Part shown: in pieces, positions 1 to 64,000 of the stretch | Layout of the letters: each line of letters starts with the position of its first letter | Position numbering within the stretch: the stretch's first letter is position 1 | Assembly: GCA_029246685.1 (NCBI GenBank) | Contig: JAQWMR010000013.1 | Location: 192,181 to 256,180 of the forward strand | Reading direction: 5' to 3' | Length of the DNA stretch: 64,000 nucleotides | Source: Acidimicrobiales bacterium | GTDB taxonomy: Bacteria; Actinomycetota; Acidimicrobiia; Acidimicrobiales; Aldehydirespiratoraceae | The notes under the pieces: generated by a model | Database searches by the model: none | The model's input: the letters and a program-made list of their open reading frames with translations, nothing else | Told to the model about the DNA's origin: nothing | Program-made: the position numbers and the translations under genes

Positions 1-473
1 CCGGCGCAGCCTCTCCCCTGCTCGGCGACGTGCTCGATCGGATCGGCGCCGCGCTTGGCGGTGATCTGGAGAGTCGGGCGGCCAGTCGGGCCGCAAGCCT
101 CGTCGTTTCCGCGGACGGTGCGCACGCCACGCATCCCAACTACGCGGATCGTCACGAACCGGATCATCAGATCGCGGTGAACGCCGGACCGGTCCTCAAG
201 ATCAACGCGAACCAGCGCTACGCAACCGATGCCGAGACGGCCGCGGTCTTCACGCTCGCGTGCGAAGCGGCCGAGGTGCCCATGCAGCGATTCGTCAATC
301 GCACCGATCTGGCGTGCGGATCGACGATCGGGCCGATCTCCGCCGGGCAACTCGGCATACCCGTCGTCGATGCCGGCTGCGCTCAGCTCGCGATGCACTC
401 CGCTCGGGAGATGGCAGGTAGCCACGACCCGGCGATGTTCCTCGCGGCGCTGACGGTGCTGCTCAGCGCCTGA
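1..473 (+). CDS. M18-family (aspartyl) aminopeptidase, C-terminal part; 5' end lies outside the window
   Basis: The frame of ORF 30..473 is open to the window edge. The C-terminal segment ([30 protein letters not shown]) resembles M18 aminopeptidases. Confidence 0.7.
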
Positions 474-2040
474 TCGCGTCGCTCACCACGCGGTACGGCG
501 CGGCGAACATGAGCAGCATCGGGAAGATCTCGAGGCGGCCGATCAGCATGAACGCAGCGAGCACGAGCCGCGCCGGTTCGGGGAATGCATCGGAGAAGTT
601 GGCGGTGGGGCCGGCCTCCCCCAGCGCGGGCCCCATGTTGCCGAGGGAGCCGATAACCGCGCCGATCGACTCCTCGAAGCCACCGCCGAGCCCGGTGACG
701 AGAACGACGCCCACAGAGATGAGGAGAACGTAGAGCAGGAAGAAGCCGGCCATACGGCTCACGATGTCCTCGGCGACCGCGAACTTTCCGTGTTTGACGG
801 GAAGGACCGCTTGGGGCTGTTGCGTTCGTCGAATCGATCGAATCGTGTGCGCGAAGAGGACCTGGACGCGCATCACCTTGATGCCACCGGAGGTGGAACC
901 GGTGGAGCCACCCATGACGAACAGGAACAGGATGACTATCTGCGCGCCGGATGCCCAGTGCACGAAGTCGCCCGGGGCCTCTGCTCCGGTTGCGTTGCCG
1001 AAGCCGGTGCTGGTGCCGAGGGCCACGACGTTGAAGCCGCCATAGCGCATCGCGTCTCCGAGCCCATCGACCGGATCGCCGCTGTCGAGCCAGAGGAGCA
1101 GCACGACGACCGAGACGGCGACCAGCAGAATCCCGAGGAATGTCCGGAGCTCCGAATCGCGGCTGTAGGCCGTGAGCTCACCCCGCGCCGCTCGCCAATG
1201 CAGCGAGAAGTTGATGCCGCCATAGAGCATCCCGGCGATGATCGCGATTTCGACCGCGAGGCTGTCGTAGTGCCCGATCGACTCGCTGTAGGGCGAGAAG
1301 CCACCCGTGGATGTGGTGCTGAGCGCATGGGCGACGCTGTCGTAGAAGCTCGGTCCGGGGATGACGAAGAGCACCGCCATGACGGTGAGCGTGAAGAGAA
1401 CGTAGATGACCCACAGCTGGCGAGCGGTCTCGGACACCCTGGGGGCGAGGCGGTCCGAGCTCGGTCCTGGCGCCTCGGCCGTGATGAGGTCCAATCCGCC
1501 GACGCCGAGGAACGGCAGGACCGAGACTGCGAGCACCACGATGCCCATGCCGCCGTACCACTGCGTTGCCTGCCGGTAGAGGAGCATCCCCCGGCCATGA
1601 CCACTGAAGTCGGTGAGCGCGGTTGAGCCGGTGGCGCTGAATCCCGACGCCGACTCGAAGATCGAGTTGACGACCTGTTCCACGAAGTCCGTGCCCGGCG
1701 TCGCGAACGTTCCGGCGATGATGAATGGGAGGGAGCCGATGAGTGTGACGGACAGCCACGTCCAGCCGACTGCGGCGAACACCTCTCGGGTGCGCACCGT
1801 GCCGGCGCGAGTGAAGTACCAGAGAAGCCCGCCCAGACTTCCGCAGACCACGGTGCTGATCGCGAGCGCACCTGTGTCGAGGTTGGTCGACGCCAACTCG
1901 ACGACCGTCGTGATCCCCATACCCGCCGATACGAAGGTCAGCGCGATCCCCGCGACGTGCAGCGCGGTGTTCGGCCGCCCGCGAGGCGGGCGAGCCAGCG
2001 CGGTTCCGTCACTGGAGCGGTGGCTCGTAAGCAGGTTCAT
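463..2040 (-). CDS. trkH: TrkH-family K+ uptake membrane subunit (copy 1)
   Basis: ORF 463..2322 trimmed to ATG 2040 (MNLLTSH), which overlaps the stop of the upstream copy (ATGA). Polytopic protein with repeated TrkH-type pore motifs ([31 protein letters not shown]). Confidence 0.8.
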
Positions 2041-3548
2041 CGCACGAACACCTTGCGGACAACACGGCGAACGCGTCGGGCAAGTTCGTTCTCGAGTCGG
2101 AAGCCGAAGGACAGCGCGAGAAGCAGGGGAAGGATGCTCAGGCGTCCGGCCAACATGAACGGCGTGAGGAGGAGCCGGGCCGGCGGCGAGAACGACTCGA
2201 GGCTGCCGTAAGCCCCAGGGCCCACGCCGGGGCCGTGGGTGGAGATCACCGAGATCCCGGTGTAGAGCGCGGCGAGGACGTCGGTCCCGGCAATGGCAAG
2301 CAGAAACGCAGCGCAGCCACACAACCCGAGGTGGGCGATCTGGTAGCCCGTCGTCCGTTCGAGGGCCCGCTCATCGATGGGCTCTCCCGCCTGCTTCACC
2401 ACGGCTGCGGAATGCGGATCGAGCTGGCGGCGCAACTCACGGCTGGCGAAACCGACGAGCGTCCACGCGCGAAGCACCCGGAGGCCGCCGCCGGCGCTGG
2501 CCGACATCGAGCCGGTGCCGATGATGACGAGCAGCACCATCAGGACGGAATCGCTCAGTGCAGTCCACTCGCCGACGGCGAAGCCCGTCGTGCTCGCCGC
2601 GGACACCGTGGTGAACACCGACTCGCCGATGCTCATGCCTTCCCCACTGAGCGCGAGTAGGACCGAGCCGGCCGCGAGGATGCCGAGGTAGAGGCGGAGT
2701 TCGGTGCTGCGCAGGATCGATGCCGACCGACCGCGGAGGGCCCACCAGATGACGATGAAGCTTGTGCCGCCGATGGCCATCCCGATGGTAGCCACGGTCC
2801 GGGGACCGGCCCCGAGCCCGGCGAAGGAGTCGACCTTGCTCGAGAAGCCGCCGGTCGACACCGTGGTGAACGTGTGGACGAGGCTGTCGCGTGCGCCGAG
2901 ACCGGTGGCCACATAGCCGAGCCCGACAAGTGTGGAGATTGCGCCGTACACGAGCATCACTCGCCGTCGGCCGACCACCGGCGTGGGGGCAAGCCGCTCT
3001 CGCGCATGCTGGCCTTCACGGGAGAGCATGCCGCCCCGCAGCGCCAGCGGAAGAGACACCACGCCGACGATGATGCCGACGAGCCCACCGATCCACTGTG
3101 TTCCCGCCCGCCAAAGCTGCATCGGCACGTTGAGCTCGCTCGGATCGAGGGTGGTGAGCGACGTCGTGCTGAAACCGGCCGCAGACTCCACGAACGCGTC
3201 GTCGACGCGGTCAATCGTGCCGGTGGCCAGATAGACACCGGTGCCGATGACCACGAGGGTGAGCCACGTGAACGCGAGCCCGCTGAGCACTCGCCCCGGC
3301 GACGGCCGGTGGGTGCGATCGAGGGTGCGACGGGCCAGTAGCGCGAAGGCGATCGAGGCGAGGCCCAGGCCGATCAGGAACAGCGCGTCGCCGGCATCAT
3401 CGAAGAGACCGAGCACGCCGCAGGTGATGCTGACGATGCCGAGCACCGCCGTCGCCTCGGCGACCGCCAGACGGGAGTAGCTGGTGGGGCGCGCCCCTCG
3501 CAGTTCCAGGCGAGGGGCCGAGATGCGGGGCGCGCGTTGCGTGGTCAC
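2037..3548 (-). CDS. trkH: TrkH-family K+ uptake membrane subunit (copy 2)
   Basis: GTG 3548 overlaps the trkA stop (GTGA). Polytopic protein with TrkH-like motifs (GFSTTS, STGGFSS, STTGF, SAGGGLRV). Confidence 0.8.
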   Translation of the reverse strand: MTTQRAPRISAPRLELRGARPTSYSRLAVAEATAVLGIVSITCGVLGLFDDAGDALFLIGLGLASIAFALLARRTLDRTHRPSPGRVLSGLAFTWLTLVVIGTGVYLATGTIDRVDDAFVESAAGFSTTSLTTLDPSELNVPMQLWRAGTQWIGGLVGIIVGVVSLPLALRGGMLSREGQHARERLAPTPVVGRRRVMLVYGAISTLVGLGYVATGLGARDSLVHTFTTVSTGGFSSKVDSFAGLGAGPRTVATIGMAIGGTSFIVIWWALRGRSASILRSTELRLYLGILAAGSVLLALSGEGMSIGESVFTTVSAASTTGFAVGEWTALSDSVLMVLLVIIGTGSMSASAGGGLRVLRAWTLVGFASRELRRQLDPHSAAVVKQAGEPIDERALERTTGYQIAHLGLCGCAAFLLAIAGTDVLAALYTGISVISTHGPGVGPGAYGSLESFSPPARLLLTPFMLAGRLSILPLLLALSFGFRLENELARRVRRVVRKVFVR

Positions 3549-4888
3549 CCCAGGACTCGGTGGACCTCGTCGACGGCCTCGGGCATCGCGAACGCGACGA
3601 TGTGGTCCCGTCCCCGTAGCCGACTGCGGCCGCGGGCGATCTGTGCCTTGCCGTCGCGCACCAGCGCGCCGATGAGGACGTCCTTGGGGAGACCGAGGTC
3701 CTTCACGAGCGCGCCGTCGGCCGGACTCTCGGGAGCGACTTCGAGCTCGAGGACTTCGGCGTTGCCTTGGAGGAAGGTCGCGACGGCGGCGACATCGCCG
3801 CGCACGAAGCGGAGTACACCGTTTGCCGTCGCCGTCCGCGGCGAAAGGGCGACGTCGACGCCCGCTTGGCCGAGCAGCGACAGCAATGCGAGCCGGTGGA
3901 CTGTAGCGACTGTCTCACCGGCGCCGACGGACTTGGCGTAGAGGCAGGCGAGGATGTTGGCGTCGTCCTCACCCGTGAGCGCGACCACCATGTCGTAACG
4001 GCCGATGTCGGCCTCTTCGAGCAGGTCGGCGTCGGCGATGTCGCCTTCGAGAATGAGCGCGTCGTGCAGGTGCTCGGCAAGCTCACGTGCGCGGTCGGGA
4101 TTGCGTTCGACGATGACTACCTGCACGCCGCGGGCCGTGAGGCGCTCTGCCAGGATCTCGGCAGTACGGCCGCCGCCCAGCAGCATGATGCGGTTGAGTG
4201 AGCCCCGGTCGAGGCCGAGCAGCTCGACGACCAGGCGCCGGGCGCGGCGCTTGACCGCGACGCGGAGGTGATCCCCCGCTTCGAGTCGATGATCACGGCG
4301 GGGAATGATCGTCTCGTCGCCCCGACCGATCGAGCCGACGACGAAGTCCCAATCAGGCTCGAACTCTTCGCCGATCTCCTTCAGGGTTCGGCCGACGAGT
4401 GGAGCGTGTTCCGGCAGACGAGCGCCGATCACGATCACCTCGTTCTCGGCCATGTACGCGACCTCGTCCGCGCCGGGGAAGTCCAGGAGTTCGAGGACTT
4501 CGGCTGCGGTCTCGGCATCAGGATCGATCACCAGGTCCGCACCGGATGCCTCTCGTACGCCCTCGGCCTCGGGGGCACGCAGCTCGGCGGCCTCGATGCG
4601 CACGATGGTGCGGGCGACGCCGATGGACTTGGCGAGCAGTGAGGCGATGAGGTTGACCTCGTCGTTGCTGGTGACCGCAACCAACAGGTCGGCATCGGCT
4701 ACACCGGCGCGTTCGAGCACCTGGGGGTGGGTGCCGCTTCCGGCAACGGTGAGGACGTCGAGGTCGTCCGCGAGTTGGCGTAGGCGGGCGACGTCGCGGT
4801 CCACGATGGCCACATCGTGCCCCTCGCGACTCAGCCGGTCAGCGACATAGGAGCCGACTTCGCCGGCCCCGACCACGATCACGTGCAC
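3545..4888 (-). CDS. trkA: Trk system NAD-binding peripheral subunit TrkA (two RCK repeats)
   Basis: N-terminal Rossmann motif VVGAGEVGSYVA and a second repeat LLGGGRTAE. The 447-aa two-repeat architecture heads the trkA-trkH-trkH operon. Confidence 0.9.
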   Translation of the reverse strand: MHVIVVGAGEVGSYVADRLSREGHDVAIVDRDVARLRQLADDLDVLTVAGSGTHPQVLERAGVADADLLVAVTSNDEVNLIASLLAKSIGVARTIVRIEAAELRAPEAEGVREASGADLVIDPDAETAAEVLELLDFPGADEVAYMAENEVIVIGARLPEHAPLVGRTLKEIGEEFEPDWDFVVGSIGRGDETIIPRRDHRLEAGDHLRVAVKRRARRLVVELLGLDRGSLNRIMLLGGGRTAEILAERLTARGVQVVIVERNPDRARELAEHLHDALILEGDIADADLLEEADIGRYDMVVALTGEDDANILACLYAKSVGAGETVATVHRLALLSLLGQAGVDVALSPRTATANGVLRFVRGDVAAVATFLQGNAEVLELEVAPESPADGALVKDLGLPKDVLIGALVRDGKAQIARGRSRLRGRDHIVAFAMPEAVDEVHRVLG

Positions 4889-4921
4889 GGCTCTTTTCTA
4901 CTCCGTCCGCCAGGAAAGCGG

Positions 4922-5521
4922 TCAGATGGAGGGGTCGAGAATCCCGGCGCGGAACTCCAGCACCTCGTCCTCCGTCACCACGGCGTCGAGAGGCTGATCC
5001 CAGCTCTCCACGGGCACTGCGTCCACCTGCTGGAAGCTATGGGCGATCCCGACCACCACAGGCCGGTTCTCGCCACAGGACGCAAGCGCGCGATCGTAGA
5101 AGCCGCCGCCCTGGCCCAGCCGATTTCCTGACGCGTCGAACGCGACCAGCGGCGCCAGGATGACGTCGTGCGCCCGCAGCGCAAGGGACTCGACACCTGT
5201 TGGCTCGGCGATACCGAACGACCCCTCGATCGTCGCCTGGTCGTCGCTCCAGCGGACGAACTCCAGGTGCTCCCCGGTGACCCGGGGCACGGTCACGACT
5301 GCGCCCCGCTCAGCGAGAAGAATGAGAGCCGCATCGATGTCGAGCTCGCCGCGCACGGCGCGGTAGCCGGAGATCGCCGTGGCTCGGCGCAGGAGCGGGA
5401 TCCGGGCCAGGCGGGCCATGACCGCCATCGACGCGGCGGCCTGATCGTCGAGATCCAGTTCGGCCCGTCGGGTGCTCATGACGAGCCGCATCGCCCGTCG
5501 TTCGTCTACCGCTTCGCTCAT
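4922..5521 (-). CDS. 5-formyltetrahydrofolate cyclo-ligase
   Basis: ORF 4922..5818 trimmed to ATG 5521 (MSEAVDERR). The C-terminal motif LVAFDASGNRLGQGGGFYDR is typical of the family. The discarded N-terminal 99 codons are Arg/Gly-rich and overlap the terminator. Confidence 0.8.
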   Translation of the reverse strand: MSEAVDERRAMRLVMSTRRAELDLDDQAAASMAVMARLARIPLLRRATAISGYRAVRGELDIDAALILLAERGAVVTVPRVTGEHLEFVRWSDDQATIEGSFGIAEPTGVESLALRAHDVILAPLVAFDASGNRLGQGGGFYDRALASCGENRPVVVGIAHSFQQVDAVPVESWDQPLDAVVTEDEVLEFRAGILDPSI

Positions 5522-5578
5522 CGAAGCCACGGTATCGCCCGGGACCTGTGGCGTGAATGAGCCGGACGACCCCGAAAA

Positions 5579-5615
5579 CGAGAATGGACAGGGGTCAGAC
5601 CCCTGTCCATTCTCG
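5579..5615 (-). terminator. Intrinsic terminator downstream of the pyrophosphatase gene
   Basis: Perfect 18-bp inverted repeat (CGAGAATGGACAGGGGTC / GACCCCTGTCCATTCTCG) around one central base. On the minus strand it is followed by TTTTCGGGG, and it starts 17 nt after the hppA stop. Confidence 0.75.
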
Positions 5616-5631
5616 AAACTGTGTTCGTTGG

Positions 5632-7737
5632 CTAGACGAAGGCGCTGGCGAACACCAGCGAGACGATCGTCATCACCTTGAGGAGGATGTTCATCGCCGG
5701 ACCGGAGGTGTCCTTGAAGGGATCGCCGACGGTGTCGCCGACGACGGCAGCCTTGTGGTTGTCGGAACCCTTGCCACCATGGGCACCGGCCTCGATGTAC
5801 TTCTTCGCGTTGTCCCACGCTCCGCCCGCGTTGGCCATGAAGATCGCCAGAGCGAAGCCGGTCACGAGAGCACCGGCGAGCAGGCCGCCGAGCGCATCGA
5901 CGTCAATGAAGCCGACAACGAGAGGAACAACCACGGCGAGTGCGCCGGGGATGATCATCTCCTTGAGGGATGCCTCGGTGGAGATCTGCACGCAACGGGC
6001 AGAGTCGGGCACGACGCCCTCCTTGCCCTCGCGCAGTCCCGGAATCTCCCGGAATTGGCGACGCACTTCCTCGATCATCGCTGCGGCCGCACGACCGACA
6101 GCGTCGATCGTGAGCGCGGCGAACAGGAACGGAAGTCCGGCTCCGAGGAACAGGCCGATGAAGACGTCGACCTCACCGATGTTGAGGCTCAACGTGCCGC
6201 CCTCTTGGATGACAGCGAACTCGAAGCTCTTGAACAGCGCCAGCGCGGTCAGCGCGGCCGAACCGACCGCGAAGCCCTTCGCGATCGCCGCGGTGGTGTT
6301 GCCGAGCGAGTCGAGTGCGTCTGTGACCTCGCGGACCGATGGGTCGAGCTCCGCCATCTCGGCGATACCGCCGGCATTGTCAGCGATCGGGCCATAAGCG
6401 TCGACCGAGACGACCACACCGGTAGTCGCGAGCATGCCGATGGCCGCGACAGCGATGCCGTAGATGCCACCGCCTACGCCAAGCTGGTCGCCGAGCGTCT
6501 GCTCGCCGCCCCAGTACGCGATGCCGATGCCGGCGAGGATCAGGCCGACGGACGCTGCCACGGAGATCATGCCGGCGCTGATGCCGGAGAGGATCGTCGT
6601 CGCCGGGCCGGTTTCGGTCTGTGCCGCGATCTTCTTGACGGGACCGTAGTGGTCCGAGGTGTAGTACTCGGCGGTCTTGCCGAGCGCCCAACCGGCCAGA
6701 AGGCCGCCGATGACCGAGATCGCAAGTCCGTAGGGAGCTTCCTCGGAGAAGATGTCGCCATCGCCGAACATCCAATACGCAACGCCCACCGTCGCGATGA
6801 CGGTTAGTCCCATGGCCACGTTGGTGCCCATGTGCAGCGCCTTGCTCAGCGCCTTGCTGTCCGTGCTGTCGCCTCCCTTGACCAGGAACGAGCCGAGGAT
6901 CGAGGCGATCATGCCGACGAAGGCGATCGCCATCGGGAACATGAGGAGCTCGACCGTGCCGACGTTCCCAGCGTCGACGGCGGCGAGGCCGCCTGCGGTC
7001 GCAAACGCGGTGAGGGCGACCGGGGCGATGATCGAACCCGCGTAGGACTCGAAGAGGTCGGCGCCCATGCCGGCGACGGCGCCGACGTTGTCGCCGACGG
7101 TGTCCGCGATGGTGGCGGGGTTGCGGGGATCGTCCTCGGGGATGCCGGCTTCGACCTTGCCGACGAGGTCGGCGCCGACGTCAGCGGCCTTGGTGTAGAT
7201 GCCGCCACCCACGCGGGAGAAGAGAGCGATGGACGACGCGCCGAGACCATAGGCCGTGACGATCTCGAAGGCGTTCTCGACTTCGAACCACTCGACGAAC
7301 GCGAGGTACGTGAGCATGAGGCCGGCGAGGGCGAGGCCCGCGACCGAGAATCCCATGACCGCACCGCCGCGGAAGGCGACCGGAAGTGCCTTGGCCGGCC
7401 CTTCCTTGGCCGCTTCGGTCGTGCGAGCGTTCGCCATGGTGGCGACGGTCATGCCGACGTATCCGGCAGTGGCCGAGAGAACGGCACCGAGGAGATAACT
7501 CACCGAGGCGAGCGGATCGATCACGATCGCCAGAAGGATCATCATGGCGACGACGAAGAACGAGACCCAGGTGTACTCCTGTTTCAGGAACGCCTTGGCG
7601 CCCTTCTGGATCTCCGTCATGAGGAAGACCATGCGGTCGTTGCCCGGAGGGGCAGCCTCGACGGCCTTGTAATAGAAACCGGCCACCAAGAGCCCGGCTA
7701 CCGCCGAGATCAGGGCCAGATAGGGAACGGCGCTCAC
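5632..7737 (-). CDS. hppA: Membrane-bound proton/sodium-translocating inorganic pyrophosphatase
   Basis: 701-aa polytopic protein with diagnostic motifs (GGIYTKAADVGADLVGKVE, DNVGDNVGA, GNTTAAIAKGFA, GGAWDNAKKY, VGDTVGDPFKDT). GTG start is preceded by GGAGA. Confidence 0.95.
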   Translation of the reverse strand: MSAVPYLALISAVAGLLVAGFYYKAVEAAPPGNDRMVFLMTEIQKGAKAFLKQEYTWVSFFVVAMMILLAIVIDPLASVSYLLGAVLSATAGYVGMTVATMANARTTEAAKEGPAKALPVAFRGGAVMGFSVAGLALAGLMLTYLAFVEWFEVENAFEIVTAYGLGASSIALFSRVGGGIYTKAADVGADLVGKVEAGIPEDDPRNPATIADTVGDNVGAVAGMGADLFESYAGSIIAPVALTAFATAGGLAAVDAGNVGTVELLMFPMAIAFVGMIASILGSFLVKGGDSTDSKALSKALHMGTNVAMGLTVIATVGVAYWMFGDGDIFSEEAPYGLAISVIGGLLAGWALGKTAEYYTSDHYGPVKKIAAQTETGPATTILSGISAGMISVAASVGLILAGIGIAYWGGEQTLGDQLGVGGGIYGIAVAAIGMLATTGVVVSVDAYGPIADNAGGIAEMAELDPSVREVTDALDSLGNTTAAIAKGFAVGSAALTALALFKSFEFAVIQEGGTLSLNIGEVDVFIGLFLGAGLPFLFAALTIDAVGRAAAAMIEEVRRQFREIPGLREGKEGVVPDSARCVQISTEASLKEMIIPGALAVVVPLVVGFIDVDALGGLLAGALVTGFALAIFMANAGGAWDNAKKYIEAGAHGGKGSDNHKAAVVGDTVGDPFKDTSGPAMNILLKVMTIVSLVFASAFV

Positions 7738-7809
7738 GAATTCTCCTGTTCGTCGCCTCGTGAAGCGGTAGTCCGGAGGTGGATTCCCGCATGAAAAGAC
7801 CGGGACACG

Positions 7810-8610
7810 CTACCCAGTTGCGTTCCCAGTCGCCCACTTGACCACGATGTCGGCCAACTGCCGCGCATGGTCCGGGGCCGTGAAGAGATGGTCGGCGCCC
7901 TCGACGACGACGCGATCGCCGTTGCCGGCGGCAGCCAATGCGGCGGTCTGGTCCGCTCCAACGATCTTGTCATCGCCCGCCTCGACGACCAGGAACGGGC
8001 GGTCGAGAGACGCCGCCGCGTCCGTGACCGAGTGCGTGTCGAGGTCTTCGATGAAGGTCGGGTCGAGTGCGAACGGCCGTCCGCCCACCGCGATCTCGAA
8101 GCGCTCCGTCGCGGTCTCGGCATCGTTGGGCAGCAGGTGGCGGATGTGGGCGACGTCGGCCGGTGACGCAACCGCGATCACCGCGTCCACGGTCTTCAGC
8201 GAGGCCGCGGCGAGGACGGCGGCGCTTCCGCCCAGGCTGTGGCCGAGGAGCAGGCACGGACCGATACGGCGTTCGAGCATGGCGCTCGCAGCGCGACGAA
8301 GGTCGGCGACATTGGTACTCACCGATGTACTCGCGAACTCCCCGGCACTGTCCCCGAGCCCGGTGAAGTCGAACGCGAGCGTGAGCCAGCCTGCATCGAC
8401 GAACGCCCGAGAGAGACGCGTGACCGTGTGGAGATCCTTCGAGCACGTGAAGCAATGCGCCATCAGCACGCTGCCCCGGACGTCGCCCGCCGGGCGCTGA
8501 ACGACTGCACTGAGTCGCGTGCCGGCTCCCCCGACGAACTCGAACCGTTCAGCTGCCATCCGTTCAGCCATCCCTCCAGCCATCTGGCCGACGATAGGTC
8601 GGTCGGACAC
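7810..8610 (-). CDS. Alpha/beta-fold hydrolase
   Basis: Nucleophile elbow GHSLGG, with downstream Asp/His-type segments (VVEAGDDK, GADHLF). The start is uncertain (GTG 8610 or an internal ATG). Confidence 0.7.
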   Translation of the reverse strand: MSDRPIVGQMAGGMAERMAAERFEFVGGAGTRLSAVVQRPAGDVRGSVLMAHCFTCSKDLHTVTRLSRAFVDAGWLTLAFDFTGLGDSAGEFASTSVSTNVADLRRAASAMLERRIGPCLLLGHSLGGSAAVLAAASLKTVDAVIAVASPADVAHIRHLLPNDAETATERFEIAVGGRPFALDPTFIEDLDTHSVTDAAASLDRPFLVVEAGDDKIVGADQTAALAAAGNGDRVVVEGADHLFTAPDHARQLADIVVKWATGNATG

Positions 8611-8756
8611 AGCTCCCGGCGAATCCCCCCGTCAGCGATCGAGCCGAGCACCCTGCGTCGAGTTTGCATGACGGTCCCGCAACGAACGGGGCGCATGTCC
8701 CGCCGCCACGAACCGCGCCGCCGATGGAGCGACAGACAACGCAAAGGGAGAAGCGC

Positions 8757-9209
8757 ATGCGTTCGATCCGACGATCGACTCAGACCACTCCCGTCGCGAG
8801 CGGCGGGTGGGCACAACTACTGGAGAACGAGGAACGCTACATCGCCTCGCAGGGCTTTGGTGCCGGCGTGCTCGTCGTCAACTTCGGCGGCGAACTGCTC
8901 CGTCACGCCGGTGACGACACTCGGGCCCTCACCGAGGTCGCGGTACTCGCCATCATCGATCGCCGCCTTAGCTGGACCGATCGCAGCGAGACGATCGCCG
9001 CGGGTCGACTTGGCGTGACTGACGTGCCGATCGACGGAGCGCTCACGCTCTCCCGTCGCGTTCGAGAGCTGCACCGCGACCTGGGGGAATGCGGTCTGGA
9101 CATCGACGCGGCGTACAGCGTCCGCCGTCGCAGCGGCGGTCTGCAAGCCGCCGCCGCTCGTGCTGACGCGGCGCTAGACACAGCGCGCGCACGTTGCGCC
9201 AAGGGCTGA
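8757..9209 (+). CDS. Hypothetical protein
   Basis: ORF 8664..9209 trimmed to ATG 8757, which is preceded by AAGGGAGAAG. I recognise no family. Confidence 0.4.
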   Translation: MRSIRRSTQTTPVASGGWAQLLENEERYIASQGFGAGVLVVNFGGELLRHAGDDTRALTEVAVLAIIDRRLSWTDRSETIAAGRLGVTDVPIDGALTLSRRVRELHRDLGECGLDIDAAYSVRRRSGGLQAAAARADAALDTARARCAKG

Positions 9210-9246
9210 AACGACCCGTAGGCCTTCGCTGAGCCAGACTGGCTCG

Positions 9247-9750
9247 GTGGATCTGGCCAGAGCGCGCACCATCCTCGGCGTCGGTCCCGATGTCGACTCA
9301 GAAGAGCTCCGTGCTGCGCATCGGCAAGCGATTCGAACTGCACACCCGGATGCCGGAGGAAGTGCCCGCGCCGCCGCTGACGTGAACGCCGCACTCGAGT
9401 TCCTGCTCGATCCACCTCATCCACCGCCACCCCCGACGCCGCCGTCCCCGACAGATGTCACGGAGGGAGCGGATCGCGTCTACGTGGTGGACGAGCCGCC
9501 GGATGAGTTGCTTCTCCGGCTCGCTGACGCCGGTCACTCGGTCGGCGAGGTCGTGTTCGTGGATCCGCACGTCGGCATCCTCGAGATCGTCGTCGGGGTG
9601 CCTCCGGCGGTCGGTCAACTTGCCGTGAGCGTCGGCTCTCCGAGCGAGACCGGCACGCCGGTTGCGTTCACGTTGGAACCGCTCGGTGTAACCCCGGCGC
9701 CGCCGATCACCGAGGTGGTCGGCTCGTTGATGGAGGCGCTCAGGCGCTGA
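9247..9750 (+). CDS. J-domain (DnaJ-like) protein with poly-Pro linker and uncharacterised C-terminal domain
   Basis: N-terminal ILGVGPDVDSEELRAAHRQAIRTAHPD contains the HPD tripeptide, followed by PPHPPPPPTPPSP. There is no Zn-finger or DnaJ C-terminal domain. Confidence 0.65.
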   Translation: MDLARARTILGVGPDVDSEELRAAHRQAIRTAHPDAGGSARAAADVNAALEFLLDPPHPPPPPTPPSPTDVTEGADRVYVVDEPPDELLLRLADAGHSVGEVVFVDPHVGILEIVVGVPPAVGQLAVSVGSPSETGTPVAFTLEPLGVTPAPPITEVVGSLMEALRR

Positions 9751-10840
9751 TGTCGAGAACGGTGCGAATGCCGTCCGCCGCGTGCAGCTTCGCAATGCCC
9801 TCGTTGACGTCGCTCAGATCCATCCGGTGACTGATCATGCCGTCGAGGTCCAGGCGTCCGGCGCGCCAGAGGTCGAGCAGTAGCGGGATGTCGCGATCCG
9901 GCCAGCAGTGGCCGAGCAGGCTTCCGATGAGCCGCTTCTGCATGGTCATGAAGAGGACGGCCGCGTTGATCGTCACGTTCTCGTCGATCGGCGAAGCGCC
10001 GACCATGACCGTGGTACCGCCGACTCGTGTGTTCTCGATGCCGGCCTCGACGACGGCTGCTCGCCCGGCTGCGTCGAACGCGTAGTCCACGCCGGTACCG
10101 CCCGTGGCGTCGGCGACTGCCGCATTCAGGTCGTCGCTCGTGGGGTCCACGAGGTGGGTGGCGCCGAAGCCGGAGGCGACTTCGCGTCGGCCCTCGACCG
10201 GATCGGAGACGATGATCGTGGTTGCACCGGCGGCGACTGCGCCTTGCACGATCGCCTGTCCGATTCCTCCGAGCCCCATCACGAGGACGCTCGACCCGCG
10301 CTCCACGTCTGCACTGTTGAACACTGCGCCCACGCCGGTCTGCATCGCGCAACCGATTACACACGCGATGTCGAGCGGAATGTCGGGTGCGATCTTCACC
10401 GCACCGCTGGCGGAGATGACCGTTTGCTCGGCCCAGCCACCGACACCGAGGCCGCGATAGACGGGCGCCCCTGCCCGGTGGAACGGTGTCGAGCCGTCGG
10501 GGCGTGCGTTCATCGAGAACGAGAGTGCGCCAGGGCACGCGGTCGCCTCATGGCGCGCACAGGCCGGGCAATGCCCACACGGGGCGAGCGGCGTGAGCAT
10601 GACGTGATCGCCGATGCTGAGGTGTGTGACGCCGGGGCCGACTGCCTCGACGACGCCCGCAGCCTCGTGACCGAGGACGGTGGGCAGCGTGTGGCCGCTC
10701 TCCTGGATTGTGATGTCGGAGTGGCAGATGCCGCAATGGGTGACGCCGACGAGCACTTCGCCGACGCGGGGCTCTTCGATCTCCAGATCATCCACGATCT
10801 CGAGCGGTCCGTTGGCCTGAGTGAGAAGTGCTGCTCGCAT
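9740..10840 (-). CDS. Zinc-dependent alcohol dehydrogenase family (mycothiol/NDMA-dependent-like)
   Basis: GHEAAGVVEAVGPGV catalytic-zinc motif, a structural-zinc Cys cluster (CGHCPACARHEATAC) and a GLGGIG Rossmann motif. Confidence 0.9.
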   Translation of the reverse strand: MRAALLTQANGPLEIVDDLEIEEPRVGEVLVGVTHCGICHSDITIQESGHTLPTVLGHEAAGVVEAVGPGVTHLSIGDHVMLTPLAPCGHCPACARHEATACPGALSFSMNARPDGSTPFHRAGAPVYRGLGVGGWAEQTVISASGAVKIAPDIPLDIACVIGCAMQTGVGAVFNSADVERGSSVLVMGLGGIGQAIVQGAVAAGATTIIVSDPVEGRREVASGFGATHLVDPTSDDLNAAVADATGGTGVDYAFDAAGRAAVVEAGIENTRVGGTTVMVGASPIDENVTINAAVLFMTMQKRLIGSLLGHCWPDRDIPLLLDLWRAGRLDLDGMISHRMDLSDVNEGIAKLHAADGIRTVLDISA

Positions 10841-10850
10841 CGGAGCGACG

Positions 10851-11339
10851 CTACTGCGGGTAGCTCGCGTCGTCAGGTCCGGCCCGTCCCCGAAGAAGGG
10901 TGTCGGGCACCGCCCACCACTCCCCTTCCCGGTCGACTCGAGACCAATCGGTCACGGCGGTTCGCGACGCGATCCGCCAGCCGGCGCCACGGTCCTCGAA
11001 CCGATCGAGATACCGGAACCCGGTCACGAGGTTCCGGTGGTCGGGACCGCCGGCGGTGCGGTGGGAGGCAACGCCATAGGTCTCCACCGCCGCGTGGTGT
11101 TCGTCCGTGAAGTCGATGACGCTCTGCCCGAGTATGTGAAACGTGCTGTCGTAGCCGTCGAGAAGTCCGAAACACCAGTCCAGGAACGGCGCCAGGTCCC
11201 GGGCGCCGGTGCCGTGGTCATCGGTGGCGTCCGGGTGAAAGCATTGCTCGACCAGCGCTCGATCGCGACGATCGACGCCTCGGCAGTAGTGGGCGAGAAC
11301 CGCATGGATCGCCTCACGGGGCGTGGGCGCGACGGTCAC
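10851..11339 (-). CDS. SnoaL-like / NTF2-fold protein
   Basis: N-terminal IHAVLAHYCRGVDRRD and the overall 160-aa pattern fit the SnoaL_4 family. The start overlaps the stop of the upstream kinase gene by 4 nt. Confidence 0.65.
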   Translation of the reverse strand: MTVAPTPREAIHAVLAHYCRGVDRRDRALVEQCFHPDATDDHGTGARDLAPFLDWCFGLLDGYDSTFHILGQSVIDFTDEHHAAVETYGVASHRTAGGPDHRNLVTGFRYLDRFEDRGAGWRIASRTAVTDWSRVDREGEWWAVPDTLLRGRAGPDDASYPQ

Positions 11340-12193
11340 GATCCACCCGAGGTGGGGCCGAAGTTGTGGAGGACCCGGGCCGCGACGCGGTGGCCGGCGT
11401 GTACGGCCGCGATCGCATCGGCGTCGCGGCTTCGTGACGCGAGAAAGCCAGCGGTGAACCCATCGCCGACACCGGTGCGGTCCACGACGTCCTCGAGTGG
11501 CGGCACCTCGACTGAGCTGACCTCGGACCCTTCAGCGACCATCGTCGGCTTGCGGCCATTGGTCACGACCGTCACCCCCGCGCCATCGAGTCCATCGCGT
11601 GGGCGAAGACCCAGGGCCGTGTGCTCGTCTCGATTGAGCACGACGTGGGCCGGCTGCAGTGTTCGGCAGAGCTCGAGGAACGGCTGAGCGCCCAGAGACT
11701 CGAGCTCGCTCGTGGTCGGCCCGCCGATCGTGACCGCCACTCGCCGGTCCGTCGCCTCGCCGAGGAGTGCGTCCACGGCGGTGGCCAGCGGGTCGTCGGT
11801 GACAGCCGTCGCCGCGATGAACAGTTGCTCCACATCATCGAGACAGCTGCCATCCAGACGACTTAGGCGACGCGCCGCGCCGCGATCCACCAGGCGGCTT
11901 CGACCGCCGCTCCCGATCATGGTGACGATCACGCCAGTACCTCCCGCCTGCGTCGCAGCCAGGTCGACGCCGCGTCGTTCGAGGTCCGCGAGAAGCGTTT
12001 GCCCGACGTGGTCGTCGCCCACCTGGCCGACGAAGCGAGTCGGTCGTCCCTGCTCAGCATGGATCGCCGCGACGTTGGCAGCAGCCCCACCTCGGACGCG
12101 GGCGGCTCGCACCGTACGGTCCCCACCTCGCACCGGATCGGCGCGCAGATAGACCAGCACTTCCTCGACCAGATCGCCCACACAAACGAGCAC
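11336..12193 (-). CDS. PfkB-family carbohydrate/ribokinase-like kinase
   Basis: C-terminal DRTGVGDGFTAGFL (PfkB signature 2) and N-terminal GGAAANVA. Confidence 0.8.
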   Translation of the reverse strand: MLVCVGDLVEEVLVYLRADPVRGGDRTVRAARVRGGAAANVAAIHAEQGRPTRFVGQVGDDHVGQTLLADLERRGVDLAATQAGGTGVIVTMIGSGGRSRLVDRGAARRLSRLDGSCLDDVEQLFIAATAVTDDPLATAVDALLGEATDRRVAVTIGGPTTSELESLGAQPFLELCRTLQPAHVVLNRDEHTALGLRPRDGLDGAGVTVVTNGRKPTMVAEGSEVSSVEVPPLEDVVDRTGVGDGFTAGFLASRSRDADAIAAVHAGHRVAARVLHNFGPTSGGS

Positions 12194-12249
12194 GGACGAA
12201 ACCTAGTGTCGGTTCAGCGCTCGCTCCCAGGATGGACGGGCATCGTCAC

Positions 12250-12780
12250 CTAGACGGAGCGGTCGGTCATCGCTGCGATTGGTGACGGCATGCCGGCCAC
12301 CGGCGTGTGGCCGCGCACATCGATCGTCTCGACCACACGGGCCAGGTCGTCCGCCGCCGCACGAAGCGCATCGGCGCGATGGTCGAGCCGTGCTTCCACT
12401 TCTGCGAGCTCGCGTTGACGCTCCGCTGTGAGTCGACCCATTTCCTCGTAGCGCTCCCTGCTCTCCTGGGCCAAGCGCTCTGCTTCGGTGTTCGCCGCGG
12501 CGCGAATGTGGGCAGCCTCGGCGTGAGACTGGGCGATGATCGTGTCAGCTCGCTCGTGTGCGTCTTGGAGGGCTTCGTCGATAGATCGGCGGGTGGCCTT
12601 CAGGACGAGATCGAGCGATTCGCCCGGCTCACCCTCGATTCGCTCGAGATGGATCTGCACCTGCGTCTTGATAAAGGCGAGGTGATGGTCAACCGACGCG
12701 GGGTCATACCCCCGACGAACCCGCTTGAACTCACGAACGAACGTCGTGACGTCCAGCGCGCTCCTCTGCCCTGCGGCCAC
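12250..12780 (-). CDS. DivIVA-domain protein
   Basis: FKRVRRGYDPASVDHHL is the DivIVA N-terminal motif, followed by coiled-coil sequence. I prefer GTG 12780 (preceded by GGGAGGG) over the ORF-track start 12855. Confidence 0.7.
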   Translation of the reverse strand: MAAGQRSALDVTTFVREFKRVRRGYDPASVDHHLAFIKTQVQIHLERIEGEPGESLDLVLKATRRSIDEALQDAHERADTIIAQSHAEAAHIRAAANTEAERLAQESRERYEEMGRLTAERQRELAEVEARLDHRADALRAAADDLARVVETIDVRGHTPVAGMPSPIAAMTDRSV

Positions 12781-12867
12781 ACCCCAATCCCTCCCTTGGT
12801 GGTGATCTGCGCAAGCGTTCACCACTGCGCGTCGATGTGGCGAAGCAGCGTGCACCTAGCCGGAAAA

Positions 12868-14040
12868 TCAGGCCGGAAGGAAAAGTTGCGGATCCTTGGG
12901 GACGCCGTCCACCCGGGTCTCGAAGTGGAGGTGGGGGCCGGTGCTCCAGCCCGTCGATCCGACGAGGCCGACGACCTCGGCCTGATCGACCCATTCACCC
13001 TCGCTCGTGTTGATCTGGCTCATGTGGGCGTAGAGCGTGGCGACGTTGCCCTCGTGCTGGACAATCACAGCGTTGCCGTAGCCGCCCTTCCACCCGGCGA
13101 AAATGACGCGGCCCTCCTTGGCCGCCCAGATCGCCTGGCCGGTGGGCGCGCCGATGTCGACACCGGAGTGCATACGCGTGGTGCCGAAGATCGGATGGAC
13201 GCGGGGTCCAAACTTGGACCCGACGGAGCCGTTGGTGGGCATGACGAAGCCCTCGACCGATGCGGCGCCAGGGTCTCCGGGAGCGAAGCCGAGTTCCTCC
13301 GCCTGCTTCTCCTTGATCAGCGCGGTGAACTCCTCGGCCTCTCGGGCGCGCTGCTCGGCTTCGAACTGCCAGTCGTCGATACGGCCGCGGAGTTCTGCCT
13401 GGATGCGAGCTTGGGTCTTGCGCCGCTCCTCGAGCTCGGCGAGTTCGCCTTCCAACGCGACGCGGAGCTCGTCGGACTCAGCTCGGGCTGTCTCGCCGGC
13501 CCGGAGGTGCTCCTCGCGCTCCGCCTCTGCCGTTCGAAGGTCGTCGAGAAGGTCCCGGTCACTGCCGGCCGCGAAGTCGAGCAGGCTGAGCCGAATCGCG
13601 GTCTGGTTCAGGTCGGTGGATGTCAGCCACGGCTCGAACTCTCGGTTGGTGCCCACGAATGCGTCGACCGCACGCTGTTGAATCTCGAGCTCGGTGAGTA
13701 CGATCGCGTCCGAAGCATCGGCGGCGGCCTTCTCTCTGGTCTCTACTTCGGCCACCGCTGCGTCGAACTGCTGCTGGGCGGCTGCGACCTGAGCGGACTG
13801 ATTGTCGACGGCGGTCTGGATCAGCGTGACGATCTCCGCGATTCGCTCATCTTCGAGCTCGAGAACCTCGAGCTCCACGAGCGCATCTGCCTCTGCGTCT
13901 CGGGCTTCTTCGCGCTTCTCGCGGATGTCGCCGATCGAGTCGTCGTCCTGTGCGGCCACGGGGCCAGCGACGGCGACCGCCAAGGCGATCGCCGCAATGA
14001 CGTAACGGTGAGGAGAACGAATGCTGCGTGCGAACGACAT
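12868..14040 (-). CDS. Secreted M23-family peptidoglycan metalloendopeptidase with N-terminal coiled coil
   Basis: Signal peptide, a long Glu/Ala-rich coiled coil, and the C-terminal M23 motifs HSGVDIGAPTG ... GSTGWSTGPHLHFE. Confidence 0.9.
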   Translation of the reverse strand: MSFARSIRSPHRYVIAAIALAVAVAGPVAAQDDDSIGDIREKREEARDAEADALVELEVLELEDERIAEIVTLIQTAVDNQSAQVAAAQQQFDAAVAEVETREKAAADASDAIVLTELEIQQRAVDAFVGTNREFEPWLTSTDLNQTAIRLSLLDFAAGSDRDLLDDLRTAEAEREEHLRAGETARAESDELRVALEGELAELEERRKTQARIQAELRGRIDDWQFEAEQRAREAEEFTALIKEKQAEELGFAPGDPGAASVEGFVMPTNGSVGSKFGPRVHPIFGTTRMHSGVDIGAPTGQAIWAAKEGRVIFAGWKGGYGNAVIVQHEGNVATLYAHMSQINTSEGEWVDQAEVVGLVGSTGWSTGPHLHFETRVDGVPKDPQLFLPA

Positions 14041-14079
14041 GGTGGAACAGGAATCGGGTTCCCGCCCGGAACCGCAAAA

Positions 14080-14107
14080 ATTATGGTAGCGGCCCGATAC
14101 CCGTCAT
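14080..14107 (-). promoter_or_regulatory. Candidate sigma-70-type promoter for the M23 peptidase gene
   Basis: On the minus strand: ATGACG (14102-14107), a 16-nt spacer, then CATAAT (14080-14085). It sits in a conspicuously AT-rich patch about 40 nt upstream of ATG 14040. Confidence 0.35.
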
Positions 14108-14140
14108 CCGTGGCATCGGGAGGGCGCAGTGCTGCTGCCG

Positions 14141-14662
14141 TCAGATCGCGTAGACGCCGTCCAGCACGACAAGCGTGGCGATCAGCGCACCGGCAGCGCC
14201 GCCGACGGCGACAAGAAGGCGCCGGCCCAGACCCGCTGAGGCTGCGAGCGCCGTGAGCACGAGGGCAGGGAGCGTCGACGCGACGAGCACCGCCACACCG
14301 CGGTTTGAGGCCCCTGCGATCGCGAGCATCGCGACCCCGGGGGCGAACATCACCGGGAACGCAAGCGGAACGATGCCGGCGCGCCAGCCCGGGAGCGACG
14401 GCTCCGGATCCGGAGAGACGAAGAGATCTCGGACGGCGCTTGCGAGCATCGCGATGCCGGCCGCGATGCGAGCTGAGGCACCGGTCACGCCGACCGCGGA
14501 GAGCAGCGGTTCTGACAGGGCGCCGGCGATCACCACCAGCACGAGGACGGCCAGGCCAGCCACGCCGATCGCTCGACGGGGGTCGGCTTCCGGCGCCGCG
14601 TCCGCAGCCCGGAACGGGTTGATCGCGACGATCATGCCGAGAACAAGAAGCGTTGCGGTCAT
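14141..14662 (-). CDS. MarC-family (UPF0056) integral membrane protein
   Basis: Small polytopic protein with AINPF near the N-terminus and IVPLAFPVMFAPGVAMLAI, resembling MarC motifs. ATGA overlap with the upstream gene. Confidence 0.5.
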   Translation of the reverse strand: MTATLLVLGMIVAINPFRAADAAPEADPRRAIGVAGLAVLVLVVIAGALSEPLLSAVGVTGASARIAAGIAMLASAVRDLFVSPDPEPSLPGWRAGIVPLAFPVMFAPGVAMLAIAGASNRGVAVLVASTLPALVLTALAASAGLGRRLLVAVGGAAGALIATLVVLDGVYAI

Positions 14663-15849
14663 GCGGAATCCTCTAGGGTGTCGAGCAGGGCACGGACCTG
14701 CTGTAGGAGCAGGAGCGCGCTCAAGGCGTGCTGCTGGTCGTCCATCTGCGTGTCACCGAGACGGAACCATGCGCCGAGGGTCCGATCCGGGTCGGCGTCT
14801 GATCTGGCGTCGATGGCGTCGATCTGGCGGGTGACGAGGAGGTGGGCTGCGCAGTCGGCCCGCTCGACGAGCACGTCGAGGTGCTCACTCAGGTCGCCGT
14901 CGTCGAGCGCGTGGAGGAGGTGGTTGCCGAGCCCCTCGCCGAGCGTGCCGACGCCCGCCGCGAGCGCGATCGAACCACGGGTGAAATGAGTGATGCCTCC
15001 CACGCGCTGCGACTCGTAACGCACCTGCAGGCTGAAGAGCCCGAGCTGGCGACGTCGCCACTCACGAGCGGCATCGGTCATCTGCGGCGGTGTCGGCCAG
15101 CGGTCCATCGTCTCGAACGCGTAGGCCCCCCAGTGGTCCGAGACGGGAGGCCATGGCGTCTCCACTTCATCTCGGTGATGGATCAGATACTGCCGGATCC
15201 GAAGCGCGGGCTCGTCGAAGCCCTGGTCGGGAAAGCTGATGTGGAGTCGAGCGAGTGCCCACAGAACCTCGCCCGTGAAGAACGGCGAGCGCCGGTCGTT
15301 CGGCCCGTTCGTGATGTGGATTCCTGCGCTCACACTGCCGTCCGCGTTGACGGCCGCCGTGAGCGTGCGCCCGAACGCCACAAGGAGATCGTCCTGGTCA
15401 GTGAGCCCTGTCGTGATTCGGCGCTCATCGAGCGCCGCCACAAGCAGGCCGACCGTGCCGGTTCCGAGGGTTGAACCGGTTCCCATTGCCGGGCCGACCA
15501 CCGTGTCCTTGAGCAATCGTTCGACTCGGGCGAATCCGGCTTCCGCTACTTCCCCGGCTCCCTCTACCCCGGCCCGCTCGGCCTGCCAGAGCGACCAGAG
15601 CACGCCAGCGTGGCGGGTGTCGTTGTAGCCGCCTTCGTCCACGGCGCGATCACGGTCGTACCGATAGACAAAGTCGCCGTTCGGATCGATGTTGTTCGCG
15701 AACCAGTCGACGGCGAGCTGCGCGGAGGTCGCCAGCTCGTCATCGATCGGGCGGCCACAACGTTCCGGATGCACGGTGAGCGCGGTGAGTCCGATCACGA
15801 GCACCCACGCGACGAGCGCACGGGTCAGACGAGGAGCGATACCGGCCAC
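14659..15849 (-). CDS. Hypothetical exported/membrane-anchored protein
   Basis: N-terminal hydrophobic anchor (LVAWVLVIGLTALTV) and a coding-like composition along 396 aa. I recognise no family with confidence. Confidence 0.5.
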   Translation of the reverse strand: MAGIAPRLTRALVAWVLVIGLTALTVHPERCGRPIDDELATSAQLAVDWFANNIDPNGDFVYRYDRDRAVDEGGYNDTRHAGVLWSLWQAERAGVEGAGEVAEAGFARVERLLKDTVVGPAMGTGSTLGTGTVGLLVAALDERRITTGLTDQDDLLVAFGRTLTAAVNADGSVSAGIHITNGPNDRRSPFFTGEVLWALARLHISFPDQGFDEPALRIRQYLIHHRDEVETPWPPVSDHWGAYAFETMDRWPTPPQMTDAAREWRRRQLGLFSLQVRYESQRVGGITHFTRGSIALAAGVGTLGEGLGNHLLHALDDGDLSEHLDVLVERADCAAHLLVTRQIDAIDARSDADPDRTLGAWFRLGDTQMDDQQHALSALLLLQQVRALLDTLEDSA

Positions 15850-15883
15850 GCGCGCAACCTAGCGCTAGACGTAGCATGCGCTC

Positions 15884-16297
15884 GTGTCTGGACGGAGCCG
15901 GGTCGTCGCAGCAGTCGTGGCAACGGCCGTCGTCCTCTCACCGCTGCTGCGCGAGCCGGCCAGCGACACCTATCCACTCTCGACTTACCCGATGTTCGCC
16001 TCGGACCGCGGGGCGGATCATCGAATCGCGACTGCGGTCGAGCGCCTGCCCGCCGGGACTGTGGACCGTCTGTCGCCGGACCTGATCGCCGGGACCGACG
16101 AAGTGATCCTCGCCGCCGTCACGGTCCAGCGGTCGATCGCGCGCAGCGAAGCCGACGAGCTGTGTGCCGAGATCGCAGCTCGTCTCGGAGCCGGTCGCGC
16201 GGTCGAAGTCCGCGTCGAAACCGTCGACGTCGTCGCGCTCATCGCCGACGACGCCGACCCGACGGCGATCCATGTGGAGGCCACCTGTGTTGGCTGA
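15884..16297 (+). CDS. Hypothetical small exported protein
   Basis: GTG start and a signal-like N-terminus (RVVAAVVATAVVLSPLL). It lies immediately upstream of the HTTM gene and overlaps it. Confidence 0.45.
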   Translation: MSGRSRVVAAVVATAVVLSPLLREPASDTYPLSTYPMFASDRGADHRIATAVERLPAGTVDRLSPDLIAGTDEVILAAVTVQRSIARSEADELCAEIAARLGAGRAVEVRVETVDVVALIADDADPTAIHVEATCVG

Positions 16298-17162
16298 CCC
16301 CCGCCTCGCGGACCCGATGGTGATCGACCGCCGACTAACGGTATTGCGTGTGCTCGTCGCGGCGTACGCTGCCGTGTGGTCGGCCGTACGCGCGCCCGCG
16401 CTGCTCGACGCCTTGGACTTCGCGGACCGCAGATTCGATCCGGTCGGTCCCCTGGCGTGGCTCAACTCGCCCCTGCCCGACGGCCTGTTTGTCCTCGCGG
16501 TCGTCGTCACGCCAGTTGCCGCGCTCGCGATGGCGATCGGTTGGCGGCTTCGGTTGACGGCGCCGGTGGCTGCGGCGTCCTTCATGTTCGTCACCACGTA
16601 TCGGAACAGCTGGGGTCAGCTCTTTCACACGGAGAACCTCGTCGCGCTGCACCTAGTCGTCCTGGCGATCGCGCTGAGCGTGCGAGGGCGTGACCGGCGC
16701 TGGGCCATCGACGCGATGGCGGTGCTGACCGTCGGGACGTACCTCGTCGCCGGGATCGCGAAGTTGCGGATCAGCGGCACCGCGTGGCTCGACGGCGATG
16801 TGTTGCGTCACCAGATCGCCTTCGACAACGCACGCAAGGAGCTGCTGGGAGACGTGTCGTCGCCGTTCGCCGGCTGGCTCCTGCGCCAAGGCTGGCTGCT
16901 CGGCCCCGCGGCCGTGATGTCGATGGTCGTCGAGTTGCTCGCTCCCCTCGCGCTGCTGCGGGCCCGGTTTGCCGTGGCCTGGAGCACCCTCGCGCTCGGC
17001 TTCCACATCGCGATTCTCGTGTTCATGGCGATCCTGTTTCCGTATCACCTGCTCGGCATTGCGCTGGCGCCGTTGCTTCCGGTTGAGCGACTCGGAGCTA
17101 CGGTCGCGCCATGGCTGCGACGATTCCGACTGGGCTCGACGACATCACTCCGGACTGGCTGA
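16287..17162 (+). CDS. HTTM-domain (vitamin-K-dependent gamma-carboxylase-like) integral membrane protein
   Basis: ORF 16164..17162 trimmed to GTG 16287. Polytopic protein with an HTTM-like pattern (LTVLRVLVAAY, YRNSWGQ, HTENLVALHL, YLVAGIAKLRISGTAWLDG). Confidence 0.6.
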   Translation: MLADPRLADPMVIDRRLTVLRVLVAAYAAVWSAVRAPALLDALDFADRRFDPVGPLAWLNSPLPDGLFVLAVVVTPVAALAMAIGWRLRLTAPVAAASFMFVTTYRNSWGQLFHTENLVALHLVVLAIALSVRGRDRRWAIDAMAVLTVGTYLVAGIAKLRISGTAWLDGDVLRHQIAFDNARKELLGDVSSPFAGWLLRQGWLLGPAAVMSMVVELLAPLALLRARFAVAWSTLALGFHIAILVFMAILFPYHLLGIALAPLLPVERLGATVAPWLRRFRLGSTTSLRTG

Positions 17163-18280
17163 GCGCGGCACTGCGCTCGTCAGGCGTGCTTGGTGACGAT
17201 TCGACGATCGCGACGGTGGAGTCGAAAGTGCTGGGAACCGGCGAGGGGTTCGCCGGCGATCTGGCCCGCCTGACGGTCACGTACGCGAGCGGGTCCGGCC
17301 CGAACACGATGGTCGCAAAAGTGCCGACGTCGATCGACGACAACCGCAATGGATCCGAGATGCTCGGTGTGTACGAGCGCGAGATCGGGATGTATCGGGA
17401 GTACCTACCGAACCTCGACCTGCCTTTACCGCAGCTCTACTACGCCGACGTCGATCCCAACCCGAACTGGGACAAACAGATCGACGGCGTCAAGAAGGCC
17501 GAGCGCCTGCCGGTCTGGCTCCTGCGGTTCCTCTCGTGGCTCCTTCGCCGCTTCGTGAAGGCCGAATCGCGCTCCAGTGTCCTCATTCTCGAGGATCTCG
17601 CTCCGGCGGAGATCGGCGATCAGGTCACGGGAACCAGCCTCGAACGCATCGGTGCGGTGCTCGACGTGTCCGCTCGACTCCACGCGTCCACATGGGGGGA
17701 CGCGGCTCCACAGCCGAAGGGCTGGATGCAGTCCGGCGGGATCGCTCCGAAGCTCTCGCAGGCAACCTTCCTCGGCGTTCGCAGGGCGTTCCTCAAGGGC
17801 GCTGGTCGCAACGTCAGTGACCACACACGCCAGCTGCTCGGACGTCTACAGAAGGACGGGATCAAGCGCGGCCGTCGCATGCACGAGTCTCTGCCCCAGT
17901 GCTTGATCCACGGCGACCTCCGCCTCGACAACATCTTCTTTCAGGACGACGAGGTGCGGGCGCTGATCGATTGGCAGCTGTCGCGCCGCGGCCCAGCCGC
18001 GATCGATGTGGCGTATTTCATCGCCGGCAGCGTGGAGCCTGACGTCTCGGAGACCGAGGTGGAAGGCCTGTTGCGCCGGTACCACGACGCCCTCGTCGCC
18101 AACGGTGTCGCCGACTACCCGTTCGACCGGTTCATGGCCGATTACGACGACGGACTGCTCGCCACACTCGGCGGCGTCACCCTCGTGGAGCAGCTCGACA
18201 TGGGCGACGATCGCGGACTGAAGCTCGTCGACGCGATGGTGTCGCGACTGGATGCCCGGCTCGCTCGGGTGCCGGCCTGA
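17111..18280 (+). CDS. Phosphotransferase-family (APH/CHK-like) kinase
   Basis: Brenner and metal-binding motifs CLIHGDLRLDNIFF ... LIDWQ. The N-terminal ITPDWLSAAL is typical of the family. Confidence 0.75.
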   Translation: MAATIPTGLDDITPDWLSAALRSSGVLGDDSTIATVESKVLGTGEGFAGDLARLTVTYASGSGPNTMVAKVPTSIDDNRNGSEMLGVYEREIGMYREYLPNLDLPLPQLYYADVDPNPNWDKQIDGVKKAERLPVWLLRFLSWLLRRFVKAESRSSVLILEDLAPAEIGDQVTGTSLERIGAVLDVSARLHASTWGDAAPQPKGWMQSGGIAPKLSQATFLGVRRAFLKGAGRNVSDHTRQLLGRLQKDGIKRGRRMHESLPQCLIHGDLRLDNIFFQDDEVRALIDWQLSRRGPAAIDVAYFIAGSVEPDVSETEVEGLLRRYHDALVANGVADYPFDRFMADYDDGLLATLGGVTLVEQLDMGDDRGLKLVDAMVSRLDARLARVPA

Positions 18281-18315
18281 TGGCGCTAACGTTCGCGGGC
18301 CCGGGGAGGTAACTG

Positions 18316-19218
18316 ATGGTTTCCGAGATCTTCGATGCGAGTCGGTGGCGCGATGTCGTCGGCTTCGATGACCTGACTGACATCACCTACCACCGTGCCC
18401 TGGACCAGGGCACCGTGCGCATCGCCTTCGACCGGCCCGAGGTGAGGAACGCCTTCCGGCCCCACACCGTGGACGAGCTCTACCGCTGTCTGGATCACGC
18501 GCGGATGACCAGCGATGTCGGCTGCGTCCTCATCACCGGCAACGGGCCGTCGCCCAAGGACGGCGGCTGGGCGTTCTGCTCGGGCGGCGACCAGCGCATC
18601 CGCGGCAGGGCCGGCTATCAGTACGCAGAAGGCGACACCGCCGACACCGTGGATCCCGCTAAGGCCGCCCGCCTCCACATCCTCGAGGTGCAGCGCCTCA
18701 TCCGCACGATGCCGAAGGTGGTCATCGCCGTCGTGCCGGGATGGGCGGTCGGTGGTGGCCACAGCCTCCACGTGACGTCGGACCTGACACTTGCGAGCGC
18801 CGAGCACGCGATCTTCAAGCAGACCGACACCGACGTCGCCAGCTTCGACGGCGGCTTCGGCTCGGCCTACCTCGCGCGCCAGGTCGGACAGAAGCGAGCC
18901 CGCGAGATCTTCTTCCTCGGCCGCGACTATTCCGCCGAAGAAGCAATGGCGATGGGCATGGTGAACGCGGCGATCCCCCACGCGGAGCTCGAAGCGACCG
19001 CGCTCGAGTGGGGGGCCGAGATCAATTCGAAGAGTCCGACCGGCCAGCGAATGGCGAAGTTCGCGATGAACCTCATCGATGACGGGCTCGTCGGCCAGCA
19101 GGTCTTCGCGGGCGAGGCCACCCGCTTGGCCTACATGACCGACGAAGCCGTGGAAGGGCGAGACGCGTTCCTCGAGAAGCGCCCGCCTGACTGGTCCGAC
19201 TTCCCCTGGTACTTCTAG
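18316..19218 (+). CDS. menB: 1,4-dihydroxy-2-naphthoyl-CoA synthase
   Basis: Crotonase fold with MenB-specific segments (ITYHRA..GTVRIAFDRPEVRNAFRP, GGWAFCSGGDQRIRG, C-terminal PPDWSDFPWYF). Confidence 0.9.
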   Translation: MVSEIFDASRWRDVVGFDDLTDITYHRALDQGTVRIAFDRPEVRNAFRPHTVDELYRCLDHARMTSDVGCVLITGNGPSPKDGGWAFCSGGDQRIRGRAGYQYAEGDTADTVDPAKAARLHILEVQRLIRTMPKVVIAVVPGWAVGGGHSLHVTSDLTLASAEHAIFKQTDTDVASFDGGFGSAYLARQVGQKRAREIFFLGRDYSAEEAMAMGMVNAAIPHAELEATALEWGAEINSKSPTGQRMAKFAMNLIDDGLVGQQVFAGEATRLAYMTDEAVEGRDAFLEKRPPDWSDFPWYF

Positions 19219-19878
19219 GTGGCGGGGCCGCTCGACGACCCTGATCTCGTCCTGCGGTTCTGGAAGCCGCATGGCGTGATGACGGCGTTCACCGACCGGG
19301 ACGGTCGCGCCACGCTGGCCGACTTCATCGATGTGCCCGGTGTGTTTGCGGGCGGCCGGCTGGATCGCGACAGCGAGGGTCTCCTGCTCCTGACCCGGGG
19401 AAAGCGCCTGCGTACGGAACTGATGCGTCCGGACATCGGCCATCCCCGCAGCTACCTCGTGCAGGTGGAGGGCATTCCCTCGGACGATGAGCTGTTTCAT
19501 CTCGCCTCGGGAGTCGACCTGAAGGACGGTCGGAGCCGACCTGCGACGGCGGAACGACTCGAGGTGGCGCCCACGCTCCCCGACCGGGATCCGCCGATCC
19601 GGGTGCGAAAGACGGTTCCCGACTCCTGGATCCGCCTCACGCTGACCGAGGGGAAGAACCGACAGGTGCGTCGGATGACGGCGGCAGTCGGTCACCCCAC
19701 CCTGCGGCTTGTGCGTGAGCGGATCGGCGCGGTGACGCTCGACGGCCTCGCCCCCGGTGAGTGGGAGGTGCTCGACCGTACTGAGCGGGGCGAGCTCGAC
19801 GCGACGCTCAGAGCGGCGGCAGGGCCCAGTCAACCGGCGCGCGGCCGGCGTCGGCGAGGGCCTCGTTCGCGCGGCTGA
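19219..19878 (+). CDS. RsuA/RluE-family rRNA pseudouridine synthase
   Basis: Catalytic motif [14 protein letters not shown] and KNRQVRRM. Arg-rich C-terminal tail. Confidence 0.8.
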
Positions 19879-20479
19879 ACGGCTTCGTCCCGAAGAATCC
19901 CTTGTGTGCGGACAGCGGCGATGGATGCGGCGACTCGATCACGGCGTGACGGTGACGATCGATGATCGATCGCTTCTTGCGCGCCGCTGCGCCCCAGAGG
20001 ATGAAGACGACGCGTTCTTCCTTGGCGTTCACCGAGTTGATCACTTCTTCCGTGAAGGTCTCCCAACCGCGGCGCTGATGGCTCGCTGCTTCATGAGCGC
20101 GCACCGTGAGCGTGGTGTTCAGCAAGAGCACGCCCTGGCGGGCCCACGCCTCGAGGTTGCCGTGATCCGGGATCGGGACGTCGAGGTCCTCGGCGAGTTC
20201 CTTGTGAATGTTCTGCAGCGAGGGCGGCGTCCGGATGCCGGGACGTACCGAGAAGCAGAGGCCGTGCGCCTGTCCCGGGCCGTGGTAGGGATCCTGGCCG
20301 AGGATGAGCACCTTCACGTCGGCGAGTGGCGTCAGGTGGAGCGCAGCGAAGACGTCGTCGTGAGGCGGAAACACCTCGTGGGCTTGGCGCTCCTCGTGGA
20401 CGAACGCCATCAGCGAGTGCCAATACGGCTTCGCGAATTCTCCTCGGAGAACCGGGTTCCAGTCGGTTGTCGACGCCAC
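19808..20479 (-). CDS. ung: Uracil-DNA glycosylase (family 1)
   Basis: [24 protein letters not shown] water-activating loop and HPSPLSA motif. 223 aa. Confidence 0.9.
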
Positions 20480-20542
20480 GTCGCGACCCTACGTCGGTGC
20501 CGTCGTCTTGGCAGCGGTGGCTGTTCTGGGCGACGATGCCGT

Positions 20543-21490
20543 ATGCACGAACCGCGCTACGACTGGACGATCGACGAGGTCCTGGCCGTCATCGAACGGC
20601 CCTTCCACGACCTGTTGGCCGACGCCCATGGGTGCCATGTCGAGCGCTTCCGCGCGCACGAGATCGAGGCAGCCAAGCTCCTGTCGATCAAGACAGGTGG
20701 CTGCCCAGAGGATTGCGCCTACTGCCCCCAGTCGGCGCACCACGACAACGGCCTCAAGGCCGAGCCGCTGATGAAGACCGCAGAGATCCTCGAAGCCGCC
20801 AAGGAGGCGAAGGCCGAGGGCGCGACCCGCTTCTGCATGGGCGCCGCCTGGCGTGAGCCGAGCGACAAGCAGCTCGACCAGGTTGCCGAGTCCGTCTCCG
20901 CGGTCGCTGAGCTGGGCATGGAGACGTGCGTGACGCTCGGAATGCTCACCGACGACCAAGCGGGGCGCCTCGCCAACGCCGGGCTCGACTTCTACAACCA
21001 CAATCTCGACACGGCGCCGGACTTCTACGGCGAGATCATCACCACCCGTACCTACCAGGAGCGCATCGACACGCTCGGCGCGTGCCGCGACGCCGGCATC
21101 GCGCTGTGCACCGGCGGCATCGTCGGCATGGGCGAGACCCGCCGACAGCGAGCGAGCCTGCTCACGCAGCTTGCTCAGCTCGACCCGCATCCCGAGAGCG
21201 TGCCGATCAACCTGCTGATCCAGGTCGAGGGCACGCCGATGAACGGTCTGCCCGAGTTCCCACCGCTCGAACTCGTCCGCACCATCGCGGCCGCTCGCCT
21301 GGTGATGCCGACCTCCGTCGTGCGGCTCTCTGCCGGCCGGGCGTCGATGTCCGAGGAGCTCCACGCCCTGTGTCTCCACGCAGGCGCGAGCAGCATTTTC
21401 CTCGGTGAGCGACTGTTGACGGCCGACAACGCCGGCGAGGATGCCGATCAGGCGATCCTCGAACAGCTCGACACCGCGCTGAAGGTCTAG
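20543..21490 (+). CDS. bioB: Biotin synthase
   Basis: ORF 19757..21490 trimmed to ATG 20543 (MHEPRYDW). Radical-SAM motif [12 protein letters not shown] and BioB-like downstream sequence. Confidence 0.9.
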
Positions 21491-22467
21491 ACCGGGCGGG
21501 TACCCACCACGCTGGCCCGCTCCATGATCCGGATGTCGGGGTAGTAGTCGCTGGCGGCGTAGTGCTGCACGGCCGCGTTGTCCCAGAAAACGATCGTGTC
21601 GGGCTCCCAGTTCAGTCGGAACTGGTATTCGAGCACGGCGGGCTGGCTGATCAGCTCGGTGATGAGAGCACGGCTCTCCTCGTCCTCCATGCCCTCGATG
21701 TGGGAGGTGAAGTAGCCGTTGACGTAGAGCAGCTTGCGGCCCGTGACCGGGTGAGTCCGGACGACCGGGTGGCGAACAAGCGGGTACTTCTCCCGCATCT
21801 CCGCTTTCTTGTCCTCCGGCACCTGGTGGGCGAAAGCAAGCATGTAGTCGTGGATGGCGTGGAGACCGTCGATGCGTTCCTTTATTTCGTCGCTCAGGCC
21901 CTCGTACACAGCGTTCATGTCGGCGAACAAGGTGTCGCCGCCGGTCGGTGGGACCTGGATCGCATGGAGGATGGCGCCCATCGATGGCACCTCTCGCCAG
22001 GTGACGTCGTGGTGCCAGCCGTTCTCGAAGCCGCCCGTGTCGGCGCCCTTCTCGAAACGAACGAGCTCGGGGTGCTCTGCGTTGCCGGTGATGAACGGAT
22101 GGATCTCGAGGTCACCGAATCGCTTGGCGAACGCGACGTGCTGACCTGAGGTGACCGGCTGGTTGCGGAAGTAGACGACCTTGTAGTCGGCGAGCGCTCG
22201 GGCGATGTCCTCGACTTCGCCGTCGCTCAGGTCGCCGGTGAGATCGACCCCATCGATCGCGGCGCCGAGCGTGGCGCCGCGCGGCGTGACGGTGATGTGG
22301 TCGTACTGCGGGTCGGCGAGTCGCTGGCGCTCGTCCGCCAGGTGCAGCCACGGTCCGAGCGTCAGCCCGAAGCGTTCGATCACAACCCGGCCGGGGGTGA
22401 CATTGCCCGCAGGGTCGCTCGTACCGGCGGCGACAGTGTCGTCAGCCTTGGGTTCGGTCGTGGTCAT
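21487..22467 (-). CDS. TauD/TfdA-family Fe(II)/2-oxoglutarate dioxygenase (taurine-dioxygenase-like)
   Basis: ORF trimmed to ATG 22467 (MTTTEPK), which is preceded by [11 protein letters not shown] (HxD), FADM and VVRTHPVTG segments are typical of TauD. ATGA overlap with the upstream TetR gene. Confidence 0.85.
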
Positions 22468-23126
22468 CGGGTCTCCTCGGAGGTCGGGGCCCCGTCGCGC
22501 AGTCCTGCGACGACGAGGTGGGTGGTGTGATCGAACAGGGCATCGCCATCCACTGAAGTGAACGACGACAGGTTGCGGGCAAAGACCGGGTGGGTCGACT
22601 CGTCGACAGTGCCGAACGTGCCCTGGAGGCCACCCGGAGAATCTGCCGGGAAGTGATCGAAGCTGTGGTGGACGAGCGTGAAACCGACCGTGTGCCAGAA
22701 CAGCGAACGGAACGCGAGAACGGCGCCCTCGCCTCGGAAGCCGATCTCTTCCATCAGCGTGAGGCCTTGCTCCACGGATTGCAGCAGTGCGGCCGAGAGC
22801 CGGTCGGCGGTGGCGTAGAGGCCCAAGAGGTTTCGGTCTGCGAGAAGGTGCGACCGCAGGACGGTGCACAGCGCGACCGCCCGGTCCTCCCACGGGCCTT
22901 CAGGCAGGTCGGGGAGCTCGACATCTCGCAAGCCGCGCCGAGCGACGGCGTCGAGCAGCGCGTCTTTGCTGTCGAACCGCAGGTAGACGGTCATCGGGTT
23001 CACATCGAGCGCGGCAGCGAGCTTGCGCATCGAGAACCAGGCGAGCCCGTGCTCCGAGATGAGCGTGTGCGCGACATCGACGATCTGGTCGGGTTGCAGT
23101 CCGGACGGACGAGTCGTGGTCGGCAC
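22464..23126 (-). CDS. TetR-family transcriptional regulator
   Basis: N-terminal HTH IVDVAHTLISEHGLAWFSMRKLAAALDVNPMTVYLRF. Confidence 0.85.
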   Translation of the reverse strand: MPTTTRPSGLQPDQIVDVAHTLISEHGLAWFSMRKLAAALDVNPMTVYLRFDSKDALLDAVARRGLRDVELPDLPEGPWEDRAVALCTVLRSHLLADRNLLGLYATADRLSAALLQSVEQGLTLMEEIGFRGEGAVLAFRSLFWHTVGFTLVHHSFDHFPADSPGGLQGTFGTVDESTHPVFARNLSSFTSVDGDALFDHTTHLVVAGLRDGAPTSEETR

Positions 23127-23134
23127 TAGAGTGA

Positions 23135-23149
23135 ATATACGGCGTATAT
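23135..23149. promoter_or_regulatory. Candidate TetR operator
   Basis: ATATAC-GGC-GTATAT palindrome (6-bp arms) 9 nt upstream of the TetR GTG start, inside an AT-rich stretch. Confidence 0.4.
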
Positions 23150-23202
23150 CGACGTTCGTCCACCCGGGCGAGCAGGGTTGGCGCTATTAACTTGCCTAAA
23201 AT

Positions 23203-23489
23203 GTGGTTCAGGTAAGTGAATCTGGCCGACGTCTGCAGGCGACGGGGCTGACAAAGGCGTATGGCGAAGTCGTCGCGCTTCGTGGCGTGGATCTGGAGGT
23301 CTCCGCCGGCGGCAAGCATGGTGGCCTTGCTCGGCCGCGGCCAGCCGCATCGGCATCGCTCCCCAGGACACCGGTATCTACCGGGTGCTGACCGTCCGGG
23401 AGAACCTCGAGTTCTTCGGAGAGATCGCCGGGATGGGGCGCGCGGAGCGCCGCTCCCGCGCGGATGAGACGAAGGAGTTCTTCGCCTAG
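23203..23489 (+). pseudogene. Remnant of an ABC-transporter ATP-binding gene (internally deleted, frameshifted, 3'-truncated)
   Basis: Frame a reads LQATGLTKAYGEVVALRGVDLEVSAGG. Frame b reads MVALLG. Frame c reads IGIAPQDTGIYRVLTVRENLEFFGEIAGMGRAERRSRADE, then a stop. The Walker A motif and everything after the Q-loop region are missing. Confidence 0.7.
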
Positions 23490-23506
23490 TCCGGAGCGGT
23501 CCCCAG

Positions 23507-24073
23507 GTGCCGCCTACCAGGGTGCGAGAGTGGTCCGTGAGCGACATCACCGAGACCGCGAACCAGTGGCTGACGAATGAGGACCTCGAGACCGTTCGCG
23601 GCCGGGTCCCGATGGTCTATGTCGACGCCGTGCCGGTTCGAGTCGACGCGTTGGGTGAGGTCACCCACGTCGGTCTGCTGCTCCGGGCCATGGCGGACGG
23701 CACGGTCAGTCGCGCGCTCGTCACCGGACGCATTCTCTTCGGCGAGCGAATCCGGTCCGCGCTCATGCGTCACCTCGAGAAGGATCTCGGCCCTATGGCG
23801 TTGCCGCGGATCCCCGCCAACCCCACACCGTTCACCGTCGCCGAGTACTTCCCGGACCCGACGGTTTCCGGCTATCATGATCCTCGCCAGCACGCGGTCA
23901 GCTTGGCGTACGTGGTGCCGATTGCCGGTGACGTCGAGCCGTCCGAAGACGCGCTGGACCTCGCTTGGGTGACCCCGGAGGAAGCCAACAGCGACGAGGT
24001 GCGTCGGGAGATGACCGGCGGCCACGATCGGTTGCTCCGGCTCGCGCTCGCCCACGTTTGTCAGCTCCCGTAG
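23507..24073 (+). CDS. NUDIX-fold-like protein (DUF4916-like)
   Basis: VPMVYVDAVPVRVD, VGLLLRA, TGRILFGE and DPRQHAVSLAYVVP resemble the actinobacterial DUF4916 family. The start is uncertain (GTG 23507 or GTG 23537). Confidence 0.5.
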   Translation: MPPTRVREWSVSDITETANQWLTNEDLETVRGRVPMVYVDAVPVRVDALGEVTHVGLLLRAMADGTVSRALVTGRILFGERIRSALMRHLEKDLGPMALPRIPANPTPFTVAEYFPDPTVSGYHDPRQHAVSLAYVVPIAGDVEPSEDALDLAWVTPEEANSDEVRREMTGGHDRLLRLALAHVCQLP

Positions 24074-24108
24074 AGGGAAACCGTCCGAGCATCGGCGAGA
24101 CTGTCCGC

Positions 24109-25326
24109 ATGGAGCGCCGCGATGTTGTCGTGATCGGAGCCGGCCCAGCCGGGGCCGCCGCGGCGATACGCGCCGCTCGCGGTGGCGCGACCGTCCGAGT
24201 GTTCGAGAAGGCCGGCCAGGGTCGCGACAAGGTCTGCGGCGACGGCCTCACGCCGAGAGCCGTTCACGCACTCAACGAACTCGACATCGACATGTCCGGC
24301 TCGCACCGCATCGACGGTCTGCGGATGATCGCCAACAACACTCGACGAGAGCTCCCCTGGCCCACGACCGGCCGGTTCGCCGACTATGGCGCGGTCTGGC
24401 CACGGCGCCATTTGGACGCGCACCTCGTCAAGGCCGCGATCGAAGCCGGCGCTGAGATCGAGTGGAACACCGAGGCCACTCCCCTGCTCGACGGCGATCG
24501 GGTGACAGGGGTCGAGGCTGGCGGTAAGAAGTGGGCTGCCGGCCTGACGATCGTCGCCACCGGCGCGCCTGGCAACGTCGCCCGTCTTCTCGGAGCCCAG
24601 CGCGTGGAGAACGAGCCGTTCGGTCTCGCGATCCGGACCTACGCGGAGACCCCGCGCCATGCCGACCGTCATCTGGAGGCGTGCCTCACGCTGTGCGACG
24701 AGCACGGCACCCCCGTGCCCGGCTACGGCTGGATGTTCCCGGCGGGCGATGGCACGGTCAATATCGGTGTTGGCGCGCTGTCCACCATGAAGGGTTTCAA
24801 GAAGCTCAACCTCAACACCCTGCTCGACACGTACCGCGACTTCGTCAACGACGAATGGGACCTCGGCGAGAACCTGGAGCGACCCCGCGCCTGGCGTCTG
24901 CCCATGAGCGTCCAGAAGCGCCACGGCCCCGGCTGGGTGGCGATCGGTGATGCGGCCGGGCTCATCAACCCGATGAACGGCGAAGGCATCGACTACGGGC
25001 TCGAATCCGGAATGCTCGCCGCGGAGCTGTTCCTGACTGAGCCCGCGACTGCACCGGCGGAGTACGACCGGCTGGTCGGCGAACGGTTCGACGCATTCCT
25101 ACGGACCGGACGACGGTTCAGCTTCCTGATCGGCCATCCGTGGATTCTGCGTAGCGGGCTGAGGCTTGCGGTCGGCACACAGTCCATCGCCAACATGACG
25201 CTTCAGGTGATGGGAAACCTCGTCGACACCGACACTCCTGGCGCTGCCGGCCGGGTGCTTCGCGTCGCTGACCGCACGCTCGCGCTGGCCGATCCGATAC
25301 TGCGCCGCACCCGGGCCGCCGCCTGA
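24109..25326 (+). CDS. Geranylgeranyl-reductase-family flavoprotein (MenJ-like candidate)
   Basis: ORF trimmed to ATG 24109. DVVVIGAGPAGAAAA FAD motif, KVCGDGLTPRA and IGDAAGLINPMNGEGI. Confidence 0.85.
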   Translation: MERRDVVVIGAGPAGAAAAIRAARGGATVRVFEKAGQGRDKVCGDGLTPRAVHALNELDIDMSGSHRIDGLRMIANNTRRELPWPTTGRFADYGAVWPRRHLDAHLVKAAIEAGAEIEWNTEATPLLDGDRVTGVEAGGKKWAAGLTIVATGAPGNVARLLGAQRVENEPFGLAIRTYAETPRHADRHLEACLTLCDEHGTPVPGYGWMFPAGDGTVNIGVGALSTMKGFKKLNLNTLLDTYRDFVNDEWDLGENLERPRAWRLPMSVQKRHGPGWVAIGDAAGLINPMNGEGIDYGLESGMLAAELFLTEPATAPAEYDRLVGERFDAFLRTGRRFSFLIGHPWILRSGLRLAVGTQSIANMTLQVMGNLVDTDTPGAAGRVLRVADRTLALADPILRRTRAAA

Positions 25327-25332
25327 CCGGCG

Positions 25333-25737
25333 TCAGCCTTCGAGCGCGGCGGTCAGCTCATCCAGAGACCGGACGATCCGTTCGACCGAGCATTCGATCA
25401 TGAGATTGACGACCTCGTCGTCGAACCGGCGCCGCCAGTCGGTGTGAAGCCCGATGACGCGTGTGCCCGTCCCGGTGGCGTAGCCGATCTCCCAGGCGGT
25501 CCCGTCGTCGGTGGTCACCCCATTGAGGCTCGCGACCACGAGGTCGCATCGGTCGATCGCTGCGACGTCGCTGTCGTAGATCGCCCGGATGTTGTCCGCG
25601 GTCTTGGGCGGGTTGTCGCGGTGCGGTAGGAACGTGTCGTACCCGGCCGCGACGACAGTTGCGTCGACCTCTTCGATCCACCACCGCTCCCCCTCGTCGA
25701 ACAGCGGCCCGGCAACGTAGACGAGACCTCTGGTCAT
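25333..25737 (-). CDS. Nucleoside 2-deoxyribosyltransferase-like protein
   Basis: ORF trimmed to ATG 25737. VYVAGPLF ... DDGTAWEIGYATGTG ... NLMI pattern of the NDT family. Confidence 0.75.
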   Translation of the reverse strand: MTRGLVYVAGPLFDEGERWWIEEVDATVVAAGYDTFLPHRDNPPKTADNIRAIYDSDVAAIDRCDLVVASLNGVTTDDGTAWEIGYATGTGTRVIGLHTDWRRRFDDEVVNLMIECSVERIVRSLDELTAALEG

Positions 25738-26096
25738 GTCTTCGCTCTCTCTTCGTCCGGAAGGCTGTCGGCTTGGCGTCCGTCCGTGATCTCGATCTGG
25801 CGGACGTCCTTCACGAGCCAACACTTCGTCGGCGTGTTGTCGAGCTCCAGTCGGCCGTCGTCGGAGATCATGGCGTGACGGAGGACGTCGAGCGGGATGG
25901 AAGCCAGGAACAGGCCATCGCCGGAGTGGACCGTCCCGTGATCGCCGCCCGGGCGGGCGTCGCCGAGCAACGTTGCGAGCGGACCCGAGCGGCGGCCGAC
26001 AGTGATCTCGTTGGTCACGAGGCCGGAGATGGTGATCGTGTCGGGGTCTCCCGCAGTGCGTATGCGCGGGGAAGAATCTGTTGTCATGGCCCGCAT
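25734..26096 (-). CDS. Hypothetical small protein (weak resemblance to oxidoreductase molybdopterin-binding fold)
   Basis: 120 aa, ATGA-coupled to the NDT-like gene. TITISGLV...ITV and CWLVKDVRQIEI are reminiscent of sulfite-oxidase-fold domains. The call is weak. Confidence 0.35.
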   Translation of the reverse strand: MRAMTTDSSPRIRTAGDPDTITISGLVTNEITVGRRSGPLATLLGDARPGGDHGTVHSGDGLFLASIPLDVLRHAMISDDGRLELDNTPTKCWLVKDVRQIEITDGRQADSLPDEERAKT

Positions 26097-26132
26097 TCTT
26101 CCTCATCGCGTCTCGCTCGGTAGATTGGGGCC

Positions 26133-27365
26133 ATGACTGACATCGATGTCACCCCGGCGGAGGAACACCTCCCGCTGATGATCTCCGTTGACGACCACGT
26201 GATGGAGCCCAAGGATCTCTGGCAACAGCAGCTGCCGCCGAGCAAGCGCGACAAGGGTCCCCGTGTCGTTCAGGAGAAGATCCGCCTGAAGTTCGAAGGT
26301 GGCCACTACGGCTTCGAGCGCAACGACCCGGATGGGCAGATGTGCGACGTGTGGCTCTACGAGGACCTCGTCGTGCCGACCGGCTTCCTCCACGGACCCG
26401 CCGGCGTGCCCCGCGAGGAGCAGCGCAACGTCGCGGCGCTCTACGAGGATCTTCGGCCCGGCACGTACGAGCAGACCGCTCGCCTGGCCGACATGACCCT
26501 CAACCACGTCGAGGCCGCGATCAACTATCCGAACATCTTCCCCCGCTTCTGCGGCCAGGGATTCCTCGAACGTGAGGACAAGGAATTCGCGCTCGAGTGC
26601 CTCCAGATCTACAACGACTGGATCATCGACGACTGGGGCGGCGGCGCCGGCAAGGGCCGCCTGATCCCGCTCACCCTCGTCCCCCTATGGGACCCCTCGC
26701 TCGCGGCGGAGGAGGTCCGTCGCTGCGCGGACAAAGGTTCGTATGCGATCGCCTTCTCGGAGAACCCGTCGAAGCTCGGCTGCGCCACGATGTACAGCGG
26801 CGAGTGGGACGTGCTCTGGCAGGCTTGCGAAGAGGCCGATGTCACGGTGTCGATGCACATCGGATCGTCGTCATCCATGCCGTCCACCTCGCCGGATGCG
26901 CCACTCGCGACATCCATGTCGCTCTACGCGCAGAATGCCGAGGGTTCGTTCGTCGACTGGGTCTTCTCCGGCACACTGACGCGCTTCCCGAAGATCAAGA
27001 TCGCCTACGCCGAGAGCCAGGTCGGGTGGATGCCATTCCAGATGGAACGCATGGACTCGGTCTTCCGGGAGGGACGCGGCGGTGTCGGCGGATCCGGTCC
27101 GCTTCCGAGCGAGATCGCCAAGGGCCGGATCTTCGGCTGCATCTTCGATGACCTCGTTGGCCTCAAGCAGCGTGAAGACGTCGGGCTCGAGCAGATCCTC
27201 TTCGAGACGGACTACCCGCACTCGGACGGCACGTTCCCGCACTCACGCAAGGTCGCTCACTCAATGTTCGCCGCCGTTGGCATGAACGCCGAGGAGTGCC
27301 GCAAGGTGTTGCGCGGGAACGCGATCGAGGCGTACGGCCTGCATCGGTTCGGCATCACGGAGTAG
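26133..27365 (+). CDS. Amidohydrolase_2-family metal-dependent hydrolase/decarboxylase (paralog A)
   Basis: ISVDDHVMEP near the N-terminus and FETDYPHSDGTFP near the C-terminus. Paralog of 42773..43969. Confidence 0.8.
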   Translation: MTDIDVTPAEEHLPLMISVDDHVMEPKDLWQQQLPPSKRDKGPRVVQEKIRLKFEGGHYGFERNDPDGQMCDVWLYEDLVVPTGFLHGPAGVPREEQRNVAALYEDLRPGTYEQTARLADMTLNHVEAAINYPNIFPRFCGQGFLEREDKEFALECLQIYNDWIIDDWGGGAGKGRLIPLTLVPLWDPSLAAEEVRRCADKGSYAIAFSENPSKLGCATMYSGEWDVLWQACEEADVTVSMHIGSSSSMPSTSPDAPLATSMSLYAQNAEGSFVDWVFSGTLTRFPKIKIAYAESQVGWMPFQMERMDSVFREGRGGVGGSGPLPSEIAKGRIFGCIFDDLVGLKQREDVGLEQILFETDYPHSDGTFPHSRKVAHSMFAAVGMNAEECRKVLRGNAIEAYGLHRFGITE

Positions 27366-27384
27366 TTGCGCGCAGATGCGCAGA

Positions 27385-27404
27385 CCGGGGTCCGTCGACC
27401 CCGG
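27385..27404. terminator. Hairpin between convergent genes
   Basis: CCGGGGTC-cgtc-GACCCCGG: an 8-bp GC-rich stem with a 4-nt loop, between the amidohydrolase stop and the ald stop. No clear U-tract. Confidence 0.45.
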
Positions 27405-27422
27405 CCGGCACCTGCAGGGAAC

Positions 27423-28550
<1,128 letters not shown>

Positions 28551-28610
28551 GTTCACCTCCGCGTGACCTTTGTCGCACCGTACGGGATCTGACGCGCCAG
28601 ACGGCTGCGT

Positions 28611-28625
28611 GTTTGGTGTCCAAAC
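28611..28625. promoter_or_regulatory. Candidate Lrp/AsnC operator in the ald-lrp divergent region
   Basis: GTTTGG-tgt-CCAAAC palindrome, centred between the two divergent starts. Confidence 0.35.
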
Positions 28626-28678
28626 GCTCGGGTAGCGCAATAACCTGTCGCCAGAGGAACCACAGACCGGAGAATCGT

Positions 28679-29146
28679 GTGCTTATCGACCTAGACGCCA
28701 CAGATCGCAACCTTCTGCGCCTTCTTCAGGCCGACGCGCGCATGACCAATGCCGCGCTCGCAGAGGAAGTGCACCTGTCCCCGAGCGCTTGCCTTCGACG
28801 GGTGCGGCGGCTCGAGGAGTCCGGCGTAGTCACCGGATACGTGGCGGTCCTCGACCGTACGATGATCGGTCGAGGCACGTCCGTGTTCGTCGAGATTACC
28901 CTCTCGAGCCAGCAGGAGGACCTGCTCGACGAGTTCGAGACGGCGGTGCGCGACGTGCCGGAGGTGCTGAGTTGCCACCTGATGGCCGGCAACAGCGACT
29001 ATCTCGTCCACGTCGCGGCAGACGACGTCGCCGACTACGAACGCATCCACCGGACCTACCTTGCTCTGCTGCCTCATGTCGCTCAGCTGCGATCGAGCTT
29101 CGCTCTGCGGACCGTCTGCGATCGCAAGGCCCACGAGCTGGGCTGA
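28679..29146 (+). CDS. Lrp/AsnC-family transcriptional regulator (AldR-like position)
   Basis: ORF trimmed to GTG 28679. LDATDRNLLRLLQADARMTNAALAEEVHLSPSACLRRVRRLEESGV HTH plus a RAM-like C-terminus. Divergent from ald. Confidence 0.85.
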   Translation: MLIDLDATDRNLLRLLQADARMTNAALAEEVHLSPSACLRRVRRLEESGVVTGYVAVLDRTMIGRGTSVFVEITLSSQQEDLLDEFETAVRDVPEVLSCHLMAGNSDYLVHVAADDVADYERIHRTYLALLPHVAQLRSSFALRTVCDRKAHELG

Positions 29147-29149
29147 GGC

Positions 29150-29638
29150 TCAGCTATCGATCGCCGCCGGCTTGGCCAGACCCTCGACGACCTCGGCTCC
29201 GGCGAGCGCGGCGAGCGTCCGTGGCGGAAACAGGACCTTGCGGTCGCGGCTACCACCACCCACGATCAGCCGGTCCCGGTCCATGACTGCTGCGTCGATC
29301 AAGATCGGGATGTCGGTGGGCAGACCGAACGGAGTCACTCCGCCGATCTCCATGCCTCCGGATCGCTCGACGGTCTCGTCTCCCCCGGCGAACGACGCCT
29401 TGCGGGTGCCCAACCGCTTACGGACCACTCCGTTGACATCCAGCCGGGTGGTCGCAAGAACCACGCAACACGCGATCGGCCGGTCGTCCGACTTGCCGAC
29501 GACGAGGATCGCGTTCGCCGAGTCCTCGGCCTTGTAGCCGTAGGCCTCACAGAACGCTGCGGTGTCAGCGAGTTCAGGGTCGCAGGGCACGATCTCGTGA
29601 TCGAGACCGGCGAGTGCATCGAGAACAGGATCAGACAT
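29150..29638 (-). CDS. YbaK/ProX-type aminoacyl-tRNA editing-domain protein
   Basis: ORF trimmed to ATG 29638. KSDDRPIACCVVL, GMEIGGVTPFG and LIVGGGSRDRK match the YbaK fold pattern. Confidence 0.7.
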   Translation of the reverse strand: MSDPVLDALAGLDHEIVPCDPELADTAAFCEAYGYKAEDSANAILVVGKSDDRPIACCVVLATTRLDVNGVVRKRLGTRKASFAGGDETVERSGGMEIGGVTPFGLPTDIPILIDAAVMDRDRLIVGGGSRDRKVLFPPRTLAALAGAEVVEGLAKPAAIDS

Positions 29639-29694
29639 CCCGCGAGTCTCCCCGATCTGCGTCGAGTCACGCGTGCTCAGCCCGCGCAACTTGG

Positions 29695-32532
29695 TTAAGA
29701 AGGCTGGGGGGTGCCGAGGTGATACATCGGAGCGGCGGGCTTCAGGGGGCGGGCGTACCAGAGCGGGCGGCGCAGGCCGCCGGGGCCGGGGGCGGGGCGC
29801 GTCTTGCTCAACCAGTCCAGGTAGGCCTCGCGGGACTTTGCTGTGTCGACGACGACATCGCCGTACTGATCGCCGCCCTCCGCGGGCGTGACCGTCACGC
29901 GTTGGTGCCAGCACTGCATGCCGGAGATGGGGTCTGGCTGCACGGAGAACGTCAGGTTCTGATGCACGCCGGTGTCGTTCCACCAGATGCGGTTCGAGTC
30001 CGGATCATCCGAGACGAACTTCCGAATGCCGTCGGTACGGCTGAGCTTCCAGGTGCCGTCGGACTGCTTGTCGATGGTGGCCTTGCCGGTACCCCATGAC
30101 CGCGCCTTGTCTTCTTCGATGCGCCAGCGGCCCATGTGGTGCGACGCGGCGACGACGCCGGGGCGAATTCCCTCCGTGCGCCATGCCTGGATGACGAAGT
30201 GGCCGATGCGAGTCGAGATGCGGACGAGTCCGTTCTCTTCGATCCCGAGCACCTCGGCGTCGCTCGGATGAATCCACAGCGGGTGTCGGTGGCTGATCTC
30301 GTTGAGCCACTTGGAGTTGGCCGAGCGCGTATGGATCAGCGTCGGAATCCGGAAGGTCGGGAGCAGGATGCGCTCCCCCGCTTCCATGTCCAGGTCCTCG
30401 TGATGCACGTGCGACGGGATCCAGGTGGGGGCCGCGTACTCCGGCCAACCCCAGTCCTTCAGCGTGGTCGAGAAGAGCTCCAGCTTCTTCGACGGCGTCG
30501 GGAAGCCCTCCTTGATCTCACCGTCGATCTCGACAGCAGGTGAGCCCTCGCCGAGGTCAGCCAGCGCGATCTCGTCGAGTCCCTCGGCCGTGCCGTCCCA
30601 GGTGGCGATCGTGCCGGGCTTTCGGAAGACACCGTCGTCGCCCTTTACACAATCGGTGACCTCGTCGGGCAAAACGATGCGTTCGTATGGCGTAATCATG
30701 TCGCCCGGCACGGCATACGATCCGACGTCGCGCATGAACTCGAGCGGGGTCTTGCCCGCCGCCGCGGCGTCCTCGGCGAGGCCGGGGACGGACTCGGCGA
30801 ACATCGTGCCGTAGTACTCGTCGACCGTGATCGGCGTGCCAGGTCGCTCGTCGGACTCGAACCATTGACGGATTCCTCGGGACCCGTCGGGGTCGATGTG
30901 CCATGAGAGGTCGATCCAGAACTCGTTCTCTTCCCACACCTCACCCGGATTGAACTCGTGGGTTCGGGTCTCGTGGTCGAGCTCCGCTCCGCGGATCTCG
31001 GCATAGCGCCGCATGACGGGCTGGCGGAAGCCGATCCAGCGGCCGTTGTGCGTCTCGAAGCTGGCGATGTCGTGACGCTCGGTGCCGATGCCCATCGGGA
31101 GCACGTAGTCCGCGAACCAGGATGTCTCCGACCAGGTCGGCGTGAGGGCGACGTGGCACTTCACCTTCGACTCGTCGGTGAGCGCCTCCATCCACGAGAA
31201 GCCGTCCGGGTTCGTCCAGATCGGGTTGTAGACGCGGCTGAAGTAGACGTCGAGCGTGCCCCGTCCCTCGTTCAGGAAGTGCGGCAGGAGGATCGACATC
31301 TCGTGGTACGAGAGCGGGAACTCCTTCGGCCACGAGAGCTCGTTCCACTCGTTGAGCGCCGGCGCTCCCTTGGGCTGAGCCGGCTTGAACTTGTTCCATC
31401 CGTTGCCGCTCGTTCCGCCGACCGTGGCCACAGAGCCGGTCAGGACGTTCAGGAAGAACAGGCAGCGGGCGGTCTGCCAGCCGCCGAGGTTGCCGGCACC
31501 GGCGGCACGCCAGTTGTGGGATGCGAACTTGGTCGGGTGCGCGCCGATGATCCCGGCGATCTCCCGCAGTTGGTCACCGTCCACGCCGCTGATCTCCTCC
31601 GCGGCGTCGACGGTGTACTCGGCGTAGGCGTCGAGCAGGGCCTGTTCGACGGACTCGAACTCGACCGGAAGGTCGGGCCGGGTCTCCTGGAGATACGTCT
31701 CCCAGTTGGTCCAGCGGCGGACGAAGTCCTTCTCCCATGTGCCGTTCTCGATCAGGAGGCGAGCGATTGCGAGCAGCATGAACGGCTCGGTGCCCGGCCA
31801 CGCCGGCAGCCAGTGGTCGGCTTTCGAGCCCGTGTTCGAGAGACGTGGGTCGACGCAGATGACCGTCGCACCCTTCTGCTGCGCTTCGATGATCCGCTGC
31901 GCGTGCGGGTTGAAGTAGTGGCCGGACTCGAGGTGCGACGAGATGAGGAAGACCACTTCGGCGTTCGCGAAGTCGGACGACGGCCGATCGTGGCCCATCC
32001 AGCTCTGGTAGCCGATCCGGGCGTTGGACGAGCAGATGTTGGTGTGGCTGTTGTGGCCGTCGACGCCCCAGGACTTGAGCACCCGGTCGGCGTAGCCGTC
32101 CTCGCCGGGACGACCGACGTGGTACATGATCCCGTCGCGACGGTCTTCGTCCATCGCGGTGGCGATGCGGTTGCCGATGTCGGTGAGAGCTTCCTCCCAG
32201 GAGACGCGTTCCCACTGGCCGGAGCCGCGCTCACCGACCCGCTTCATCGGGTGGAGCACTCGCTCGGTGTCGTTGACCTGGTTGAGAGTGGCCGGGCCCT
32301 TCGCGCAGTTGCGACCGCGCGACGCGGGGTGCAGCGGGTTGCCCTCGATCTTGTCGATCTCGCCGGTCTCGTGGTTGACGTGGGCGAGAAGGCCACACGC
32401 GGCTTCGCAGTTGAAGCAGGTCGTGGGCACCAACGAGTGGTGCTCTTCGACCTTGTCGGGCCACGCCTTGGCGTTGAGCGACGTGACGTCGTGCCAGTCC
32501 TCGTGGGGTGGGTACTGCTGTAGATCGGTCAT
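29695..32532 (-). CDS. Molybdopterin (bis-MGD) oxidoreductase catalytic subunit, no Tat signal
   Basis: 945 aa. N-terminal FS0 motif CFNCEAACGLL...GRNCAKG, a candidate Cys Mo-ligand segment GHNSHTNICSSNAR, and MopB-like sequence throughout. The N-terminus MTDLQQYPPHEDW lacks a twin-arginine motif. Confidence 0.9.
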   Translation of the reverse strand: MTDLQQYPPHEDWHDVTSLNAKAWPDKVEEHHSLVPTTCFNCEAACGLLAHVNHETGEIDKIEGNPLHPASRGRNCAKGPATLNQVNDTERVLHPMKRVGERGSGQWERVSWEEALTDIGNRIATAMDEDRRDGIMYHVGRPGEDGYADRVLKSWGVDGHNSHTNICSSNARIGYQSWMGHDRPSSDFANAEVVFLISSHLESGHYFNPHAQRIIEAQQKGATVICVDPRLSNTGSKADHWLPAWPGTEPFMLLAIARLLIENGTWEKDFVRRWTNWETYLQETRPDLPVEFESVEQALLDAYAEYTVDAAEEISGVDGDQLREIAGIIGAHPTKFASHNWRAAGAGNLGGWQTARCLFFLNVLTGSVATVGGTSGNGWNKFKPAQPKGAPALNEWNELSWPKEFPLSYHEMSILLPHFLNEGRGTLDVYFSRVYNPIWTNPDGFSWMEALTDESKVKCHVALTPTWSETSWFADYVLPMGIGTERHDIASFETHNGRWIGFRQPVMRRYAEIRGAELDHETRTHEFNPGEVWEENEFWIDLSWHIDPDGSRGIRQWFESDERPGTPITVDEYYGTMFAESVPGLAEDAAAAGKTPLEFMRDVGSYAVPGDMITPYERIVLPDEVTDCVKGDDGVFRKPGTIATWDGTAEGLDEIALADLGEGSPAVEIDGEIKEGFPTPSKKLELFSTTLKDWGWPEYAAPTWIPSHVHHEDLDMEAGERILLPTFRIPTLIHTRSANSKWLNEISHRHPLWIHPSDAEVLGIEENGLVRISTRIGHFVIQAWRTEGIRPGVVAASHHMGRWRIEEDKARSWGTGKATIDKQSDGTWKLSRTDGIRKFVSDDPDSNRIWWNDTGVHQNLTFSVQPDPISGMQCWHQRVTVTPAEGGDQYGDVVVDTAKSREAYLDWLSKTRPAPGPGGLRRPLWYARPLKPAAPMYHLGTPQPS

Positions 32533-32540
32533 CGGCGTTC

Positions 32541-34142
32541 CTAGGAGAGCGGCACGGACTGGCCGGCACGGACGAAGGCGTCTTCATAGGCCCACATACC
32601 GGCGAGCGCCGCGACACCCGCGGCCGCCGGGAGTGCCGGGCCCGTGTCGGCGGCGATCGAAATGGTCAGGATGGCGCCCGGCGTGAGCAGCCCGACGAGC
32701 ATGCCGAACCAGAACCGGTCCTTGTACTTGCCTCTGATCATGTGATGGAGCGCAGCCTCGACATGGGGTGTGCCCTTCGATGTCGCCTCGATCGAGACGA
32801 TCGTCGCGGTGGCGATGGCGCCCGCGAGGAATGTCCAGCGCACCGCATCGACCTCGGGGACAACCATGAAGAGGTCGATGATCGAGTACGTCGCGCCGCC
32901 GGCGGTGACCGCCTGCGCAAGCAACGTCGGGAGCAGCAGCGGCGTCCGCCAGAGGTCACGACCCTCACACTGGCCGAAGAGGAACGCCGTGTAGCCGGCA
33001 GTTGCGGCGGCGAGGATCGCCGTGGGGATTGCGGCCGCCTCGATGATGCCGGGGGAATCCTTGAGGCCTCCCACCCACCAGGCGGCGAGCGCCACGGCGA
33101 ATCCGGCGAGGATGTACGCGCCGCGGACGAGCCACGACTCCCAGCTCCCGCGGGTGATGAGGTAGTGGAAGCGACCCGGCTGCTTTAGGTCGGCCACGAG
33201 CAGCACACCGGTGAGGCCGAGGAATGCACCGGCGACCATCGGTGGGACCACGCCGACGGCGGCCTGTTCGGCGCTGTGGCCCATGAGGACGAGAAGCGCG
33301 GCCACCAACATCACGCCGGCGGCGATCGCCTTGGTGACGAGATAGCCCGACACCTTCTCCTTCCAGGTCATCTGGTGAGAGGTTGTGTAGGCAGTGCGAG
33401 CGACGACGCCGTGACTGTCGGGCGGGACGGTGGGGTGCGCGGGCGTGGTGTCGGCCCAGATCATGCCGTCTTTCGCGATCGCGGTCCGTAGAGGATTGAG
33501 CGATGCCTGATCCGCGCCTCGGTAGTAGACCTTCGGGTTCGTCCCCTGCTCGGGAGCCCGAACGGCTACCGGCTCGCGAGCGATGATGCTGGTGGCGAGG
33601 TTCAGTGGATCGTCGAGATCCGCAACTTTGATCGCATGGGTCGGGCAGACGACGACGCACGAGGGCTCGAGATTCTGTTCGATCCGGTGGTTGCAGAAGT
33701 TGCACTTCTGGGCGGTGTTCGTCGCGGGGTTGATGTACAGCGCGTCGTACGGGCACGCGTTCATGCAGCCTTTGCAGCCGATGCAATTGTCGTCGTTGAA
33801 GTCGACGACACCATTCTCCGCCCGGTACAGCGCGTTCGTCGGGCAGATCGACATGCACGGTGCGTCGTCACACTGGTTGCAACGCATCACCGAGAAGTGA
33901 CGGCTGACGTTCGGGAACGAACCACTCTCGATGTACTTCACCCAGGTGCGGTTCACACCCAGCGGCACGTCGTGTTCGCTCTTGCACGCGACGGTGCACG
34001 CGTGACAGCCGATGCAGGAGTCGCTGTCGAGAAGGAAGCCGAGTCTGGTCACCAAAGGCCTATCGGTCACGCCGGAGCGAAATGTACGGACAAATGAGTG
34101 TAGCCATTGGCTACGTAGCGCGACCGTTAGAGGTCGTGACAA
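32541..34142 (-). CDS. Fusion of 4Fe-4S ferredoxin-type (NrfC/PsrB-like) subunit and NrfD/PsrC-like membrane anchor
   Basis: N-terminal half has four Cys clusters (CIGCHACTVACK, CNQCDDAPCMSICP, CIGCKGCMNACP, CNFCNHR...CVVVCP). C-terminal half has about 8 predicted TM helices. The TTG 34142 start is doubtful, and GTG 34070 (VTDRPLVTRLGFLLD) is more plausible. Confidence 0.85.
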   Translation of the reverse strand: MSRPLTVALRSQWLHSFVRTFRSGVTDRPLVTRLGFLLDSDSCIGCHACTVACKSEHDVPLGVNRTWVKYIESGSFPNVSRHFSVMRCNQCDDAPCMSICPTNALYRAENGVVDFNDDNCIGCKGCMNACPYDALYINPATNTAQKCNFCNHRIEQNLEPSCVVVCPTHAIKVADLDDPLNLATSIIAREPVAVRAPEQGTNPKVYYRGADQASLNPLRTAIAKDGMIWADTTPAHPTVPPDSHGVVARTAYTTSHQMTWKEKVSGYLVTKAIAAGVMLVAALLVLMGHSAEQAAVGVVPPMVAGAFLGLTGVLLVADLKQPGRFHYLITRGSWESWLVRGAYILAGFAVALAAWWVGGLKDSPGIIEAAAIPTAILAAATAGYTAFLFGQCEGRDLWRTPLLLPTLLAQAVTAGGATYSIIDLFMVVPEVDAVRWTFLAGAIATATIVSIEATSKGTPHVEAALHHMIRGKYKDRFWFGMLVGLLTPGAILTISIAADTGPALPAAAGVAALAGMWAYEDAFVRAGQSVPLS

Positions 34143-34161
34143 ATCGGTTAGAGACTCTAAC
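34100..34161. promoter_or_regulatory. Cluster of perfect palindromes in the divergent control region
   Basis: GTAGCCATTGGCTAC (34100-34114), CGACC-n6-GGTCG (34121-34136) and GTTAGAGACTCTAAC (34147-34161). GTTAGAG is also repeated directly 21 bp apart (34126 and 34147). Confidence 0.45.
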
Positions 34162-34199
34162 GCACCGCGAAGCGCCCAGGGAGCACTACCTTTCTGGCG

Positions 34200-35021
34200 A
34201 TGCCGAGCCCCCGTCCGAACCCTTGGGACGCTGCGTTCTTAGCCGTGTCGCTCGCCCGCTACGACCTGGCAGAACTCATCGAACCCGACCGGCATTTCGC
34301 ATGGCTCGATGACCTCGCCACCCTGGGAGTCACCGTGACCGAAGGCGTCCCGAGGGACCGCTCGGGGTTGACGGCGGTGGCGGATCTGATCGGGATCATG
34401 GAATCCAACAACTATGGGATCGACTGGGACATCGTCTCCACTGCCGACCCGTTCAACCAGGTCGACTCTGACCTGCCCCTCCGGGTGCACTCGGACCTTC
34501 CCTACCGACGACTGCCGCCGGGATTCCAGGTGCTGCTGGCCGCTGAGGCCTCAGCCGAGGGTGGCGAGACGCTGTTGGTCGATGGCTACCGGCTGTCGGC
34601 ACGAATTCAGGAGGATGATCCGGATGCCTGGGCGACGCTGACGACGGTGGACCGCGCGTTCAGCTACATCCGGCCGGAGCAGCGCTACATCGGCGGCGGC
34701 CCGATCGTCGGGTTGGACGCAGAGGGCGCGCCCGACGTCATTCGCCATGCGCCGGACCTCGTGCTCCCCGTCCGAGACGGAGACGGTGCCGCCGCCGATC
34801 GCGCGCTCGAGATCTTCGTGTCCACGGCTGCCTCCGCTGAGCTCGAGTTCCGCATCCGGCTCGAACCCGGCCAGGCGCTGACCGTCAACAACCATCGGGT
34901 TCTCCACGGACGTGGTCCGGTGGACCTGGGCACTGGTGAGCGCCGCCTCCTCGGGTGCTATATCGGATCGGACGAGTTCGCGTCCGCTCGACGAGTACTC
35001 GAGCGAGACCTCGGCTCGTGA
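34200..35021 (+). CDS. TauD/TfdA-superfamily Fe(II)/2OG dioxygenase, gamma-butyrobetaine-hydroxylase-like (PhnY*/TmpA-like candidate)
   Basis: HSDLPY (HxD), PPGFQVLLAAEASAEGGETLLVDG, NNHRVLHGR and RLLGCYI. This is a catalytic domain only (273 aa). Confidence 0.8.
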   Translation: MPSPRPNPWDAAFLAVSLARYDLAELIEPDRHFAWLDDLATLGVTVTEGVPRDRSGLTAVADLIGIMESNNYGIDWDIVSTADPFNQVDSDLPLRVHSDLPYRRLPPGFQVLLAAEASAEGGETLLVDGYRLSARIQEDDPDAWATLTTVDRAFSYIRPEQRYIGGGPIVGLDAEGAPDVIRHAPDLVLPVRDGDGAAADRALEIFVSTAASAELEFRIRLEPGQALTVNNHRVLHGRGPVDLGTGERRLLGCYIGSDEFASARRVLERDLGS

Positions 35022-35085
35022 TGGCGGTGGCGTCCTCGATCTGAGATCGTGTGTCGCTCCACCCGGAAACGAAGCGAGAACCCTG

Positions 35086-36213
35086 ATGCCCGGCTTGCGT
35101 CCCGACGTCGATCCCGACGGCCTGCTCGAATACTCCGTCGTCTACACCGACCGCGCGCTCAACCACATGAGCCAGACGTTTCAGCAGGTCATGCGCAATG
35201 TGAGCGGCACTCTCACCGAGGTCTACAACGCGTCGACCGCCACGATCGTCCCTGGCAGCGGCACCTTCGGGATGGAGGCGGTGGCCCGGCAGTTCGCCGC
35301 GGACCAGCACTGCCTCGTCATCCGCAACGGGTTCTTCTCGTTCCGGTGGTCCCAGATCTTCGACACCGGTTCGATTCCGGCCTCCCACACCGTGATTAAG
35401 GCTCGCCGCGCGACGGACGGGGCCACGGAGCCGTTCGCACCGGCACCCATCGCCGAAGTGGTCGCCACCATCCAAGCCGAGAAGCCGGCAGTCGTGTTCG
35501 CCCCTCATGTGGAGACTGCGTCGGGAATGATCCTGCCGGACGACTACCTGCGGTCGGTCGCCGAGGCGACACACGCGGTCGGCGGACTCTTCGTCCTGGA
35601 CTGCATCGCCTCCGGAACGATCTGGGTCGACATGGCCGACATCGGCGTCGACGTTCTCGTCAGTGCGCCGCAAAAGGGCTGGTCAGGGACACCCTTCGGC
35701 GGGCTGATCATGCTCAGCGAGGCGGCCGATGCTCGCCTCGCGGAGACGCAGAGCTCGAGCTTCGCCTGCGATCTCGGCAAGTGGCGTTCGATCATGGCGG
35801 CCTACGAGGGCGGCGGTCACGCCTACCACGCCACCATGCCCACCGATGCGATCACGAGCTTCAGCTCGGTGATGGACGAGACCCGCGAACTCGGGTTCGA
35901 TCGGCTCAAGCAGGCCCAACAGGACCTTGGTGACCGCGTCCGTACCCTGTTAGCGGATCGAGGCATCACATCGGTCGCCGCCGATGGTTTCGGAGCCCCG
36001 GGAGTCGTCGTCTCCTATACGGGGGACCCGGATGTCAAGAACGGCAGCAAGTTCGCCGCGCAAGGGGTCCAGATCGCCGGCGGAGTGCCCCTGATGTGCG
36101 ACGAGGGCGACGACTTCTCGACCTTCCGTCTCGGACTCTTCGGCCTCGACAAGCTGTCAGACGTCGACGCCGCGGTCAGTCGCCTCGCCGCTGCCCTCGA
36201 TCATCTGAGCTAG
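35086..36213 (+). CDS. Class V (AGXT/PhnW-like) pyridoxal-phosphate aminotransferase
   Basis: ORF trimmed to ATG 35086. PGSGTFGMEA, FVLDCIAS and SAPQKGW (PLP Lys). Confidence 0.85.
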   Translation: MPGLRPDVDPDGLLEYSVVYTDRALNHMSQTFQQVMRNVSGTLTEVYNASTATIVPGSGTFGMEAVARQFAADQHCLVIRNGFFSFRWSQIFDTGSIPASHTVIKARRATDGATEPFAPAPIAEVVATIQAEKPAVVFAPHVETASGMILPDDYLRSVAEATHAVGGLFVLDCIASGTIWVDMADIGVDVLVSAPQKGWSGTPFGGLIMLSEAADARLAETQSSSFACDLGKWRSIMAAYEGGGHAYHATMPTDAITSFSSVMDETRELGFDRLKQAQQDLGDRVRTLLADRGITSVAADGFGAPGVVVSYTGDPDVKNGSKFAAQGVQIAGGVPLMCDEGDDFSTFRLGLFGLDKLSDVDAAVSRLAAALDHLS

Positions 36214-36760
36214 GTCATCGCTCGTCCGGACGTCCCCGATGCTGCGGTACACCGTGCAGAGCGTGGCGTTGAGATCGAGGTCTCGGCGCGCGGCGTTGGC
36301 GTCCGCAACCATGATGGTCCTGTACCCCAGGGTCGCAGCGTCTCGAGCAGTGGCCTCGCAGCAGACGTTGGCAACAGTGCCGACTTCTTGCAGACGATGT
36401 CGTCGGCCTCGACCGCCAGGCTAGGCGAGATGCGGGCCCGCGAAGGGCCATCGCCGCCAGACTGTCGGTAGAGCTCCGCGAACGAGGCGCCGAGGAAGTC
36501 GACACGTGCGGGATCGGCGGCGCGTCCGTCGGCACGACCCAGGCAATGACCCCGCCGGCCGCCCGAAGGGTTCCGGCGATCCAGTTGATCGTCGGCACGA
36601 TTCCCGATGCGTACGGATTCTCGTCCACGAAGGACGGCACCATGTCCACGACGACGAGCGCGGTCCGTGTCGCCTCGAGCTGGGCGAACGCGTGCCGACG
36701 TCCCCTTTGGCGTTCGTGCCGTTCGTACTCCCGGTCGTCGATGTGCCAGGTGTGTTTCAC
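36157..36760 (-). pseudogene. Isochorismatase-family hydrolase pseudogene (frameshift plus internal deletion)
   Basis: Family-like sequence is split over three frames. They read ALVVVDMVPSFVDENPY...WVVPTDAPP, then ADPARVDFLGASFAELYRQSGGDGP...EADDIVCKKS, then GTVANVCCEATARDAATLGYRTIMVADANA. About 25 residues expected between KKS and GTVAN are absent. The C-terminal 95 aa of track ORF 36215..36760 are Arg/Ser-rich out-of-frame sequence. Confidence 0.7.
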
Positions 36761-36770
36761 CGGCCGGTCT

Positions 36771-37085
36771 TCAGAGGATCTCGAGGACGCGCTCGGCCGG
36801 GCGTCCGATCACGGCTTTGCCGTTGAGGACGGCAATGGGGCGTTGCATGTCGGCCGGATTGTCGACGAGGTGGGCGACGACTGCTTCGGCGCTCGTCTCG
36901 TCGAGGCTGGCTCGCACCATCTCGGCCGGGTCGCCGCCGACCAAGGCGACGAGGTCGTTGAGCGCGGCCGCGTCCAACGGATTCTCGATGTAGTTGTGGA
37001 TCGTGTAGTCCACGCCACGTTCGTCAAGCAGGGCGACCGCCCCGCGAGCTTTGCTTCAATTGGCGTTGTAGTAGAGCGTCAGCAT
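36771..37085 (-). CDS. arsC: ArsC-family (glutaredoxin-type) arsenate reductase with in-frame TGA at the catalytic Cys position: candidate selenoprotein, alternatively a nonsense pseudogene
   Basis: Minus strand from ATG 37085 reads MLTLYYNAN-TGA(37056-37058)-SKARGAVALLDERGVDYTIHNYIENPLD...MQRPIAVLNGKAVIGRPAERVLEIL. It is colinear with ArsC, with no other lesion and a SECIS-like hairpin downstream. Confidence 0.55.
37028..37045 (-). other. SECIS-like hairpin downstream of the in-frame TGA
   Basis: Minus strand reads GCGGGGC-GGTC-GCCCTGC: a 7-bp stem (one G-U pair) with a GGUC tetraloop. The loop starts 18 nt after the TGA. Confidence 0.45.
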
Positions 37086-37105
37086 CGCCTGATCATGGCA
37101 TGCCG

Positions 37106-37699
37106 CTATCGCTGAACGGTGCCGATCGCGTCGAGGGCACCGGGCCGGCTGAACACCTCATCGAGCAACGGCTGGAACGCCTCGATCGGAAGCGTGTCGT
37201 AGCTCGGGTCAAAACAGTTCTGATCGAACTCGGCGCAGAACCTGACGCAGTCGTCGTAGAAGGGCGAATCCGAGTACCGCTCCCTCGCATCGCGGGCGCC
37301 ACCGTTGTGATGGAAGTAGTAGTAGCCCTGGAACAGACCGTGGTGCCGAACCACCCACTCCGTCCGCTCATCGACGTACGGCTTGAGAATCGTCGCGGCG
37401 GCCTGGCTGTGGTTCACGGGTGCGAAGACGTCGCCGATGTCGTGCAGGAGGGCGCCGACGATCATGTCGACCGACTCGTCCGCCCGTAGCGCGCGGCTCG
37501 CGGACTGGAGGGAGTGCTCGTAGCGATCGACCTGGTAGCCGAGCGTCGGGCCCTGCAGGACGCGCAGCATTGCGAGGAGATTCTCCACGAGGACACCGAG
37601 GGTGTGCTCCGAGAACTCTTCGCCGAGGAACTCGTAGTCCTCCTTGGTGCCGTCCTCCATGCTCGTCCACGTCACGGTGCGTTCCGGTGCCGAAGCCAT
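37106..37699 (-). CDS. HD-domain protein with H...HD...H...H...D ligand pattern (PhnZ/TmpB/MIOX-like diiron oxygenase candidate)
   Basis: 197 aa. YEHSLQSA, ALLHDIGD, NHSQ, VVRHHG and EFDQNCFDPSY. The extra His residues beyond the minimal HD phosphohydrolase set are visible. Confidence 0.75.
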   Translation of the reverse strand: MASAPERTVTWTSMEDGTKEDYEFLGEEFSEHTLGVLVENLLAMLRVLQGPTLGYQVDRYEHSLQSASRALRADESVDMIVGALLHDIGDVFAPVNHSQAAATILKPYVDERTEWVVRHHGLFQGYYYFHHNGGARDARERYSDSPFYDDCVRFCAEFDQNCFDPSYDTLPIEAFQPLLDEVFSRPGALDAIGTVQR

Positions 37700-37737
37700 G
37701 GTCGCAAGAGTAGTGCCGGGTCTGCCAGGCTCGGGGT

Positions 37738-38193
37738 GTGCCCAGCTTGCTCGTGGTCCACCACTCGCCGACGGCCGGGCTCGTTCGGCTGTTGGACGCG
37801 GTCCTCGACGGCACCCGCACCGATGGCATCGAAGGCGTGGAGGTGCTGATTCAGGACGCGCTCACTCCCGACGTCGATTCGGTGGCCTCGGCTGACGGGT
37901 ACCTGCTCGGGACGCCCGCGAACCTCGGCTACATGAGCGGCGCCCTCAAGCATTGGTTCGACGTCATCTACAACCCGAGCCTGACGGTCACCGCCCACCG
38001 GCCGTACGGCTGCTGGGTCCACGGCGAATCCGACACCACGGGCGCGGTCTCCGCGATCGGAAAGGTCACCACCGGTCTGGAGTGGCGCCTCGCCCGACCA
38101 CCCTTGTCGCTGGTCGGAGCGATCGACGACACGATGATCGCGTCCGCATGGGAACTGGGAGCTTCCGTCGCTGCCGGCCTGATGCCGGCGTGA
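37738..38193 (+). CDS. Flavodoxin-fold NAD(P)H-dependent oxidoreductase-like protein
   Basis: LLVVHHSPTAG ... GYLLGTPANLGYMSGALKHWFD, typical of flavodoxin-like FMN reductases. GTG start. Confidence 0.6.
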   Translation: MPSLLVVHHSPTAGLVRLLDAVLDGTRTDGIEGVEVLIQDALTPDVDSVASADGYLLGTPANLGYMSGALKHWFDVIYNPSLTVTAHRPYGCWVHGESDTTGAVSAIGKVTTGLEWRLARPPLSLVGAIDDTMIASAWELGASVAAGLMPA

Positions 38194-38327
38194 GTCCAGA
38201 TCGGCTCGACCAGATCCTCGGCGGCGGCGAGCTCGAAGCGCGCTACGACGACTGGGCGGAGACGTACGACGCCGACCACGAACGATGGGGTTGGCGTGGC
38301 CCGGAGCGCGGCACCGACTGTTGGCGG
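38190..38327 (+). pseudogene. N-terminal remnant of a class I SAM-dependent methyltransferase
   Basis: VSPDRLDQILGGGELEARYDDWAETYDADHERWGWRGPE resembles the N-terminus of the intact methyltransferase at 42110 (YDAWAESYDQELTDVGYNSPP). The SAM-binding GxGxG region is absent, and the frame runs on antisense to the SDR gene. Confidence 0.4.
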
Positions 38328-39155
38328 TCAGGTGGGGAAATCGACGTCGGTGGTGACGTGCTCCCACGCGTCGATCGATGTCGACATCGCTTCGAGCTTC
38401 TCGCGGGTCGCGGCGAGAACGTCCTTGCCCATCAGCAGACGTAGAGGTGGATCGTCCATGCCGGCAAGCAGCACTGCGGCCTCGCCGATCTTGCGGGGAT
38501 CGCCGGGCAGGTGTTCGGCGAACTGCCTGATCATGTCCTTGCGCCCCTGAACGTCCTCGTACTCCGCGATCGCGCTGCTGCTCTCGGCCATCGAGCGCGA
38601 CGCCCAGTCGGTCCGGAAGGCGCCCGGCTCGATCGAGGAGACTTTGATGCCGAACGGCTCGACTTCCTTCGCCAGGCCTTCACCGAGTGCCTCCAGCGCG
38701 AACTTCGTGCAGCTGTAGAAGACGTTGGGCGGGTTCGCGACGAGTCCGGTCATCGACGAGATGTTGATGACGTGGCCGCTCCCCTGCTGTCGCATCACCG
38801 GGAGGACGAGTCGCAGTGTGTCGACGATGCCGAAGAAGTTCGTGTCGAAGAGCTTGCGAATCTCATCGTCTTCGCCCTCCTCTACTGCCGACATGTAGCC
38901 GTATCCGGCGTTGTTGACGAGGACGTCGATGCCGCCGAACTCGTCGATCGTTCGTTGCACCGCGTCGACGATCTGGCCTTCGTTGGTGACGTCCAGCTCG
39001 ACCGCGCGGGCAGTGGCGGGGTATTCGCTGACGACATCATCGAGCGTCTCGGGGCGTCGAGCCGTCGCAACGACCTGGTGCCCGGCCTCGAGCGCGGCTG
39101 TCGCGATCTCGCGGCCAATGCCTGTCGAGCATCCGGTTATCAACCATCGCGCCAT
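38328..39155 (-). CDS. Short-chain dehydrogenase/reductase (SDR)
   Basis: ITGCSTGIGRE cofactor motif, NNAG, and YSCTK (YxxxK). Confidence 0.9.
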   Translation of the reverse strand: MARWLITGCSTGIGREIATAALEAGHQVVATARRPETLDDVVSEYPATARAVELDVTNEGQIVDAVQRTIDEFGGIDVLVNNAGYGYMSAVEEGEDDEIRKLFDTNFFGIVDTLRLVLPVMRQQGSGHVINISSMTGLVANPPNVFYSCTKFALEALGEGLAKEVEPFGIKVSSIEPGAFRTDWASRSMAESSSAIAEYEDVQGRKDMIRQFAEHLPGDPRKIGEAAVLLAGMDDPPLRLLMGKDVLAATREKLEAMSTSIDAWEHVTTDVDFPT

Positions 39156-40399
39156 CAGAGCGCGACCTCAGGAAGACGGCGCAGATAGCCGGATCGTCGC
39201 TCGGCCAACTCTGCGGCCCGGCCCGCGCCGTCGACCCGCGGCGCGTCGGGCAGTGCGGCGTCCAGGTCGTCGAGCTTGACCACTCGCCCGTTCGCCGCGA
39301 GATCCTCGCGCGCTCCGCCCTCGGGGAATTCGGCCATCCGCAGGGTGAGATGCCCATCGGGCACGCCGCAGGTGTCGATCCAGTTGTGGAGCCCCGGGTC
39401 TTCTCCCGCGATCACGAAGGTGTAGGTGCCGTCCTCGTTCGGCATTGCCTGCGCCTTGTTAACGCTCGCGGGACGGTCGACGATGTCGAGCGTGGTCCCC
39501 CACATGGTGGCGATCGGGACGGTGAAGTACTCCGCCCCGCCGTCACTCACATCGACGACGAATGCCTCGTCGGGGGCCAACTCGTAGCGACCGCCCACAT
39601 AGACCTGGTGACGCAGGCCACCGGTGTGATCGGCCGACCAGGCGAGCGCGAATTCGTTCGGCGTGCGCTTCATCGTCCCGTAGGAGAGCCTTCCGGTGAA
39701 GTCGGCGTAGTGCTCCATGAACTGCACCGTGAGCGCCGCTTGCTCATCGACCGTGCGAGCCGGCGACGCCGGTTCGTCGCCGAGCCGTACGATCTCGTAG
39801 AGGTTCGGGTCGTCGACGCCCCAGTCCAGCATCACGTCGCGGATGTAGAACTCGTGCGCCGTCGGGCCGGATTGCACATGGTTCGGCCGGCCGTTCGCCG
39901 GATCAGCATCGACCGTGACGACGAAGCTGCCATCATCGCTGAGCTCCATCGTCCGCCCGTTCAGGACGTCGACCGTCCCCATGTTCTCGTCCCAGAGCGT
40001 CAGGTAGTTCTCCGTCATCCGGTTGGCGCCGACTCGCCCCCGGATCTCGTAGCGCTCGTCACCGGAGATCGGTATGACCCGGTAGATGGAGTCCGGGTTG
40101 TCGATGCCCCACCGAGAGCCGGGAATCCGGCGGCCGTCGACTTCGTGCTCGAGCCGAGTGATGCAGGTGACCTTCGGGCGCAACGGATCCTGGTTGGACG
40201 ACCAGATCGCGGCCGAGAACATGACTTCCTCGAACGCCCAATCGAAGCAGGCCCGCATTGACTCGGAGGGCTGGGCCCGGTCGAGCCATGCGGCGCCCAC
40301 GTCGGCGTAGGCCTGCTTCACCAACGGATGGTCGATGATCTCGATCGCGGCGAGTTCATGCTCGTGCTGCATCGCGGTGGCGACGGGATGATCGGCCAT
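39155..40399 (-). CDS. Conserved hypothetical protein (possibly DUF1214-like)
   Basis: 414 aa. ATG is preceded by GGAGGA, and there is an ATGA overlap with the SDR gene. The family assignment is only a guess. Confidence 0.5.
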   Translation of the reverse strand: MADHPVATAMQHEHELAAIEIIDHPLVKQAYADVGAAWLDRAQPSESMRACFDWAFEEVMFSAAIWSSNQDPLRPKVTCITRLEHEVDGRRIPGSRWGIDNPDSIYRVIPISGDERYEIRGRVGANRMTENYLTLWDENMGTVDVLNGRTMELSDDGSFVVTVDADPANGRPNHVQSGPTAHEFYIRDVMLDWGVDDPNLYEIVRLGDEPASPARTVDEQAALTVQFMEHYADFTGRLSYGTMKRTPNEFALAWSADHTGGLRHQVYVGGRYELAPDEAFVVDVSDGGAEYFTVPIATMWGTTLDIVDRPASVNKAQAMPNEDGTYTFVIAGEDPGLHNWIDTCGVPDGHLTLRMAEFPEGGAREDLAANGRVVKLDDLDAALPDAPRVDGAGRAAELAERRSGYLRRLPEVAL

Positions 40400-40453
40400 G
40401 AGGTCCTCCGGCGTCGGGGTTCGGTCGGACCCTACGCTTCAGGTCGCCGCCGG

Positions 40454-41617
40454 TCAGATCGGTCGAAAGCGGTCGACGTAGGCAGCGAAACGATCGCGGA
40501 TCTGCCCGTCGGAGAGGCCGAAGTCGGACGTACGGTATGACGGCCTGGTCGCATGCTCGCGGGGTCGGGTGTCGTGCCAGCGGCGCATGGTGGTCTCGGC
40601 ACCCGGCGACAGGGTGAGCCCGATCGCGGCGTAGACATGGCGTACTGCGGCGATCGGATCGGCGACCGCGTCCTCGAACTGGATGTCGGTGCACCGGCCG
40701 TTGTCACCCCAGCGGGCCCGGATGGCGAGGGCTCGGTCGTTGGTGAAGCCCATGCGTTCGATCCACTCCGCTCCCACCTGCGTCGGATCGACCTCGTCGG
40801 CGTGCATTCGCCACAACGTGGTGTTCAAACTGGCGCCTGACGGAATCGTGTCGAGCGGATCGCGGTGCATGTGAACAATGTGGGCATCCGGGAACCGAGC
40901 AACGAGCGTGTCGAGGTAGCCGAGGTGCGCAGGCGTCTTCAGCACCCAGCGCTCAGCGCTGAGGCCTCGCTGGCGCTTCTGCCACTGCAGGAGCTGGAGC
41001 ATGCGGTGGAGGTGGTCGTACGCGGGCGCGAAGTCCTGCGTGTCGAGCCAGCTCCGGTAAGCGGGCACGTGCGCCGACGCCTCCGGCACGTGCGAGAGGA
41101 AGGCATCGGCGAGGAACATGATTTCCTCCTCGGCCTGCTCTGCATACATGGGATGGATCGCGAAGAGATCAGGCACGAAGGCGCGGCTCTGTTCCTCGCG
41201 GGCGCGCGCCGCCGCGATCCTGGGCTCCGAACCCTCCCAGTCGATGTCGAGTGGCGGGGCGACCTCGCCGACTTCCCAGCCGTAGGCACAGTGGGATCGA
41301 GCGTCCGCGGCGAGGAGGCGTTGCATGAGCGTGGTGCCGCTTCGCATCATTCCGACCACGACGATCGGCGAGATGATCCGTTCCTCCGCGATCTCCGGGT
41401 GTCGCCGGAACCACTCGGTCGCCCGGAGGCGCATGGCGAGGCTGTGGACCACGCCGCTCCGCAGGATGTGCGAGCCGAGTTCGTTCAGCGGCGCCGCCGA
41501 ATAGCTGTCGAGAAGCACGCCGAGCGGGTCGTCGAACGCGCCGGGACCCCAGTCGTCGAGGTCGTCGACAGCGCGGGCGTCGGCCTGTACCGAATCGAGG
41601 GTGAAGGCTGGCAACAC
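40454..41617 (-). CDS. Sulfotransferase-family protein
   Basis: PAPS 5'-phosphosulfate-binding loop VVGMMRSGTTLMQRLL and the overall length are typical of bacterial Sulfotransfer_3 proteins. Confidence 0.7.
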   Translation of the reverse strand: MLPAFTLDSVQADARAVDDLDDWGPGAFDDPLGVLLDSYSAAPLNELGSHILRSGVVHSLAMRLRATEWFRRHPEIAEERIISPIVVVGMMRSGTTLMQRLLAADARSHCAYGWEVGEVAPPLDIDWEGSEPRIAAARAREEQSRAFVPDLFAIHPMYAEQAEEEIMFLADAFLSHVPEASAHVPAYRSWLDTQDFAPAYDHLHRMLQLLQWQKRQRGLSAERWVLKTPAHLGYLDTLVARFPDAHIVHMHRDPLDTIPSGASLNTTLWRMHADEVDPTQVGAEWIERMGFTNDRALAIRARWGDNGRCTDIQFEDAVADPIAAVRHVYAAIGLTLSPGAETTMRRWHDTRPREHATRPSYRTSDFGLSDGQIRDRFAAYVDRFRPI

Positions 41618-41660
41618 GGCTCTTTGGATAGCACGGCCCGGTGCTGCCTATCGTCTCGGC

Positions 41661-42113
41661 ATGGACGACGCCCGACGGATCGAGAACCTCCTCTACACCT
41701 ACGCGGAGCGCATCGACGGCGGTGACCTGGCCGGTGTCGCAGAACTATTCACCCACGGACGCATCCATGGCATGGAGGATCCGTCGCCCGAAGCGGTCTT
41801 CGAGGGCCGCGACGGCGTGGCGAAGCTCTACGACCTGTCGACTCGCATCTACGAGGACGACGGCACGCCGAAGACGCACCACATCACCACGAACATCCGC
41901 CTGGAGATCGCGGACGACGGGCAGACGGCATCGAGTCGGGCGTACTACTGCGTCATGCAGGCGACGGACGTGTTGCCGCTGCAACCGATCATCACGGGCC
42001 GCTATCACGACACGTTTCACAAGATCGCCGGCGAGTGGTGGTTCGACACTCGCGTCATGTTCGTGGACCAGATGGGCGACCTGTCCCAGCATCTCCTCTA
42101 CGAGCTGCGATGA
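41661..42113 (+). CDS. SnoaL-like / NTF2-fold protein
   Basis: ORF trimmed to ATG 41661. IENLLYTYAERIDGGD and WWFDTRV are typical of SnoaL_4. ATGA overlap with the methyltransferase gene. Confidence 0.7.
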   Translation: MDDARRIENLLYTYAERIDGGDLAGVAELFTHGRIHGMEDPSPEAVFEGRDGVAKLYDLSTRIYEDDGTPKTHHITTNIRLEIADDGQTASSRAYYCVMQATDVLPLQPIITGRYHDTFHKIAGEWWFDTRVMFVDQMGDLSQHLLYELR

Positions 42114-42748
42114 GCGTCGAGCCGACACCCACGGAGAAGGTCTTCTCGGTAGCTGAGCTCAAGCCGGGAGATTCGTCGGAGCCGATCTACGACGCGTGGG
42201 CTGAGAGCTACGACCAGGAGCTGACGGATGTCGGCTACAACTCGCCTCCGCTCGTTGCTGCGACGCTGGCGGCGATGGTCGGCGACACCTCTGGCGCGGT
42301 GATCGACTACGGCTGCGGCACAGGGCTCTCGGGCTCGGCCTTGCGCGGCGCTGACTTCGAGACGATCGACGGTGCGGACCTCTCCAGCGGGATGCTCGAG
42401 ATCGCCGCGGCCAAGGGCGTGTACCGATCGCTGCACAAGGTCGACCTCACGGGACCGACTGGCCTCGGCGATGGCTCATACGCCGCGGCTGCGTGCGTCG
42501 GAGCGATGGGCAATGGCCACCTCGATCCGAGCCACGTGACCGAGCTCGTGCGAGCGGTCACGCCTGGAGGTCCTGTCGTCTTCTACATGAACGGCGGGCC
42601 GTACGTCGCCGACGACTACGAGGGGCAATTCCGCGGACTCGCCGACGAAGGCGTCTGGACGATCGAGCGCATCGAGGCCAGCAACTACATGGACGAACTG
42701 GCCCGCCCAGGGTTCCTCGTCGTCGCACGGGCCGGTGCCGGGACCTGA
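42110..42748 (+). CDS. Class I SAM-dependent methyltransferase
   Basis: ORF trimmed to ATG 42110. YDAWAESYD, VIDYGCGTGLSG (motif I) and the family size. Confidence 0.8.
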   Translation: MSVEPTPTEKVFSVAELKPGDSSEPIYDAWAESYDQELTDVGYNSPPLVAATLAAMVGDTSGAVIDYGCGTGLSGSALRGADFETIDGADLSSGMLEIAAAKGVYRSLHKVDLTGPTGLGDGSYAAAACVGAMGNGHLDPSHVTELVRAVTPGGPVVFYMNGGPYVADDYEGQFRGLADEGVWTIERIEASNYMDELARPGFLVVARAGAGT

Positions 42749-42772
42749 CACCTCGTCAGATACGGTCGGGGC

Positions 42773-43969
42773 ATGACGGATCTGGCCGACTTCCCGAAGA
42801 TCATCAGCGTCGACGACCACGTGGTCGAGCCGGCCCACATCTGGCAGGACCGGCTCCCCGCCAAGTTCAAGGACGAGGGCCCCCGCATCGTGATCGCACC
42901 TCAGGGCGACATGGAGCTGGTGGACGGCGCCTGGGTCGAGACGCCCGGCGATGGCGACAAAATGGCGGCCTGGTGGCACTACGAGGACCACCGCTATCAG
43001 ATCAAGGAAATGATCGCCTGCGCCGGCACGCCGCCGGAGGAAGTGACGATGCAGGGCGTGACCTACGACGACATTCGCCCTGGTTGCTACGAGCCGAAGG
43101 CCCGACTGGCCGACATGGATGCGAACCACGTCGAGGCTTCGCTCTGCTTCCCCAACTACCCGCGGTTCTGCGGGCAGCTCTTCGCCGAGCGCAAGAACAA
43201 AGAGCTCTCGCAGCTCTGCGTCGAGGCGTACAACGACTGGATGGTCGATGAGTGGTGCGGCGACGCAAGCGGCCGCCTCCTTCCTCTCTGCCTCGTGCCG
43301 CTGTGGGACGCGGACCTGGCCGCGGCCGAGATCCGGCGCAACGCCGCCCGCGGCGTCAAAGCCGTGGCGTGGTCCGAACTTCCGGCCTGGCTCGGCTTGC
43401 CGTCGATCCACTCCGGCTACTGGGACCCGTTCTTCCAGGCGTGCGAGGAGACGGGCACGGTCATCGCCATGCACATCGGATCGGGCACCCGCACCGTCAA
43501 GCCGGCCGACGATGCACCGACGCTCGTCACCGCTGCACTCATCTCGGCTAACAGCGCCGCGTCGATGATCGACTTCTTGTTCTCCGGTGTCCTGGTGCGT
43601 TGCCCAAACCTCAAGCTCATGTATGCCGAGAGCCAGATCGGCTGGATCCCGTATTACCTCGAACGGGCCGACGACAACTACCGGACCCATCGGTGGGCGC
43701 AGGGCGAGGACCGATTGCCGGAGCTCCCGTCGCACTACTACTACCGCCAGATCTACAGCTGCTTCTTCAAGGACGCGGCCGGGATGAAGCTGCTGGACGA
43801 GGTGGGCGTGGACAACGTCCTCTTCGAGACCGACTATCCGCACAGCGACGGGACGTTCCCCCGCTCGAAGGAGGTCGCCCACGGCCTCTTCGGACACTTG
43901 GACGACGAGTCTGTGTACAAGATCGCGCGGGGCAACGCCATCAAGGTGCTCGATCTGCCCTTCGACTGA
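42773..43969 (+). CDS. Amidohydrolase_2-family metal-dependent hydrolase/decarboxylase (paralog B)
   Basis: ISVDDHVVEP, FETDYPHSDGTFP. Colinear with 26133..27365. Confidence 0.8.
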   Translation: MTDLADFPKIISVDDHVVEPAHIWQDRLPAKFKDEGPRIVIAPQGDMELVDGAWVETPGDGDKMAAWWHYEDHRYQIKEMIACAGTPPEEVTMQGVTYDDIRPGCYEPKARLADMDANHVEASLCFPNYPRFCGQLFAERKNKELSQLCVEAYNDWMVDEWCGDASGRLLPLCLVPLWDADLAAAEIRRNAARGVKAVAWSELPAWLGLPSIHSGYWDPFFQACEETGTVIAMHIGSGTRTVKPADDAPTLVTAALISANSAASMIDFLFSGVLVRCPNLKLMYAESQIGWIPYYLERADDNYRTHRWAQGEDRLPELPSHYYYRQIYSCFFKDAAGMKLLDEVGVDNVLFETDYPHSDGTFPRSKEVAHGLFGHLDDESVYKIARGNAIKVLDLPFD

Positions 43970-44019
43970 GCGCGGCGGTTTCCGCTACGTTTTGTGGCGG
44001 AACGCGAGGAGCACAAGCA

Positions 44020-44561
44020 TGCGTGTAGGCAGGCGCGTAGGAGTTGTAGGCGCGATCGCAGCTGGCGCTCTCGTGCTCCCCGCGGTGGCGGGTGCAGGTA
44101 TCGACCCGGGCCAGATCGTCGAGACAGTGAACGTCGATTTCGCGTAGACCGGCGCGCCCGACGTGTTCCGAGTGCCGGCTGGCGTCGACGAGATCGCAGT
44201 GGACGCGTGCGGAGCGGCAGGCATCGAGCTGATCCCCGTGCCGGATGCCCCGTTGGTCGTTGATGGCGGTCCGGGTGGTCTGGGAGCGCGTGTCGAGCCC
44301 GATCGCACCCTGAGTCCGGGCACGAACGTCTCTGTCCGCCTTGGCGGCGAGGGACGGACGGAGGGTGGCGTCAATGGCGGTGGCGCCGGTCCGATCACCG
44401 GCGGGGAAGCCTTCGTGACGGACGGCGCTGGTGGCGGTGGAGCGACGGATCTCCGCGTCGGTGGTGACGGCCTCGACGACGACGGACGCCCGAGCTGCGA
44501 GAACTCGCCAAGGCTGCCCGCGCCCACACCGCGACCTGACCAACCTCACCGTTCTGGGTGA
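44020..44561 (+). pseudogene. Secreted glycine-rich-domain protein gene with in-frame TAG and truncated C-terminus
   Basis: Signal peptide MRVGRRVGVVGAIAAGALVLPAVAGA, then DFA-TAG(44146-44148)-TGAPDVFRVPAGVDEIAVDACGAAG...VNGGGAG...GAGGGGATDLRVGG. After that the sequence becomes Pro/Arg-rich and stops. The TAG falls where the family pattern has F-x-Y-T-G. Confidence 0.55.
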
Positions 44562-44605
44562 ACGCAGGGTCGGGTTCCGGTCGATTGGTCACCCAGAACG
44601 GTGAG
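44545..44605. repeat. 17-bp perfect inverted repeat with 27-nt spacer
   Basis: CTCACCGTTCTGGGTGA (44545-44561) and TCACCCAGAACGGTGAG (44589-44605). The arms extend to 21 bp if a 2-nt bulge is allowed (44541-44611). Confidence 0.85.
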
Positions 44606-44620
44606 TGGTTGTCTGGCGGG

Positions 44621-46432
44621 GTGACGACGACAGAGTCCCCCACCGACGATCTCGGCTTTGATCCCGATGCCCTGCGTGACAAGTACCGACGCGAGCGCGA
44701 CAAGCGACTGCGAGCCGACGGCAACGACCAGTACATCGAAGTCAAGGGCGACTTCGCCTACTTCGTCGACGACCCGTACATCGAAGACGACGAACGGATC
44801 GAGCGAGAGCCGATCACGGACGAGGTCGAGGTCGTCGTCATCGGCGGCGGGTTCGGCGGCCTGCTCGCAGGCGCCCGCCTGGCCGAAGCCGGCATCACGG
44901 ACGTCCACATCATCGAGAAGGGCGGCGGGTTCGGCGGCACCTGGTACTGGAACCGTTATCCCGGCGCGATGTGCGACATCGAGTCCTATATCTATCTGCC
45001 GCTGCTCGAAGAGACCGGGTTCATGCCAGCGGAGAAGTACACCAAGGCGAAGGAAATCCTCTCCCACAGCCGCGCGATCGGCGAGCACTACGGGCTCTAC
45101 GACAACGCGATCTTCCAGACAGAGGTGCTGGGTTCGGAGTGGGACGAATCCACCCGGCGCTGGACCGTGCGGACCAGCCGCGATGACGCGATCCGAGCCC
45201 GCTTCATCATCATGTCGAGCGGCCCGTTGCACCGACCGAAGCTTCCAGGCATCGAAGGAATCGACTCGTACCGCGGCCACTCGTTCCACACGAGCCGCTG
45301 GGACTACGACTACACCGGTGGCGACCCGGAAGGGAACCTCACAGGCCTCGCCGGCAAGCGAATCGGCATCATCGGTACCGGGGCGACCGCCGTCCAGTGC
45401 GTCCCCCACCTCGGAGCAGCAGCCGAGCAGCTCTACGTCTTCCAACGCACGCCGTCGTCGATCGACGTGCGCGACAACAGCCTGACGGACCCGGAATGGG
45501 CGGCCTCGCTGGAGCCCGGTTGGCACCGCGAGCGCATGGACAACTTCAACACGCTGGTCTCAGGTGGGTTCACCGACAAGGACCTCGTCATGGACGGCTG
45601 GACGTCCATCATTGGCAAGTTCATCGACATCGCGAAGAAGCAGGGCGACGGCTTCTCCATTGCCAACGTCGGTCAGACGATGGAGCTCGCGGACTACGTG
45701 AAGATGAACGAGATCCGATCTCGCGTCGATTCGATCGTTACTGATGTCGACACCGCCGAAGCACTGAAGCCCTGGTATCGACAGTTCTGCAAGCGCCCGT
45801 GTTTCCACGACGAGTATCTCGACACCTTCAACCACGCGAACGTCGAACTGGTCAACACCGACGGCCGCGGGATCGACAGCATCACCGAGAAGGGCATCGT
45901 CGCGAACGGGGTCGAGTACGAGGTCGACTGCTTGATATTCGCCACAGGCTTCGAAGTCGGGACCTCCTACACCCGGCGGTCCGGAATGGATCTCAGCGGT
46001 GTGGGCGGCGTGACCCTCGGCGACAAATGGGACACCGGCGTTCGCACGTTCCACGGTGCATTCAGCCACGGCTTTCCCAACGCGTTCATCGTCAGTCACG
46101 TGCAGGGCGGCTTCACGGCGAACTTCCCACACAACCTCGACGAGGTCAGTTCGCACATCGCCTACGTCATTGCCGAACTGAAGGCTCGGGGGTGCGACCG
46201 CGTCGAGGCCACACAAGAGGCAGAGGACGCCTGGGTCGACGAGATCATCGAGACCGCACGCGATGCCGCCGACTTCCTCGAGAGCTGCACGCCGGGCTAC
46301 TACAACAACGAGGGCAACCCGTCCGTCCGTGCGGTACAGAACGGCAGCTACGGCAAGGGCAGCCTCGAGTTCTTCGCCCTCATCGATCGCTGGCGCCAAG
46401 ACGGCGACCTCGCCGGGCTCGACCTCAGCTGA
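44621..46432 (+). CDS. Type I Baeyer-Villiger (flavin-containing) monooxygenase
   Basis: VVVIGGGFGGLLAG FAD motif, GGTWYWNRYPGAMCD, FHTSRWDYD (BVMO fingerprint) and IIGTGATAVQ. The ORF is open from 44558, and I prefer GTG 44621 because it lies downstream of the inverted repeat. Confidence 0.85.
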   Translation: MTTTESPTDDLGFDPDALRDKYRRERDKRLRADGNDQYIEVKGDFAYFVDDPYIEDDERIEREPITDEVEVVVIGGGFGGLLAGARLAEAGITDVHIIEKGGGFGGTWYWNRYPGAMCDIESYIYLPLLEETGFMPAEKYTKAKEILSHSRAIGEHYGLYDNAIFQTEVLGSEWDESTRRWTVRTSRDDAIRARFIIMSSGPLHRPKLPGIEGIDSYRGHSFHTSRWDYDYTGGDPEGNLTGLAGKRIGIIGTGATAVQCVPHLGAAAEQLYVFQRTPSSIDVRDNSLTDPEWAASLEPGWHRERMDNFNTLVSGGFTDKDLVMDGWTSIIGKFIDIAKKQGDGFSIANVGQTMELADYVKMNEIRSRVDSIVTDVDTAEALKPWYRQFCKRPCFHDEYLDTFNHANVELVNTDGRGIDSITEKGIVANGVEYEVDCLIFATGFEVGTSYTRRSGMDLSGVGGVTLGDKWDTGVRTFHGAFSHGFPNAFIVSHVQGGFTANFPHNLDEVSSHIAYVIAELKARGCDRVEATQEAEDAWVDEIIETARDAADFLESCTPGYYNNEGNPSVRAVQNGSYGKGSLEFFALIDRWRQDGDLAGLDLS

Positions 46433-47054
46433 CACCGAGTCGAGCGGTTACGGATTCAGAATCGACGGACGCGTCGATTCCGTCGCGGGCTCGCAGCCAT
46501 TCGGCATTGCGGCGATGAAGGTCGTTGGTGGCGTCGAACCGATTAAGCATCGTGATCGGCACGATAGGAGCCAGTGCCTCGTGCGCGAGGCGAACACGAT
46601 CGATCGTGCCGAGTTCGGCATCGGCAACCAGAACGACGTGTTCGGGCGCCAGGATGGAGATGGCATGGACGCAGTCCGCATCCTCCGCAACGGGCGAGCG
46701 TACGCCCCCAACCAACTCGACGAAGCCGATGTCCGCGTCCTCGGGCCACGCCAACTCGGCGGCGAGTTCGCTCCAGGACGGTGATGGCAGACCGAGGGCG
46801 TCGGCCGCCATCGGTGGCGCCATCGGCGTCCGCAGCCACCGATGCGGCGGGCACACCGTCTCCGGGTCGTCACCGCTCGCTGCGGCGAGGACATCGGCGT
46901 CGGTCGGGTGTGGATCGTCCGGATCGAACGACTGGATCGGCTTGCGCGCCACCGCTCGTACTCCGGTGGTCGTCAATGAGCGCAGCAGCTCTGCGGTTAC
47001 CCAGGTCTTGCCGACCTCGGTGTGGGTGCCGACCACGGCGCAGGTGATCATCAC
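46425..47054 (-). CDS. bioD: Dethiobiotin synthetase
   Basis: VVGTHTEVGKTWV P-loop. 209 aa. GTGA overlap with bioF. Confidence 0.85.
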   Translation of the reverse strand: MMITCAVVGTHTEVGKTWVTAELLRSLTTTGVRAVARKPIQSFDPDDPHPTDADVLAAASGDDPETVCPPHRWLRTPMAPPMAADALGLPSPSWSELAAELAWPEDADIGFVELVGGVRSPVAEDADCVHAISILAPEHVVLVADAELGTIDRVRLAHEALAPIVPITMLNRFDATNDLHRRNAEWLRARDGIDASVDSESVTARLGVS

Positions 47055-48178
47055 TCCAGGCCGAGGTCTTCGAGTGTCGCCACCAGTCGGTCCACTTGCT
47101 CGTCGGTGTGCGCCGAGCTGAACGTCAGTCGGAGCCGCGATGTTCCTGGCGCCACCGTGGGTGGACGTATGGCGGGGACAAGCATCCCCTCGGCGAGTAA
47201 GGCAGTAGCTGCGTCGACTGCAGCCTGCTCCGCGCCCACGATGATCGGGACGATGGGCGACGCGTGGCCCGGTCGGAGACGGTCGGTGTGCTTTCGGACT
47301 CGCTCGACGAGCTCGGCGCCGTCAGGGCCGCGAAGGATGCGAATCGCTTCGAGCGCCGCGGCCGCGTCGGCCGGCGTGAGCCCGGTCGTGAAGATGAACG
47401 ACCGCGCCTTGTTCACGAGCAGATCGACCACCGCGCGACTGGCGCACGCAGCTCCCCCGAGCGCTCCGAGGCCCTTCGAGAGAGTGACGACCCGGACCAG
47501 ATCGAGATCGGGGTCCGCCGCGACCGGCTCGATGTCCGGACCGAAGACCGAATGGGCCTCGTCCAGGACCAGAAGGGCCCCGTGACGAACACACACCTCT
47601 GCGAGCTCGGCCACGTGGGCCTCGTTGCCGTCCATCGAGAAGACCGCGTCGGCGACGACGATCGCCCGGTCGAGCTCGTTCTCGGTGAGGAGAGCGTCAA
47701 CGTGATCGACATCGTTGTGGCGGGCGATCGCCGAGAGGGATCGGCTCATGCGACACCCGTCGATGATCGATGCGTGGTTCAACTCATCGCTGACGATCAG
47801 GCAGTCGGTGCCGCCGAGGGTCGAGAGCACGCCGACGTTTGTCGCGAATCCGGTGGGAAAGACGAGCGCGGCCTCGGTCTGCTTCCAATCGGAGAGCTCC
47901 GCCTCGAGATCGTCGTGCACCGGGCGAGACCCGACGATCAAGCGGCTCGCGGTGGCACTCGTACCCCATTGCTCGATTGCCGCGATCGCGGCATCCATCA
48001 CCCGGCGATCGCTCGCGAGGCCGAGGTAGTCATTGCTGGCGAAATTGACGACCTCGCGACCATCGAGCGCGCCGATGGGACCAAGCGCATCGAACGTTCG
48101 GTTCACGCGCCACCGGTCTGCCGCTCGGACCTGGTCGAGTTGTGCATCGACCCATCCGGCGAACTCGTTCGCACTCAC
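47051..48178 (-). CDS. bioF: 8-amino-7-oxononanoate synthase
   Basis: Alpha-oxoamine synthase pattern (NDYLGL, DEAHS, TLSKGLG with PLP Lys). GTGA overlap with bioA. Confidence 0.9.
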   Translation of the reverse strand: MSANEFAGWVDAQLDQVRAADRWRVNRTFDALGPIGALDGREVVNFASNDYLGLASDRRVMDAAIAAIEQWGTSATASRLIVGSRPVHDDLEAELSDWKQTEAALVFPTGFATNVGVLSTLGGTDCLIVSDELNHASIIDGCRMSRSLSAIARHNDVDHVDALLTENELDRAIVVADAVFSMDGNEAHVAELAEVCVRHGALLVLDEAHSVFGPDIEPVAADPDLDLVRVVTLSKGLGALGGAACASRAVVDLLVNKARSFIFTTGLTPADAAAALEAIRILRGPDGAELVERVRKHTDRLRPGHASPIVPIIVGAEQAAVDAATALLAEGMLVPAIRPPTVAPGTSRLRLTFSSAHTDEQVDRLVATLEDLGLE

Positions 48179-49503
48179 GGGGTGGACTCCACGACGGCCA
48201 GCATGGCACCGACGATGGCGTCGAGGTCTTCCGGGGAACTGACGTAGGGGGGCATCGTGTAGAGGAGCTTGCCGAACGGGCGAAGCCAGACCCCGCGACC
48301 CAGGAGAATGCGCTGACTCTCCACCATGTCGACCGGTTGGGCCATCTCGATGACACCGATCGCGCCCAGGACCCGGACGTCGGCGACGCCTGCGAACGAG
48401 CGGGCGGCTTCAAGCCCACCGACGAGCGTTGCTTCGATACCGCCTACCTCAGCGCGCCAGTCCCGTACCGAGAGCTGCTCGAGCGACGCATTGGCGACGG
48501 CAGCGGCGAGCGGATTGCCCATGAACGTCGGCCCGTGCATCAGCGCGCCGGACTCGGCCGCGCTCACGCCCTCGGCCACGGCCGTGGTGCACAGGGTCGC
48601 CGCCATTGACATGTAGCCGCCGGTCAGTGCCTTCCCGACGCACATCACGTCCGGTGAGACACCGGCGTGGTCGCAACCGAAAAGCTCCCCGCTGCGGCCG
48701 AAGCCGGTGGCAATCTCGTCGGCGATCAGGAGTACGCCGTGTTCGTCGCAGAGACGACGGACCGCAGCGAGGTACTCCGGCGCGTAGAACCGCATGCCGC
48801 CGGCGCCCTGCACGACCGGCTCCAGGATGATCCCTGCGATCTCGTGCGAGTGATCTGCGAGCATCGATTCCAAGTCCGCGATGTCCCCATTCGTGAACGT
48901 CGCTCCGAAGACCGGCTCGGGAGCCGGCGCGAAGAGCTGCTGCGGGAGGATGCCGGCGAACATCGAGTGCATGCCGTTGACCGGGTCACAGACCGACATA
49001 CAGGCCAGCGTGTCGCCGTGATAGCCGGCGCGGACGGTCAGCAGCTTGGAGCGCTCAGGCCGGCCGATCCCGCGCATGTACTGCAGGGACATCTTGATCG
49101 CGACCTCGACCGAAACCGATCCGGAGTCGGCGAGGAAGACGTGCTCGAGGCCCGCGGGAGACATCTCGACGAGTCGCTCGACGACTTCGATCGCGGCTGG
49201 ATGCGTGATTCCGCCGAACATGACGTGGGCGAGCTCGTCCACCTGTCGGTGAAGCGCCTCATCGAGCGCCGGATGGCGGTACCCGTGGATCGCCGCCCAC
49301 CAGGAAGACATTCCGTCGACGGCCTCTCGTCCGTCGGCCAGCCGGAGCCGAGTGCCCTCGGCGGCGACGACCGGAATCACCGGAGCCGTTCCCGGCATCG
49401 GTGAATACGGATGCCAGACGCGGGCGCTGTCGCGGCGCTGGAGGTTGTCGGCATCGAACACCGGCGAACTGTAGATCGGCCCGTCCATTCCTGTCCCGTT
49501 CAA
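48175..49503 (-). CDS. bioA: Adenosylmethionine-8-amino-7-oxononanoate aminotransferase
   Basis: Class III aminotransferase (WHPYS, ADEIATGFGRSG, CVGKALTGG). The track start 49503 is a TTG, and ATG 49488 (MDGPIYSS) is an alternative. Confidence 0.9.
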   Translation of the reverse strand: MNGTGMDGPIYSSPVFDADNLQRRDSARVWHPYSPMPGTAPVIPVVAAEGTRLRLADGREAVDGMSSWWAAIHGYRHPALDEALHRQVDELAHVMFGGITHPAAIEVVERLVEMSPAGLEHVFLADSGSVSVEVAIKMSLQYMRGIGRPERSKLLTVRAGYHGDTLACMSVCDPVNGMHSMFAGILPQQLFAPAPEPVFGATFTNGDIADLESMLADHSHEIAGIILEPVVQGAGGMRFYAPEYLAAVRRLCDEHGVLLIADEIATGFGRSGELFGCDHAGVSPDVMCVGKALTGGYMSMAATLCTTAVAEGVSAAESGALMHGPTFMGNPLAAAVANASLEQLSVRDWRAEVGGIEATLVGGLEAARSFAGVADVRVLGAIGVIEMAQPVDMVESQRILLGRGVWLRPFGKLLYTMPPYVSSPEDLDAIVGAMLAVVESTP

Positions 49504-49565
49504 GCTGTTTTGAGCTCTCCGGTAAGAATTGTCCGCCTTCCGTTACCTCTCTAGTCTGCGCCCCG

Positions 49566-51212
49566 ATGACGAACACGCTTCTCGCTCCCGTCATTCGGTC
49601 GATGCTCGACACGAATGACGCCCAGTTCTTCCAGAACAGAGACGACATGCGCGAGCAGCTCGCCGTGATGGAGGAATTGCTCGACGAAGCAGAGGCCGGG
49701 GGCGGCCCCGACCGTATGGCGCGGCTCCGCGGTCGCGGCAAGCTTCCGATCCGCGAACGCATCGCCAACGTCTTGGACCCGGACTCCCCGTTCCTCGAGA
49801 TCAGTCCGCTCGCCGCCTACAAGAGCGACTACGTCATGGGCGGCGGCATGGTCGTGGGCATCGGCGTGATCGCCGGTGTCGAGTGCGTGATCATGGGCAA
49901 CGACCCCACGGTTCTCGCCGGAGCGTTGACTCCCTACGCAGCCAAGAAGTGGATGCGAGCGCTCGAGATTGCTCGCGACAACAAGATCCCCTATGTCAGC
50001 TTCGTGGAGTCCGCGGGCGGCGACCTTCGAGTCGAGACGGGCGGCGACGACGGGCGGCGCCGCGTGCAAACCGACCACTTCGCAGAGTCCGGTCGCTTCT
50101 TCTACGAGATGATCGAGCTGTCGAAGATGCGCATCCCCACGGTGTGCGTCGTGTTCGGCTCATCGACGGCCGGCGGCGCCTACCAGCCCGGCCTGAGCGA
50201 CTACACGATCATGGTGAAGGAGCAGTCGAAGATGTTCCTCGGTGGTCCTCCGCTCGTGAAGATGGCCACAGGCGAGGAGACGGACGACGAGACGATGGGC
50301 GGTGCAGAGATGCACTCCACCGTCTCCGGGGGCGGTGACTACTTCGCCGAGGACGAGATGGATGCGCTGCGGATGTGCCGGGAGGTCGTGTCCCACCTCA
50401 ACTGGCGGAAGGCAGGGCCTGAGCCCGCGTTCGCCGCGGAACCACCGGCCTACGACCCGGAGGAGTTGCTCGGCATCGTCAGCCGGGATCTGGTAAAGCC
50501 GGTCGACTGCCGCGATGTGATCGCCCGTGTGGTCGACGGGTCCCGATTCGAGGAGTTCAAGCCCCGGTGGGGTTCCACGCTGGTTGCAGGCTGGGCGTCG
50601 ATTCACGGTTACCCCGTGGGCATCCTCAGTAACAACGGGCCGCTCTATCCGGACTCCGCGCAGAAGGCAGCGCACTTCGTTCAGCTGAACAACCACATCG
50701 ATGTGCCGCTGATCTTCCTGCAGAACATCACCGGCTACATGGTGGGCAAGGACTTCGAGGCGGACGGCATCATCAAGAAGGGATCGCAGATGATCAACGC
50801 GATCACCAACTCGACGGTGCCGCACCTCACCGTGATTCTCGGCTCGTCCTACGGGGCAGGCACGTACGGCATGTCGGGGCGGGCGTTCGGCAATCGGTTC
50901 ACCTTCATCTGGCCGACCGCGAAGATCGCCGTCATGGGCCCGAAGCAGATTGCCGGCGTGATGAGTCAGGTCCGGCGAGGACAAGCGGAGCGGGCCGGTG
51001 TGCCCTTCGACGAGGAAGAGGATGCCGCGACGGTGGCGGCCGTCGAGGCGATTCAAGAGGAGGGATCCTTGGCGTTGCGGGCCTCCGGAGCAATCTCCGA
51101 CGACGGGATAATCGATCCTCGCGACACCCGGGACGTACTCGGCATGTGCCTCTCCGTAGTGAGGACGACTCCCATCGAGGGCACCGAGGGTTATGGGGTG
51201 TTCCGACTGTGA
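49566..51212 (+). CDS. Acyl-CoA carboxylase carboxyltransferase (beta) subunit, MccB/AtuC-like
   Basis: ORF trimmed to ATG 49566. GKLPIRERI, VIMGNDPTVLAGAL, FGSSTAGGAY and LGSSYGAGTYGM. Confidence 0.9.
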   Translation: MTNTLLAPVIRSMLDTNDAQFFQNRDDMREQLAVMEELLDEAEAGGGPDRMARLRGRGKLPIRERIANVLDPDSPFLEISPLAAYKSDYVMGGGMVVGIGVIAGVECVIMGNDPTVLAGALTPYAAKKWMRALEIARDNKIPYVSFVESAGGDLRVETGGDDGRRRVQTDHFAESGRFFYEMIELSKMRIPTVCVVFGSSTAGGAYQPGLSDYTIMVKEQSKMFLGGPPLVKMATGEETDDETMGGAEMHSTVSGGGDYFAEDEMDALRMCREVVSHLNWRKAGPEPAFAAEPPAYDPEELLGIVSRDLVKPVDCRDVIARVVDGSRFEEFKPRWGSTLVAGWASIHGYPVGILSNNGPLYPDSAQKAAHFVQLNNHIDVPLIFLQNITGYMVGKDFEADGIIKKGSQMINAITNSTVPHLTVILGSSYGAGTYGMSGRAFGNRFTFIWPTAKIAVMGPKQIAGVMSQVRRGQAERAGVPFDEEEDAATVAAVEAIQEEGSLALRASGAISDDGIIDPRDTRDVLGMCLSVVRTTPIEGTEGYGVFRL

Positions 51213-53161
51213 GTCGATTCCACACACTTCTCGTTGCGAACCGGGGCGAGATCGCTTGCCGCGTCTTCCGATCAGCCCGCGGTATGGGCCTGCGCACTGT
51301 CGCGGTCTTCGTCGAGGCCGACGCCGAGGCGTTGTTCGTCGCGGAGGCCGACGAGGCCATACGTATCGAGTCGTATCTCGACGGCGATGCCATCGTTGCG
51401 GCGGCCCAGGCCACTGGGGCCGGCGCAATCCATCCGGGCTACGGGTTCCTGGCCGAGAACGCCGGGTTCGCCACTGCCGTGTCCGCAGCGGGAATCGCCT
51501 GGGTCGGCCCGTCCGCCGACACGATCACGTCCATGGGCGACAAGATCGAGGCGAAGAAGCTCGCTGTCGCGGCGGGCGTACCCGTTCTCCAGTCCACGGT
51601 TGAGGCGAGCGAGTTTGAGTCGATCGGCTATCCGATCCTCATCAAAGCGGCCGCCGGTGGAGGCGGGAAGGGAATGCGAGTCGTCGAGTCCAGCGATGAG
51701 TTCGACGACGCCATCGCGGCCGCTCAGCGCGAGGCCCTTTCGGGCTTCGGGGACGATCGCGTCTTCGCCGAGCGCTATGTCGCCCGCTCGCGCCACATCG
51801 AGATCCAGATCCTCGGCGACAGCCACGGGAATCTGGTGCACCTGGGCGAGCGCGAGTGCTCGATTCAGCGCCGTCACCAGAAAGTGATCGAAGAAAGCCC
51901 CTCGCCGTTCGTCAGCGATGAGATGCGCACGGCCATGGGCGACGCTGCCCTCTCGCTGGCCCGCGATCTGGGTTACGAGTCAGCGGGAACGGTCGAGTTC
52001 CTCGTGGATGACGAGAGCGGCGAGTTCTTCTTCCTGGAGGTCAACACCCGGCTTCAAGTCGAGCACCCAGTGACTGAAGAAGTGACGGGCATTGATCTCG
52101 TCCGCGAGCAGCTCCGGATCGCAATGGGTGAAGAGCTCGGCTACGACCAGGAGGACATCTCCTGCTCCGGCCACTCGATAGAGGCTCGGCTCTACGCAGA
52201 GGATCCCGCCAACGGCTTCCTGCCGGCGATCGGCACGTTGGACGCGTATGAGCCGGCGCCGGAGCCCGCCGTCCGATGGGACACCGGCGTGGGCGCCGGA
52301 AGCACGATCACGGTGGACTTCGATCCCATGATCGCCAAGGTGATCGCCACGGGCCCGACGCGCGCCGAAGCGGCAGGCACGTTGGCCCTCGCGCTCGAAC
52401 GTCTCCATCTCGGCGGCACCGTCACCAACCGTGACTTCCTCGCGGCGGTCCTGCGCCAGCCGGCGTTCCTCGCCGGCGACACCACCACCGATTTCATCGA
52501 GCGGGTCGAGCCGGCCCGTAGCCGCGAGATCGGAGATGGCGAACGCGAGTGGCTGCTCGTGGCCGCGACGATGTGGCTCCAGGGTGACAATCGCGCCCAC
52601 GCCACAACGCTGCAGACCATGCCGAGCGGCTTTCGGATCGGACGTCTCGCGCCCGAGCGGGTGCAGTTCGGCCACGGCGACGACGAGCACGTCGTCTACT
52701 ACCGGCACAACCGCGACCACTCGTTCCGGATCGGCCAGGTCGAATCCACCGGCAGTGCGACGGTCCACGCGTGGGCGCCCGGGGAGCTCGATGTCGAGTA
52801 CCAGGACCGCCGCCGCGTCGTCCGGGTCACCTACGAGGGAGGCAACCTTCACCTCACGAGCGGGGCCGGCGGTATCAGCGTGAGTGTGCTGCCTCGGTTC
52901 TCCGTGCCCGAGCCAGAGGTTCCAGGCGGTGCAGTGGCCGCGCCCATGCCCGGGAAAGTCATCGAGATCCGGGTCAACGTCGGGGACACCGTCGAGGCGG
53001 GACAGGTCGTGGCTGTGCTCGAGGCCATGAAGATGGAGAACCATCTACGCGCGGCGGAAGATGGGACTGTCACCGAGATCCTGGCTGCAGTCGGAGAACA
53101 GGTCGAAAAGGATGCGCTCCTGATGGTGGTCGACGATGGAAGCGAGGCCGAGGATGACTGA
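51209..53161 (+). CDS. Acyl-CoA carboxylase alpha subunit (biotin carboxylase + BCCP), MccA/AtuF-like
   Basis: GTG 51209 overlaps the upstream stop. LLVANRGEIACRV, ATP-grasp motifs and the C-terminal biotinyl motif EAMKMEN. Confidence 0.9.
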   Translation: MSRFHTLLVANRGEIACRVFRSARGMGLRTVAVFVEADAEALFVAEADEAIRIESYLDGDAIVAAAQATGAGAIHPGYGFLAENAGFATAVSAAGIAWVGPSADTITSMGDKIEAKKLAVAAGVPVLQSTVEASEFESIGYPILIKAAAGGGGKGMRVVESSDEFDDAIAAAQREALSGFGDDRVFAERYVARSRHIEIQILGDSHGNLVHLGERECSIQRRHQKVIEESPSPFVSDEMRTAMGDAALSLARDLGYESAGTVEFLVDDESGEFFFLEVNTRLQVEHPVTEEVTGIDLVREQLRIAMGEELGYDQEDISCSGHSIEARLYAEDPANGFLPAIGTLDAYEPAPEPAVRWDTGVGAGSTITVDFDPMIAKVIATGPTRAEAAGTLALALERLHLGGTVTNRDFLAAVLRQPAFLAGDTTTDFIERVEPARSREIGDGEREWLLVAATMWLQGDNRAHATTLQTMPSGFRIGRLAPERVQFGHGDDEHVVYYRHNRDHSFRIGQVESTGSATVHAWAPGELDVEYQDRRRVVRVTYEGGNLHLTSGAGGISVSVLPRFSVPEPEVPGGAVAAPMPGKVIEIRVNVGDTVEAGQVVAVLEAMKMENHLRAAEDGTVTEILAAVGEQVEKDALLMVVDDGSEAEDD

Positions 53162-54923
53162 GTCGACGGGGAGGGAACCGATCCGTATCGCGAACTGTTC
53201 GGGCTTCTACGGCGACCGCCGTAGCGCGGCCCGCGAGATGGTCGAGGACGGCCCCATCGATGCGCTCACGGGTGACTGGCTCGCCGAGCTGACCATGCTG
53301 ATCCTGGCCCGCACGCAGGCGAAGAGGCCGGGAAGCGGCTTCGCCCGCACCTTCGTGCAGCAGATGGAGGAGGTGATGGGGACGTGTCTGGACCGCGGCA
53401 TCAAGGTCGTCTCCAATGCCGGCGGACTCGACGCCGATCACTGCGCAGAAGCGGTCCAGGAGGTGGCCGACAAGCTCGGTCTCTCCCCCACCATCGCCTA
53501 CGTCAACGGCGACAACCTTCTTCGCCGCCTCGGCGAGTTCGACGATGCCGGTATCGACATCATGAACTTCGAGACCGGCGAGCCCGTCGCCGCGGTCGAC
53601 TACATCTCGGCCAACGCATACCTCGGCGCCTGGGGCATCGTCGATGCGCTGAACCGCGGTGCCGACATCGTGGTGACCGGTCGCACGACCGATGCAGCCA
53701 TCGTGTGCGGTCCAGCAGCGTGGCACCACGGCTGGACGAGAGAACAGCTCGACGAGATGGCCGGAGCAGTGGTTGCCGGGCACGTGATCGAATGCGGCAC
53801 GCAGGCCACGGGTGGCAACTACTCGTTCTTCACCGAGATCGACGGACTCGAACGGCCAGGGTTCCCGTGGGCCGAGATCGCGGCGGACGGAAGCTCCGTG
53901 ATCGGTAAACACGACGGCACCGGGGGCGGAGTCACGGTGGGCACCGTCACCTCGCAGCTGCTCTACGAGATCGGCGGCCCGGGCTACCTCGGGCCCGACG
54001 TCACCGCTCGGTTCGACACGATCGAACTCGAGCAGTTGGACCGAGACCGCGTCCGCGTCAGCGGTACCAAGGGCGCAGCGCCTCCAGAGACGCTGAAGGT
54101 GTCGATGAACAGCTGGGGCGGCTTCCGTTCAGACATGACCATCGGGCTCACCGGCCTCGACATCGAGGAGAAGGCGGCTCTCGTACAACGCGCGTTCTGG
54201 CGAGCCTGTCCCCTCGACCCGGAGGACTTCGAGAGCGTTACGACCACTGTGGTGCGAACCGAGAAGGACGACCCGGCAAGCAACGAAGAGGCCGTTGCGG
54301 CCTGGCGGCTCACCGTGAAGGATCAAGACGAGCGCAAGGCCAAGGCGGTCGCCCGCGGGATGAACGACCTCGCGCTTGCGAGCATTCCCGGATTCTTCGG
54401 TCCGGGGGGAGGCGGCGTCGGCAAACCGTTCGGGGTCCACACATCCGGTCTCGTGCCCCGCGACCTCGTGCCGCAGCACGTCGTCGTCGGCGGCGAGCGG
54501 ACTATCGTCGACTCCGACGCGCCGACGTCGGACCCCGAGGTCGCGCCGCTCACACCCTCACTCCCCGCGCCGCCGGACGGGCCGACCACCCGCGCACCGC
54601 TCGGACTGGTCGCCGGCTCTCGGTCTGGCGACAAGGGCGGCAACGCGAACCTCGGCGTCTTCGTCCGTTCGCCCGAGGCGTATTCGTGGCTCGACGAGAC
54701 GCTGACGACGGACAAGCTCCGCGAGCTGATGCCGGAGGCCGCGGGGCTCGAAATCGAGCGGTTCCCGCTGCCGAACATCCTCTCTATCAACTTCCTGATC
54801 CACGGCATCCTGCAGGACGGAGTGGCGTCGTCCACTCGCCAGGACGGCCAGGCCAAGGGGCTCGGCGAGTGGCTCAGGGCCCGCCACGTCGACATTCCCG
54901 ACTCTCTCCTCGAAGAAGTCTGA
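53154..54923 (+). CDS. AtuA-like protein (DUF1446, acyclic terpene utilisation family)
   Basis: ORF trimmed to ATG 53154. IRIANCSGFYGDR, PIDALTGDWLAELTM, GHVIECGTQATGGN. Confidence 0.8.
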   Translation: MTESTGREPIRIANCSGFYGDRRSAAREMVEDGPIDALTGDWLAELTMLILARTQAKRPGSGFARTFVQQMEEVMGTCLDRGIKVVSNAGGLDADHCAEAVQEVADKLGLSPTIAYVNGDNLLRRLGEFDDAGIDIMNFETGEPVAAVDYISANAYLGAWGIVDALNRGADIVVTGRTTDAAIVCGPAAWHHGWTREQLDEMAGAVVAGHVIECGTQATGGNYSFFTEIDGLERPGFPWAEIAADGSSVIGKHDGTGGGVTVGTVTSQLLYEIGGPGYLGPDVTARFDTIELEQLDRDRVRVSGTKGAAPPETLKVSMNSWGGFRSDMTIGLTGLDIEEKAALVQRAFWRACPLDPEDFESVTTTVVRTEKDDPASNEEAVAAWRLTVKDQDERKAKAVARGMNDLALASIPGFFGPGGGGVGKPFGVHTSGLVPRDLVPQHVVVGGERTIVDSDAPTSDPEVAPLTPSLPAPPDGPTTRAPLGLVAGSRSGDKGGNANLGVFVRSPEAYSWLDETLTTDKLRELMPEAAGLEIERFPLPNILSINFLIHGILQDGVASSTRQDGQAKGLGEWLRARHVDIPDSLLEEV

Positions 54924-54925
54924 AC

Positions 54926-56146
54926 ATGGACTTCGACTTCCCGCCTGAGGACGATCCCCGCCGGCTCGAGATCCGCGAGTGGCTGGCAGACAACCCAACG
55001 CCCTCGGCGCAGGATCTCCTCGAGCGCGGGCTGATTGTGCCCCACTGGCCCGCGCCCTACGGACTGATTGCAGATCCTATGCATCAGATCGTCATCGACG
55101 AGGAACTCGCGCGGGCGAACGTGCGGCGTCCGAGTAACCCCATCGGTATCGGATGGGCCGGGCCGACGATCCTCCAAGCGGGTACCGATGAGCAGAAGGC
55201 TCGGTTCCTGCCCGGTCTCTTGACCGGCCGAGACATCTACTGTCAGATGTTCAGCGAACCGGACGCCGGGTCGGATCTGGCGGCCCTGTCCACCCGGGCC
55301 GAGCGTGATGGCGATGAGTACGTCCTCAACGGCTCGAAGATCTGGACGAGCGGCGGCCACTACTCCAAGTACGGGATCCTCATCGCTCGTACGAACCCCG
55401 ACGCACCGAAACACGAGGGGATCAGCTACTTCGTCTGCCCGACGGATCTCCCAGGCCTGACAATGACGCCGATCGTCGACATGACGACTGCGCACTCGTT
55501 CAACCAGACGTTCTTCGATGACGTCCGGCTGCCGGCCAAGTATCTGATCGGTGAGGAGAACGATGGCTGGCGGCTCGCCAAGGTGACCCTGGCGAACGAA
55601 CGGGTGTCCCTCAGCTCGGCCGGTTCGCTGTGGGGCGCGGGCCCATCCGCAGAGAAACTGATCGACCTCGTCCGCGAGAGTGGGGGCCTCGAGGATCCCG
55701 TCATGCGGGACCGGGCGGCCAAGCTCCACATCGAGGCCGAGGTGCTGCGGCTGAACCGCGTCCGGACACTGAGCGCTCGGCTCAACGGGAAGACGCCCGG
55801 GCCTGAAGCATCGATCCAGAAGATCATGGCTGACGAGCACGGCCAGCACGTGATGGAACTCGCCCGCGACGTGACGGGCGCCGAGGGGCTGCTCGACGGG
55901 GCCGGCCCGGCCGGCGACCTGCCGCTGAGCATGAAGGGTGGCGCGACCGAGGTGAACTTCGACCAGGAGCTGATGCCGGGCGTGGACCGGATCTGGCACT
56001 ACGGCTTCCTCTTCGCCCCCGCGCTCACCCTCGGCGGAGGGACGTTCGCCGTACAGCGCAACATCGTCGCCGAGATGGTGCTCGGCCTCCCCCGCGAGCC
56101 GAACATCGAGAAGGGCATGACGTGGAAGGAGACGCAGCGCCTATGA
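54926..56146 (+). CDS. Acyl-CoA dehydrogenase
   Basis: ORF trimmed to ATG 54926. SEPDAGSDL, NGSKIWTSG and GGGTFAVQRNIVA. Confidence 0.9.
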   Translation: MDFDFPPEDDPRRLEIREWLADNPTPSAQDLLERGLIVPHWPAPYGLIADPMHQIVIDEELARANVRRPSNPIGIGWAGPTILQAGTDEQKARFLPGLLTGRDIYCQMFSEPDAGSDLAALSTRAERDGDEYVLNGSKIWTSGGHYSKYGILIARTNPDAPKHEGISYFVCPTDLPGLTMTPIVDMTTAHSFNQTFFDDVRLPAKYLIGEENDGWRLAKVTLANERVSLSSAGSLWGAGPSAEKLIDLVRESGGLEDPVMRDRAAKLHIEAEVLRLNRVRTLSARLNGKTPGPEASIQKIMADEHGQHVMELARDVTGAEGLLDGAGPAGDLPLSMKGGATEVNFDQELMPGVDRIWHYGFLFAPALTLGGGTFAVQRNIVAEMVLGLPREPNIEKGMTWKETQRL

Positions 56147-56820
56147 GCGTCACGACGGCAACCAGTCCTTCTCTCGAGGAGCGTCTCCGGGCGGTCCCTC
56201 GACCGGTGCCGCTGATGAGTCGCGACGAGCTCGCGCAGCTCACCGTCCGCCAGCGCGAGATCCTCGAGGAGCTCACCGACCTCATCGCCGACGGCTTCGC
56301 ACATCTCACGATGGCCGACCTCGCCGCACAGCTGGGCTGCTCCCTCCGGACGCTGTACGGCATCGCGTCGAGTCGCGATCTCCTCGTCCTGGTCGCCTGC
56401 GACAGCAAGCTGTGGAGGGCAGGTCGGGCCGCTCGGACAGCCGTCGGTCCCGATTCGGGCGATCCACTGGATGCGATCCGTCGATACCTTCTCGCCGCCA
56501 CGCGAGCTGTCAGCGCGACCACCCCGCAATTCGTGGCCGACCTCGCGACCGTGCCACGAGGTCAAGCCATCAGCGCCGACCATTCTGCGTACCTGGTGGC
56601 CGCCACCAAGGAGCTATTGGATGTCGCGGTCGAGATCGGCGACATCGAACCAGTCGACACACTGGTGGTCGCCCACGCCATGGCGGGTATCGCCAACGTC
56701 TTTGTTCGTCCGGATGTGATCGACACGCTTCCTGGCACGCCCAAAGAAGCGTCCGACGACATCGCCGACATCATCCTCCGGGGTCTCACCGCCCCCGCGA
56801 CCTCTTCGGAGCACTCATGA
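56143..56820 (+). CDS. TetR-like transcriptional regulator embedded in the operon
   Basis: ORF trimmed to ATG 56143 (ATGA overlap). HTH-like GFAHLTMADLAAQLGCSLRTLYGIASSRD. Confidence 0.6.
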   Translation: MSVTTATSPSLEERLRAVPRPVPLMSRDELAQLTVRQREILEELTDLIADGFAHLTMADLAAQLGCSLRTLYGIASSRDLLVLVACDSKLWRAGRAARTAVGPDSGDPLDAIRRYLLAATRAVSATTPQFVADLATVPRGQAISADHSAYLVAATKELLDVAVEIGDIEPVDTLVVAHAMAGIANVFVRPDVIDTLPGTPKEASDDIADIILRGLTAPATSSEHS

Positions 56821-57617
56821 ACGTGGCCGACGTCCTTTCCGACCTTCTTGCCGAGCAGGCGGCGCTCGACCCGATCGTCGGGTCCCTCGGCGCCGACGAC
56901 TGGGACACACCCACCGCGAGCCCTCGTTGGGCCGTGACCGAGCAGGTCGCCCACCTCACCTATTTCGACCACGCGGCCGCATTCGCGATCAATCATCCCG
57001 ATCAGTGGGACGAGGAGATGAACCGTCTGTTCGGGGCGGCCGGCGATGGCGATCCCGGGGTGGACCAGCTGACCCTCGGCGCCGTCCGCGACCTTCCGGT
57101 CGGCGAGCGCCACGCGGCCTGGGTGGCGGGCCGCGATGCGCTCGCCCAGGCTGGGCAGACCCTGGCCGACGACGCTCGAGTGCCCTGGTACGGACCATCG
57201 ATGGGAGCGAAGTCGTTCCTCACCGCTCGGCTCATGGAGTGCTGGGCCCACGGGCAGGACATCGTGGATGCGGTCGGCGCGGCCCGACCGGCTACCGACC
57301 GGCTTCGCCACATCGCCCAACTCGGCTACATCACCCGCGGTTGGACGTACACAAACCGCAAGCTGGACATGCCCGAGGGGGAGATCCGCGTCAGCCTCGA
57401 TGCTCCCTCCGGAGACAGGTGGACCTGGGGCCCGGAGGATGCCGCGGCGACCGTTGCCGGGGGCGCCGAGGCGTTCTGCCTCGTTGTCACCCAACGGCGT
57501 CACCTCGATGACATAGAGCTCGACGTCCAGGGCGACGCTGCGGTGGATTGGCTGACGAAGGCCCAGGCGTTCGCCGGGCCGCCCACTGACGGACCTGCTG
57601 CAGGGAGTTCCCGATGA
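56817..57617 (+). CDS. Maleylpyruvate-isomerase-family mycothiol-dependent enzyme (DinB fold, TIGR03084-like)
   Basis: ORF trimmed to ATG 56817 (ATGA overlap). N-terminal WDTPTASPRWAVTEQVAHLTYFD and ECWAHGQD. Confidence 0.7.
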   Translation: MNVADVLSDLLAEQAALDPIVGSLGADDWDTPTASPRWAVTEQVAHLTYFDHAAAFAINHPDQWDEEMNRLFGAAGDGDPGVDQLTLGAVRDLPVGERHAAWVAGRDALAQAGQTLADDARVPWYGPSMGAKSFLTARLMECWAHGQDIVDAVGAARPATDRLRHIAQLGYITRGWTYTNRKLDMPEGEIRVSLDAPSGDRWTWGPEDAAATVAGGAEAFCLVVTQRRHLDDIELDVQGDAAVDWLTKAQAFAGPPTDGPAAGSSR

Positions 57618-58381
57618 GCGACGTCGTTCTGTCCGACACCGACCGAGGCGTCACCACGATCACCCTTAACGATCACGACAACCGCAACGCGCTAGGCCCT
57701 GACCTCATCGAGGGCCTGATGGACGCGATCGACGCCGCCGACGACGATCCGAACGTTCGGGTAATCGTCCTGACGAACAACGGGACGGTGTTCTGTGCGG
57801 GCGCCAACCTCAAGAACCGGAACCAGGGTCGAAAGGGTTCGCCGACGGGCATGGACCTCTTCAGCCGCTTTCGGGCCTCGCCCAAGCCCTTCGTCGGCAA
57901 GATCAACGGTCACTGCGTCGCCGGCGGAATGGGACTGGCGGCCGCGATGGACATTGCCGTCGCAATCGACACCGCGAAGTTCGGCTTCACCGAAGTACGG
58001 ATCGGTGTTGCGCCCGCGATGATCTCCGTTTTGTGCCTCCCGAAGATGCGCCCGGCGGACGCCGCCTCGGCATTCCTGCGGGGCAACCGTTTCCTGGCCC
58101 CGGAAGCAGCGCGGCTGGGCCTGATCAACGACGCGGTGCCTAAGGACGAACTCGATACGGCGATCGACGCGATCGTCGAAGACTTGCGCCTCGCCGGCCC
58201 CAATGCGATCGCCGCGGCCAAGTCGCTTCTCACGACCGTGCCGGGAATGTCCGTCGACGAAGCATTCGCGTGGACGGCCGAACTCTCCGCTGACCTGTTC
58301 CGCCAACCCGAGGCCGCCGAGGGCATGGCGGCATTCCGCGAGAAGCGACCGCCGAGCTGGGTTTCGGAGATCGACTCATAA
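57614..58381 (+). CDS. Enoyl-CoA hydratase/isomerase family (AtuE/LiuC-like position)
   Basis: Crotonase motifs (VFCAGANL, NGHCVAGGMGLAAAMD, FTEVRIGV). ATGA overlap with the upstream gene. Confidence 0.9.
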   Translation: MSDVVLSDTDRGVTTITLNDHDNRNALGPDLIEGLMDAIDAADDDPNVRVIVLTNNGTVFCAGANLKNRNQGRKGSPTGMDLFSRFRASPKPFVGKINGHCVAGGMGLAAAMDIAVAIDTAKFGFTEVRIGVAPAMISVLCLPKMRPADAASAFLRGNRFLAPEAARLGLINDAVPKDELDTAIDAIVEDLRLAGPNAIAAAKSLLTTVPGMSVDEAFAWTAELSADLFRQPEAAEGMAAFREKRPPSWVSEIDS

Positions 58382-58383
58382 GC

Positions 58384-58925
58384 GACCTGCAACTCGACAA
58401 TGAGAACGAGGTCCTCGAGAACGGACTCAACCGGGACCGGGATGGCTATGACGCTCCCTTCGCATCCGGCGATGGGCCCCGACGCAATCCCGCCGACGCG
58501 TTCCGACCGGCCCAGCCGTAGGCGCCCAGCTGCCTGACATCGCCGCGCCGAACCACGACGGCCGGATCGTCAACGCCCACGGGGAGCGGGGCGACGGTCC
58601 TTGGCGCATTCACCGCACCGACTCGCCGGCCACGACTACCCACGTTCTGGGCAGGACAGGCGACGAGCTTCAGATCTACGACTCATCCATTCGCCTACGA
58701 GCCGTGGTCTCCCACAGCGGCTCGGATCGCGGTGACATCACGATCAGCGGTGAGGTCCGTTGGCAGGCCTGCGACGACGACCAGTGCTTCCTTCCGCAGC
58801 GGCAACGTTTCGAGCTTCCGATTCGGACGGGTGGCGTCAAGTGGATGCGGGGCGATGAAACGGACGCGGCAGAGAACTTCCGTGATCACTTCCGGCGCAT
58901 GAATAAGCGTCGACAGACCGACTGA
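58384..58925 (+). pseudogene. Degenerate remnant of a thiol:disulfide oxidoreductase (redoxin N-terminus plus DsbD-N-like domain), no usable start
   Basis: One frame reads VGAQLPDIAAPNHDGRIVNAHGERGDGPW (redoxin-like N-terminus), then jumps to GDELQIYDSSIRLRAVV...ITISGEVRWQACDDDQCFLPQRQRFELPI (DsbD-N-like). The CxxC thioredoxin core is missing. No ATG/GTG/TTG occurs before 58704, and upstream protein-like sequence is in another frame. Confidence 0.35.
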
Positions 58926-59912
58926 TCAGACGCTACCCGGGTGGTGACAGGCCACGTAGTGGTCTTCTGCGACCGCTCGTAGAACGGGCTCCTCCGTGGC
59001 GCACTTCGCGGTTGCGTGCGGGCAACGAGTCCGGAACCGACACCCACTCGGCGGATCGATGGGCGACGGCAGCTCGCCGCTGATCAACTCCGACGCCGGC
59101 GGCAAGTCGAGTTCGTGGCCCGGGATCGAGGCGAGCAGCGCTCGGCTGTACGGGTGGGTGGGCTTGGCGTACAGGGCGTCGGTACCCGCCACCTCGCACA
59201 CCTTGCCGAGGTACATCACCATCACCCGGTCGCTGACGTTCTTCACGACGGCGAGGTCGTGGCTGATGAACATTATCGTGAGCTGGAACTGCTCCTTCAG
59301 CTTGTCCAGCAGGTTCAGGATCTGCGCCTGGACGGAGACGTCCAGGGCACTGACCGGCTCGTCGAGAATCAGCACCTCCGGGTCGAGCACCAGTGCGCGA
59401 GCGATGCAGATGCGCTGACACTGGCCGCCGGAAAACTCGTGCGGCCGGCGCTCGCCGACATCGTCGCCTCCGAGTCCGACCGCCTCCATGATCTCGTCGA
59501 TGCGATCAGAGGTGGACGCGCCGTCGGGGTCGCCCCAGATCTCGATGCCCTCGCGCACAATGTCCTTGACCCGCCGACTTGGGTTCAGCGACGAGATCGG
59601 ATCCTGGAAGATCATCTGCATGGCGCGCCGAGCCCGGCGCAGGTCGGTGCCCTGCAGGTCGGTGAGTCGCTGTCCGCGAAGAGTGACCTCGCCGGACGTC
59701 GGCCGCTCGAGTTGCATCACGGCGCGGCCGCTGGTGGTCTTCCCGCACCCGGACTCGCCGACGACGCCGAGGGTCTCGCCGGCGATGAGATCGAAGCTCA
59801 CGCCGGACACCGCGTGGACCACCGTCTTATTGGGCCCGGAGAACTCGACGACGAGGTCGCGCGCCACGAGGTGGGCATCCTCGCGAAGGTGGGCATCGCC
59901 GGTTCCGGCCAT
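58926..59912 (-). CDS. Oligopeptide/dipeptide ABC transporter ATP-binding protein (DppF/OppF-like)
   Basis: ORF trimmed to ATG 59912 (ATGA overlap). GESGCGKTT, LSGGQCQRICIARAL, ILDEPVSALD and a C-terminal Cys-rich tail (GCRFRTRCPHATAKC). Confidence 0.9.
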   Translation of the reverse strand: MAGTGDAHLREDAHLVARDLVVEFSGPNKTVVHAVSGVSFDLIAGETLGVVGESGCGKTTSGRAVMQLERPTSGEVTLRGQRLTDLQGTDLRRARRAMQMIFQDPISSLNPSRRVKDIVREGIEIWGDPDGASTSDRIDEIMEAVGLGGDDVGERRPHEFSGGQCQRICIARALVLDPEVLILDEPVSALDVSVQAQILNLLDKLKEQFQLTIMFISHDLAVVKNVSDRVMVMYLGKVCEVAGTDALYAKPTHPYSRALLASIPGHELDLPPASELISGELPSPIDPPSGCRFRTRCPHATAKCATEEPVLRAVAEDHYVACHHPGSV

Positions 59913-61768
59913 CAGCTGACCTCCACGGGGTGCTCGCTCATGGGGAACCAGCACGAGTATGAGTGCACGTCTGTGCCGGCACGGACCGGGTCGTCGGTGC
60001 GGCACTTGTCCTGTACCGCAGGGCACCGTTCTGCGAACCGGCACCCGCTCGGCGGATCGATCAGCGATGGCGGTGCGCCTTCGATCGTCGTGAGCTCGCT
60101 GTGGCTCGGAAGGTTGAGATCCGGCATCGAATTCATCAGGGCGACGGTGTACCGATGCTGTGGATTGGCGAAGATCTCGGCGGTCGGCCCGTACTCGACA
60201 ACCTGGCCCGCGTAGACGATCGCCACGTTGTCGGTGAAGCCCTTGACGACGGCGAGGTCATGGGTGACGAGCACCATGCCCATTCCTCGTTCACGGCGGA
60301 GACCGTCGAGCAGCCGAAGGATCTGGTCCTGAACGGTCACGTCGAGCGCCGACGTGGGCTCGTCGGCCAGCAGCAGCTTCGGCTCGTTCGCGAGCGCGAT
60401 GGCGATGGTCACTCGCTGGCGCATCCCGCCCGACAACTGGTGCGGGTACTCCCGGAGGCAACGCTCTGCTGCCGGGATGCCGACCTGCTGGAGGAGCTCG
60501 AGCGCTCGCTCCCTCGCGTCGGCACGTGACAGATCGCCGTGGACGATCATCGGCTCGATGACCTGATCGCCGACGCGGCGGACAGGATTGAGCGCGGTCA
60601 GCGGGTTCTGGGAAACCATTCCGATGTTGGTGCCGAGGGTGCGACGACTCACCGTGTCGGCGCTGCGCAGCATGTCGACGCCGTCCACCTCCACTGTGCC
60701 GGCCCGGGTGACATCGGCGAGCGGGAACGCGCCGACGATCGAACGTAGGATCATCGTCTTGCCTGATCCGGACTCCCCGACGATGCCGAGAGCCTCGCCG
60801 GGAGCGAGCGAGAGCGAGACCTGATCGACAGGCTCGACGAGTCCGCCGGGCGTGTGGAGCTTCGTCGACAGATCAACGATCCGAAGAACGGCGTCGTCGC
60901 CTTCAGATCGCGGCTCGGGAGTTCCCTCGATGTGGAGCCGACGTGCCGTGGCGACCTCGCGCGGTGCGACCAGCGAGCGAAGTCCATCGCCGACGAGATT
61001 GAACGCCAGGATCGTCAGGAACATCACTGTTGACGGGATCAACGACACATGAGGATGGTCCACGATGAAGTGACGTCCCTCACTGATCTCCTTGCCCCAG
61101 GTGATCCCGTCAAGCGAGAGGTTCAGGAACGCCAGGCCGCCCTCCGCGATGATCACCAGGGCGAAGCCGATGAACGCGAAGGACAAGACGGGAAGCGCCA
61201 CGTTGGGAAGAAGTTCACGGCGGACTATTCGCGCCCGGGTGGCGCCCATCGATTCCGACGCGTCGACGAACTCGCGCTCCGCGAGAGCGAAGGTGGCGCC
61301 GCGCACGATCCGCGCGTAGCCCGGAATACCGAGGATCGAGAAGACGATCACGAAGACGCGCAGACTGGGCTCGAAGGCGACACTCACGGCGATGAGCAAC
61401 ACGAGTGCCGGGAACGCGAGGCTGATATCGACGATCGTTGTCATGACAGTGTCGAACAGGCCTCGGATGTAGCCGCTGATCACTCCGACCAAGGTCCCGA
61501 TGGTGCCAGCTATCCCCGTGACAACGACGCCAAGAACGAGCGCGGGCCGAGCGCCTTCGACCGAGCGGGCGAAGATGTCACGACCCGCATTGTCGCAGCC
61601 GAACCAGCGACTCCAGCTCGGCCGCTCGAAGCGCTCGCACTCTCCGGAGCGAGCGAGACGTGCGACCGGGTCCGCGATCGGAAGCGAATCACGGAAGATG
61701 GCGAGGAACACCACGAGCACGATCCAAAGCACTGCGATCCAGAAGAGAATGCCGAGCCGCTTACGCAC
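59912..61768 (-). CDS. Fused ABC permease (DppC/OppC-like) and ATP-binding (DppD/OppD-like) protein
   Basis: N-terminal about 290 aa are polytopic, with the EAA-type segment [23 protein letters not shown]. The C-terminal half has [31 protein letters not shown] and the Cys-rich tail [15 protein letters not shown]. Confidence 0.85.
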
Positions 61769-62714
61769 TGAGTCTCCGAATTCGTGGATCGAGCACGGAG
61801 TACAGGATGTCGACGAGGAAGTTGATCATCACGTAGCCCACGGCGATGATCGTCACCATTGACGCCACGACGAAGTAGTCCTTGCCGATGATGGACTCGA
61901 TGAAGACGCGGCCCATGCCCTGGTAGGCGAACAACACCTCGACGATGAACGCCCCGCCGATGAGCCCTCCGACGTTGAGGCCCGCGGCCGTCACCGTGTT
62001 GAGCGACGAGGGCCGCAGGACATGGCGCCACATGACCCGCCGGGTACTGAGGCCACGTGCCTGCGCGAGCATCACGTAGTCCTGCTGGAGCGTCTCGATG
62101 AGATCCGTCCGCAAGAGGCGCACGTAGACCGCGAGGAGATTCAGCGCCAGGGTCAACGACGGAAGGAAGTAGCCCTTGAGGTTCCCGACTGGGTCGTCCG
62201 TGAACCCCGGAAGGTCCTTCGAGAGGACCGGGAACCATCCGAGGATCACAGCGAACAGGAACATGAGGTAGATCCCGAGGACGAACGACGGCAGCGCGAG
62301 CAATCCGAACGCGGTCGCGGAGGACCAGCGGTCAACGAGCCCGCCCGGTCGCTGGGCCGACCGGATCGCAAGCGGAACCGCCAGCCCGAAGGCCATCAGT
62401 TCTGCGAGCACCAGCGTTTCAAGTGTTTTCGGGAGCGCCCCTCGTATGCGATCCCACGCCGAGATGCCGTCGTAGATCAGCGAGTCGCCAAGATCACCCC
62501 GGACGATGTCGCCAACCCAGCTCCCATACCGTTCGGGAAGTGAGCCACTCAGGCCCAGTTCTTCGCGGAGCTCCTCGATCCCCTCAGGCGTCGCGCTGAC
62601 GCCAGCGAGCCTCTCGGCCGGATCGCCAGGGATCCTGTCGAGAATGTAGAAGGTGAAGAATGTGACGACGAAGACGACGAGAACGAGCCGTCCAAGTCGT
62701 CTGAGAAACGCCAT
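61761..62714 (-). CDS. ABC transporter permease (DppB/OppB-like)
   Basis: 317 aa, polytopic, with DYVMLAQARGLSTRRVMWRHVLRPS (EAA loop). Confidence 0.9.
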   Translation of the reverse strand: MAFLRRLGRLVLVVFVVTFFTFYILDRIPGDPAERLAGVSATPEGIEELREELGLSGSLPERYGSWVGDIVRGDLGDSLIYDGISAWDRIRGALPKTLETLVLAELMAFGLAVPLAIRSAQRPGGLVDRWSSATAFGLLALPSFVLGIYLMFLFAVILGWFPVLSKDLPGFTDDPVGNLKGYFLPSLTLALNLLAVYVRLLRTDLIETLQQDYVMLAQARGLSTRRVMWRHVLRPSSLNTVTAAGLNVGGLIGGAFIVEVLFAYQGMGRVFIESIIGKDYFVVASMVTIIAVGYVMINFLVDILYSVLDPRIRRLSA

Positions 62715-62728
62715 GCGTCTGGCTCAGG

Positions 62729-64000
62729 TCAGCCCTGCGGCTCCATCCAGATCTGCTCCCACCGGTGGAAGCTGCCGCCAGTCATCGGGATCGCGTCTGT
62801 GCCGTCAGGCATGAACGAGTCCATGACCCCGTGGACATACGGCCACGCGACCTCGGACTCGGTGCCGTTGAAGTGATCGAGCCACACCACGGGAACGAGG
62901 TCCGCGAGTGCTTGCTGGAAGTCCGCATACGCCTCGTACCGCTCATCCGGATCGTCAGTCTCTCGCCCGCGGGTCAGCGCGTCGTTGATCTCGGGGAACG
63001 AGTGGTTCGTCCAGTTCGTCGTTGTCGAGTTGGAATGGAACCAGATGTAGAAGCCGTCCGGGTCCGTGTCGCTGAACTGGATCCAGGCGAAGGCCTCGAA
63101 GTCGTCGAAGATCGCCGTGATGGCCGATTGGCCGAGCGCGATGTCCTCGTACTCCACATCGACGCCGACCGAACGCCAGTCGTCCAGCACGAGGTCGGTG
63201 ACCTCGCGGAACGAAGCGCCTGACTCGCTGGACATCTTGAACTCCACCGGGCCGACCTCGGCCTCGTACTCGTCGATCAGGCGACGAGCCTCGTCGAGGT
63301 CGTAGTCGGGGTAGTCCGTCTCGGCGTACCACTGCGAGCCGGGGTGGATCGGGCTGTTCGCCGGGACCGTCAGGTCTGAGCGGAACAGACTGATGACCGC
63401 CTGACGGTCGGTTGCGAACGCCAGCGCTCGCCGGACACGCACGTCATCGAGCGGCGGAGCCGTGACGTTGAGGAGGTACCCCATCTCATTGGCGCTGGCA
63501 TTGCCGATCCAGACGTCGATGCTGTCGTCTTCGAGGAAGTCGATGATGTCGTCGTCGCCAGGCGAGTTGTAGCCGTCGAACTCGCCGTTCTCGAACGCGA
63601 GTCGGCGCGGCGTCTGCTCCGGCACGAAGGTGAACTCGATCGAGTCGAGGTACGGCAGACCCTCCTGCCAGTAGTTGTCGTTGCGGACAACGGTTGCGCC
63701 CTCGCCCAGGCTCCAGTTCTCGAGCATGAACGGGCCGGTGCTGATGAACGAGTCGTTGTTGCCGATCGTCGACGGCTCGGCGATCCAACCGCCCTGTCCG
63801 GTGAGGACGAACGGCCATGCCGCCCAGGGGGCGGTCATTCGTGCCTCGAACGTGAGGTCTCCGGTGACGACGTACTCCTCAACTTGGGCGACAACGGCAC
63901 CGGTGAGCGCCGAGTCCTTGAAGGCCTGAAGGTTCGCGACTACCGCGTTGGCATCGAGCTCCGTGCCGTTGTGGAAGAGGACGCCCTCGCGCAGCGTGAC
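62729..64000 (-). CDS. ABC transporter family-5 substrate-binding protein (DppA/OppA-like); 5' end outside the window
   Basis: The frame stays open from the track start 63838 to the window edge (..VTLREGVLFHNGTELDANAVVANL..). NDNYWQEGLPYLD is typical of SBP_bac_5. Confidence 0.85.
   Translation of the reverse strand, partial: VTLREGVLFHNGTELDANAVVANLQAFKDSALTGAVVAQVEEYVVTGDLTFEARMTAPWAAWPFVLTGQGGWIAEPSTIGNNDSFISTGPFMLENWSLGEGATVVRNDNYWQEGLPYLDSIEFTFVPEQTPRRLAFENGEFDGYNSPGDDDIIDFLEDDSIDVWIGNASANEMGYLLNVTAPPLDDVRVRRALAFATDRQAVISLFRSDLTVPANSPIHPGSQWYAETDYPDYDLDEARRLIDEYEAEVGPVEFKMSSESGASFREVTDLVLDDWRSVGVDVEYEDIALGQSAITAIFDDFEAFAWIQFSDTDPDGFYIWFHSNSTTTNWTNHSFPEINDALTRGRETDDPDERYEAYADFQQALADLVPVVWLDHFNGTESEVAWPYVHGVMDSFMPDGTDAIPMTGGSFHRWEQIWMEPQG

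Follow-up and report, generated by a model that had tools for sequence, protein, structure and literature searches.

The two-gene unit described here is best read as a cytoplasm-facing, membrane-anchored sulfite:quinone oxidoreductase, which would do the job of SoeABC with a different build; we put the probability of this reading at roughly 55%. The unit lies in a 64,000-nucleotide stretch of DNA from an Acidimicrobiales bacterium (the window) and is a typical representative of a very widely distributed family, to which it adds little beyond another marine example. The original prediction had compared it with SoeABC and considered its substrate unassignable by eye from the sequence. The likeness to SoeABC proved to be the best functional analogy, through the shared inward-facing build without a twin-arginine (Tat) signal, and sulfite is now the best-supported candidate substrate, because sulfur genes recur in the neighborhoods of the family and because Xsc and TauD genes are encoded elsewhere in the same genome.

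Gene organization and cofactor sites

Both open reading frames of the predicted two-gene unit are real, on the minus strand and 8 nt apart (Table 1). The catalytic protein carries the Pfam domains Molybdop_Fe4S4, Molybdopterin, and Molydop_binding, and the FS0 motif proposed for it is borne out by the alignment, in which Cys39, Cys42, Cys46, and Cys76 are invariant in 30/30 family members. The cysteine suggested as Mo ligand also stands, as Cys167 aligns with Cys173 of Thermus thermophilus PsrA, which we take to be the Mo ligand of that enzyme, and the corresponding family motif, N-[IV]-C-S-[SA], is present in 28 of the 30 members. No NCBIfam equivalog cut-off is reached by this protein, and its closest solved structures are PsrA (2vpw) and ArrA (6cz7). 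Its start codon is the first to follow a stop in this frame, with an AGGAA Shine-Dalgarno sequence 6 nt upstream. The stop codon of the fused gene shares bases with this sequence (TAGGAA), so tandem translation of the pair is probable.

The upstream gene encodes an iron-sulfur (FeS) protein fused to an NrfD-type anchor, as predicted, with four cysteine groups and eight helices; the length had to be revised. The longest open frame extends to TTG 34142, giving the 533 aa first proposed, whereas homologues begin with MTRLGFLL..., which corresponds to GTG 34052 (503 aa) or to TTG 34055 (504 aa, the choice of gene callers). By these N-termini, GTG 34052 is probably the true start and the extension to TTG 34142 is probably not translated. 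The ferredoxin domain (Fer4_11) has 16 cysteines in the four groups, is expected to hold four [4Fe-4S] clusters, and opens 12 residues before its first cysteine. Among NCBIfam models, it most resembles TtrB, NrfC, and ArrB, all far under their cut-offs. The anchor domain matches none of the curated NCBIfam anchor families; across family members, conservation extends to its quinone-pocket residues (Y237, D288, S306, and Y354-T355).

Table 1. Features of the two-gene unit and its control region (positions in the window)
Feature	Position	Strand or location	Basis
MopB catalytic subunit, 945 aa, Tat-less bis-MGD molybdoenzyme	29695..32532	-	Pfam domains
Cys167, predicted Mo ligand, motif N-I-C-S-S (GHNSHTNICSS)	codon 32032-32034	-	alignment to PsrA
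8-nt spacer, stop of fused gene to ATG of catalytic gene	32533..32540	-	sequence reading
FeS-NrfD fusion protein (electron transfer and membrane anchor), 503 aa, probable start GTG 34052	32541..34052	-	homologue N-termini; Pfam Fer4_11 and NrfD
NrfD-type anchor, residues 226-503, 8 TM helices	32544..33377	-	hydropathy, K/R counts, Pfam NrfD
Ferredoxin domain, residues 1-205, no signal peptide	33438..34052	-	sequence reading
Divergent control region, common to fused gene and TauD-like gene at 34200	34053..34199	.	palindrome and k-mer scan
Box TGTCCGTACAT, also present in a close relative	34082-34092	control region	k-mer scan
Palindrome with 7-bp arms GTAGCCAATGGCTAC	34100-34114	control region	palindrome scan
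Palindrome with 7-bp arms GTTAGAGTCTCTAAC	34147-34161	control region	palindrome scan

Orientation in the membrane

The absence of Tat signals noted in the original prediction holds for both proteins, as neither the limits of the open reading frames nor the N-termini of homologues leave room for a leader. On the catalytic subunit a Tat leader is impossible because no earlier start codon lies between its ATG and the preceding stop, and no Tat motif can be gained by start correction. Lysine and arginine are concentrated in the loops on the FeS side of the anchor, with 9-14 residues versus 0-2 on the other side in 11 family members (14:1 in the fused protein of the window, 9-13:0-2 in ten relatives), compared with 5:2, 3:4, and 6:8 in control NrfD/TtrC anchors whose catalytic partners bear Tat signals. 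Because of these K/R-rich loops on the ferredoxin side, the positive-inside rule, read with this control, places the FeS side of the complex in the cytoplasm, in agreement with the inward-facing site that had been proposed. The C-terminus of the ferredoxin domain and the N-terminus of the anchor would be on the same cytoplasmic side, and the fusion may have been possible because nothing is exported; a B-C fusion should be incompatible with the Tat export of a folded B subunit.

Distribution and phylogeny of the family

The family comprises at least ~600 matching stretches among species genomes and is present in 14% of the sampled Acidimicrobiia and in more than one-third of one other sampled class. 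A class-wide genome search found the class around a MAG labelled Gammaproteobacteria to be rich in the family. Carriers were found in Actinobacteria, Chloroflexi, Deltaproteobacteria/Myxococcota, and archaea, among them the cultured Rhodococcus jostii RHA1 and Thermomicrobium roseum, and haloarchaeal plasmids carry copies at ~50% identity. What had been taken for an unusual rearrangement of the Soe layout is the norm of this separate and very large family: the fused gene is directly upstream of the MopB gene in 75/80 loci from many phyla, and FeS and NrfD domains occur together in over 100 clusters of proteins 503-517 aa long. The same figures exclude that the fusion arose from a sequencing error. 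Frames of 1,300-1,700 aa that resembled a three-way FeS-NrfD-MopB fusion were rejected as high-GC artifacts, as their N-terminal extensions had no match to the FeS-NrfD model.

In a MopB tree that includes TtrA, PhsA, and Psr-like representatives, the family members form a single clade (SH-aLRT 99, stem length 1.05), with TtrA outside it and PhsA and the Psr-like representatives on separate branches. Tat signals are carried by 13 of the 22 full-length nearest representatives inspected. The four nearest representatives whose context was looked up have the order BC-A, not A-B-C; the surroundings of the genes for the basal representatives P0304 and P0252 gave no further information. In IMG, family members are named as generic "dehydrogenase components" and a Psr-type relative has a specific enzyme name. 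NCBIfam has no curated model for the family, and no assayed member was found in the literature searched.

Gene neighborhoods

Neighborhoods were tallied for 80 loci from at least eight phyla, with a Pfam check of the neighbors. At least one sulfur-linked neighbor is present in 34 of them: MBL (persulfide dioxygenase, PDO)-rhodanese genes occur in 19-21 loci, SulP/STAS genes in 21, DsrE-like genes in 10, and TusA in 10, with SulP (sulfate permease family) as the commonest transporter neighbor. The adjacency expected by chance within 16 kb is ~0.4% for SulP and ~4% for PDO, as estimated from the genome of the window, which has a single SulP gene (634 bits) and ten matches to a loose PDO model in 3.8 Mb. 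On plasmid pRHL3 of R. jostii RHA1, the order is DsrE-TusA-fusion-MopB-Mrp, with an ArsR regulator and two MBL genes running in the opposite, divergent direction; in T. roseum, a CsoR/CstR-type regulator is directly upstream of the pair; and a Myxococcota contig has PDO-rhodanese, two YeeE genes, the fusion, and MopB in a row. A TorD-type chaperone is encoded downstream in 43/80 loci.

In the window itself, the pair is not flanked by sulfur genes, and its neighbors vary among close relatives. The weak link suggested with two genes of the window, TauD at 21487 and the sulfotransferase at 40454, did not survive, as it is not conserved: the upstream neighbors differ in three close marine relatives. 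A TauD-like and aminotransferase gene pair, considered as a conserved partner, is likewise absent in three close relatives. Elsewhere in the genome, Xsc is encoded (981 bits, cut-off 676) with an adjoining TauE-family gene, together with 23 TauD-family genes and one SUOX-domain gene.

Comparison with characterized complexes

In presumed function, the nearest system is SoeABC (Allochromatium vinosum Alvin_2491-2489, Aquifex aeolicus aq_1234/1232/1231, and Ruegeria pomeroyi). Both are complex iron-sulfur molybdoenzymes (CISM) in which a catalytic subunit lacking a Tat signal is combined with a ferredoxin module of four clusters and an NrfD-type anchor. SoeABC, too, is predicted to have an inverted anchor and to be oriented toward the cytoplasm (PMC8076601), and, like Soe, the pair is found in organisms and gene clusters that make sulfite in the cytoplasm. 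The differences are in the build: SoeABC is encoded by three genes in the order A-B-C, whereas the pair has two genes, BC fused, in the order BC-A, and its anchor has an invariant Asp (D288) at TM2 and the Tyr/Ser/Tyr-Thr residues, where SoeC is reported to have His65 and other residues, Ser82 among them (PMC8076601). SoeC has been reported only in Proteobacteria, Clostridia, and Aquificae (PMC8076601). The comparison with SoeABC covers gene order, fusion, and published anchor residues, in all of which the family differs; NCBIfam offers no SoeA model. Among the PLSDB matches to the MopB protein (tblastn), those inspected in Ruegeria, Phaeobacter, Variovorax, and Mesorhizobium were unrelated MopB enzymes, and E. 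coli DmsC matched only Enterobacterales.

Several features are shared with tetrathionate reductase. The order B-C-A is that of ttrBCA (and srdBCA), TtrB is the top NCBIfam model for the ferredoxin domain (158 bits, cut-off 416), and the quinone-pocket signature is identical, residue for residue, to that of authentic Proteus TtrC. However, TtrA is periplasmic, bears a Tat signal, and lies outside the family clade (SH-aLRT 99), and TtrB and TtrC are separate, whereas the pair is Tat-less with B and C fused. The catalytic protein misses the TtrA cut-off (99.7 vs 1,750 bits), and the TtrC model gives no match to the anchor (cut-off 314, well exceeded by the 553 of the Proteus TtrC control). PsrABC of T. 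thermophilus (PDB 2vpw) is the best solved match (E = 1.6e-31, with only the N-terminal third aligning well) and has the same A/B/C module logic, with the Mo-ligand Cys and FS0 conserved. Yet Psr/Phs enzymes are periplasmic, Tat-dependent, and ~760 aa long, in contrast to the 945 aa of the Tat-less subunit; the PhsA cut-off is missed (184 vs 694 bits), and PhsC is a cytochrome b and not an NrfD-type anchor.

The family fits PSRLC3 (polysulfide-reductase-like complex 3) of green sulfur bacteria, an uncharacterized CISM that one paper describes as "inferred to be sulfite oxidase" (PMC9324843) and another as "an alternative sulfite-oxidizing system" (PMC6338057). PSRLC3 is apparently the same complex as the one tentatively named "FqoABC" (Chlorobaculum tepidum CT0494 and neighbors), for which the anchor residues Tyr16, Asp65, Ser81, and Tyr147-Thr148 and relatives in Actinobacteria, Chloroflexi, Deltaproteobacteria, and archaea are listed (PMC8076601). 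The fit is one of published features: these residues, matched by those of the anchor of the window, and the taxonomic spread, which agrees with that of the family. The hosts differ, as PSRLC3 is found in anaerobic phototrophs with Dsr and the pair in a marine heterotroph.

Functional assignment and alternatives

Under the sulfite reading, sulfite formed inside the cell would be oxidized to sulfate at the Mo-bis-MGD center with Cys167 as ligand, the resulting quinol would feed the respiratory chain, and sulfate would leave through a SulP-type permease. In the genome of the window, Xsc and sulfonate dioxygenases would supply the sulfite, and in other carriers persulfide dioxygenase would do so. 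For the same phyla, PDO expression is reported from marine sediment, where SoeABC was not detected (PMC12345210). Some observations point the other way: the nearest characterized enzymes by sequence (PsrA, PhsA, and ArrA) are reductases, the neighbors in the window are variable and not sulfur genes, and the own genome has no TorD-type chaperone, in spite of its frequency downstream of the pair in other loci. Moreover, the sulfite could be exported or oxidized otherwise, given the TauE-family gene beside xsc and the SUOX-domain gene.

The same inward-facing build might instead act on another sulfur species (thiosulfate, a TusA- or DsrE-bound persulfide, or polysulfide/tetrathionate), as an oxidoreductase or reductase in either direction, which we regard as possible, if somewhat doubtful. 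Such a substrate would suit the relationship to PsrA, PhsA, and ArrA, the ttrBCA-like gene order, the TtrC-like anchor signature, and the TusA and DsrE-like carriers directly upstream in 10 loci and in RHA1. Rhodanese-fused PDOs (CstB-type enzymes) can make thiosulfate, so that the enzyme could really act on thiosulfate or on a sulfane carrier (TusA/DsrE). Against this, the clade excludes authentic TtrA and PhsA, the scores stay far short of the cut-offs for these two, SulP is the commonest transporter neighbor, and many carriers are presumably aerobic heterotrophs with an O2-dependent PDO, which favors an oxidative end step. The published "formate:quinone" label, as judged from the alignment, is contradicted by the missing Cys-His dyad. 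Formate dehydrogenases have a Cys/Sec-His dyad (e.g., SeCys140-His141 in E. coli FdhH); the aligned solved FdhA has ICHS, where the family has N-[IV]-C-S-[SA]. The NCBIfam formate dehydrogenase models are also far under their cut-offs, and no formate-related genes recur in the 80 neighborhoods, whereas sulfur genes do. A formate:quinone oxidoreductase, the "FqoABC" of Calisto and Pereira 2021, is thus very improbable, even though its peripheral subunits are described as similar to FdnGH, its relatives in Actinobacteria, Chloroflexi, and Deltaproteobacteria resemble the spread of the family (PMC8076601), and the FqoC anchor residues (Tyr, Asp, Ser, and Tyr-Thr) are present. Action on a non-sulfur oxyanion in the cytoplasm (arsenite/arsenate, selenate/selenite, or the like), or on some wholly unforeseen substrate, is unlikely. 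Substrate switches between S, As, and Se are frequent among MopB enzymes of the Psr/Arr/Ttr/Srd group (PMC10100899), an ArsC-family gene lies ~2.5 kb from the operon in another marine lineage, and a Tat-bearing Psr-like enzyme of Azoarcus adjoins arsB and an AioXSR-like regulator set. However, the Azoarcus enzyme belongs to the Psr-like clade outside the family in the tree, ArsC-family members are small thiol-redox proteins of broad function, and ars, aio, and arr are not among the genes that recur across the 80 neighborhoods.

Implications for sulfur metabolism

With slightly less than even odds, the family would serve heterotrophs outside the Proteobacteria (Actinomycetota, Gemmatimonadota, Acidobacteriota, Chloroflexota, Planctomycetota, Myxococcota, and haloarchaea) as their main sulfite:quinone oxidoreductase in the cytoplasm. 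It would be a counterpart of SoeABC without orthology to it, having arisen from a periplasmic enzyme of the Ttr/Psr-like kind by Tat loss, anchor inversion, and B-C fusion. The literature on the family holds two conflicting guesses, sulfite and formate, and the genetically tractable carriers R. jostii RHA1 (pRHL3) and T. roseum make its function directly testable. In these phyla, both persulfide dioxygenase and enzymes that cleave sulfonates are common and expressed, yet soeABC is rare or undetected (PMC12345210); if the family oxidizes sulfite, it would fill this gap reported by field studies. The capacity for sulfite oxidation in oceans, soils, and sediments would then be systematically under-counted, because the family apparently gets no soeABC label in routine annotation, and the catabolism of organosulfonates (taurine and isethionate) would be closed to sulfate in marine Acidimicrobiia.

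Structure of the two genes

The operon, in which an iron-sulfur part fused to an NrfD anchor had been proposed to precede a molybdoenzyme gene, is borne out by the open reading frames and their Pfam domains. As read from the sequence, the ferredoxin domain of the fused subunit is a four-cluster one, its 16 cysteines falling into four groups. The length of 533 aa first given for the fused subunit is that of the maximal frame: homologue N-termini start MTRLGFLLDSDSC..., the gene callers give 504 aa, and the start codon in the DNA is probably GTG at 34052 (503 aa) or TTG one codon before. With either start codon, the protein begins 12 residues ahead of the first cluster cysteine and thus without a signal peptide. 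The catalytic subunit (MopB) starts at the earliest start codon past an in-frame stop, with an AGGAA Shine-Dalgarno sequence 6 nt before it, and no twin arginine was found in its first 38 residues. Taken together, the start sites and N-termini exclude a hidden Tat leader for both proteins, so the originally noted lack of a Tat signal also holds with the corrected start.

A box, TGTCCGTACAT, precedes the corrected start of the fusion by 30-40 nt and is shared with an 86%-identical relative; an 80% relative has two copies of its core, TATGTCCG, ahead of the operon. It may represent an operator or promoter element. Palindromes with 7-bp arms at 34100-34114 and 34147-34161 had no counterpart in the relatives compared.

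Table. Features of the operon, its host genome and related loci. Positions without a prefix refer to the window; C12 and C13 are contigs of its genome (G000), L numbers are related loci and G421 and G524 are other genomes searched.
Feature	Location	Strand	Description
MopB catalytic subunit, 945 aa	29695-32532	minus	Pfam Molybdop_Fe4S4, Molybdopterin and Molydop_binding (bis-MGD molybdoenzyme set)
FeS-NrfD fusion, longest ORF	32541-34142	minus	Pfam Fer4_11 then NrfD; ends 8 nt upstream of the MopB gene
Box upstream of the fusion	34082-34092; L135 ~5430-5445; L132 upstream region		putative operator or promoter element
AsnC/Lrp regulator and alanine dehydrogenase	27423-29146; L132:11690-13703; L135:10353-12083		divergent, just downstream of the operon
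TauD/TfdA copy 1	C13:213694-214467 (window ~21514-22287)		
TauD/TfdA copy 2	C13:226437-227141 (window ~34257-34961)		
xsc	G000:C12:263602-265347		sulfoacetaldehyde acetyltransferase
TauE/SafE-family gene	C12:262127-262807		~800 nt upstream of xsc, same strand
Split ferredoxin/NrfD matches	G421:C32:43778-45424; G524:C260:5164-6750		
ArsC-family (PF03960) gene, small	L133:2877-3179		~2.5 kb from the operon, marine Acidimicrobiia
Tat-bearing sister locus	L010:1745-8720		

Predicted topology and cofactor sites

Hydropathy gives eight helices for the NrfD half. With the loops mapped on the alignment, lysine and arginine residues number 14 on the ferredoxin side versus 1 on the opposite side in the window protein, and 9-13 versus 0-2 in ten family members of other phyla. 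Three control NrfD-type anchors with Tat-bearing catalytic partners, including the authentic Proteus TtrC, gave 5:2, 3:4 and 6:8, a loss of the bias with no clean reversal. The positive-inside rule predicts a cytoplasmic ferredoxin side for the fusion, whose anchor would be inverted in comparison with Psr/Ttr-type enzymes. This agrees with the original prediction that the catalytic site faces the cytoplasm.

The FS0 motif and the candidate cysteine ligand of molybdenum, both noted earlier, are retained across the family: the FS0 cysteines are invariant (30/30 members) and Cys167 is kept in 28 of 30, aligned to Cys173 of Thermus thermophilus PsrA, reportedly the Mo ligand in the PsrABC structure. 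Also conserved are the quinone-pocket residues of the fusion (Y237, D288, S306 and Y354-T355), which correspond one-to-one to those of TtrC in the alignment.

Distribution of the family

Ferredoxin and NrfD domains occur together in over 100 protein clusters with lengths of 503-517 aa. When one genome for each GTDB species was scanned with a pattern, at least 600 stretches matched, and 596 of the 600 listed were confirmed as relatives. The best 80 of the at least 596 loci, which are top matches to a Myxococcota-led alignment and not a random sample, come from Actinomycetota (including Mycobacterium and Micromonospora), Gemmatimonadota, Acidobacteriota, Chloroflexota, Planctomycetota, Binatia, Myxococcota and Dormibacterota. 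The gene directly upstream of MopB, on the same strand, is the fused one in 75 of these 80. The fusion and the BC-A layout, for which a survey had been suggested, are thus widespread and the norm of the family; within this large family, predicted long ago, the window pair is ordinary.

Among cultured organisms, Rhodococcus jostii RHA1 (on plasmid pRHL3) and Thermomicrobium roseum carry members, each with 56% identity. The family also crosses the domain boundary, as haloarchaeal megaplasmids of Natrinema, Halomarina and Halomicrococcus (records including NZ_CP084880.1, NZ_CP100446.1 and NZ_CP119993.1) encode catalytic subunits with 49-52% identity across 98% of their length. Within the class of the window, the fused subunit is present in 28 of 201 sampled genomes, with a patchy spread that ranges from 6/6 in one family to 0/36 in another. 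In a few Acidimicrobiia, the two halves match as adjacent pieces (residues 3-202 and 202-503) tens of nt apart; those in G421 and G524 could reflect frameshifts or separate B and C genes. In the class of a sponge MAG (G001, locus L036), over 130 of the 401 genomes sampled have full-length matches with 54-59% identity. This MAG is labelled 'Gammaproteobacteria bacterium' and its MopB groups with Longimicrobiales in the tree; this position and the richness of its class in the family make the label unreliable, and it is probably wrong.

In IMG, a Psr-type relative has a specific enzyme name, presumably KEGG-derived, whereas the family bears generic names that are presumably COG-derived ('anaerobic selenocysteine-containing dehydrogenase', 'Fe-S-cluster-containing dehydrogenase component/...'). 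This naming suggests that surveys based on KEGG leave the family out of their soeABC counts. In a sediment study, persulfide dioxygenase (PDO) was expressed in exactly the phyla of the family, and SoeABC was undetected there (PMC12345210).

Phylogeny of the catalytic subunit

In a maximum-likelihood tree (quick search, LG+C20, 51 rows, 981 columns), all fused Tat-less proteins and three Tat-bearing relatives form one clade (SH-aLRT 99, stem length 1.05). This clade is apart from the Tat-bearing Psr-like clade, the E. coli plasmid PhsA and Proteus TtrA, the last confirmed by its NCBIfam equivalog (2039 bits, cut-off 1750); since PhsA, TtrA and the outgroups are on long branches, their exact placement is unsure. 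Branching within the family is independent of taxonomy, suggesting frequent horizontal transfer.

The Tat-bearing sisters within the clade (1115-1123 aa, on loci L010 and L014) would be an exported variant. They are accompanied by a cytochrome c, an additional poly-ferredoxin of 359 aa, a NarJ-like chaperone and separate genes for FeS and NrfD. P0247 on L010, the nearest Tat-bearing relative with context, has B and C split in the order B-C-A and a NarJ/TorD-type chaperone. Given this layout, the inward-facing form may derive from an exported Ttr/Psr-like ancestor, a direction we infer.

Genomic context and proposed function

None of the curated NCBIfam equivalogs claims either protein, all cut-offs being missed widely, and the anchor half has weak DsrP/NrfD matches only. 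The clue to function is the context, for which all ORFs up to 8 kb away from the best 80 of the at least 596 loci were clustered. Among these 80, a TorD/NarJ-type maturation chaperone is directly downstream in 43, a SulP/STAS permease is near 21, MBL-fold PDO-like proteins, mostly rhodanese-fused, are found in 19-21, and DsrE-like and TusA proteins in 10 each; with Pfam confirmation, one or more sulfur-linked genes lie near 34 of the 80, which are spread over several phyla. For scale, in the 3.8-Mb genome of the window the SulP model matches 1 gene and the loose PDO model 10. R. jostii RHA1 has the order DsrE-TusA-fusion-MopB-Mrp/NBP35, with two MBL, two DUF202 and an ArsR/SmtB regulator gene divergent; in T. 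roseum a CsoR/CstR-type regulator is directly upstream of the operon, and on a Myxococcota contig the order is PDO-rhodanese, two YeeE/YedE genes, fusion, MopB. From this context, the simplest link between the PDO and SulP neighbours would be a cytoplasm-facing sulfite:quinone oxidoreductase: PDO produces sulfite in the cytoplasm, the inward-facing enzyme, with SoeABC as precedent, would oxidise it, and the SulP-family permease could export the sulfate.

The sulfur case from the window's own neighbourhood is weaker than the family-wide one. The genes downstream encode a YbaK-like tRNA_edit protein, AsnC, alanine dehydrogenase and an amidohydrolase, and upstream are a divergent TauD-family gene and a class V aminotransferase. 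Three close marine relatives have other genes upstream, and the AsnC-alanine dehydrogenase pair is the one element that recurs among them. The ArsC-family gene near the L133 operon could be a coincidence or a redox partner. Elsewhere in the genome (94% complete; window G+C ~66%), a bona fide xsc scores 981 bits (cut-off 676) and has a TauE/SafE-family gene beside it, the classic sulfonate-degradation pairing. The TauD/TfdA dioxygenase family is strikingly expanded for 3.8 Mb, with 23 matches over the Pfam cut-off (of 14 control genomes, E. coli alone has any), and there are also a strong SulP homologue and one SUOX-domain gene. Judging by Xsc and the TauD-family genes, the organism is predicted to make cytoplasmic sulfite, and the TauE-family and SUOX-domain genes indicate that other sulfite outlets exist. 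Neither a TorD/NarJ-type chaperone nor a DsrE-like gene was found in this genome.

Comparison with known complexes

The family was compared with SoeABC by gene order, subunit separation and published anchor residues, and differs in all three: the order is BC-A, B and C are fused, and the anchor has Asp (D288) versus the His65 listed for SoeC. The NrfD-family review gives His65 for SoeC and DmsC and Asp for TtrC, PsrC and 'FqoC', and restricts SoeC to Proteobacteria, Clostridia and Aquificae (PMC8076601). In function and topology SoeABC would be the closest analogue, in line with the earlier parallel; membership fails on the three points above.

We take CT0494-0496 of C. tepidum to be PSRLC3 of green sulfur bacteria; if so, the published sulfite and formate labels conflict. 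PSRLC3 was 'inferred to be sulfite oxidase' (PMC9324843) and called 'an alternative sulfite-oxidizing system' (PMC6338057), whereas the CT0494 complex was tentatively named 'FqoABC', a formate:quinone oxidoreductase with relatives in Actinobacteria, Chloroflexi, Deltaproteobacteria and Crenarchaeota (PMC8076601). For the present family the formate reading is contradicted, as the position of the catalytic His is Ser in 28 of 30 members. Formate dehydrogenases have this His directly after the Cys/Sec ligand. Formate genes were also not recurrent near the best 80 of the at least 596 loci.

Follow-up and report, generated by a model that had tools for sequence, protein, structure and literature searches.

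In the window, by which we mean the whole 64-kb stretch of Acidimicrobiales DNA that was analysed, a complete ArsC-family gene occupies positions 36771..37085 on the minus strand. Its frame of 104 codons translates as MLTLYYNAN, a stop and then SKARGAVALLDERGVDYTIHNY...GRPAERVLEIL with a closing stop (the same minus-strand frame can also be written as MLTLYYNAN, stop, SKARGAVALLDERGVDYTIHNYIENPLD...QRPIAVLNGKAVIGRPAERVLEIL, stop), and would give a product of 104 residues composed of 103 standard amino acids and a proposed selenocysteine at position 10 (Sec10). The ATG start codon lies at 37083..37085, with all relatives opening M[LI]TLY[YH]N at the same place, and the terminal stop read from the sequence is a TGA at 36771..36773. 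The sole internal stop of the frame is the in-frame TGA of codon 10 (37056..37058, read 37058-37056 on the minus strand), the proposed selenocysteine codon, which occupies the position of the catalytic Cys12 of R773 ArsC. The sequence agrees with the original prediction, which had described a 104-codon frame running from ATG 37085 to 36771, interrupted by this one TGA and free of any second lesion, and re-reading returned the same single entry of the ORF listing that it had relied on, an 80-aa GTG-start ORF at 36771..37013 covering the 3' 80 codons. TGA ends 18 of the 28 long high-GC3 ORFs in the window and is the commonest stop there; UGA is thus an ordinary stop in this organism, genome-wide reassignment is excluded, and any recoding must be local to codon 10. 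A GC3-based scan of the window for in-frame TGAs produced no second convincing selenoprotein candidate, and a scan for a TGA combined with a GGTY-loop hairpin turned up only one other match, whose frame does not appear to be coding. Upstream of the gene a scan with the sigma-70 consensus found no promoter match. A TGnCAnnnT motif (37092..37100, minus strand), which ends 6 nt before the ATG, is conserved at the same offset in 13/13 distinct upstream regions while its flanks vary, and may represent the extended -10 element of a leaderless transcript.

The encoded protein belongs by its sequence to the ArsC family (PF03960), with a thioredoxin fold of the ArsC/YfgD type. With Cys substituted at codon 10 it matches the Pfam ArsC model at E = 3.5e-8 (34.1 bits, cut-off 24). 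The best NCBIfam model is TIGR00014 (arsC), with a score of 74.6 bits that is below the cut-off of 106.05, and the Spx/MgsR model TIGR01617 scores 38.6 bits against 75, the active-site motif being UxxA, with no second Cys and thus no CxxC. The best sequence matches in the PDB are 3RDW, 3F0I and R773 ArsC (best E = 2.7e-14), and an AF2 model of residues 11-104 only (pLDDT 79) superposes on 3RDW, 3F0I and 1I9D with TM scores of 0.70-0.73; structures of ArsC, YfgD, Spx and YffB are among its matches. When phmmer aligns the protein with R773 ArsC (PDB 1JZW/1I9D), Cys12 is matched by codon 10, Arg94 by R82 and Arg107 by R95. The remaining arginine, R58, corresponds to Arg60 of R773, which is invariant in the family, as seen both in the family alignment and when the protein is aligned with 3RDW, 3F0I and 2MU0. 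All three arginines that had been proposed as the ArsC triad are therefore retained, encoded on the minus strand at 36912..36914 (R58, an invariant column), 36840..36842 (R82, in QRPIA) and 36801..36803 (R95, in GRPAE), and the triad is invariant among 22 sequences. The claim that the protein is colinear with R773 ArsC held for the TGA, which does sit on the Cys12 column, but not immediately past R58, where about 11 residues are missing; this is a clade-specific deletion which defines a short form of the protein.

The in-frame TGA is conserved among relatives and is not a feature of this sequence alone. When contigs were read upstream of the annotated starts, TGA was found at codon 10 in 16/16 distinct relatives examined at the DNA level, namely 15 distinct short-form sequences and one long-form sister, with amino-acid identity to the window protein descending to about 69% within the short-form clade and to about 48% in the long-form sister clade. 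Named metagenome-assembled carriers are Acidimicrobiales GCA_033344915.1 (a 4.48-Mb contig), Acidimicrobiia Co_bin.99, Acidimicrobiales SFB_27D and a Ca. Aldehydirespiratoraceae bin, to which many marine assemblies from ENA, JGI and Logan can be added. The peptide ahead of the TGA is open, in frame and variable (MLTLYYNAN, MLTLYHNQN, MLTLYYNQN, MITLYYNEN and MLTLYYNPD, with HLTLYFNPG in the long-form sister clade), so that the residues just before the TGA read NAN, NQN, NEN, NPD or NPG. A search of 5.8 billion proteins gave 24 matches, 16 of which (P0001-P0015 and P0017; 69-99% identity) lack their N-terminus and span only 58-87 residues from varying start sites, and full-length matches (115-120 aa, with Cys) appeared only at 48% identity or less. 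Such truncation is the expected behaviour of gene callers at a conserved in-frame stop, and the expectation that standard pipelines would mis-annotate this gene was thus borne out among its close database homologues.

Cysteine occupies the TGA column in the more distant members of the family. There the motif reads CSKAR or CSKSR in Cys homologues of at most 62% identity, and N-A-N-TGA-S-K-A-R of the window aligns with N-P-R-C-S-K-[AS]-R of P0016, P0018-22, L021-32 and P0265. The last of these, which emerged when 1.84 billion cluster representatives were searched exhaustively with HMMER, is a full-length short-form Cys homologue of 107 aa with 62% identity and the motif CSKSR, and it forms with the window protein a Sec/Cys pair within the short-form subfamily. 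Among nine distinct sequences compared, codons 11-27 show zero amino-acid change, whereas at codons 30-104 of the same sequences 25% of pairwise codon comparisons differ in amino acid; synonymous differences amount to 0.20-0.28 at codons 11-29 versus 0.42 at codons 30-104. P0265 varies where the Sec clade is invariant (CSKSRGAAALL). Judged by these substitutions, both flanks of the TGA evolve as coding sequence under purifying selection, in a pattern that fits an overlapping RNA constraint.

Such a constraint could come from a SECIS-like hairpin at 37028..37045 (minus strand), made of a 7-bp stem in which the 5' arm GCGGGGC (37045-37039) pairs with the 3' arm GCCCUGC (37034-37028) around a GGUC loop (37038-37035) that matches the loop of the E. 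coli fdhF SECIS. The stem begins 10 nt past the UGA, and the gap between UGA and loop is 17 nt, which lies inside the 16-37 nt range published for bacterial SECIS elements (PMC10778597); the loop also has the G expected of such elements. Across 11 distinct sequences 77/77 pair cells of the stem are standard; one pair changes from G-C to A-U in two sequences in a compensatory manner, with G-U intermediates in others, and all of the stem changes fall on synonymous sites. The GGGGC-GGUC-GCCCU core is kept at the same offset in the long-form sister clade (48% identity), including L048 and L049, and the Cys homologues L021 and L023, which encode the same SKARGAVA peptide, do so with different codons and have no hairpin at that place. 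An alignment check for Cys/Sec pairs and hairpin conservation, as originally suggested, has therefore turned up both. Statistical measures of the hairpin are less telling: the observed covariation score was reached by 55/500 column shuffles, with only one pair changing on both sides, and folding stability relative to shuffles (z = -1.1 to -1.5) is not exceptional on its own, the genuine E. coli fdhF SECIS scoring the same. Spacing, loop identity and the control provided by the Cys homologues outweigh covariation and stability as support for the hairpin. No Rfam family matched over the window at the gathering threshold, nor over the region at E <= 10; Rfam covers SECIS elements of bacteria poorly, and the absence of a match is thus expected.

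The resemblance to fdhF extends to the position of the element, a hairpin of comparable folding energy inside the coding region and right after the UGA, with the GGUC loop at +21 to +24 in the window versus +22 to +25 in the fdhF gene of the E. coli genome sequence. In the fdhF apical loop SelB contacts the G and the U. The two elements differ in their stems: the one in the window is an uninterrupted G+C-rich helix of 7 bp, lacking both the bulged U of the fdhF stem and a long lower stem. Binding of the window hairpin by SelB is putative.

Because the TGA is conserved, coding constraint extends on both sides of it, Cys replaces it in distant homologues and a SECIS-like hairpin follows at the canonical distance, we favour the interpretation that it is a selenocysteine codon in a small ArsC-family redox protein, with a probability of about 0.88, which upholds the selenocysteine enzyme first proposed for this gene. 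The alternative raised at the same time, a pseudogene in which an ordinary Cys-ArsC gene has recently suffered a TGC/TGT-to-TGA nonsense mutation, draws on the state of the adjoining isochorismatase-like gene (about 36193-36760), which had been called a pseudogene and is indeed split over three reading frames by two frameshifts, and on the treatment of the TGA as a stop by annotation pipelines. This explanation has next to no probability left: all relatives read as DNA have the TGA, in several Acidimicrobiia families and down to 48% identity, and it is present in genomes where the isochorismatase-like gene is intact; the ArsC-family frame carries no other lesion and is under purifying selection on both sides of the codon. 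The window allele was moreover found identical in nine further contigs, from one sample each, and since these samples are different it is not a rare strain variant, as had been considered.

The TGA could instead be a true stop, closing a nine-codon leader peptide (MLTLYYNAN) with the hairpin as a regulatory element and a downstream start giving a product that lacks the catalytic residue. A short upstream ORF with a hairpin just past its stop does resemble leader-peptide arrangements, and the window offers a GTG at 37013, but most relatives have GTC in its place and none of the downstream starts is conserved, gene callers choosing at least four places to give products of 58, 64, 73, 81 and 87 aa. 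The stretch between the TGA and these later starts is in frame, invariant in amino acids and homologous to the beta1-alpha1-beta2 region of ArsC (CSKARGAVA...), helix 1 and strand 2 of the AF2 model depend on residues 11-30, and a thioredoxin fold deprived of beta1, alpha1 and the nucleophile would not function; we consider a leader peptide very improbable. Only a slender chance attaches to read-through of the UGA as an amino acid other than selenocysteine, through near-cognate insertion of Trp or Cys or some other suppression that depends on context, with a hairpin that merely slows termination. Stimulatory downstream hairpins are known in other systems, and the window and fetched loci contained no recognised Sec machinery, but Trp at codon 10 would kill catalysis, the loop (GGUC) and the spacing are of the SelB type, and Sec machinery does occur in the class Acidimicrobiia (Actinomarina). 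The site is also the exact redox nucleophile, where Sec/Cys exchange is the rule (PMC2398784, PMC1088965), in a protein family already recognised as a selenoprotein family.

Under selenocysteine decoding, the mRNA hairpin 10 nt past the UGA would be bound by SelB together with GTP and Sec-tRNA(Sec) as the ribosome nears the UGA, SelB would deliver Sec in place of termination, and translation would run on to the UGA stop at 36773-36771. The resulting selenolate would sit at the N-terminus of helix alpha-1, beside the Arg58/Arg82/Arg95 triad, and would attack an oxyanion substrate, for which arsenate is the best guess by homology; the adduct would then be resolved by a small thiol and a partner of the glutaredoxin or mycoredoxin type. 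SelB-dependent decoding, selenium incorporation, the substrate and the reductant are elements that we infer. The protein most likely works in an ArsC-like manner, through selenolate attack on an oxyanion followed by thiol-dependent resolution, and the chance that arsenate is its physiological substrate may be put at slightly less than even. Arsenate reductase activity is something we infer only, and the protein can be called a "selenoprotein" with more assurance than an "arsenate reductase": membership of the arsenate reductase equivalog is not established, because the TIGR00014 score is below the cut-off, 11 residues are deleted next to R58 and there are no ars neighbours.

The machinery for selenocysteine was sought in the window and in about 0.4 Mb of fetched relative loci. 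Within these, tblastn with E. coli SelA, SelB and SelD gave no match, tblastn with E. coli FdhF found only a Sec-less molybdoenzyme, and ARAGORN detected no tRNA at all in the window and no tRNA-Sec in either of the two. [quoted passage not shown] Within the class Acidimicrobiia, selA, selB, selC and selD are all reported from 84/84 complete Actinomarina genomes (2026 preprint).

The literature confirms the original suggestion that predictions of ArsC-like selenoproteins exist from marine metagenomes. The Sargasso Sea data yielded a predicted selenoprotein family of 14 sequences, "arsenate reductase (ArsC) 1, UxxS", for which a figure of the SECIS is given (Zhang, Fomenko and Gladyshev 2005, PMC1088965), the GOS survey counted 77 Sec sequences versus 784 Cys homologues for the arsenate reductase family (Zhang and Gladyshev 2008, PMC2398784), and a 2026 review lists the family under TIGR00014/UxxS. 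The window gene shares with this family the PF03960 domain, the UGA at the catalytic-Cys column, the SECIS hairpin just downstream and the marine origin, and one GOS member, JCVI_READ_1093011991209 (...NPGUGHARGAVALL...), which is 48% identical to the window protein and related to the hairpin-bearing L048 and L049, belongs to the long-form sister clade. It departs from the family in its motif, which is U-S-K-A and not UxxS (the Ser is not strict, since some listed GOS members, with UGHA, and Cys homologues, with CSKA, have Ala), in the 104-105-residue short form of its clade with the 11-residue deletion past the first catalytic Arg, and in its high-GC Acidimicrobiia lineage, most GOS members looking low-GC. 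No "USKAR" sequence occurs in the GOS supplement examined. Within a selenoprotein family that had already been predicted, the window gene thus represents a separate short-form subclade from Acidimicrobiia.

Its closest structural counterparts are the YfgD-type proteins 3RDW of Yersinia pestis and 3F0I of Vibrio cholerae, which share the N-x-x-[C/U]-S-K-x-R motif and the Arg triad, but use Cys and have about 115-120 residues; both are structural-genomics entries described as "putative arsenate reductase", and to our knowledge their physiological substrate has not been established. The glutaredoxin-coupled R773 ArsC (1I9D, 1JZW) shares the fold and the equivalents of Cys12, Arg60, Arg94 and Arg107, but is only about 25% identical and differs in its length of 141 residues, its C-terminal extension, its ars operon and its use of Cys.

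The gene lies among others encoding an HD-domain protein, the isochorismatase-like protein, a class V aminotransferase, a TauD-family dioxygenase and an Fe-S/NrfD protein with a molybdoenzyme, and in the relatives of the window no arsB, ACR3 or arsR was found within about 10 kb. The HD-domain gene is located 17-20 nt upstream of the ArsC-family gene, and the only PDB relatives of its product are PhnZ and TmpB, at a weak E of about 5e-3. PhnZ and TmpB are diiron oxygenases that cleave C-P bonds. Close by there are a TmpA-like dioxygenase (Fe/2OG; E = 2e-30 to 6NPB) and a PhnW-like aminotransferase, and these similarities hint that the gene neighbourhood may serve phosphonate catabolism. It is conceivable, but unlikely, that the short-form Sec protein acts with the surrounding cluster and not in classical arsenic resistance, either by reducing arsenate or some other oxyanion taken up or set free while phosphonates or organo-arsenicals are scavenged, or as a dedicated reductant of the oxygenase; if so, the 11-residue deletion beside Arg58 would mark an altered specificity for substrate or partner.

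As ArsC-like selenoproteins have been predicted since 2005 the principle is unchanged, and the value of the locus lies in annotation, in the apparent use of Sec by high-GC marine Acidimicrobiales and in the Sec/Cys pair. A high-GC lineage of Acidimicrobiales joins the apparent users of selenocysteine, and the short-form Sec protein and its Cys counterpart P0265 are a natural pair for testing the benefit of Sec to an ArsC-type active site. For marine Acidimicrobiia an annotation rule can be given as N-x-N-TGA-AGC-AAR, followed by the GCGGGGC-GGUC-GCCCUGC hairpin; the public copies examined in NCBI, JGI and ENA are either fragments of 58-87 residues or truncated entries named "ArsC/Spx/MgsR family protein".

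The TGA codon is also present in the long-form sister clade, namely in the two contigs of the homologous protein P0023 (L048 and L049) and in the ocean metagenome read JCVI_READ_1093011991209. Proteins of this clade are about 115 aa long, lack the deletion that marks the short form, carry the motif U-G-H-A and share with the Sec gene the hairpin core GGGGC-GGUC-GCCCU at an equal distance from the TGA; their database entries are truncated too, at 61-87 aa. The representative search also returned a full-length short-form homologue with Cys (P0265, CSKSRGAAALL..., 107 aa, 62% identity to the window protein), which departs in the hairpin region from the amino acid sequence that is otherwise invariant in the Sec clade. 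Within the window, a TGA with a GGTY-loop hairpin of 5 bp or more after it in an open frame occurs at only one other site, 40399 on the plus strand. It was rejected as a second recoding site and taken for a chance match, because its reading frame is rich in Arg and Pro and does not look coding.

Upstream of the Sec gene, a TGnCAnnnT motif (37092-37100, minus strand) is separated from the ATG by exactly 6 nt and is kept at the same offset in all 13 distinct upstream regions compared (the window plus L001, L002, L005, L019, L024-L026, L041, L043-L045 and L047), with variable flanks. A leaderless mRNA with this motif as its extended -10 box is one possibility; a consensus promoter scan did not call the site. 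Directly 3' of the Sec gene lies an isochorismatase-like hydrolase gene (36193-36760, minus strand) which is a pseudogene. When it is compared with its orthologue in L002, which is intact and 219 aa long, the match is spread over three reading frames and hence broken by two frameshifts, and a full gene call is likewise missing at this locus in near-identical metagenome contigs.

The genes around the Sec gene resemble an oxidative phosphonate-catabolism cluster. The dioxygenase at 34200-35021 (plus strand) belongs to the TauD family and comes closest to TmpA (E = 2e-30 to PDB 6NPB), the class V aminotransferase at 34912-36213 (plus strand) is weakly similar to PhnW, and the HD-domain protein at 37106-37699 (minus strand) matches only PhnZ and TmpB in the PDB, at E about 5e-3. 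In NCBIfam all three score far under the family cut-offs. In most relatives 17-20 nt separate the end of the HD gene from the Sec gene.

Farther out, a 414-aa ORF (39155-40399, minus strand) had no match in Pfam or NCBIfam searches, and a gene of similar size, also without family match, occupies the equivalent position in L001 and L006. On the other side, a molybdopterin oxidoreductase (945 aa, 29695-32532, minus strand) adjoins a fused 4Fe-4S/NrfD-like membrane protein (533 aa, 32541-34142, minus strand). Neither gene has an in-frame TGA, and the top NCBIfam matches of the pair (PhsA, DmsA, ArrA, TtrB and NrfC) are all far under cut-off. The pair is kept in L001-L003, L025 and L026.

Follow-up and report, generated by a model that had tools for sequence, protein, structure and literature searches.

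An ArsC-family gene of an Acidimicrobiales bacterium with an in-frame UGA codon and a probable bacterial SECIS element

Does the in-frame TGA at codon 10 of an arsenate-reductase-like gene in an Acidimicrobiales bacterium end translation, or is it read as selenocysteine (Sec) under the direction of the hairpin that follows it? The gene lies on the minus strand of a 64,000-nt stretch of DNA (GCA_029246685.1 JAQWMR010000013.1:192181-256180), referred to here as the window, and a first-pass annotation made from this sequence alone had proposed that the hairpin is a bacterial SECIS element. The fold of the hairpin, its conservation and the position of the codon all support that proposal, and on these grounds we regard the hairpin as very probably a true bacterial SECIS, and the gene as one for an ArsC-family selenoprotein.

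The ArsC-like gene, its relatives and its neighbourhood

An ATG at 37085 opens a reading frame that passes through the TGA and ends at the stop codon at 36771 (MLTLYYNAN*SKARGAVALLDERGVDY...). The gene and the neighbours discussed below are:

36771..37085, minus strand: predicted ArsC-family (arsenate-reductase-like) selenoprotein gene, 104 codons plus stop, MLTLYYNAN-U-SKARGAVALLDERG...
37056..37058, minus strand: in-frame UGA, codon 10, predicted to be read as selenocysteine; aligned with the Cys of homologues
37106..37699, minus strand: upstream HD-domain gene (PF01966 match), its stop 20 nt before the ArsC-like ATG
36215-36770, minus strand: remnant of an isochorismatase-like (cysteine hydrolase) gene, frameshifted, with the ArsC-like gene on one side and the convergent aminotransferase gene on the other
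29695-34142, minus strand: 962-aa molybdopterin oxidoreductase, then a fused 4Fe-4S dicluster and NrfD-like membrane protein, ~3 kb from the predicted selenoprotein gene

For protein profile searches, Cys was substituted for the in-frame stop. The protein matches the Pfam ArsC domain PF03960 (E value 3.5e-8, 34.1 bits, cutoff 24 bits), placing it in the domain family, while its best NCBIfam match, the equivalog TIGR00014 arsC, reached 74.6 bits and so fell under the 106-bit cutoff. The best PDB matches are the arsenate reductases 3rdw (2.7e-14), 3f0i and 1i9d; residues 4-116 of 1i9d match query residues 2-104, and the N-terminal alignment to 3rdw is ungapped. In the alignment with Cys-containing homologues, the UGA codon stands at the Cys of their NPxC(S/G)K(S/A)R active-site motif, and it corresponds by offset to Cys12 of E. 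coli R773 ArsC, the catalytic position, which lends support to the selenocysteine and SECIS interpretation of the first-pass annotation. Three Arg residues are invariant in the alignment (R58, R82 and R95) and may represent the ArsC Arg triad. Arsenate is a putative substrate only. TGA is the usual stop codon in the window, where it ends 12 of the 18 genes checked, including the ArsC-like gene itself; a reassigned genetic code is therefore excluded.

Homologues were sought in a 5.8-billion-sequence protein collection, and orthologue DNA was fetched from genome and metagenome collections by protein patterns. The closest proteins in the collection (69-99 % identity) are all N-terminally truncated, at 58-87 aa, because gene callers stop at the in-frame TGA; full-length Cys-containing homologues were found only at 42-48 % identity. 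The window gene is present in the databases only as an 80-aa truncation (P0001) that starts after the TGA, and one NCBI entry among its close relatives is titled 'ArsC/Spx/MgsR family protein [Acidimicrobiales bacterium]'. All of the entries P0001-P0015 and P0017 are truncated in this way (58-87 aa), starting at varied internal Met, Val or Leu codons past the UGA, and their NCBI/JGI names include 'ArsC/Spx/MgsR family protein' and 'arsenate reductase-like glutaredoxin family protein'. These entries are a systematic mis-annotation of the clade.

A TGA at the Sec codon was found in 41 related loci, which fall into three clades. In clades A and B it occupies the same codon (9 or 10) in 32/32 loci, after a conserved N-terminus and start codon; the proteins of the two clades are ~50 % identical, and all 32 loci keep the TGA, the GGUC loop of the hairpin and the top 5 bp of its stem. 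Clade A, which includes the window gene, is a short form of ~104 aa (MLTLY(Y/H)NxN-U-SKARGAVALLDERG) without an 11-residue segment found in other homologues; its orthologues have an in-frame stop five codons 5′ of the ATG, which fixes the start codon. Clade B is a long form with an N-terminus like MTLYFNP(G/D)-U-G(K/H/Q)ARGAV(A/V)LLEE. Clade C comprises nine loci in which the TGA is also present and the downstream sequence is different, some of the genes reading UGKS.

By record title, the carriers of clade A are Acidimicrobiales and Acidimicrobiia metagenome-assembled genomes (MAGs), and those of clade B are Acidimicrobiales MAGs and two Verrucomicrobiota MAGs. The latter two loci, L008 (Verrucomicrobiales) and L023 (Chthoniobacterales), have a clade B Sec-type ArsC with the same GGUC hairpin, the other carriers all being Acidimicrobiia; this could mean that gene and SECIS were transferred horizontally as a unit, or that the binning is wrong. 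In clade C, a conserved hairpin of a different kind (CGUUCUCG, an 8-nt loop, CGAGAACG) lies ~+17 to +41 past the TGA in L061, L062, L064, L065, L069 and L071, whose genes read HNPG-U-GTARGVLDLLRERG.

The HD-domain gene and the ArsC-like gene likely form one operon, and the gene order HD, ArsC(U), convergent Aminotran_5 (class-V aminotransferase) is conserved in clade A loci. In the isochorismatase-like remnant, the N-terminal (...ALVVVDMVPSFVDENPY...) and C-terminal (...GTVANVCCEATARDAATLGYRTIMVADANAA...) portions lie in different frames. An intact, single-frame copy of the gene occurs in L035 (about 1830-2490), and most orthologous loci have none; in L001-L004, L036 and L072, which lack it, the flanking stop codons are only ~14-35 nt apart. 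Gene calling gave the same pattern, the last 51 aa and nothing more, in the independent assemblies L027-L030, so that the remnant appears to be a pseudogene rather than a read error. The catalytic subunit of the molybdopterin oxidoreductase has no in-frame TGA and is thus not a selenoenzyme. No second selenoprotein was apparent in the window in a GC3-based scan for ORFs split by TGA.

Selenoproteins of this kind have been known since 2005, when 14 arsenate-reductase (COG1393/pfam03960) selenoproteins with predicted SECIS elements and the motif UxxS were reported from the Sargasso Sea (PMC1088965; Zhang, Fomenko and Gladyshev 2005). A further 77 ArsC selenoprotein sequences came from the GOS metagenomes (PMC2398784; Zhang and Gladyshev 2008), and the family is listed in a 2026 review (PMC13188914). 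The window gene shares with this published family, 'Arsenate reductase (ArsC) 1', its membership of pfam03960/COG1393, the marine metagenome origin, Sec in place of the catalytic Cys near the N-terminus and a predicted stem-loop with an apical-loop G past the UGA. It is set apart from the published description by its motif, which is U-S-K-A in the window protein and U-S/G-K/H/Q-A (UxxA) throughout clades A and B as opposed to UxxS, and by the 11 residues missing from the short form of clade A. The window gene thus encodes a further predicted ArsC selenoprotein, different in detail.

The machinery for Sec insertion was sought with ARAGORN on the window and 42 loci and with Pfam on 20 window ORFs; in the 64-kb window and the flanks of the related loci, no selA, selB, selD or tRNA-Sec was found. 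A 2026 preprint reports a complete machinery (selA, selB, selC and selD) in Actinomarinales, another order of Acidimicrobiia, and remarks that the Rfam SECIS models do not work in that order.

Hairpin geometry and comparison with known SECIS elements

Read directly, the minus strand is AAT TGA AGCAAAGCTC GCGGGGC GGTC GCCCTGC TTGAC, or by codons AAC GCC AAT TGA AGC AAA GCT CGC GGG GCG GTC GCC CTG CTT GAC. The hairpin (37045-37028, minus strand) begins after a gap of 10 nt from the TGA, and its stem of seven contiguous pairs, six Watson-Crick and one G-U, closes a tetraloop, GGUC, with 17 nt between the TGA and its first G (the 18th nt). With the U of the UGA as +1, its parts are:

37039..37045, minus strand: 5′ arm GCGGGGC of the probable SECIS, nt +14 to +20, inner five positions conserved
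37035..37038, minus strand: apical tetraloop GGUC, nt +21 to +24, presumed SelB contact, invariant in 22 distinct sequences
37028..37034, minus strand: 3′ arm GCCCUGC of the probable SECIS, nt +25 to +31

The first-pass annotation had described the hairpin and its coordinates exactly, and the fold that it had suggested examining was recovered: RNAfold places the hairpin in both the MFE and the centroid folds of 37000-37062, with a pair probability of ~1.0 in a 120-nt context. The isolated 18-nt hairpin folds at -12.8 kcal/mol and its conserved 5-bp core at -7.5. A lower extension of the helix through the flanks (AAGCA...TGCTT), which had been offered as an alternative, appears in the window's own MFE fold but not in the orthologues.

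Judged from the window sequence alone, the hairpin is not significant and only suggestive. The window has a G+C content of 66 %, and the 63-nt segment gave z = -0.48 against dinucleotide shuffles, with 61/200 shuffles folding equally well or better; we set aside folding energy relative to shuffles, which did not discriminate in a sequence this rich in G+C. With a tetraloop, a stem of 7 bp or more and a spacer of 15-20 nt as the search geometry, 15 of the 1540 TGA trinucleotides on both strands of the window (~1 %) are followed by a hairpin, and with a looser geometry 145 are. The first-pass caveat that short GC stems are common at high G+C was therefore well placed. It is comparison with relatives that decides a case left at chance level by the lone sequence.

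The bacterial SECIS consensus of Zhang and Gladyshev describes a stem of 4-16 bp carrying a loop of 3-9 nt, with G at one or both of the first two loop positions (most often a G and then G or U), a distance of 16-37 nt from the UGA to the loop and an MFE of ≤-7.5 kcal/mol (PMC13188914). The window element has a 4-nt loop (GGUC) on a 7-bp stem, 5 bp of which are conserved, with 17 nt from the UGA to the loop and the MFE of -12.8 kcal/mol given above. It lies within the ORF, directly 3′ of an in-frame UGA aligned with Cys, and is kept in Sec-containing orthologues and absent from Cys-containing homologues, although the helix is predicted to be weak in a few of the orthologues.

No Rfam SECIS model matched the whole window at the gathering threshold, or positions 36950-37120 at E ≤ 10. 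As a control, RF01988 (SECIS_2) recognised E. coli fdhF at 87.1 bits (gathering threshold 70) and did not match the window element; the negative Rfam result thus means 'not of the fdhF family' and not 'not a SECIS'. SECIS_2 describes formate-dehydrogenase genes and not SECIS elements generally. A background score in SECIS models had been named at the outset as counting against the element, and this is formally what Rfam returned; the rule-based consensus, by comparison, is matched in full. Membership of SECIS_2 (fdhF-type) itself is ruled out, there being no match at E ≤ 10 and no bulged U.

The first-pass annotation had called the element fdhF-like and stated that the fdhF loop is also GGUC and starts about 19 nt after the UGA. 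The statement was accurate: in the real gene, 18 nt separate the TGA from a GGTC loop, which thus begins with the 19th nt, and this arrangement was confirmed in 5419/5426 E. coli genomes. The two elements share a site in the coding region directly past an in-frame UGA, the GGUC loop, a hairpin end at nt +31 and, presumably, a SelB-dependent mechanism. They differ in that the loop starts at the 18th nt in the window element, a shift of 1 nt, and in that its continuous 7-bp stem has no bulged U, which is present in fdhF in the Rfam consensus structure. The loop-closing pair is C-G in the window and A-U in fdhF; the G+C-rich 7-bp window hairpin folds at -12.8 kcal/mol and the 17-nt fdhF minimal element at -4.2; the lower helix around the UGA is long in fdhF (Rfam consensus), whereas none is conserved for the window element; and the host gene belongs to the ArsC family here and encodes a molybdopterin formate dehydrogenase in the case of fdhF. 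The label thus stands as regards the loop and its distance from the UGA, and falls as regards the bulged U, a conserved lower helix and a SECIS_2 match: the window element is fdhF-like in geometry and lies outside the Rfam SECIS_2 family.

The SECIS of Moorella thermoacetica fdhA, a formate dehydrogenase gene of a Firmicute, resembles the window element more closely in shape than the E. coli one does. Crystal structures of this SECIS with SelB reveal a bulge-less G+C-rich hairpin with a GGUC-type loop, in which the loop G and U are recognised by the C-terminal winged-helix domain of SelB. In E. coli fdhF, U17 and G23 are the SelB binding sites, and the bulged U17 is essential (PMC8659212).

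Constraint and covariation in the UGA-containing clades

Conservation of the loop and stem was assessed in 22 distinct 48-nt sequences from clades A and B. The GGUC loop is invariant and always at +21 to +24, and the five pairs below the loop hardly vary. RNAalifold keeps the 5-bp helix and the loop and finds no other conserved structure within 45 nt downstream of the UGA. The core helix is predicted to be weak in L006, L034, L044 and L053 (probability 0.08-0.33), and the low values persist when folding is limited to the sequence outside the ribosome at the UGA. Conservation in Sec-containing orthologues, which the first-pass annotation had wished to see examined, is therefore borne out for the loop and the upper 5 bp in all 22 sequences, with two pairs covarying as described below.

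The hairpin is absent from the Cys-containing homologues that keep RGAV (SKARGAVAIL in L057-L059 and SKSRGAVNLL in L042), in which other codons are used. We also built a covariance model, R1, from Sec clades A and B; it is not independent by construction and was used for the contrast between Sec and Cys forms. R1 scored clades A and B at 64-75 bits, clade C and Cys-containing forms at ≤21 and the RGAV-keeping Cys forms at ≤19; within the window it found only the site itself, and the E. coli element scored at background.

One alternative accepts the hairpin as a conserved RNA element and gives it another job (a ribosome pause, mRNA stability or translational coupling), with SelB reading some other feature. 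The missing bulged U of the E. coli SECIS and the lack of an Rfam SECIS match would fit such a role, as would the different hairpin, with its 8-nt loop, in the Sec-type ArsC genes of clade C, which means that the GGUC motif is not shared by the family as a whole. It is nonetheless very unlikely: the position relative to the UGA is fixed in 22/22 distinct sequences, the invariant GG(U) loop answers precisely to the SECIS consensus of bacteria and to the contacts made by E. coli SelB, the GGUC hairpin occurs only in UGA-containing clades, and the stretch of 45 nt past the UGA holds no other conserved structure.

Further support for a SECIS comes from codon usage. For 29 distinct CDS threaded on the protein alignment, we computed third-position entropy in the 36 codon columns whose amino acid is conserved and four-fold degenerate. 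Codons +5 to +8 after Sec (GGG GCG GTC GCC), from which the top 5 bp and the loop are built, gave 0.48, 0, 0 and 0.75 bits, and 31 of the other 32 four-fold columns lie at 0.95-1.95 bits. The sole other low-entropy column is a Leu that uses CTC wherever CTN is used; the window has TTG there. The chance that four of the five low-entropy columns should land on exactly codons +5 to +8, calculated from the column counts, is ~8.5e-5. The frozen sites are the first and last bases of the loop, whose codons (Ala GCG and Val GTC) have 0 bits across the 29 distinct CDS, and the third stem pair from the loop. Nearby codons that are no less conserved as residues (Ala +3, Arg +4, Leu +9 and Leu +10) vary freely at their synonymous sites, and the synonymous freezing is therefore not due to amino-acid conservation.

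Where the stem does vary, it does so in pairs. In alignment A4, pair 21-30, the third from the loop, is GC in 18 sequences, AU in two and GU in two, and is never broken: GGG/GCC becomes GGA/GCT in two distinct sequences and GGG/GCT, with a G-U pair, in two others, such that the third position of the Gly codon is G in 20 sequences and A in two and its partner is always paired. A second double change affects the sixth pair (18-33), where CGC/CTG becomes CGA or AGA/CTT; this pair is CG in 10 of the 22 sequences, AU in three, GU or UG in two and mismatched in seven. Overall, 95.5 % of the cells of A4 are paired, compared with 51-71 % once the 3′ partners are offset by 1-3 columns, and the covariation score was reached by 0/500 column shuffles. 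Four of the seven pairs show no variation, and the covariation therefore rests on few independent events.

These data also bear on the idea that the hairpin is a by-product of coding constraint on ARGAVALL with no RNA function, the UGA being passed in some other way such as near-cognate read-through. The peptide past the UGA is indeed highly conserved, the four invariant pairs are structurally uninformative, and G+C-rich hairpins are common in the window. Amino-acid conservation cannot freeze four-fold third positions, though, and only codons +5 to +8 are frozen; the frozen sites, when altered, are altered in pairs; and Cys-containing homologues with RGAV use other codons and form no hairpin. 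Near-cognate read-through would, in addition, place Trp or Arg at the catalytic Cys position. We consider this explanation scarcely credible.

Equally hard to sustain is the reading of the TGA as a true stop or an inactivating mutation, the product being the 80-aa protein from GTG 37013 of the public annotation (ArsC/Spx/MgsR family protein, P0001) or the gene a pseudogene, and the hairpin irrelevant: in all orthologues the nine codons before the TGA are conserved in frame with the start and specify the N-terminal strand of ArsC with its active-site motif, the truncated entries begin at different points among orthologues (58, 60, 64, 73, 80, 81 and 87 aa) so that no alternative start is conserved, the truncated protein lacks the catalytic residue, and decay would not yield a TGA kept in 41 loci of three clades.

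With the hairpin read as a SECIS, the signal also seems to influence the protein sequence. The loop codon GUC specifies Val where the majority of Cys-containing homologues carry Leu; the fixed codon thus seems, from the alignment, to impose Val at a mostly-Leu position.

The base immediately 5′ of the Sec UGA (window position 37059, minus strand) is T in 22/22 distinct clade A and B sequences (L001-L055). The site is synonymous, as the third base of an AAT, GGT or GAT codon, and third positions in these genomes are ~80 % G+C; clade C loci have T, C or G there. The invariant T/U may be a recoding-context signal.

Proposed mechanism and implications

On the SECIS reading, as the ribosome nears the UGA at codon 10, SelB carrying Sec-tRNA(Sec) and GTP would bind the GGUC tetraloop. 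The G+C-rich stem of 5 to 7 bp would present the loop and hold the tethered tRNA at the right distance from the A site, and the UGA would then be decoded as selenocysteine without termination, giving a predicted 104-residue protein with Sec at the equivalent of the ArsC catalytic Cys12. SelB binding and the actual insertion of selenocysteine are steps that we infer from the established E. coli system; the in-frame UGA at the catalytic position, the geometry of the hairpin, the constraint confined to it, the covariation of its stem and its absence from Cys homologues were found directly.

A more specific proposal, possible but doubtful, is that the SelB of Acidimicrobiia and of the clade B carriers reads a small, rigid signal: a bulge-less GGUC loop on five fixed base pairs, exactly 17 nt past the UGA, which is kept nucleotide for nucleotide across clades that are ~50 % identical and would seemingly dictate the residues G-A-V-A. 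The U before the UGA would perhaps be a second, recoding-context signal of a sort undescribed for bacterial SECIS elements.

The known mechanism of selenocysteine insertion is left unchanged by the finding. The compact SECIS variant proposed here, with a GGUC loop and no bulge, can be compared against the rules established in E. coli, and the alignment offers a clean natural case of RNA and protein constraints sharing 18 nucleotides. As regards annotation, the gene and all its close relatives are stored as truncated forms without the catalytic residue, and recognition of the SECIS restores a predicted selenoenzyme of 104 aa. It also marks these marine Acidimicrobiales as predicted users of selenocysteine.
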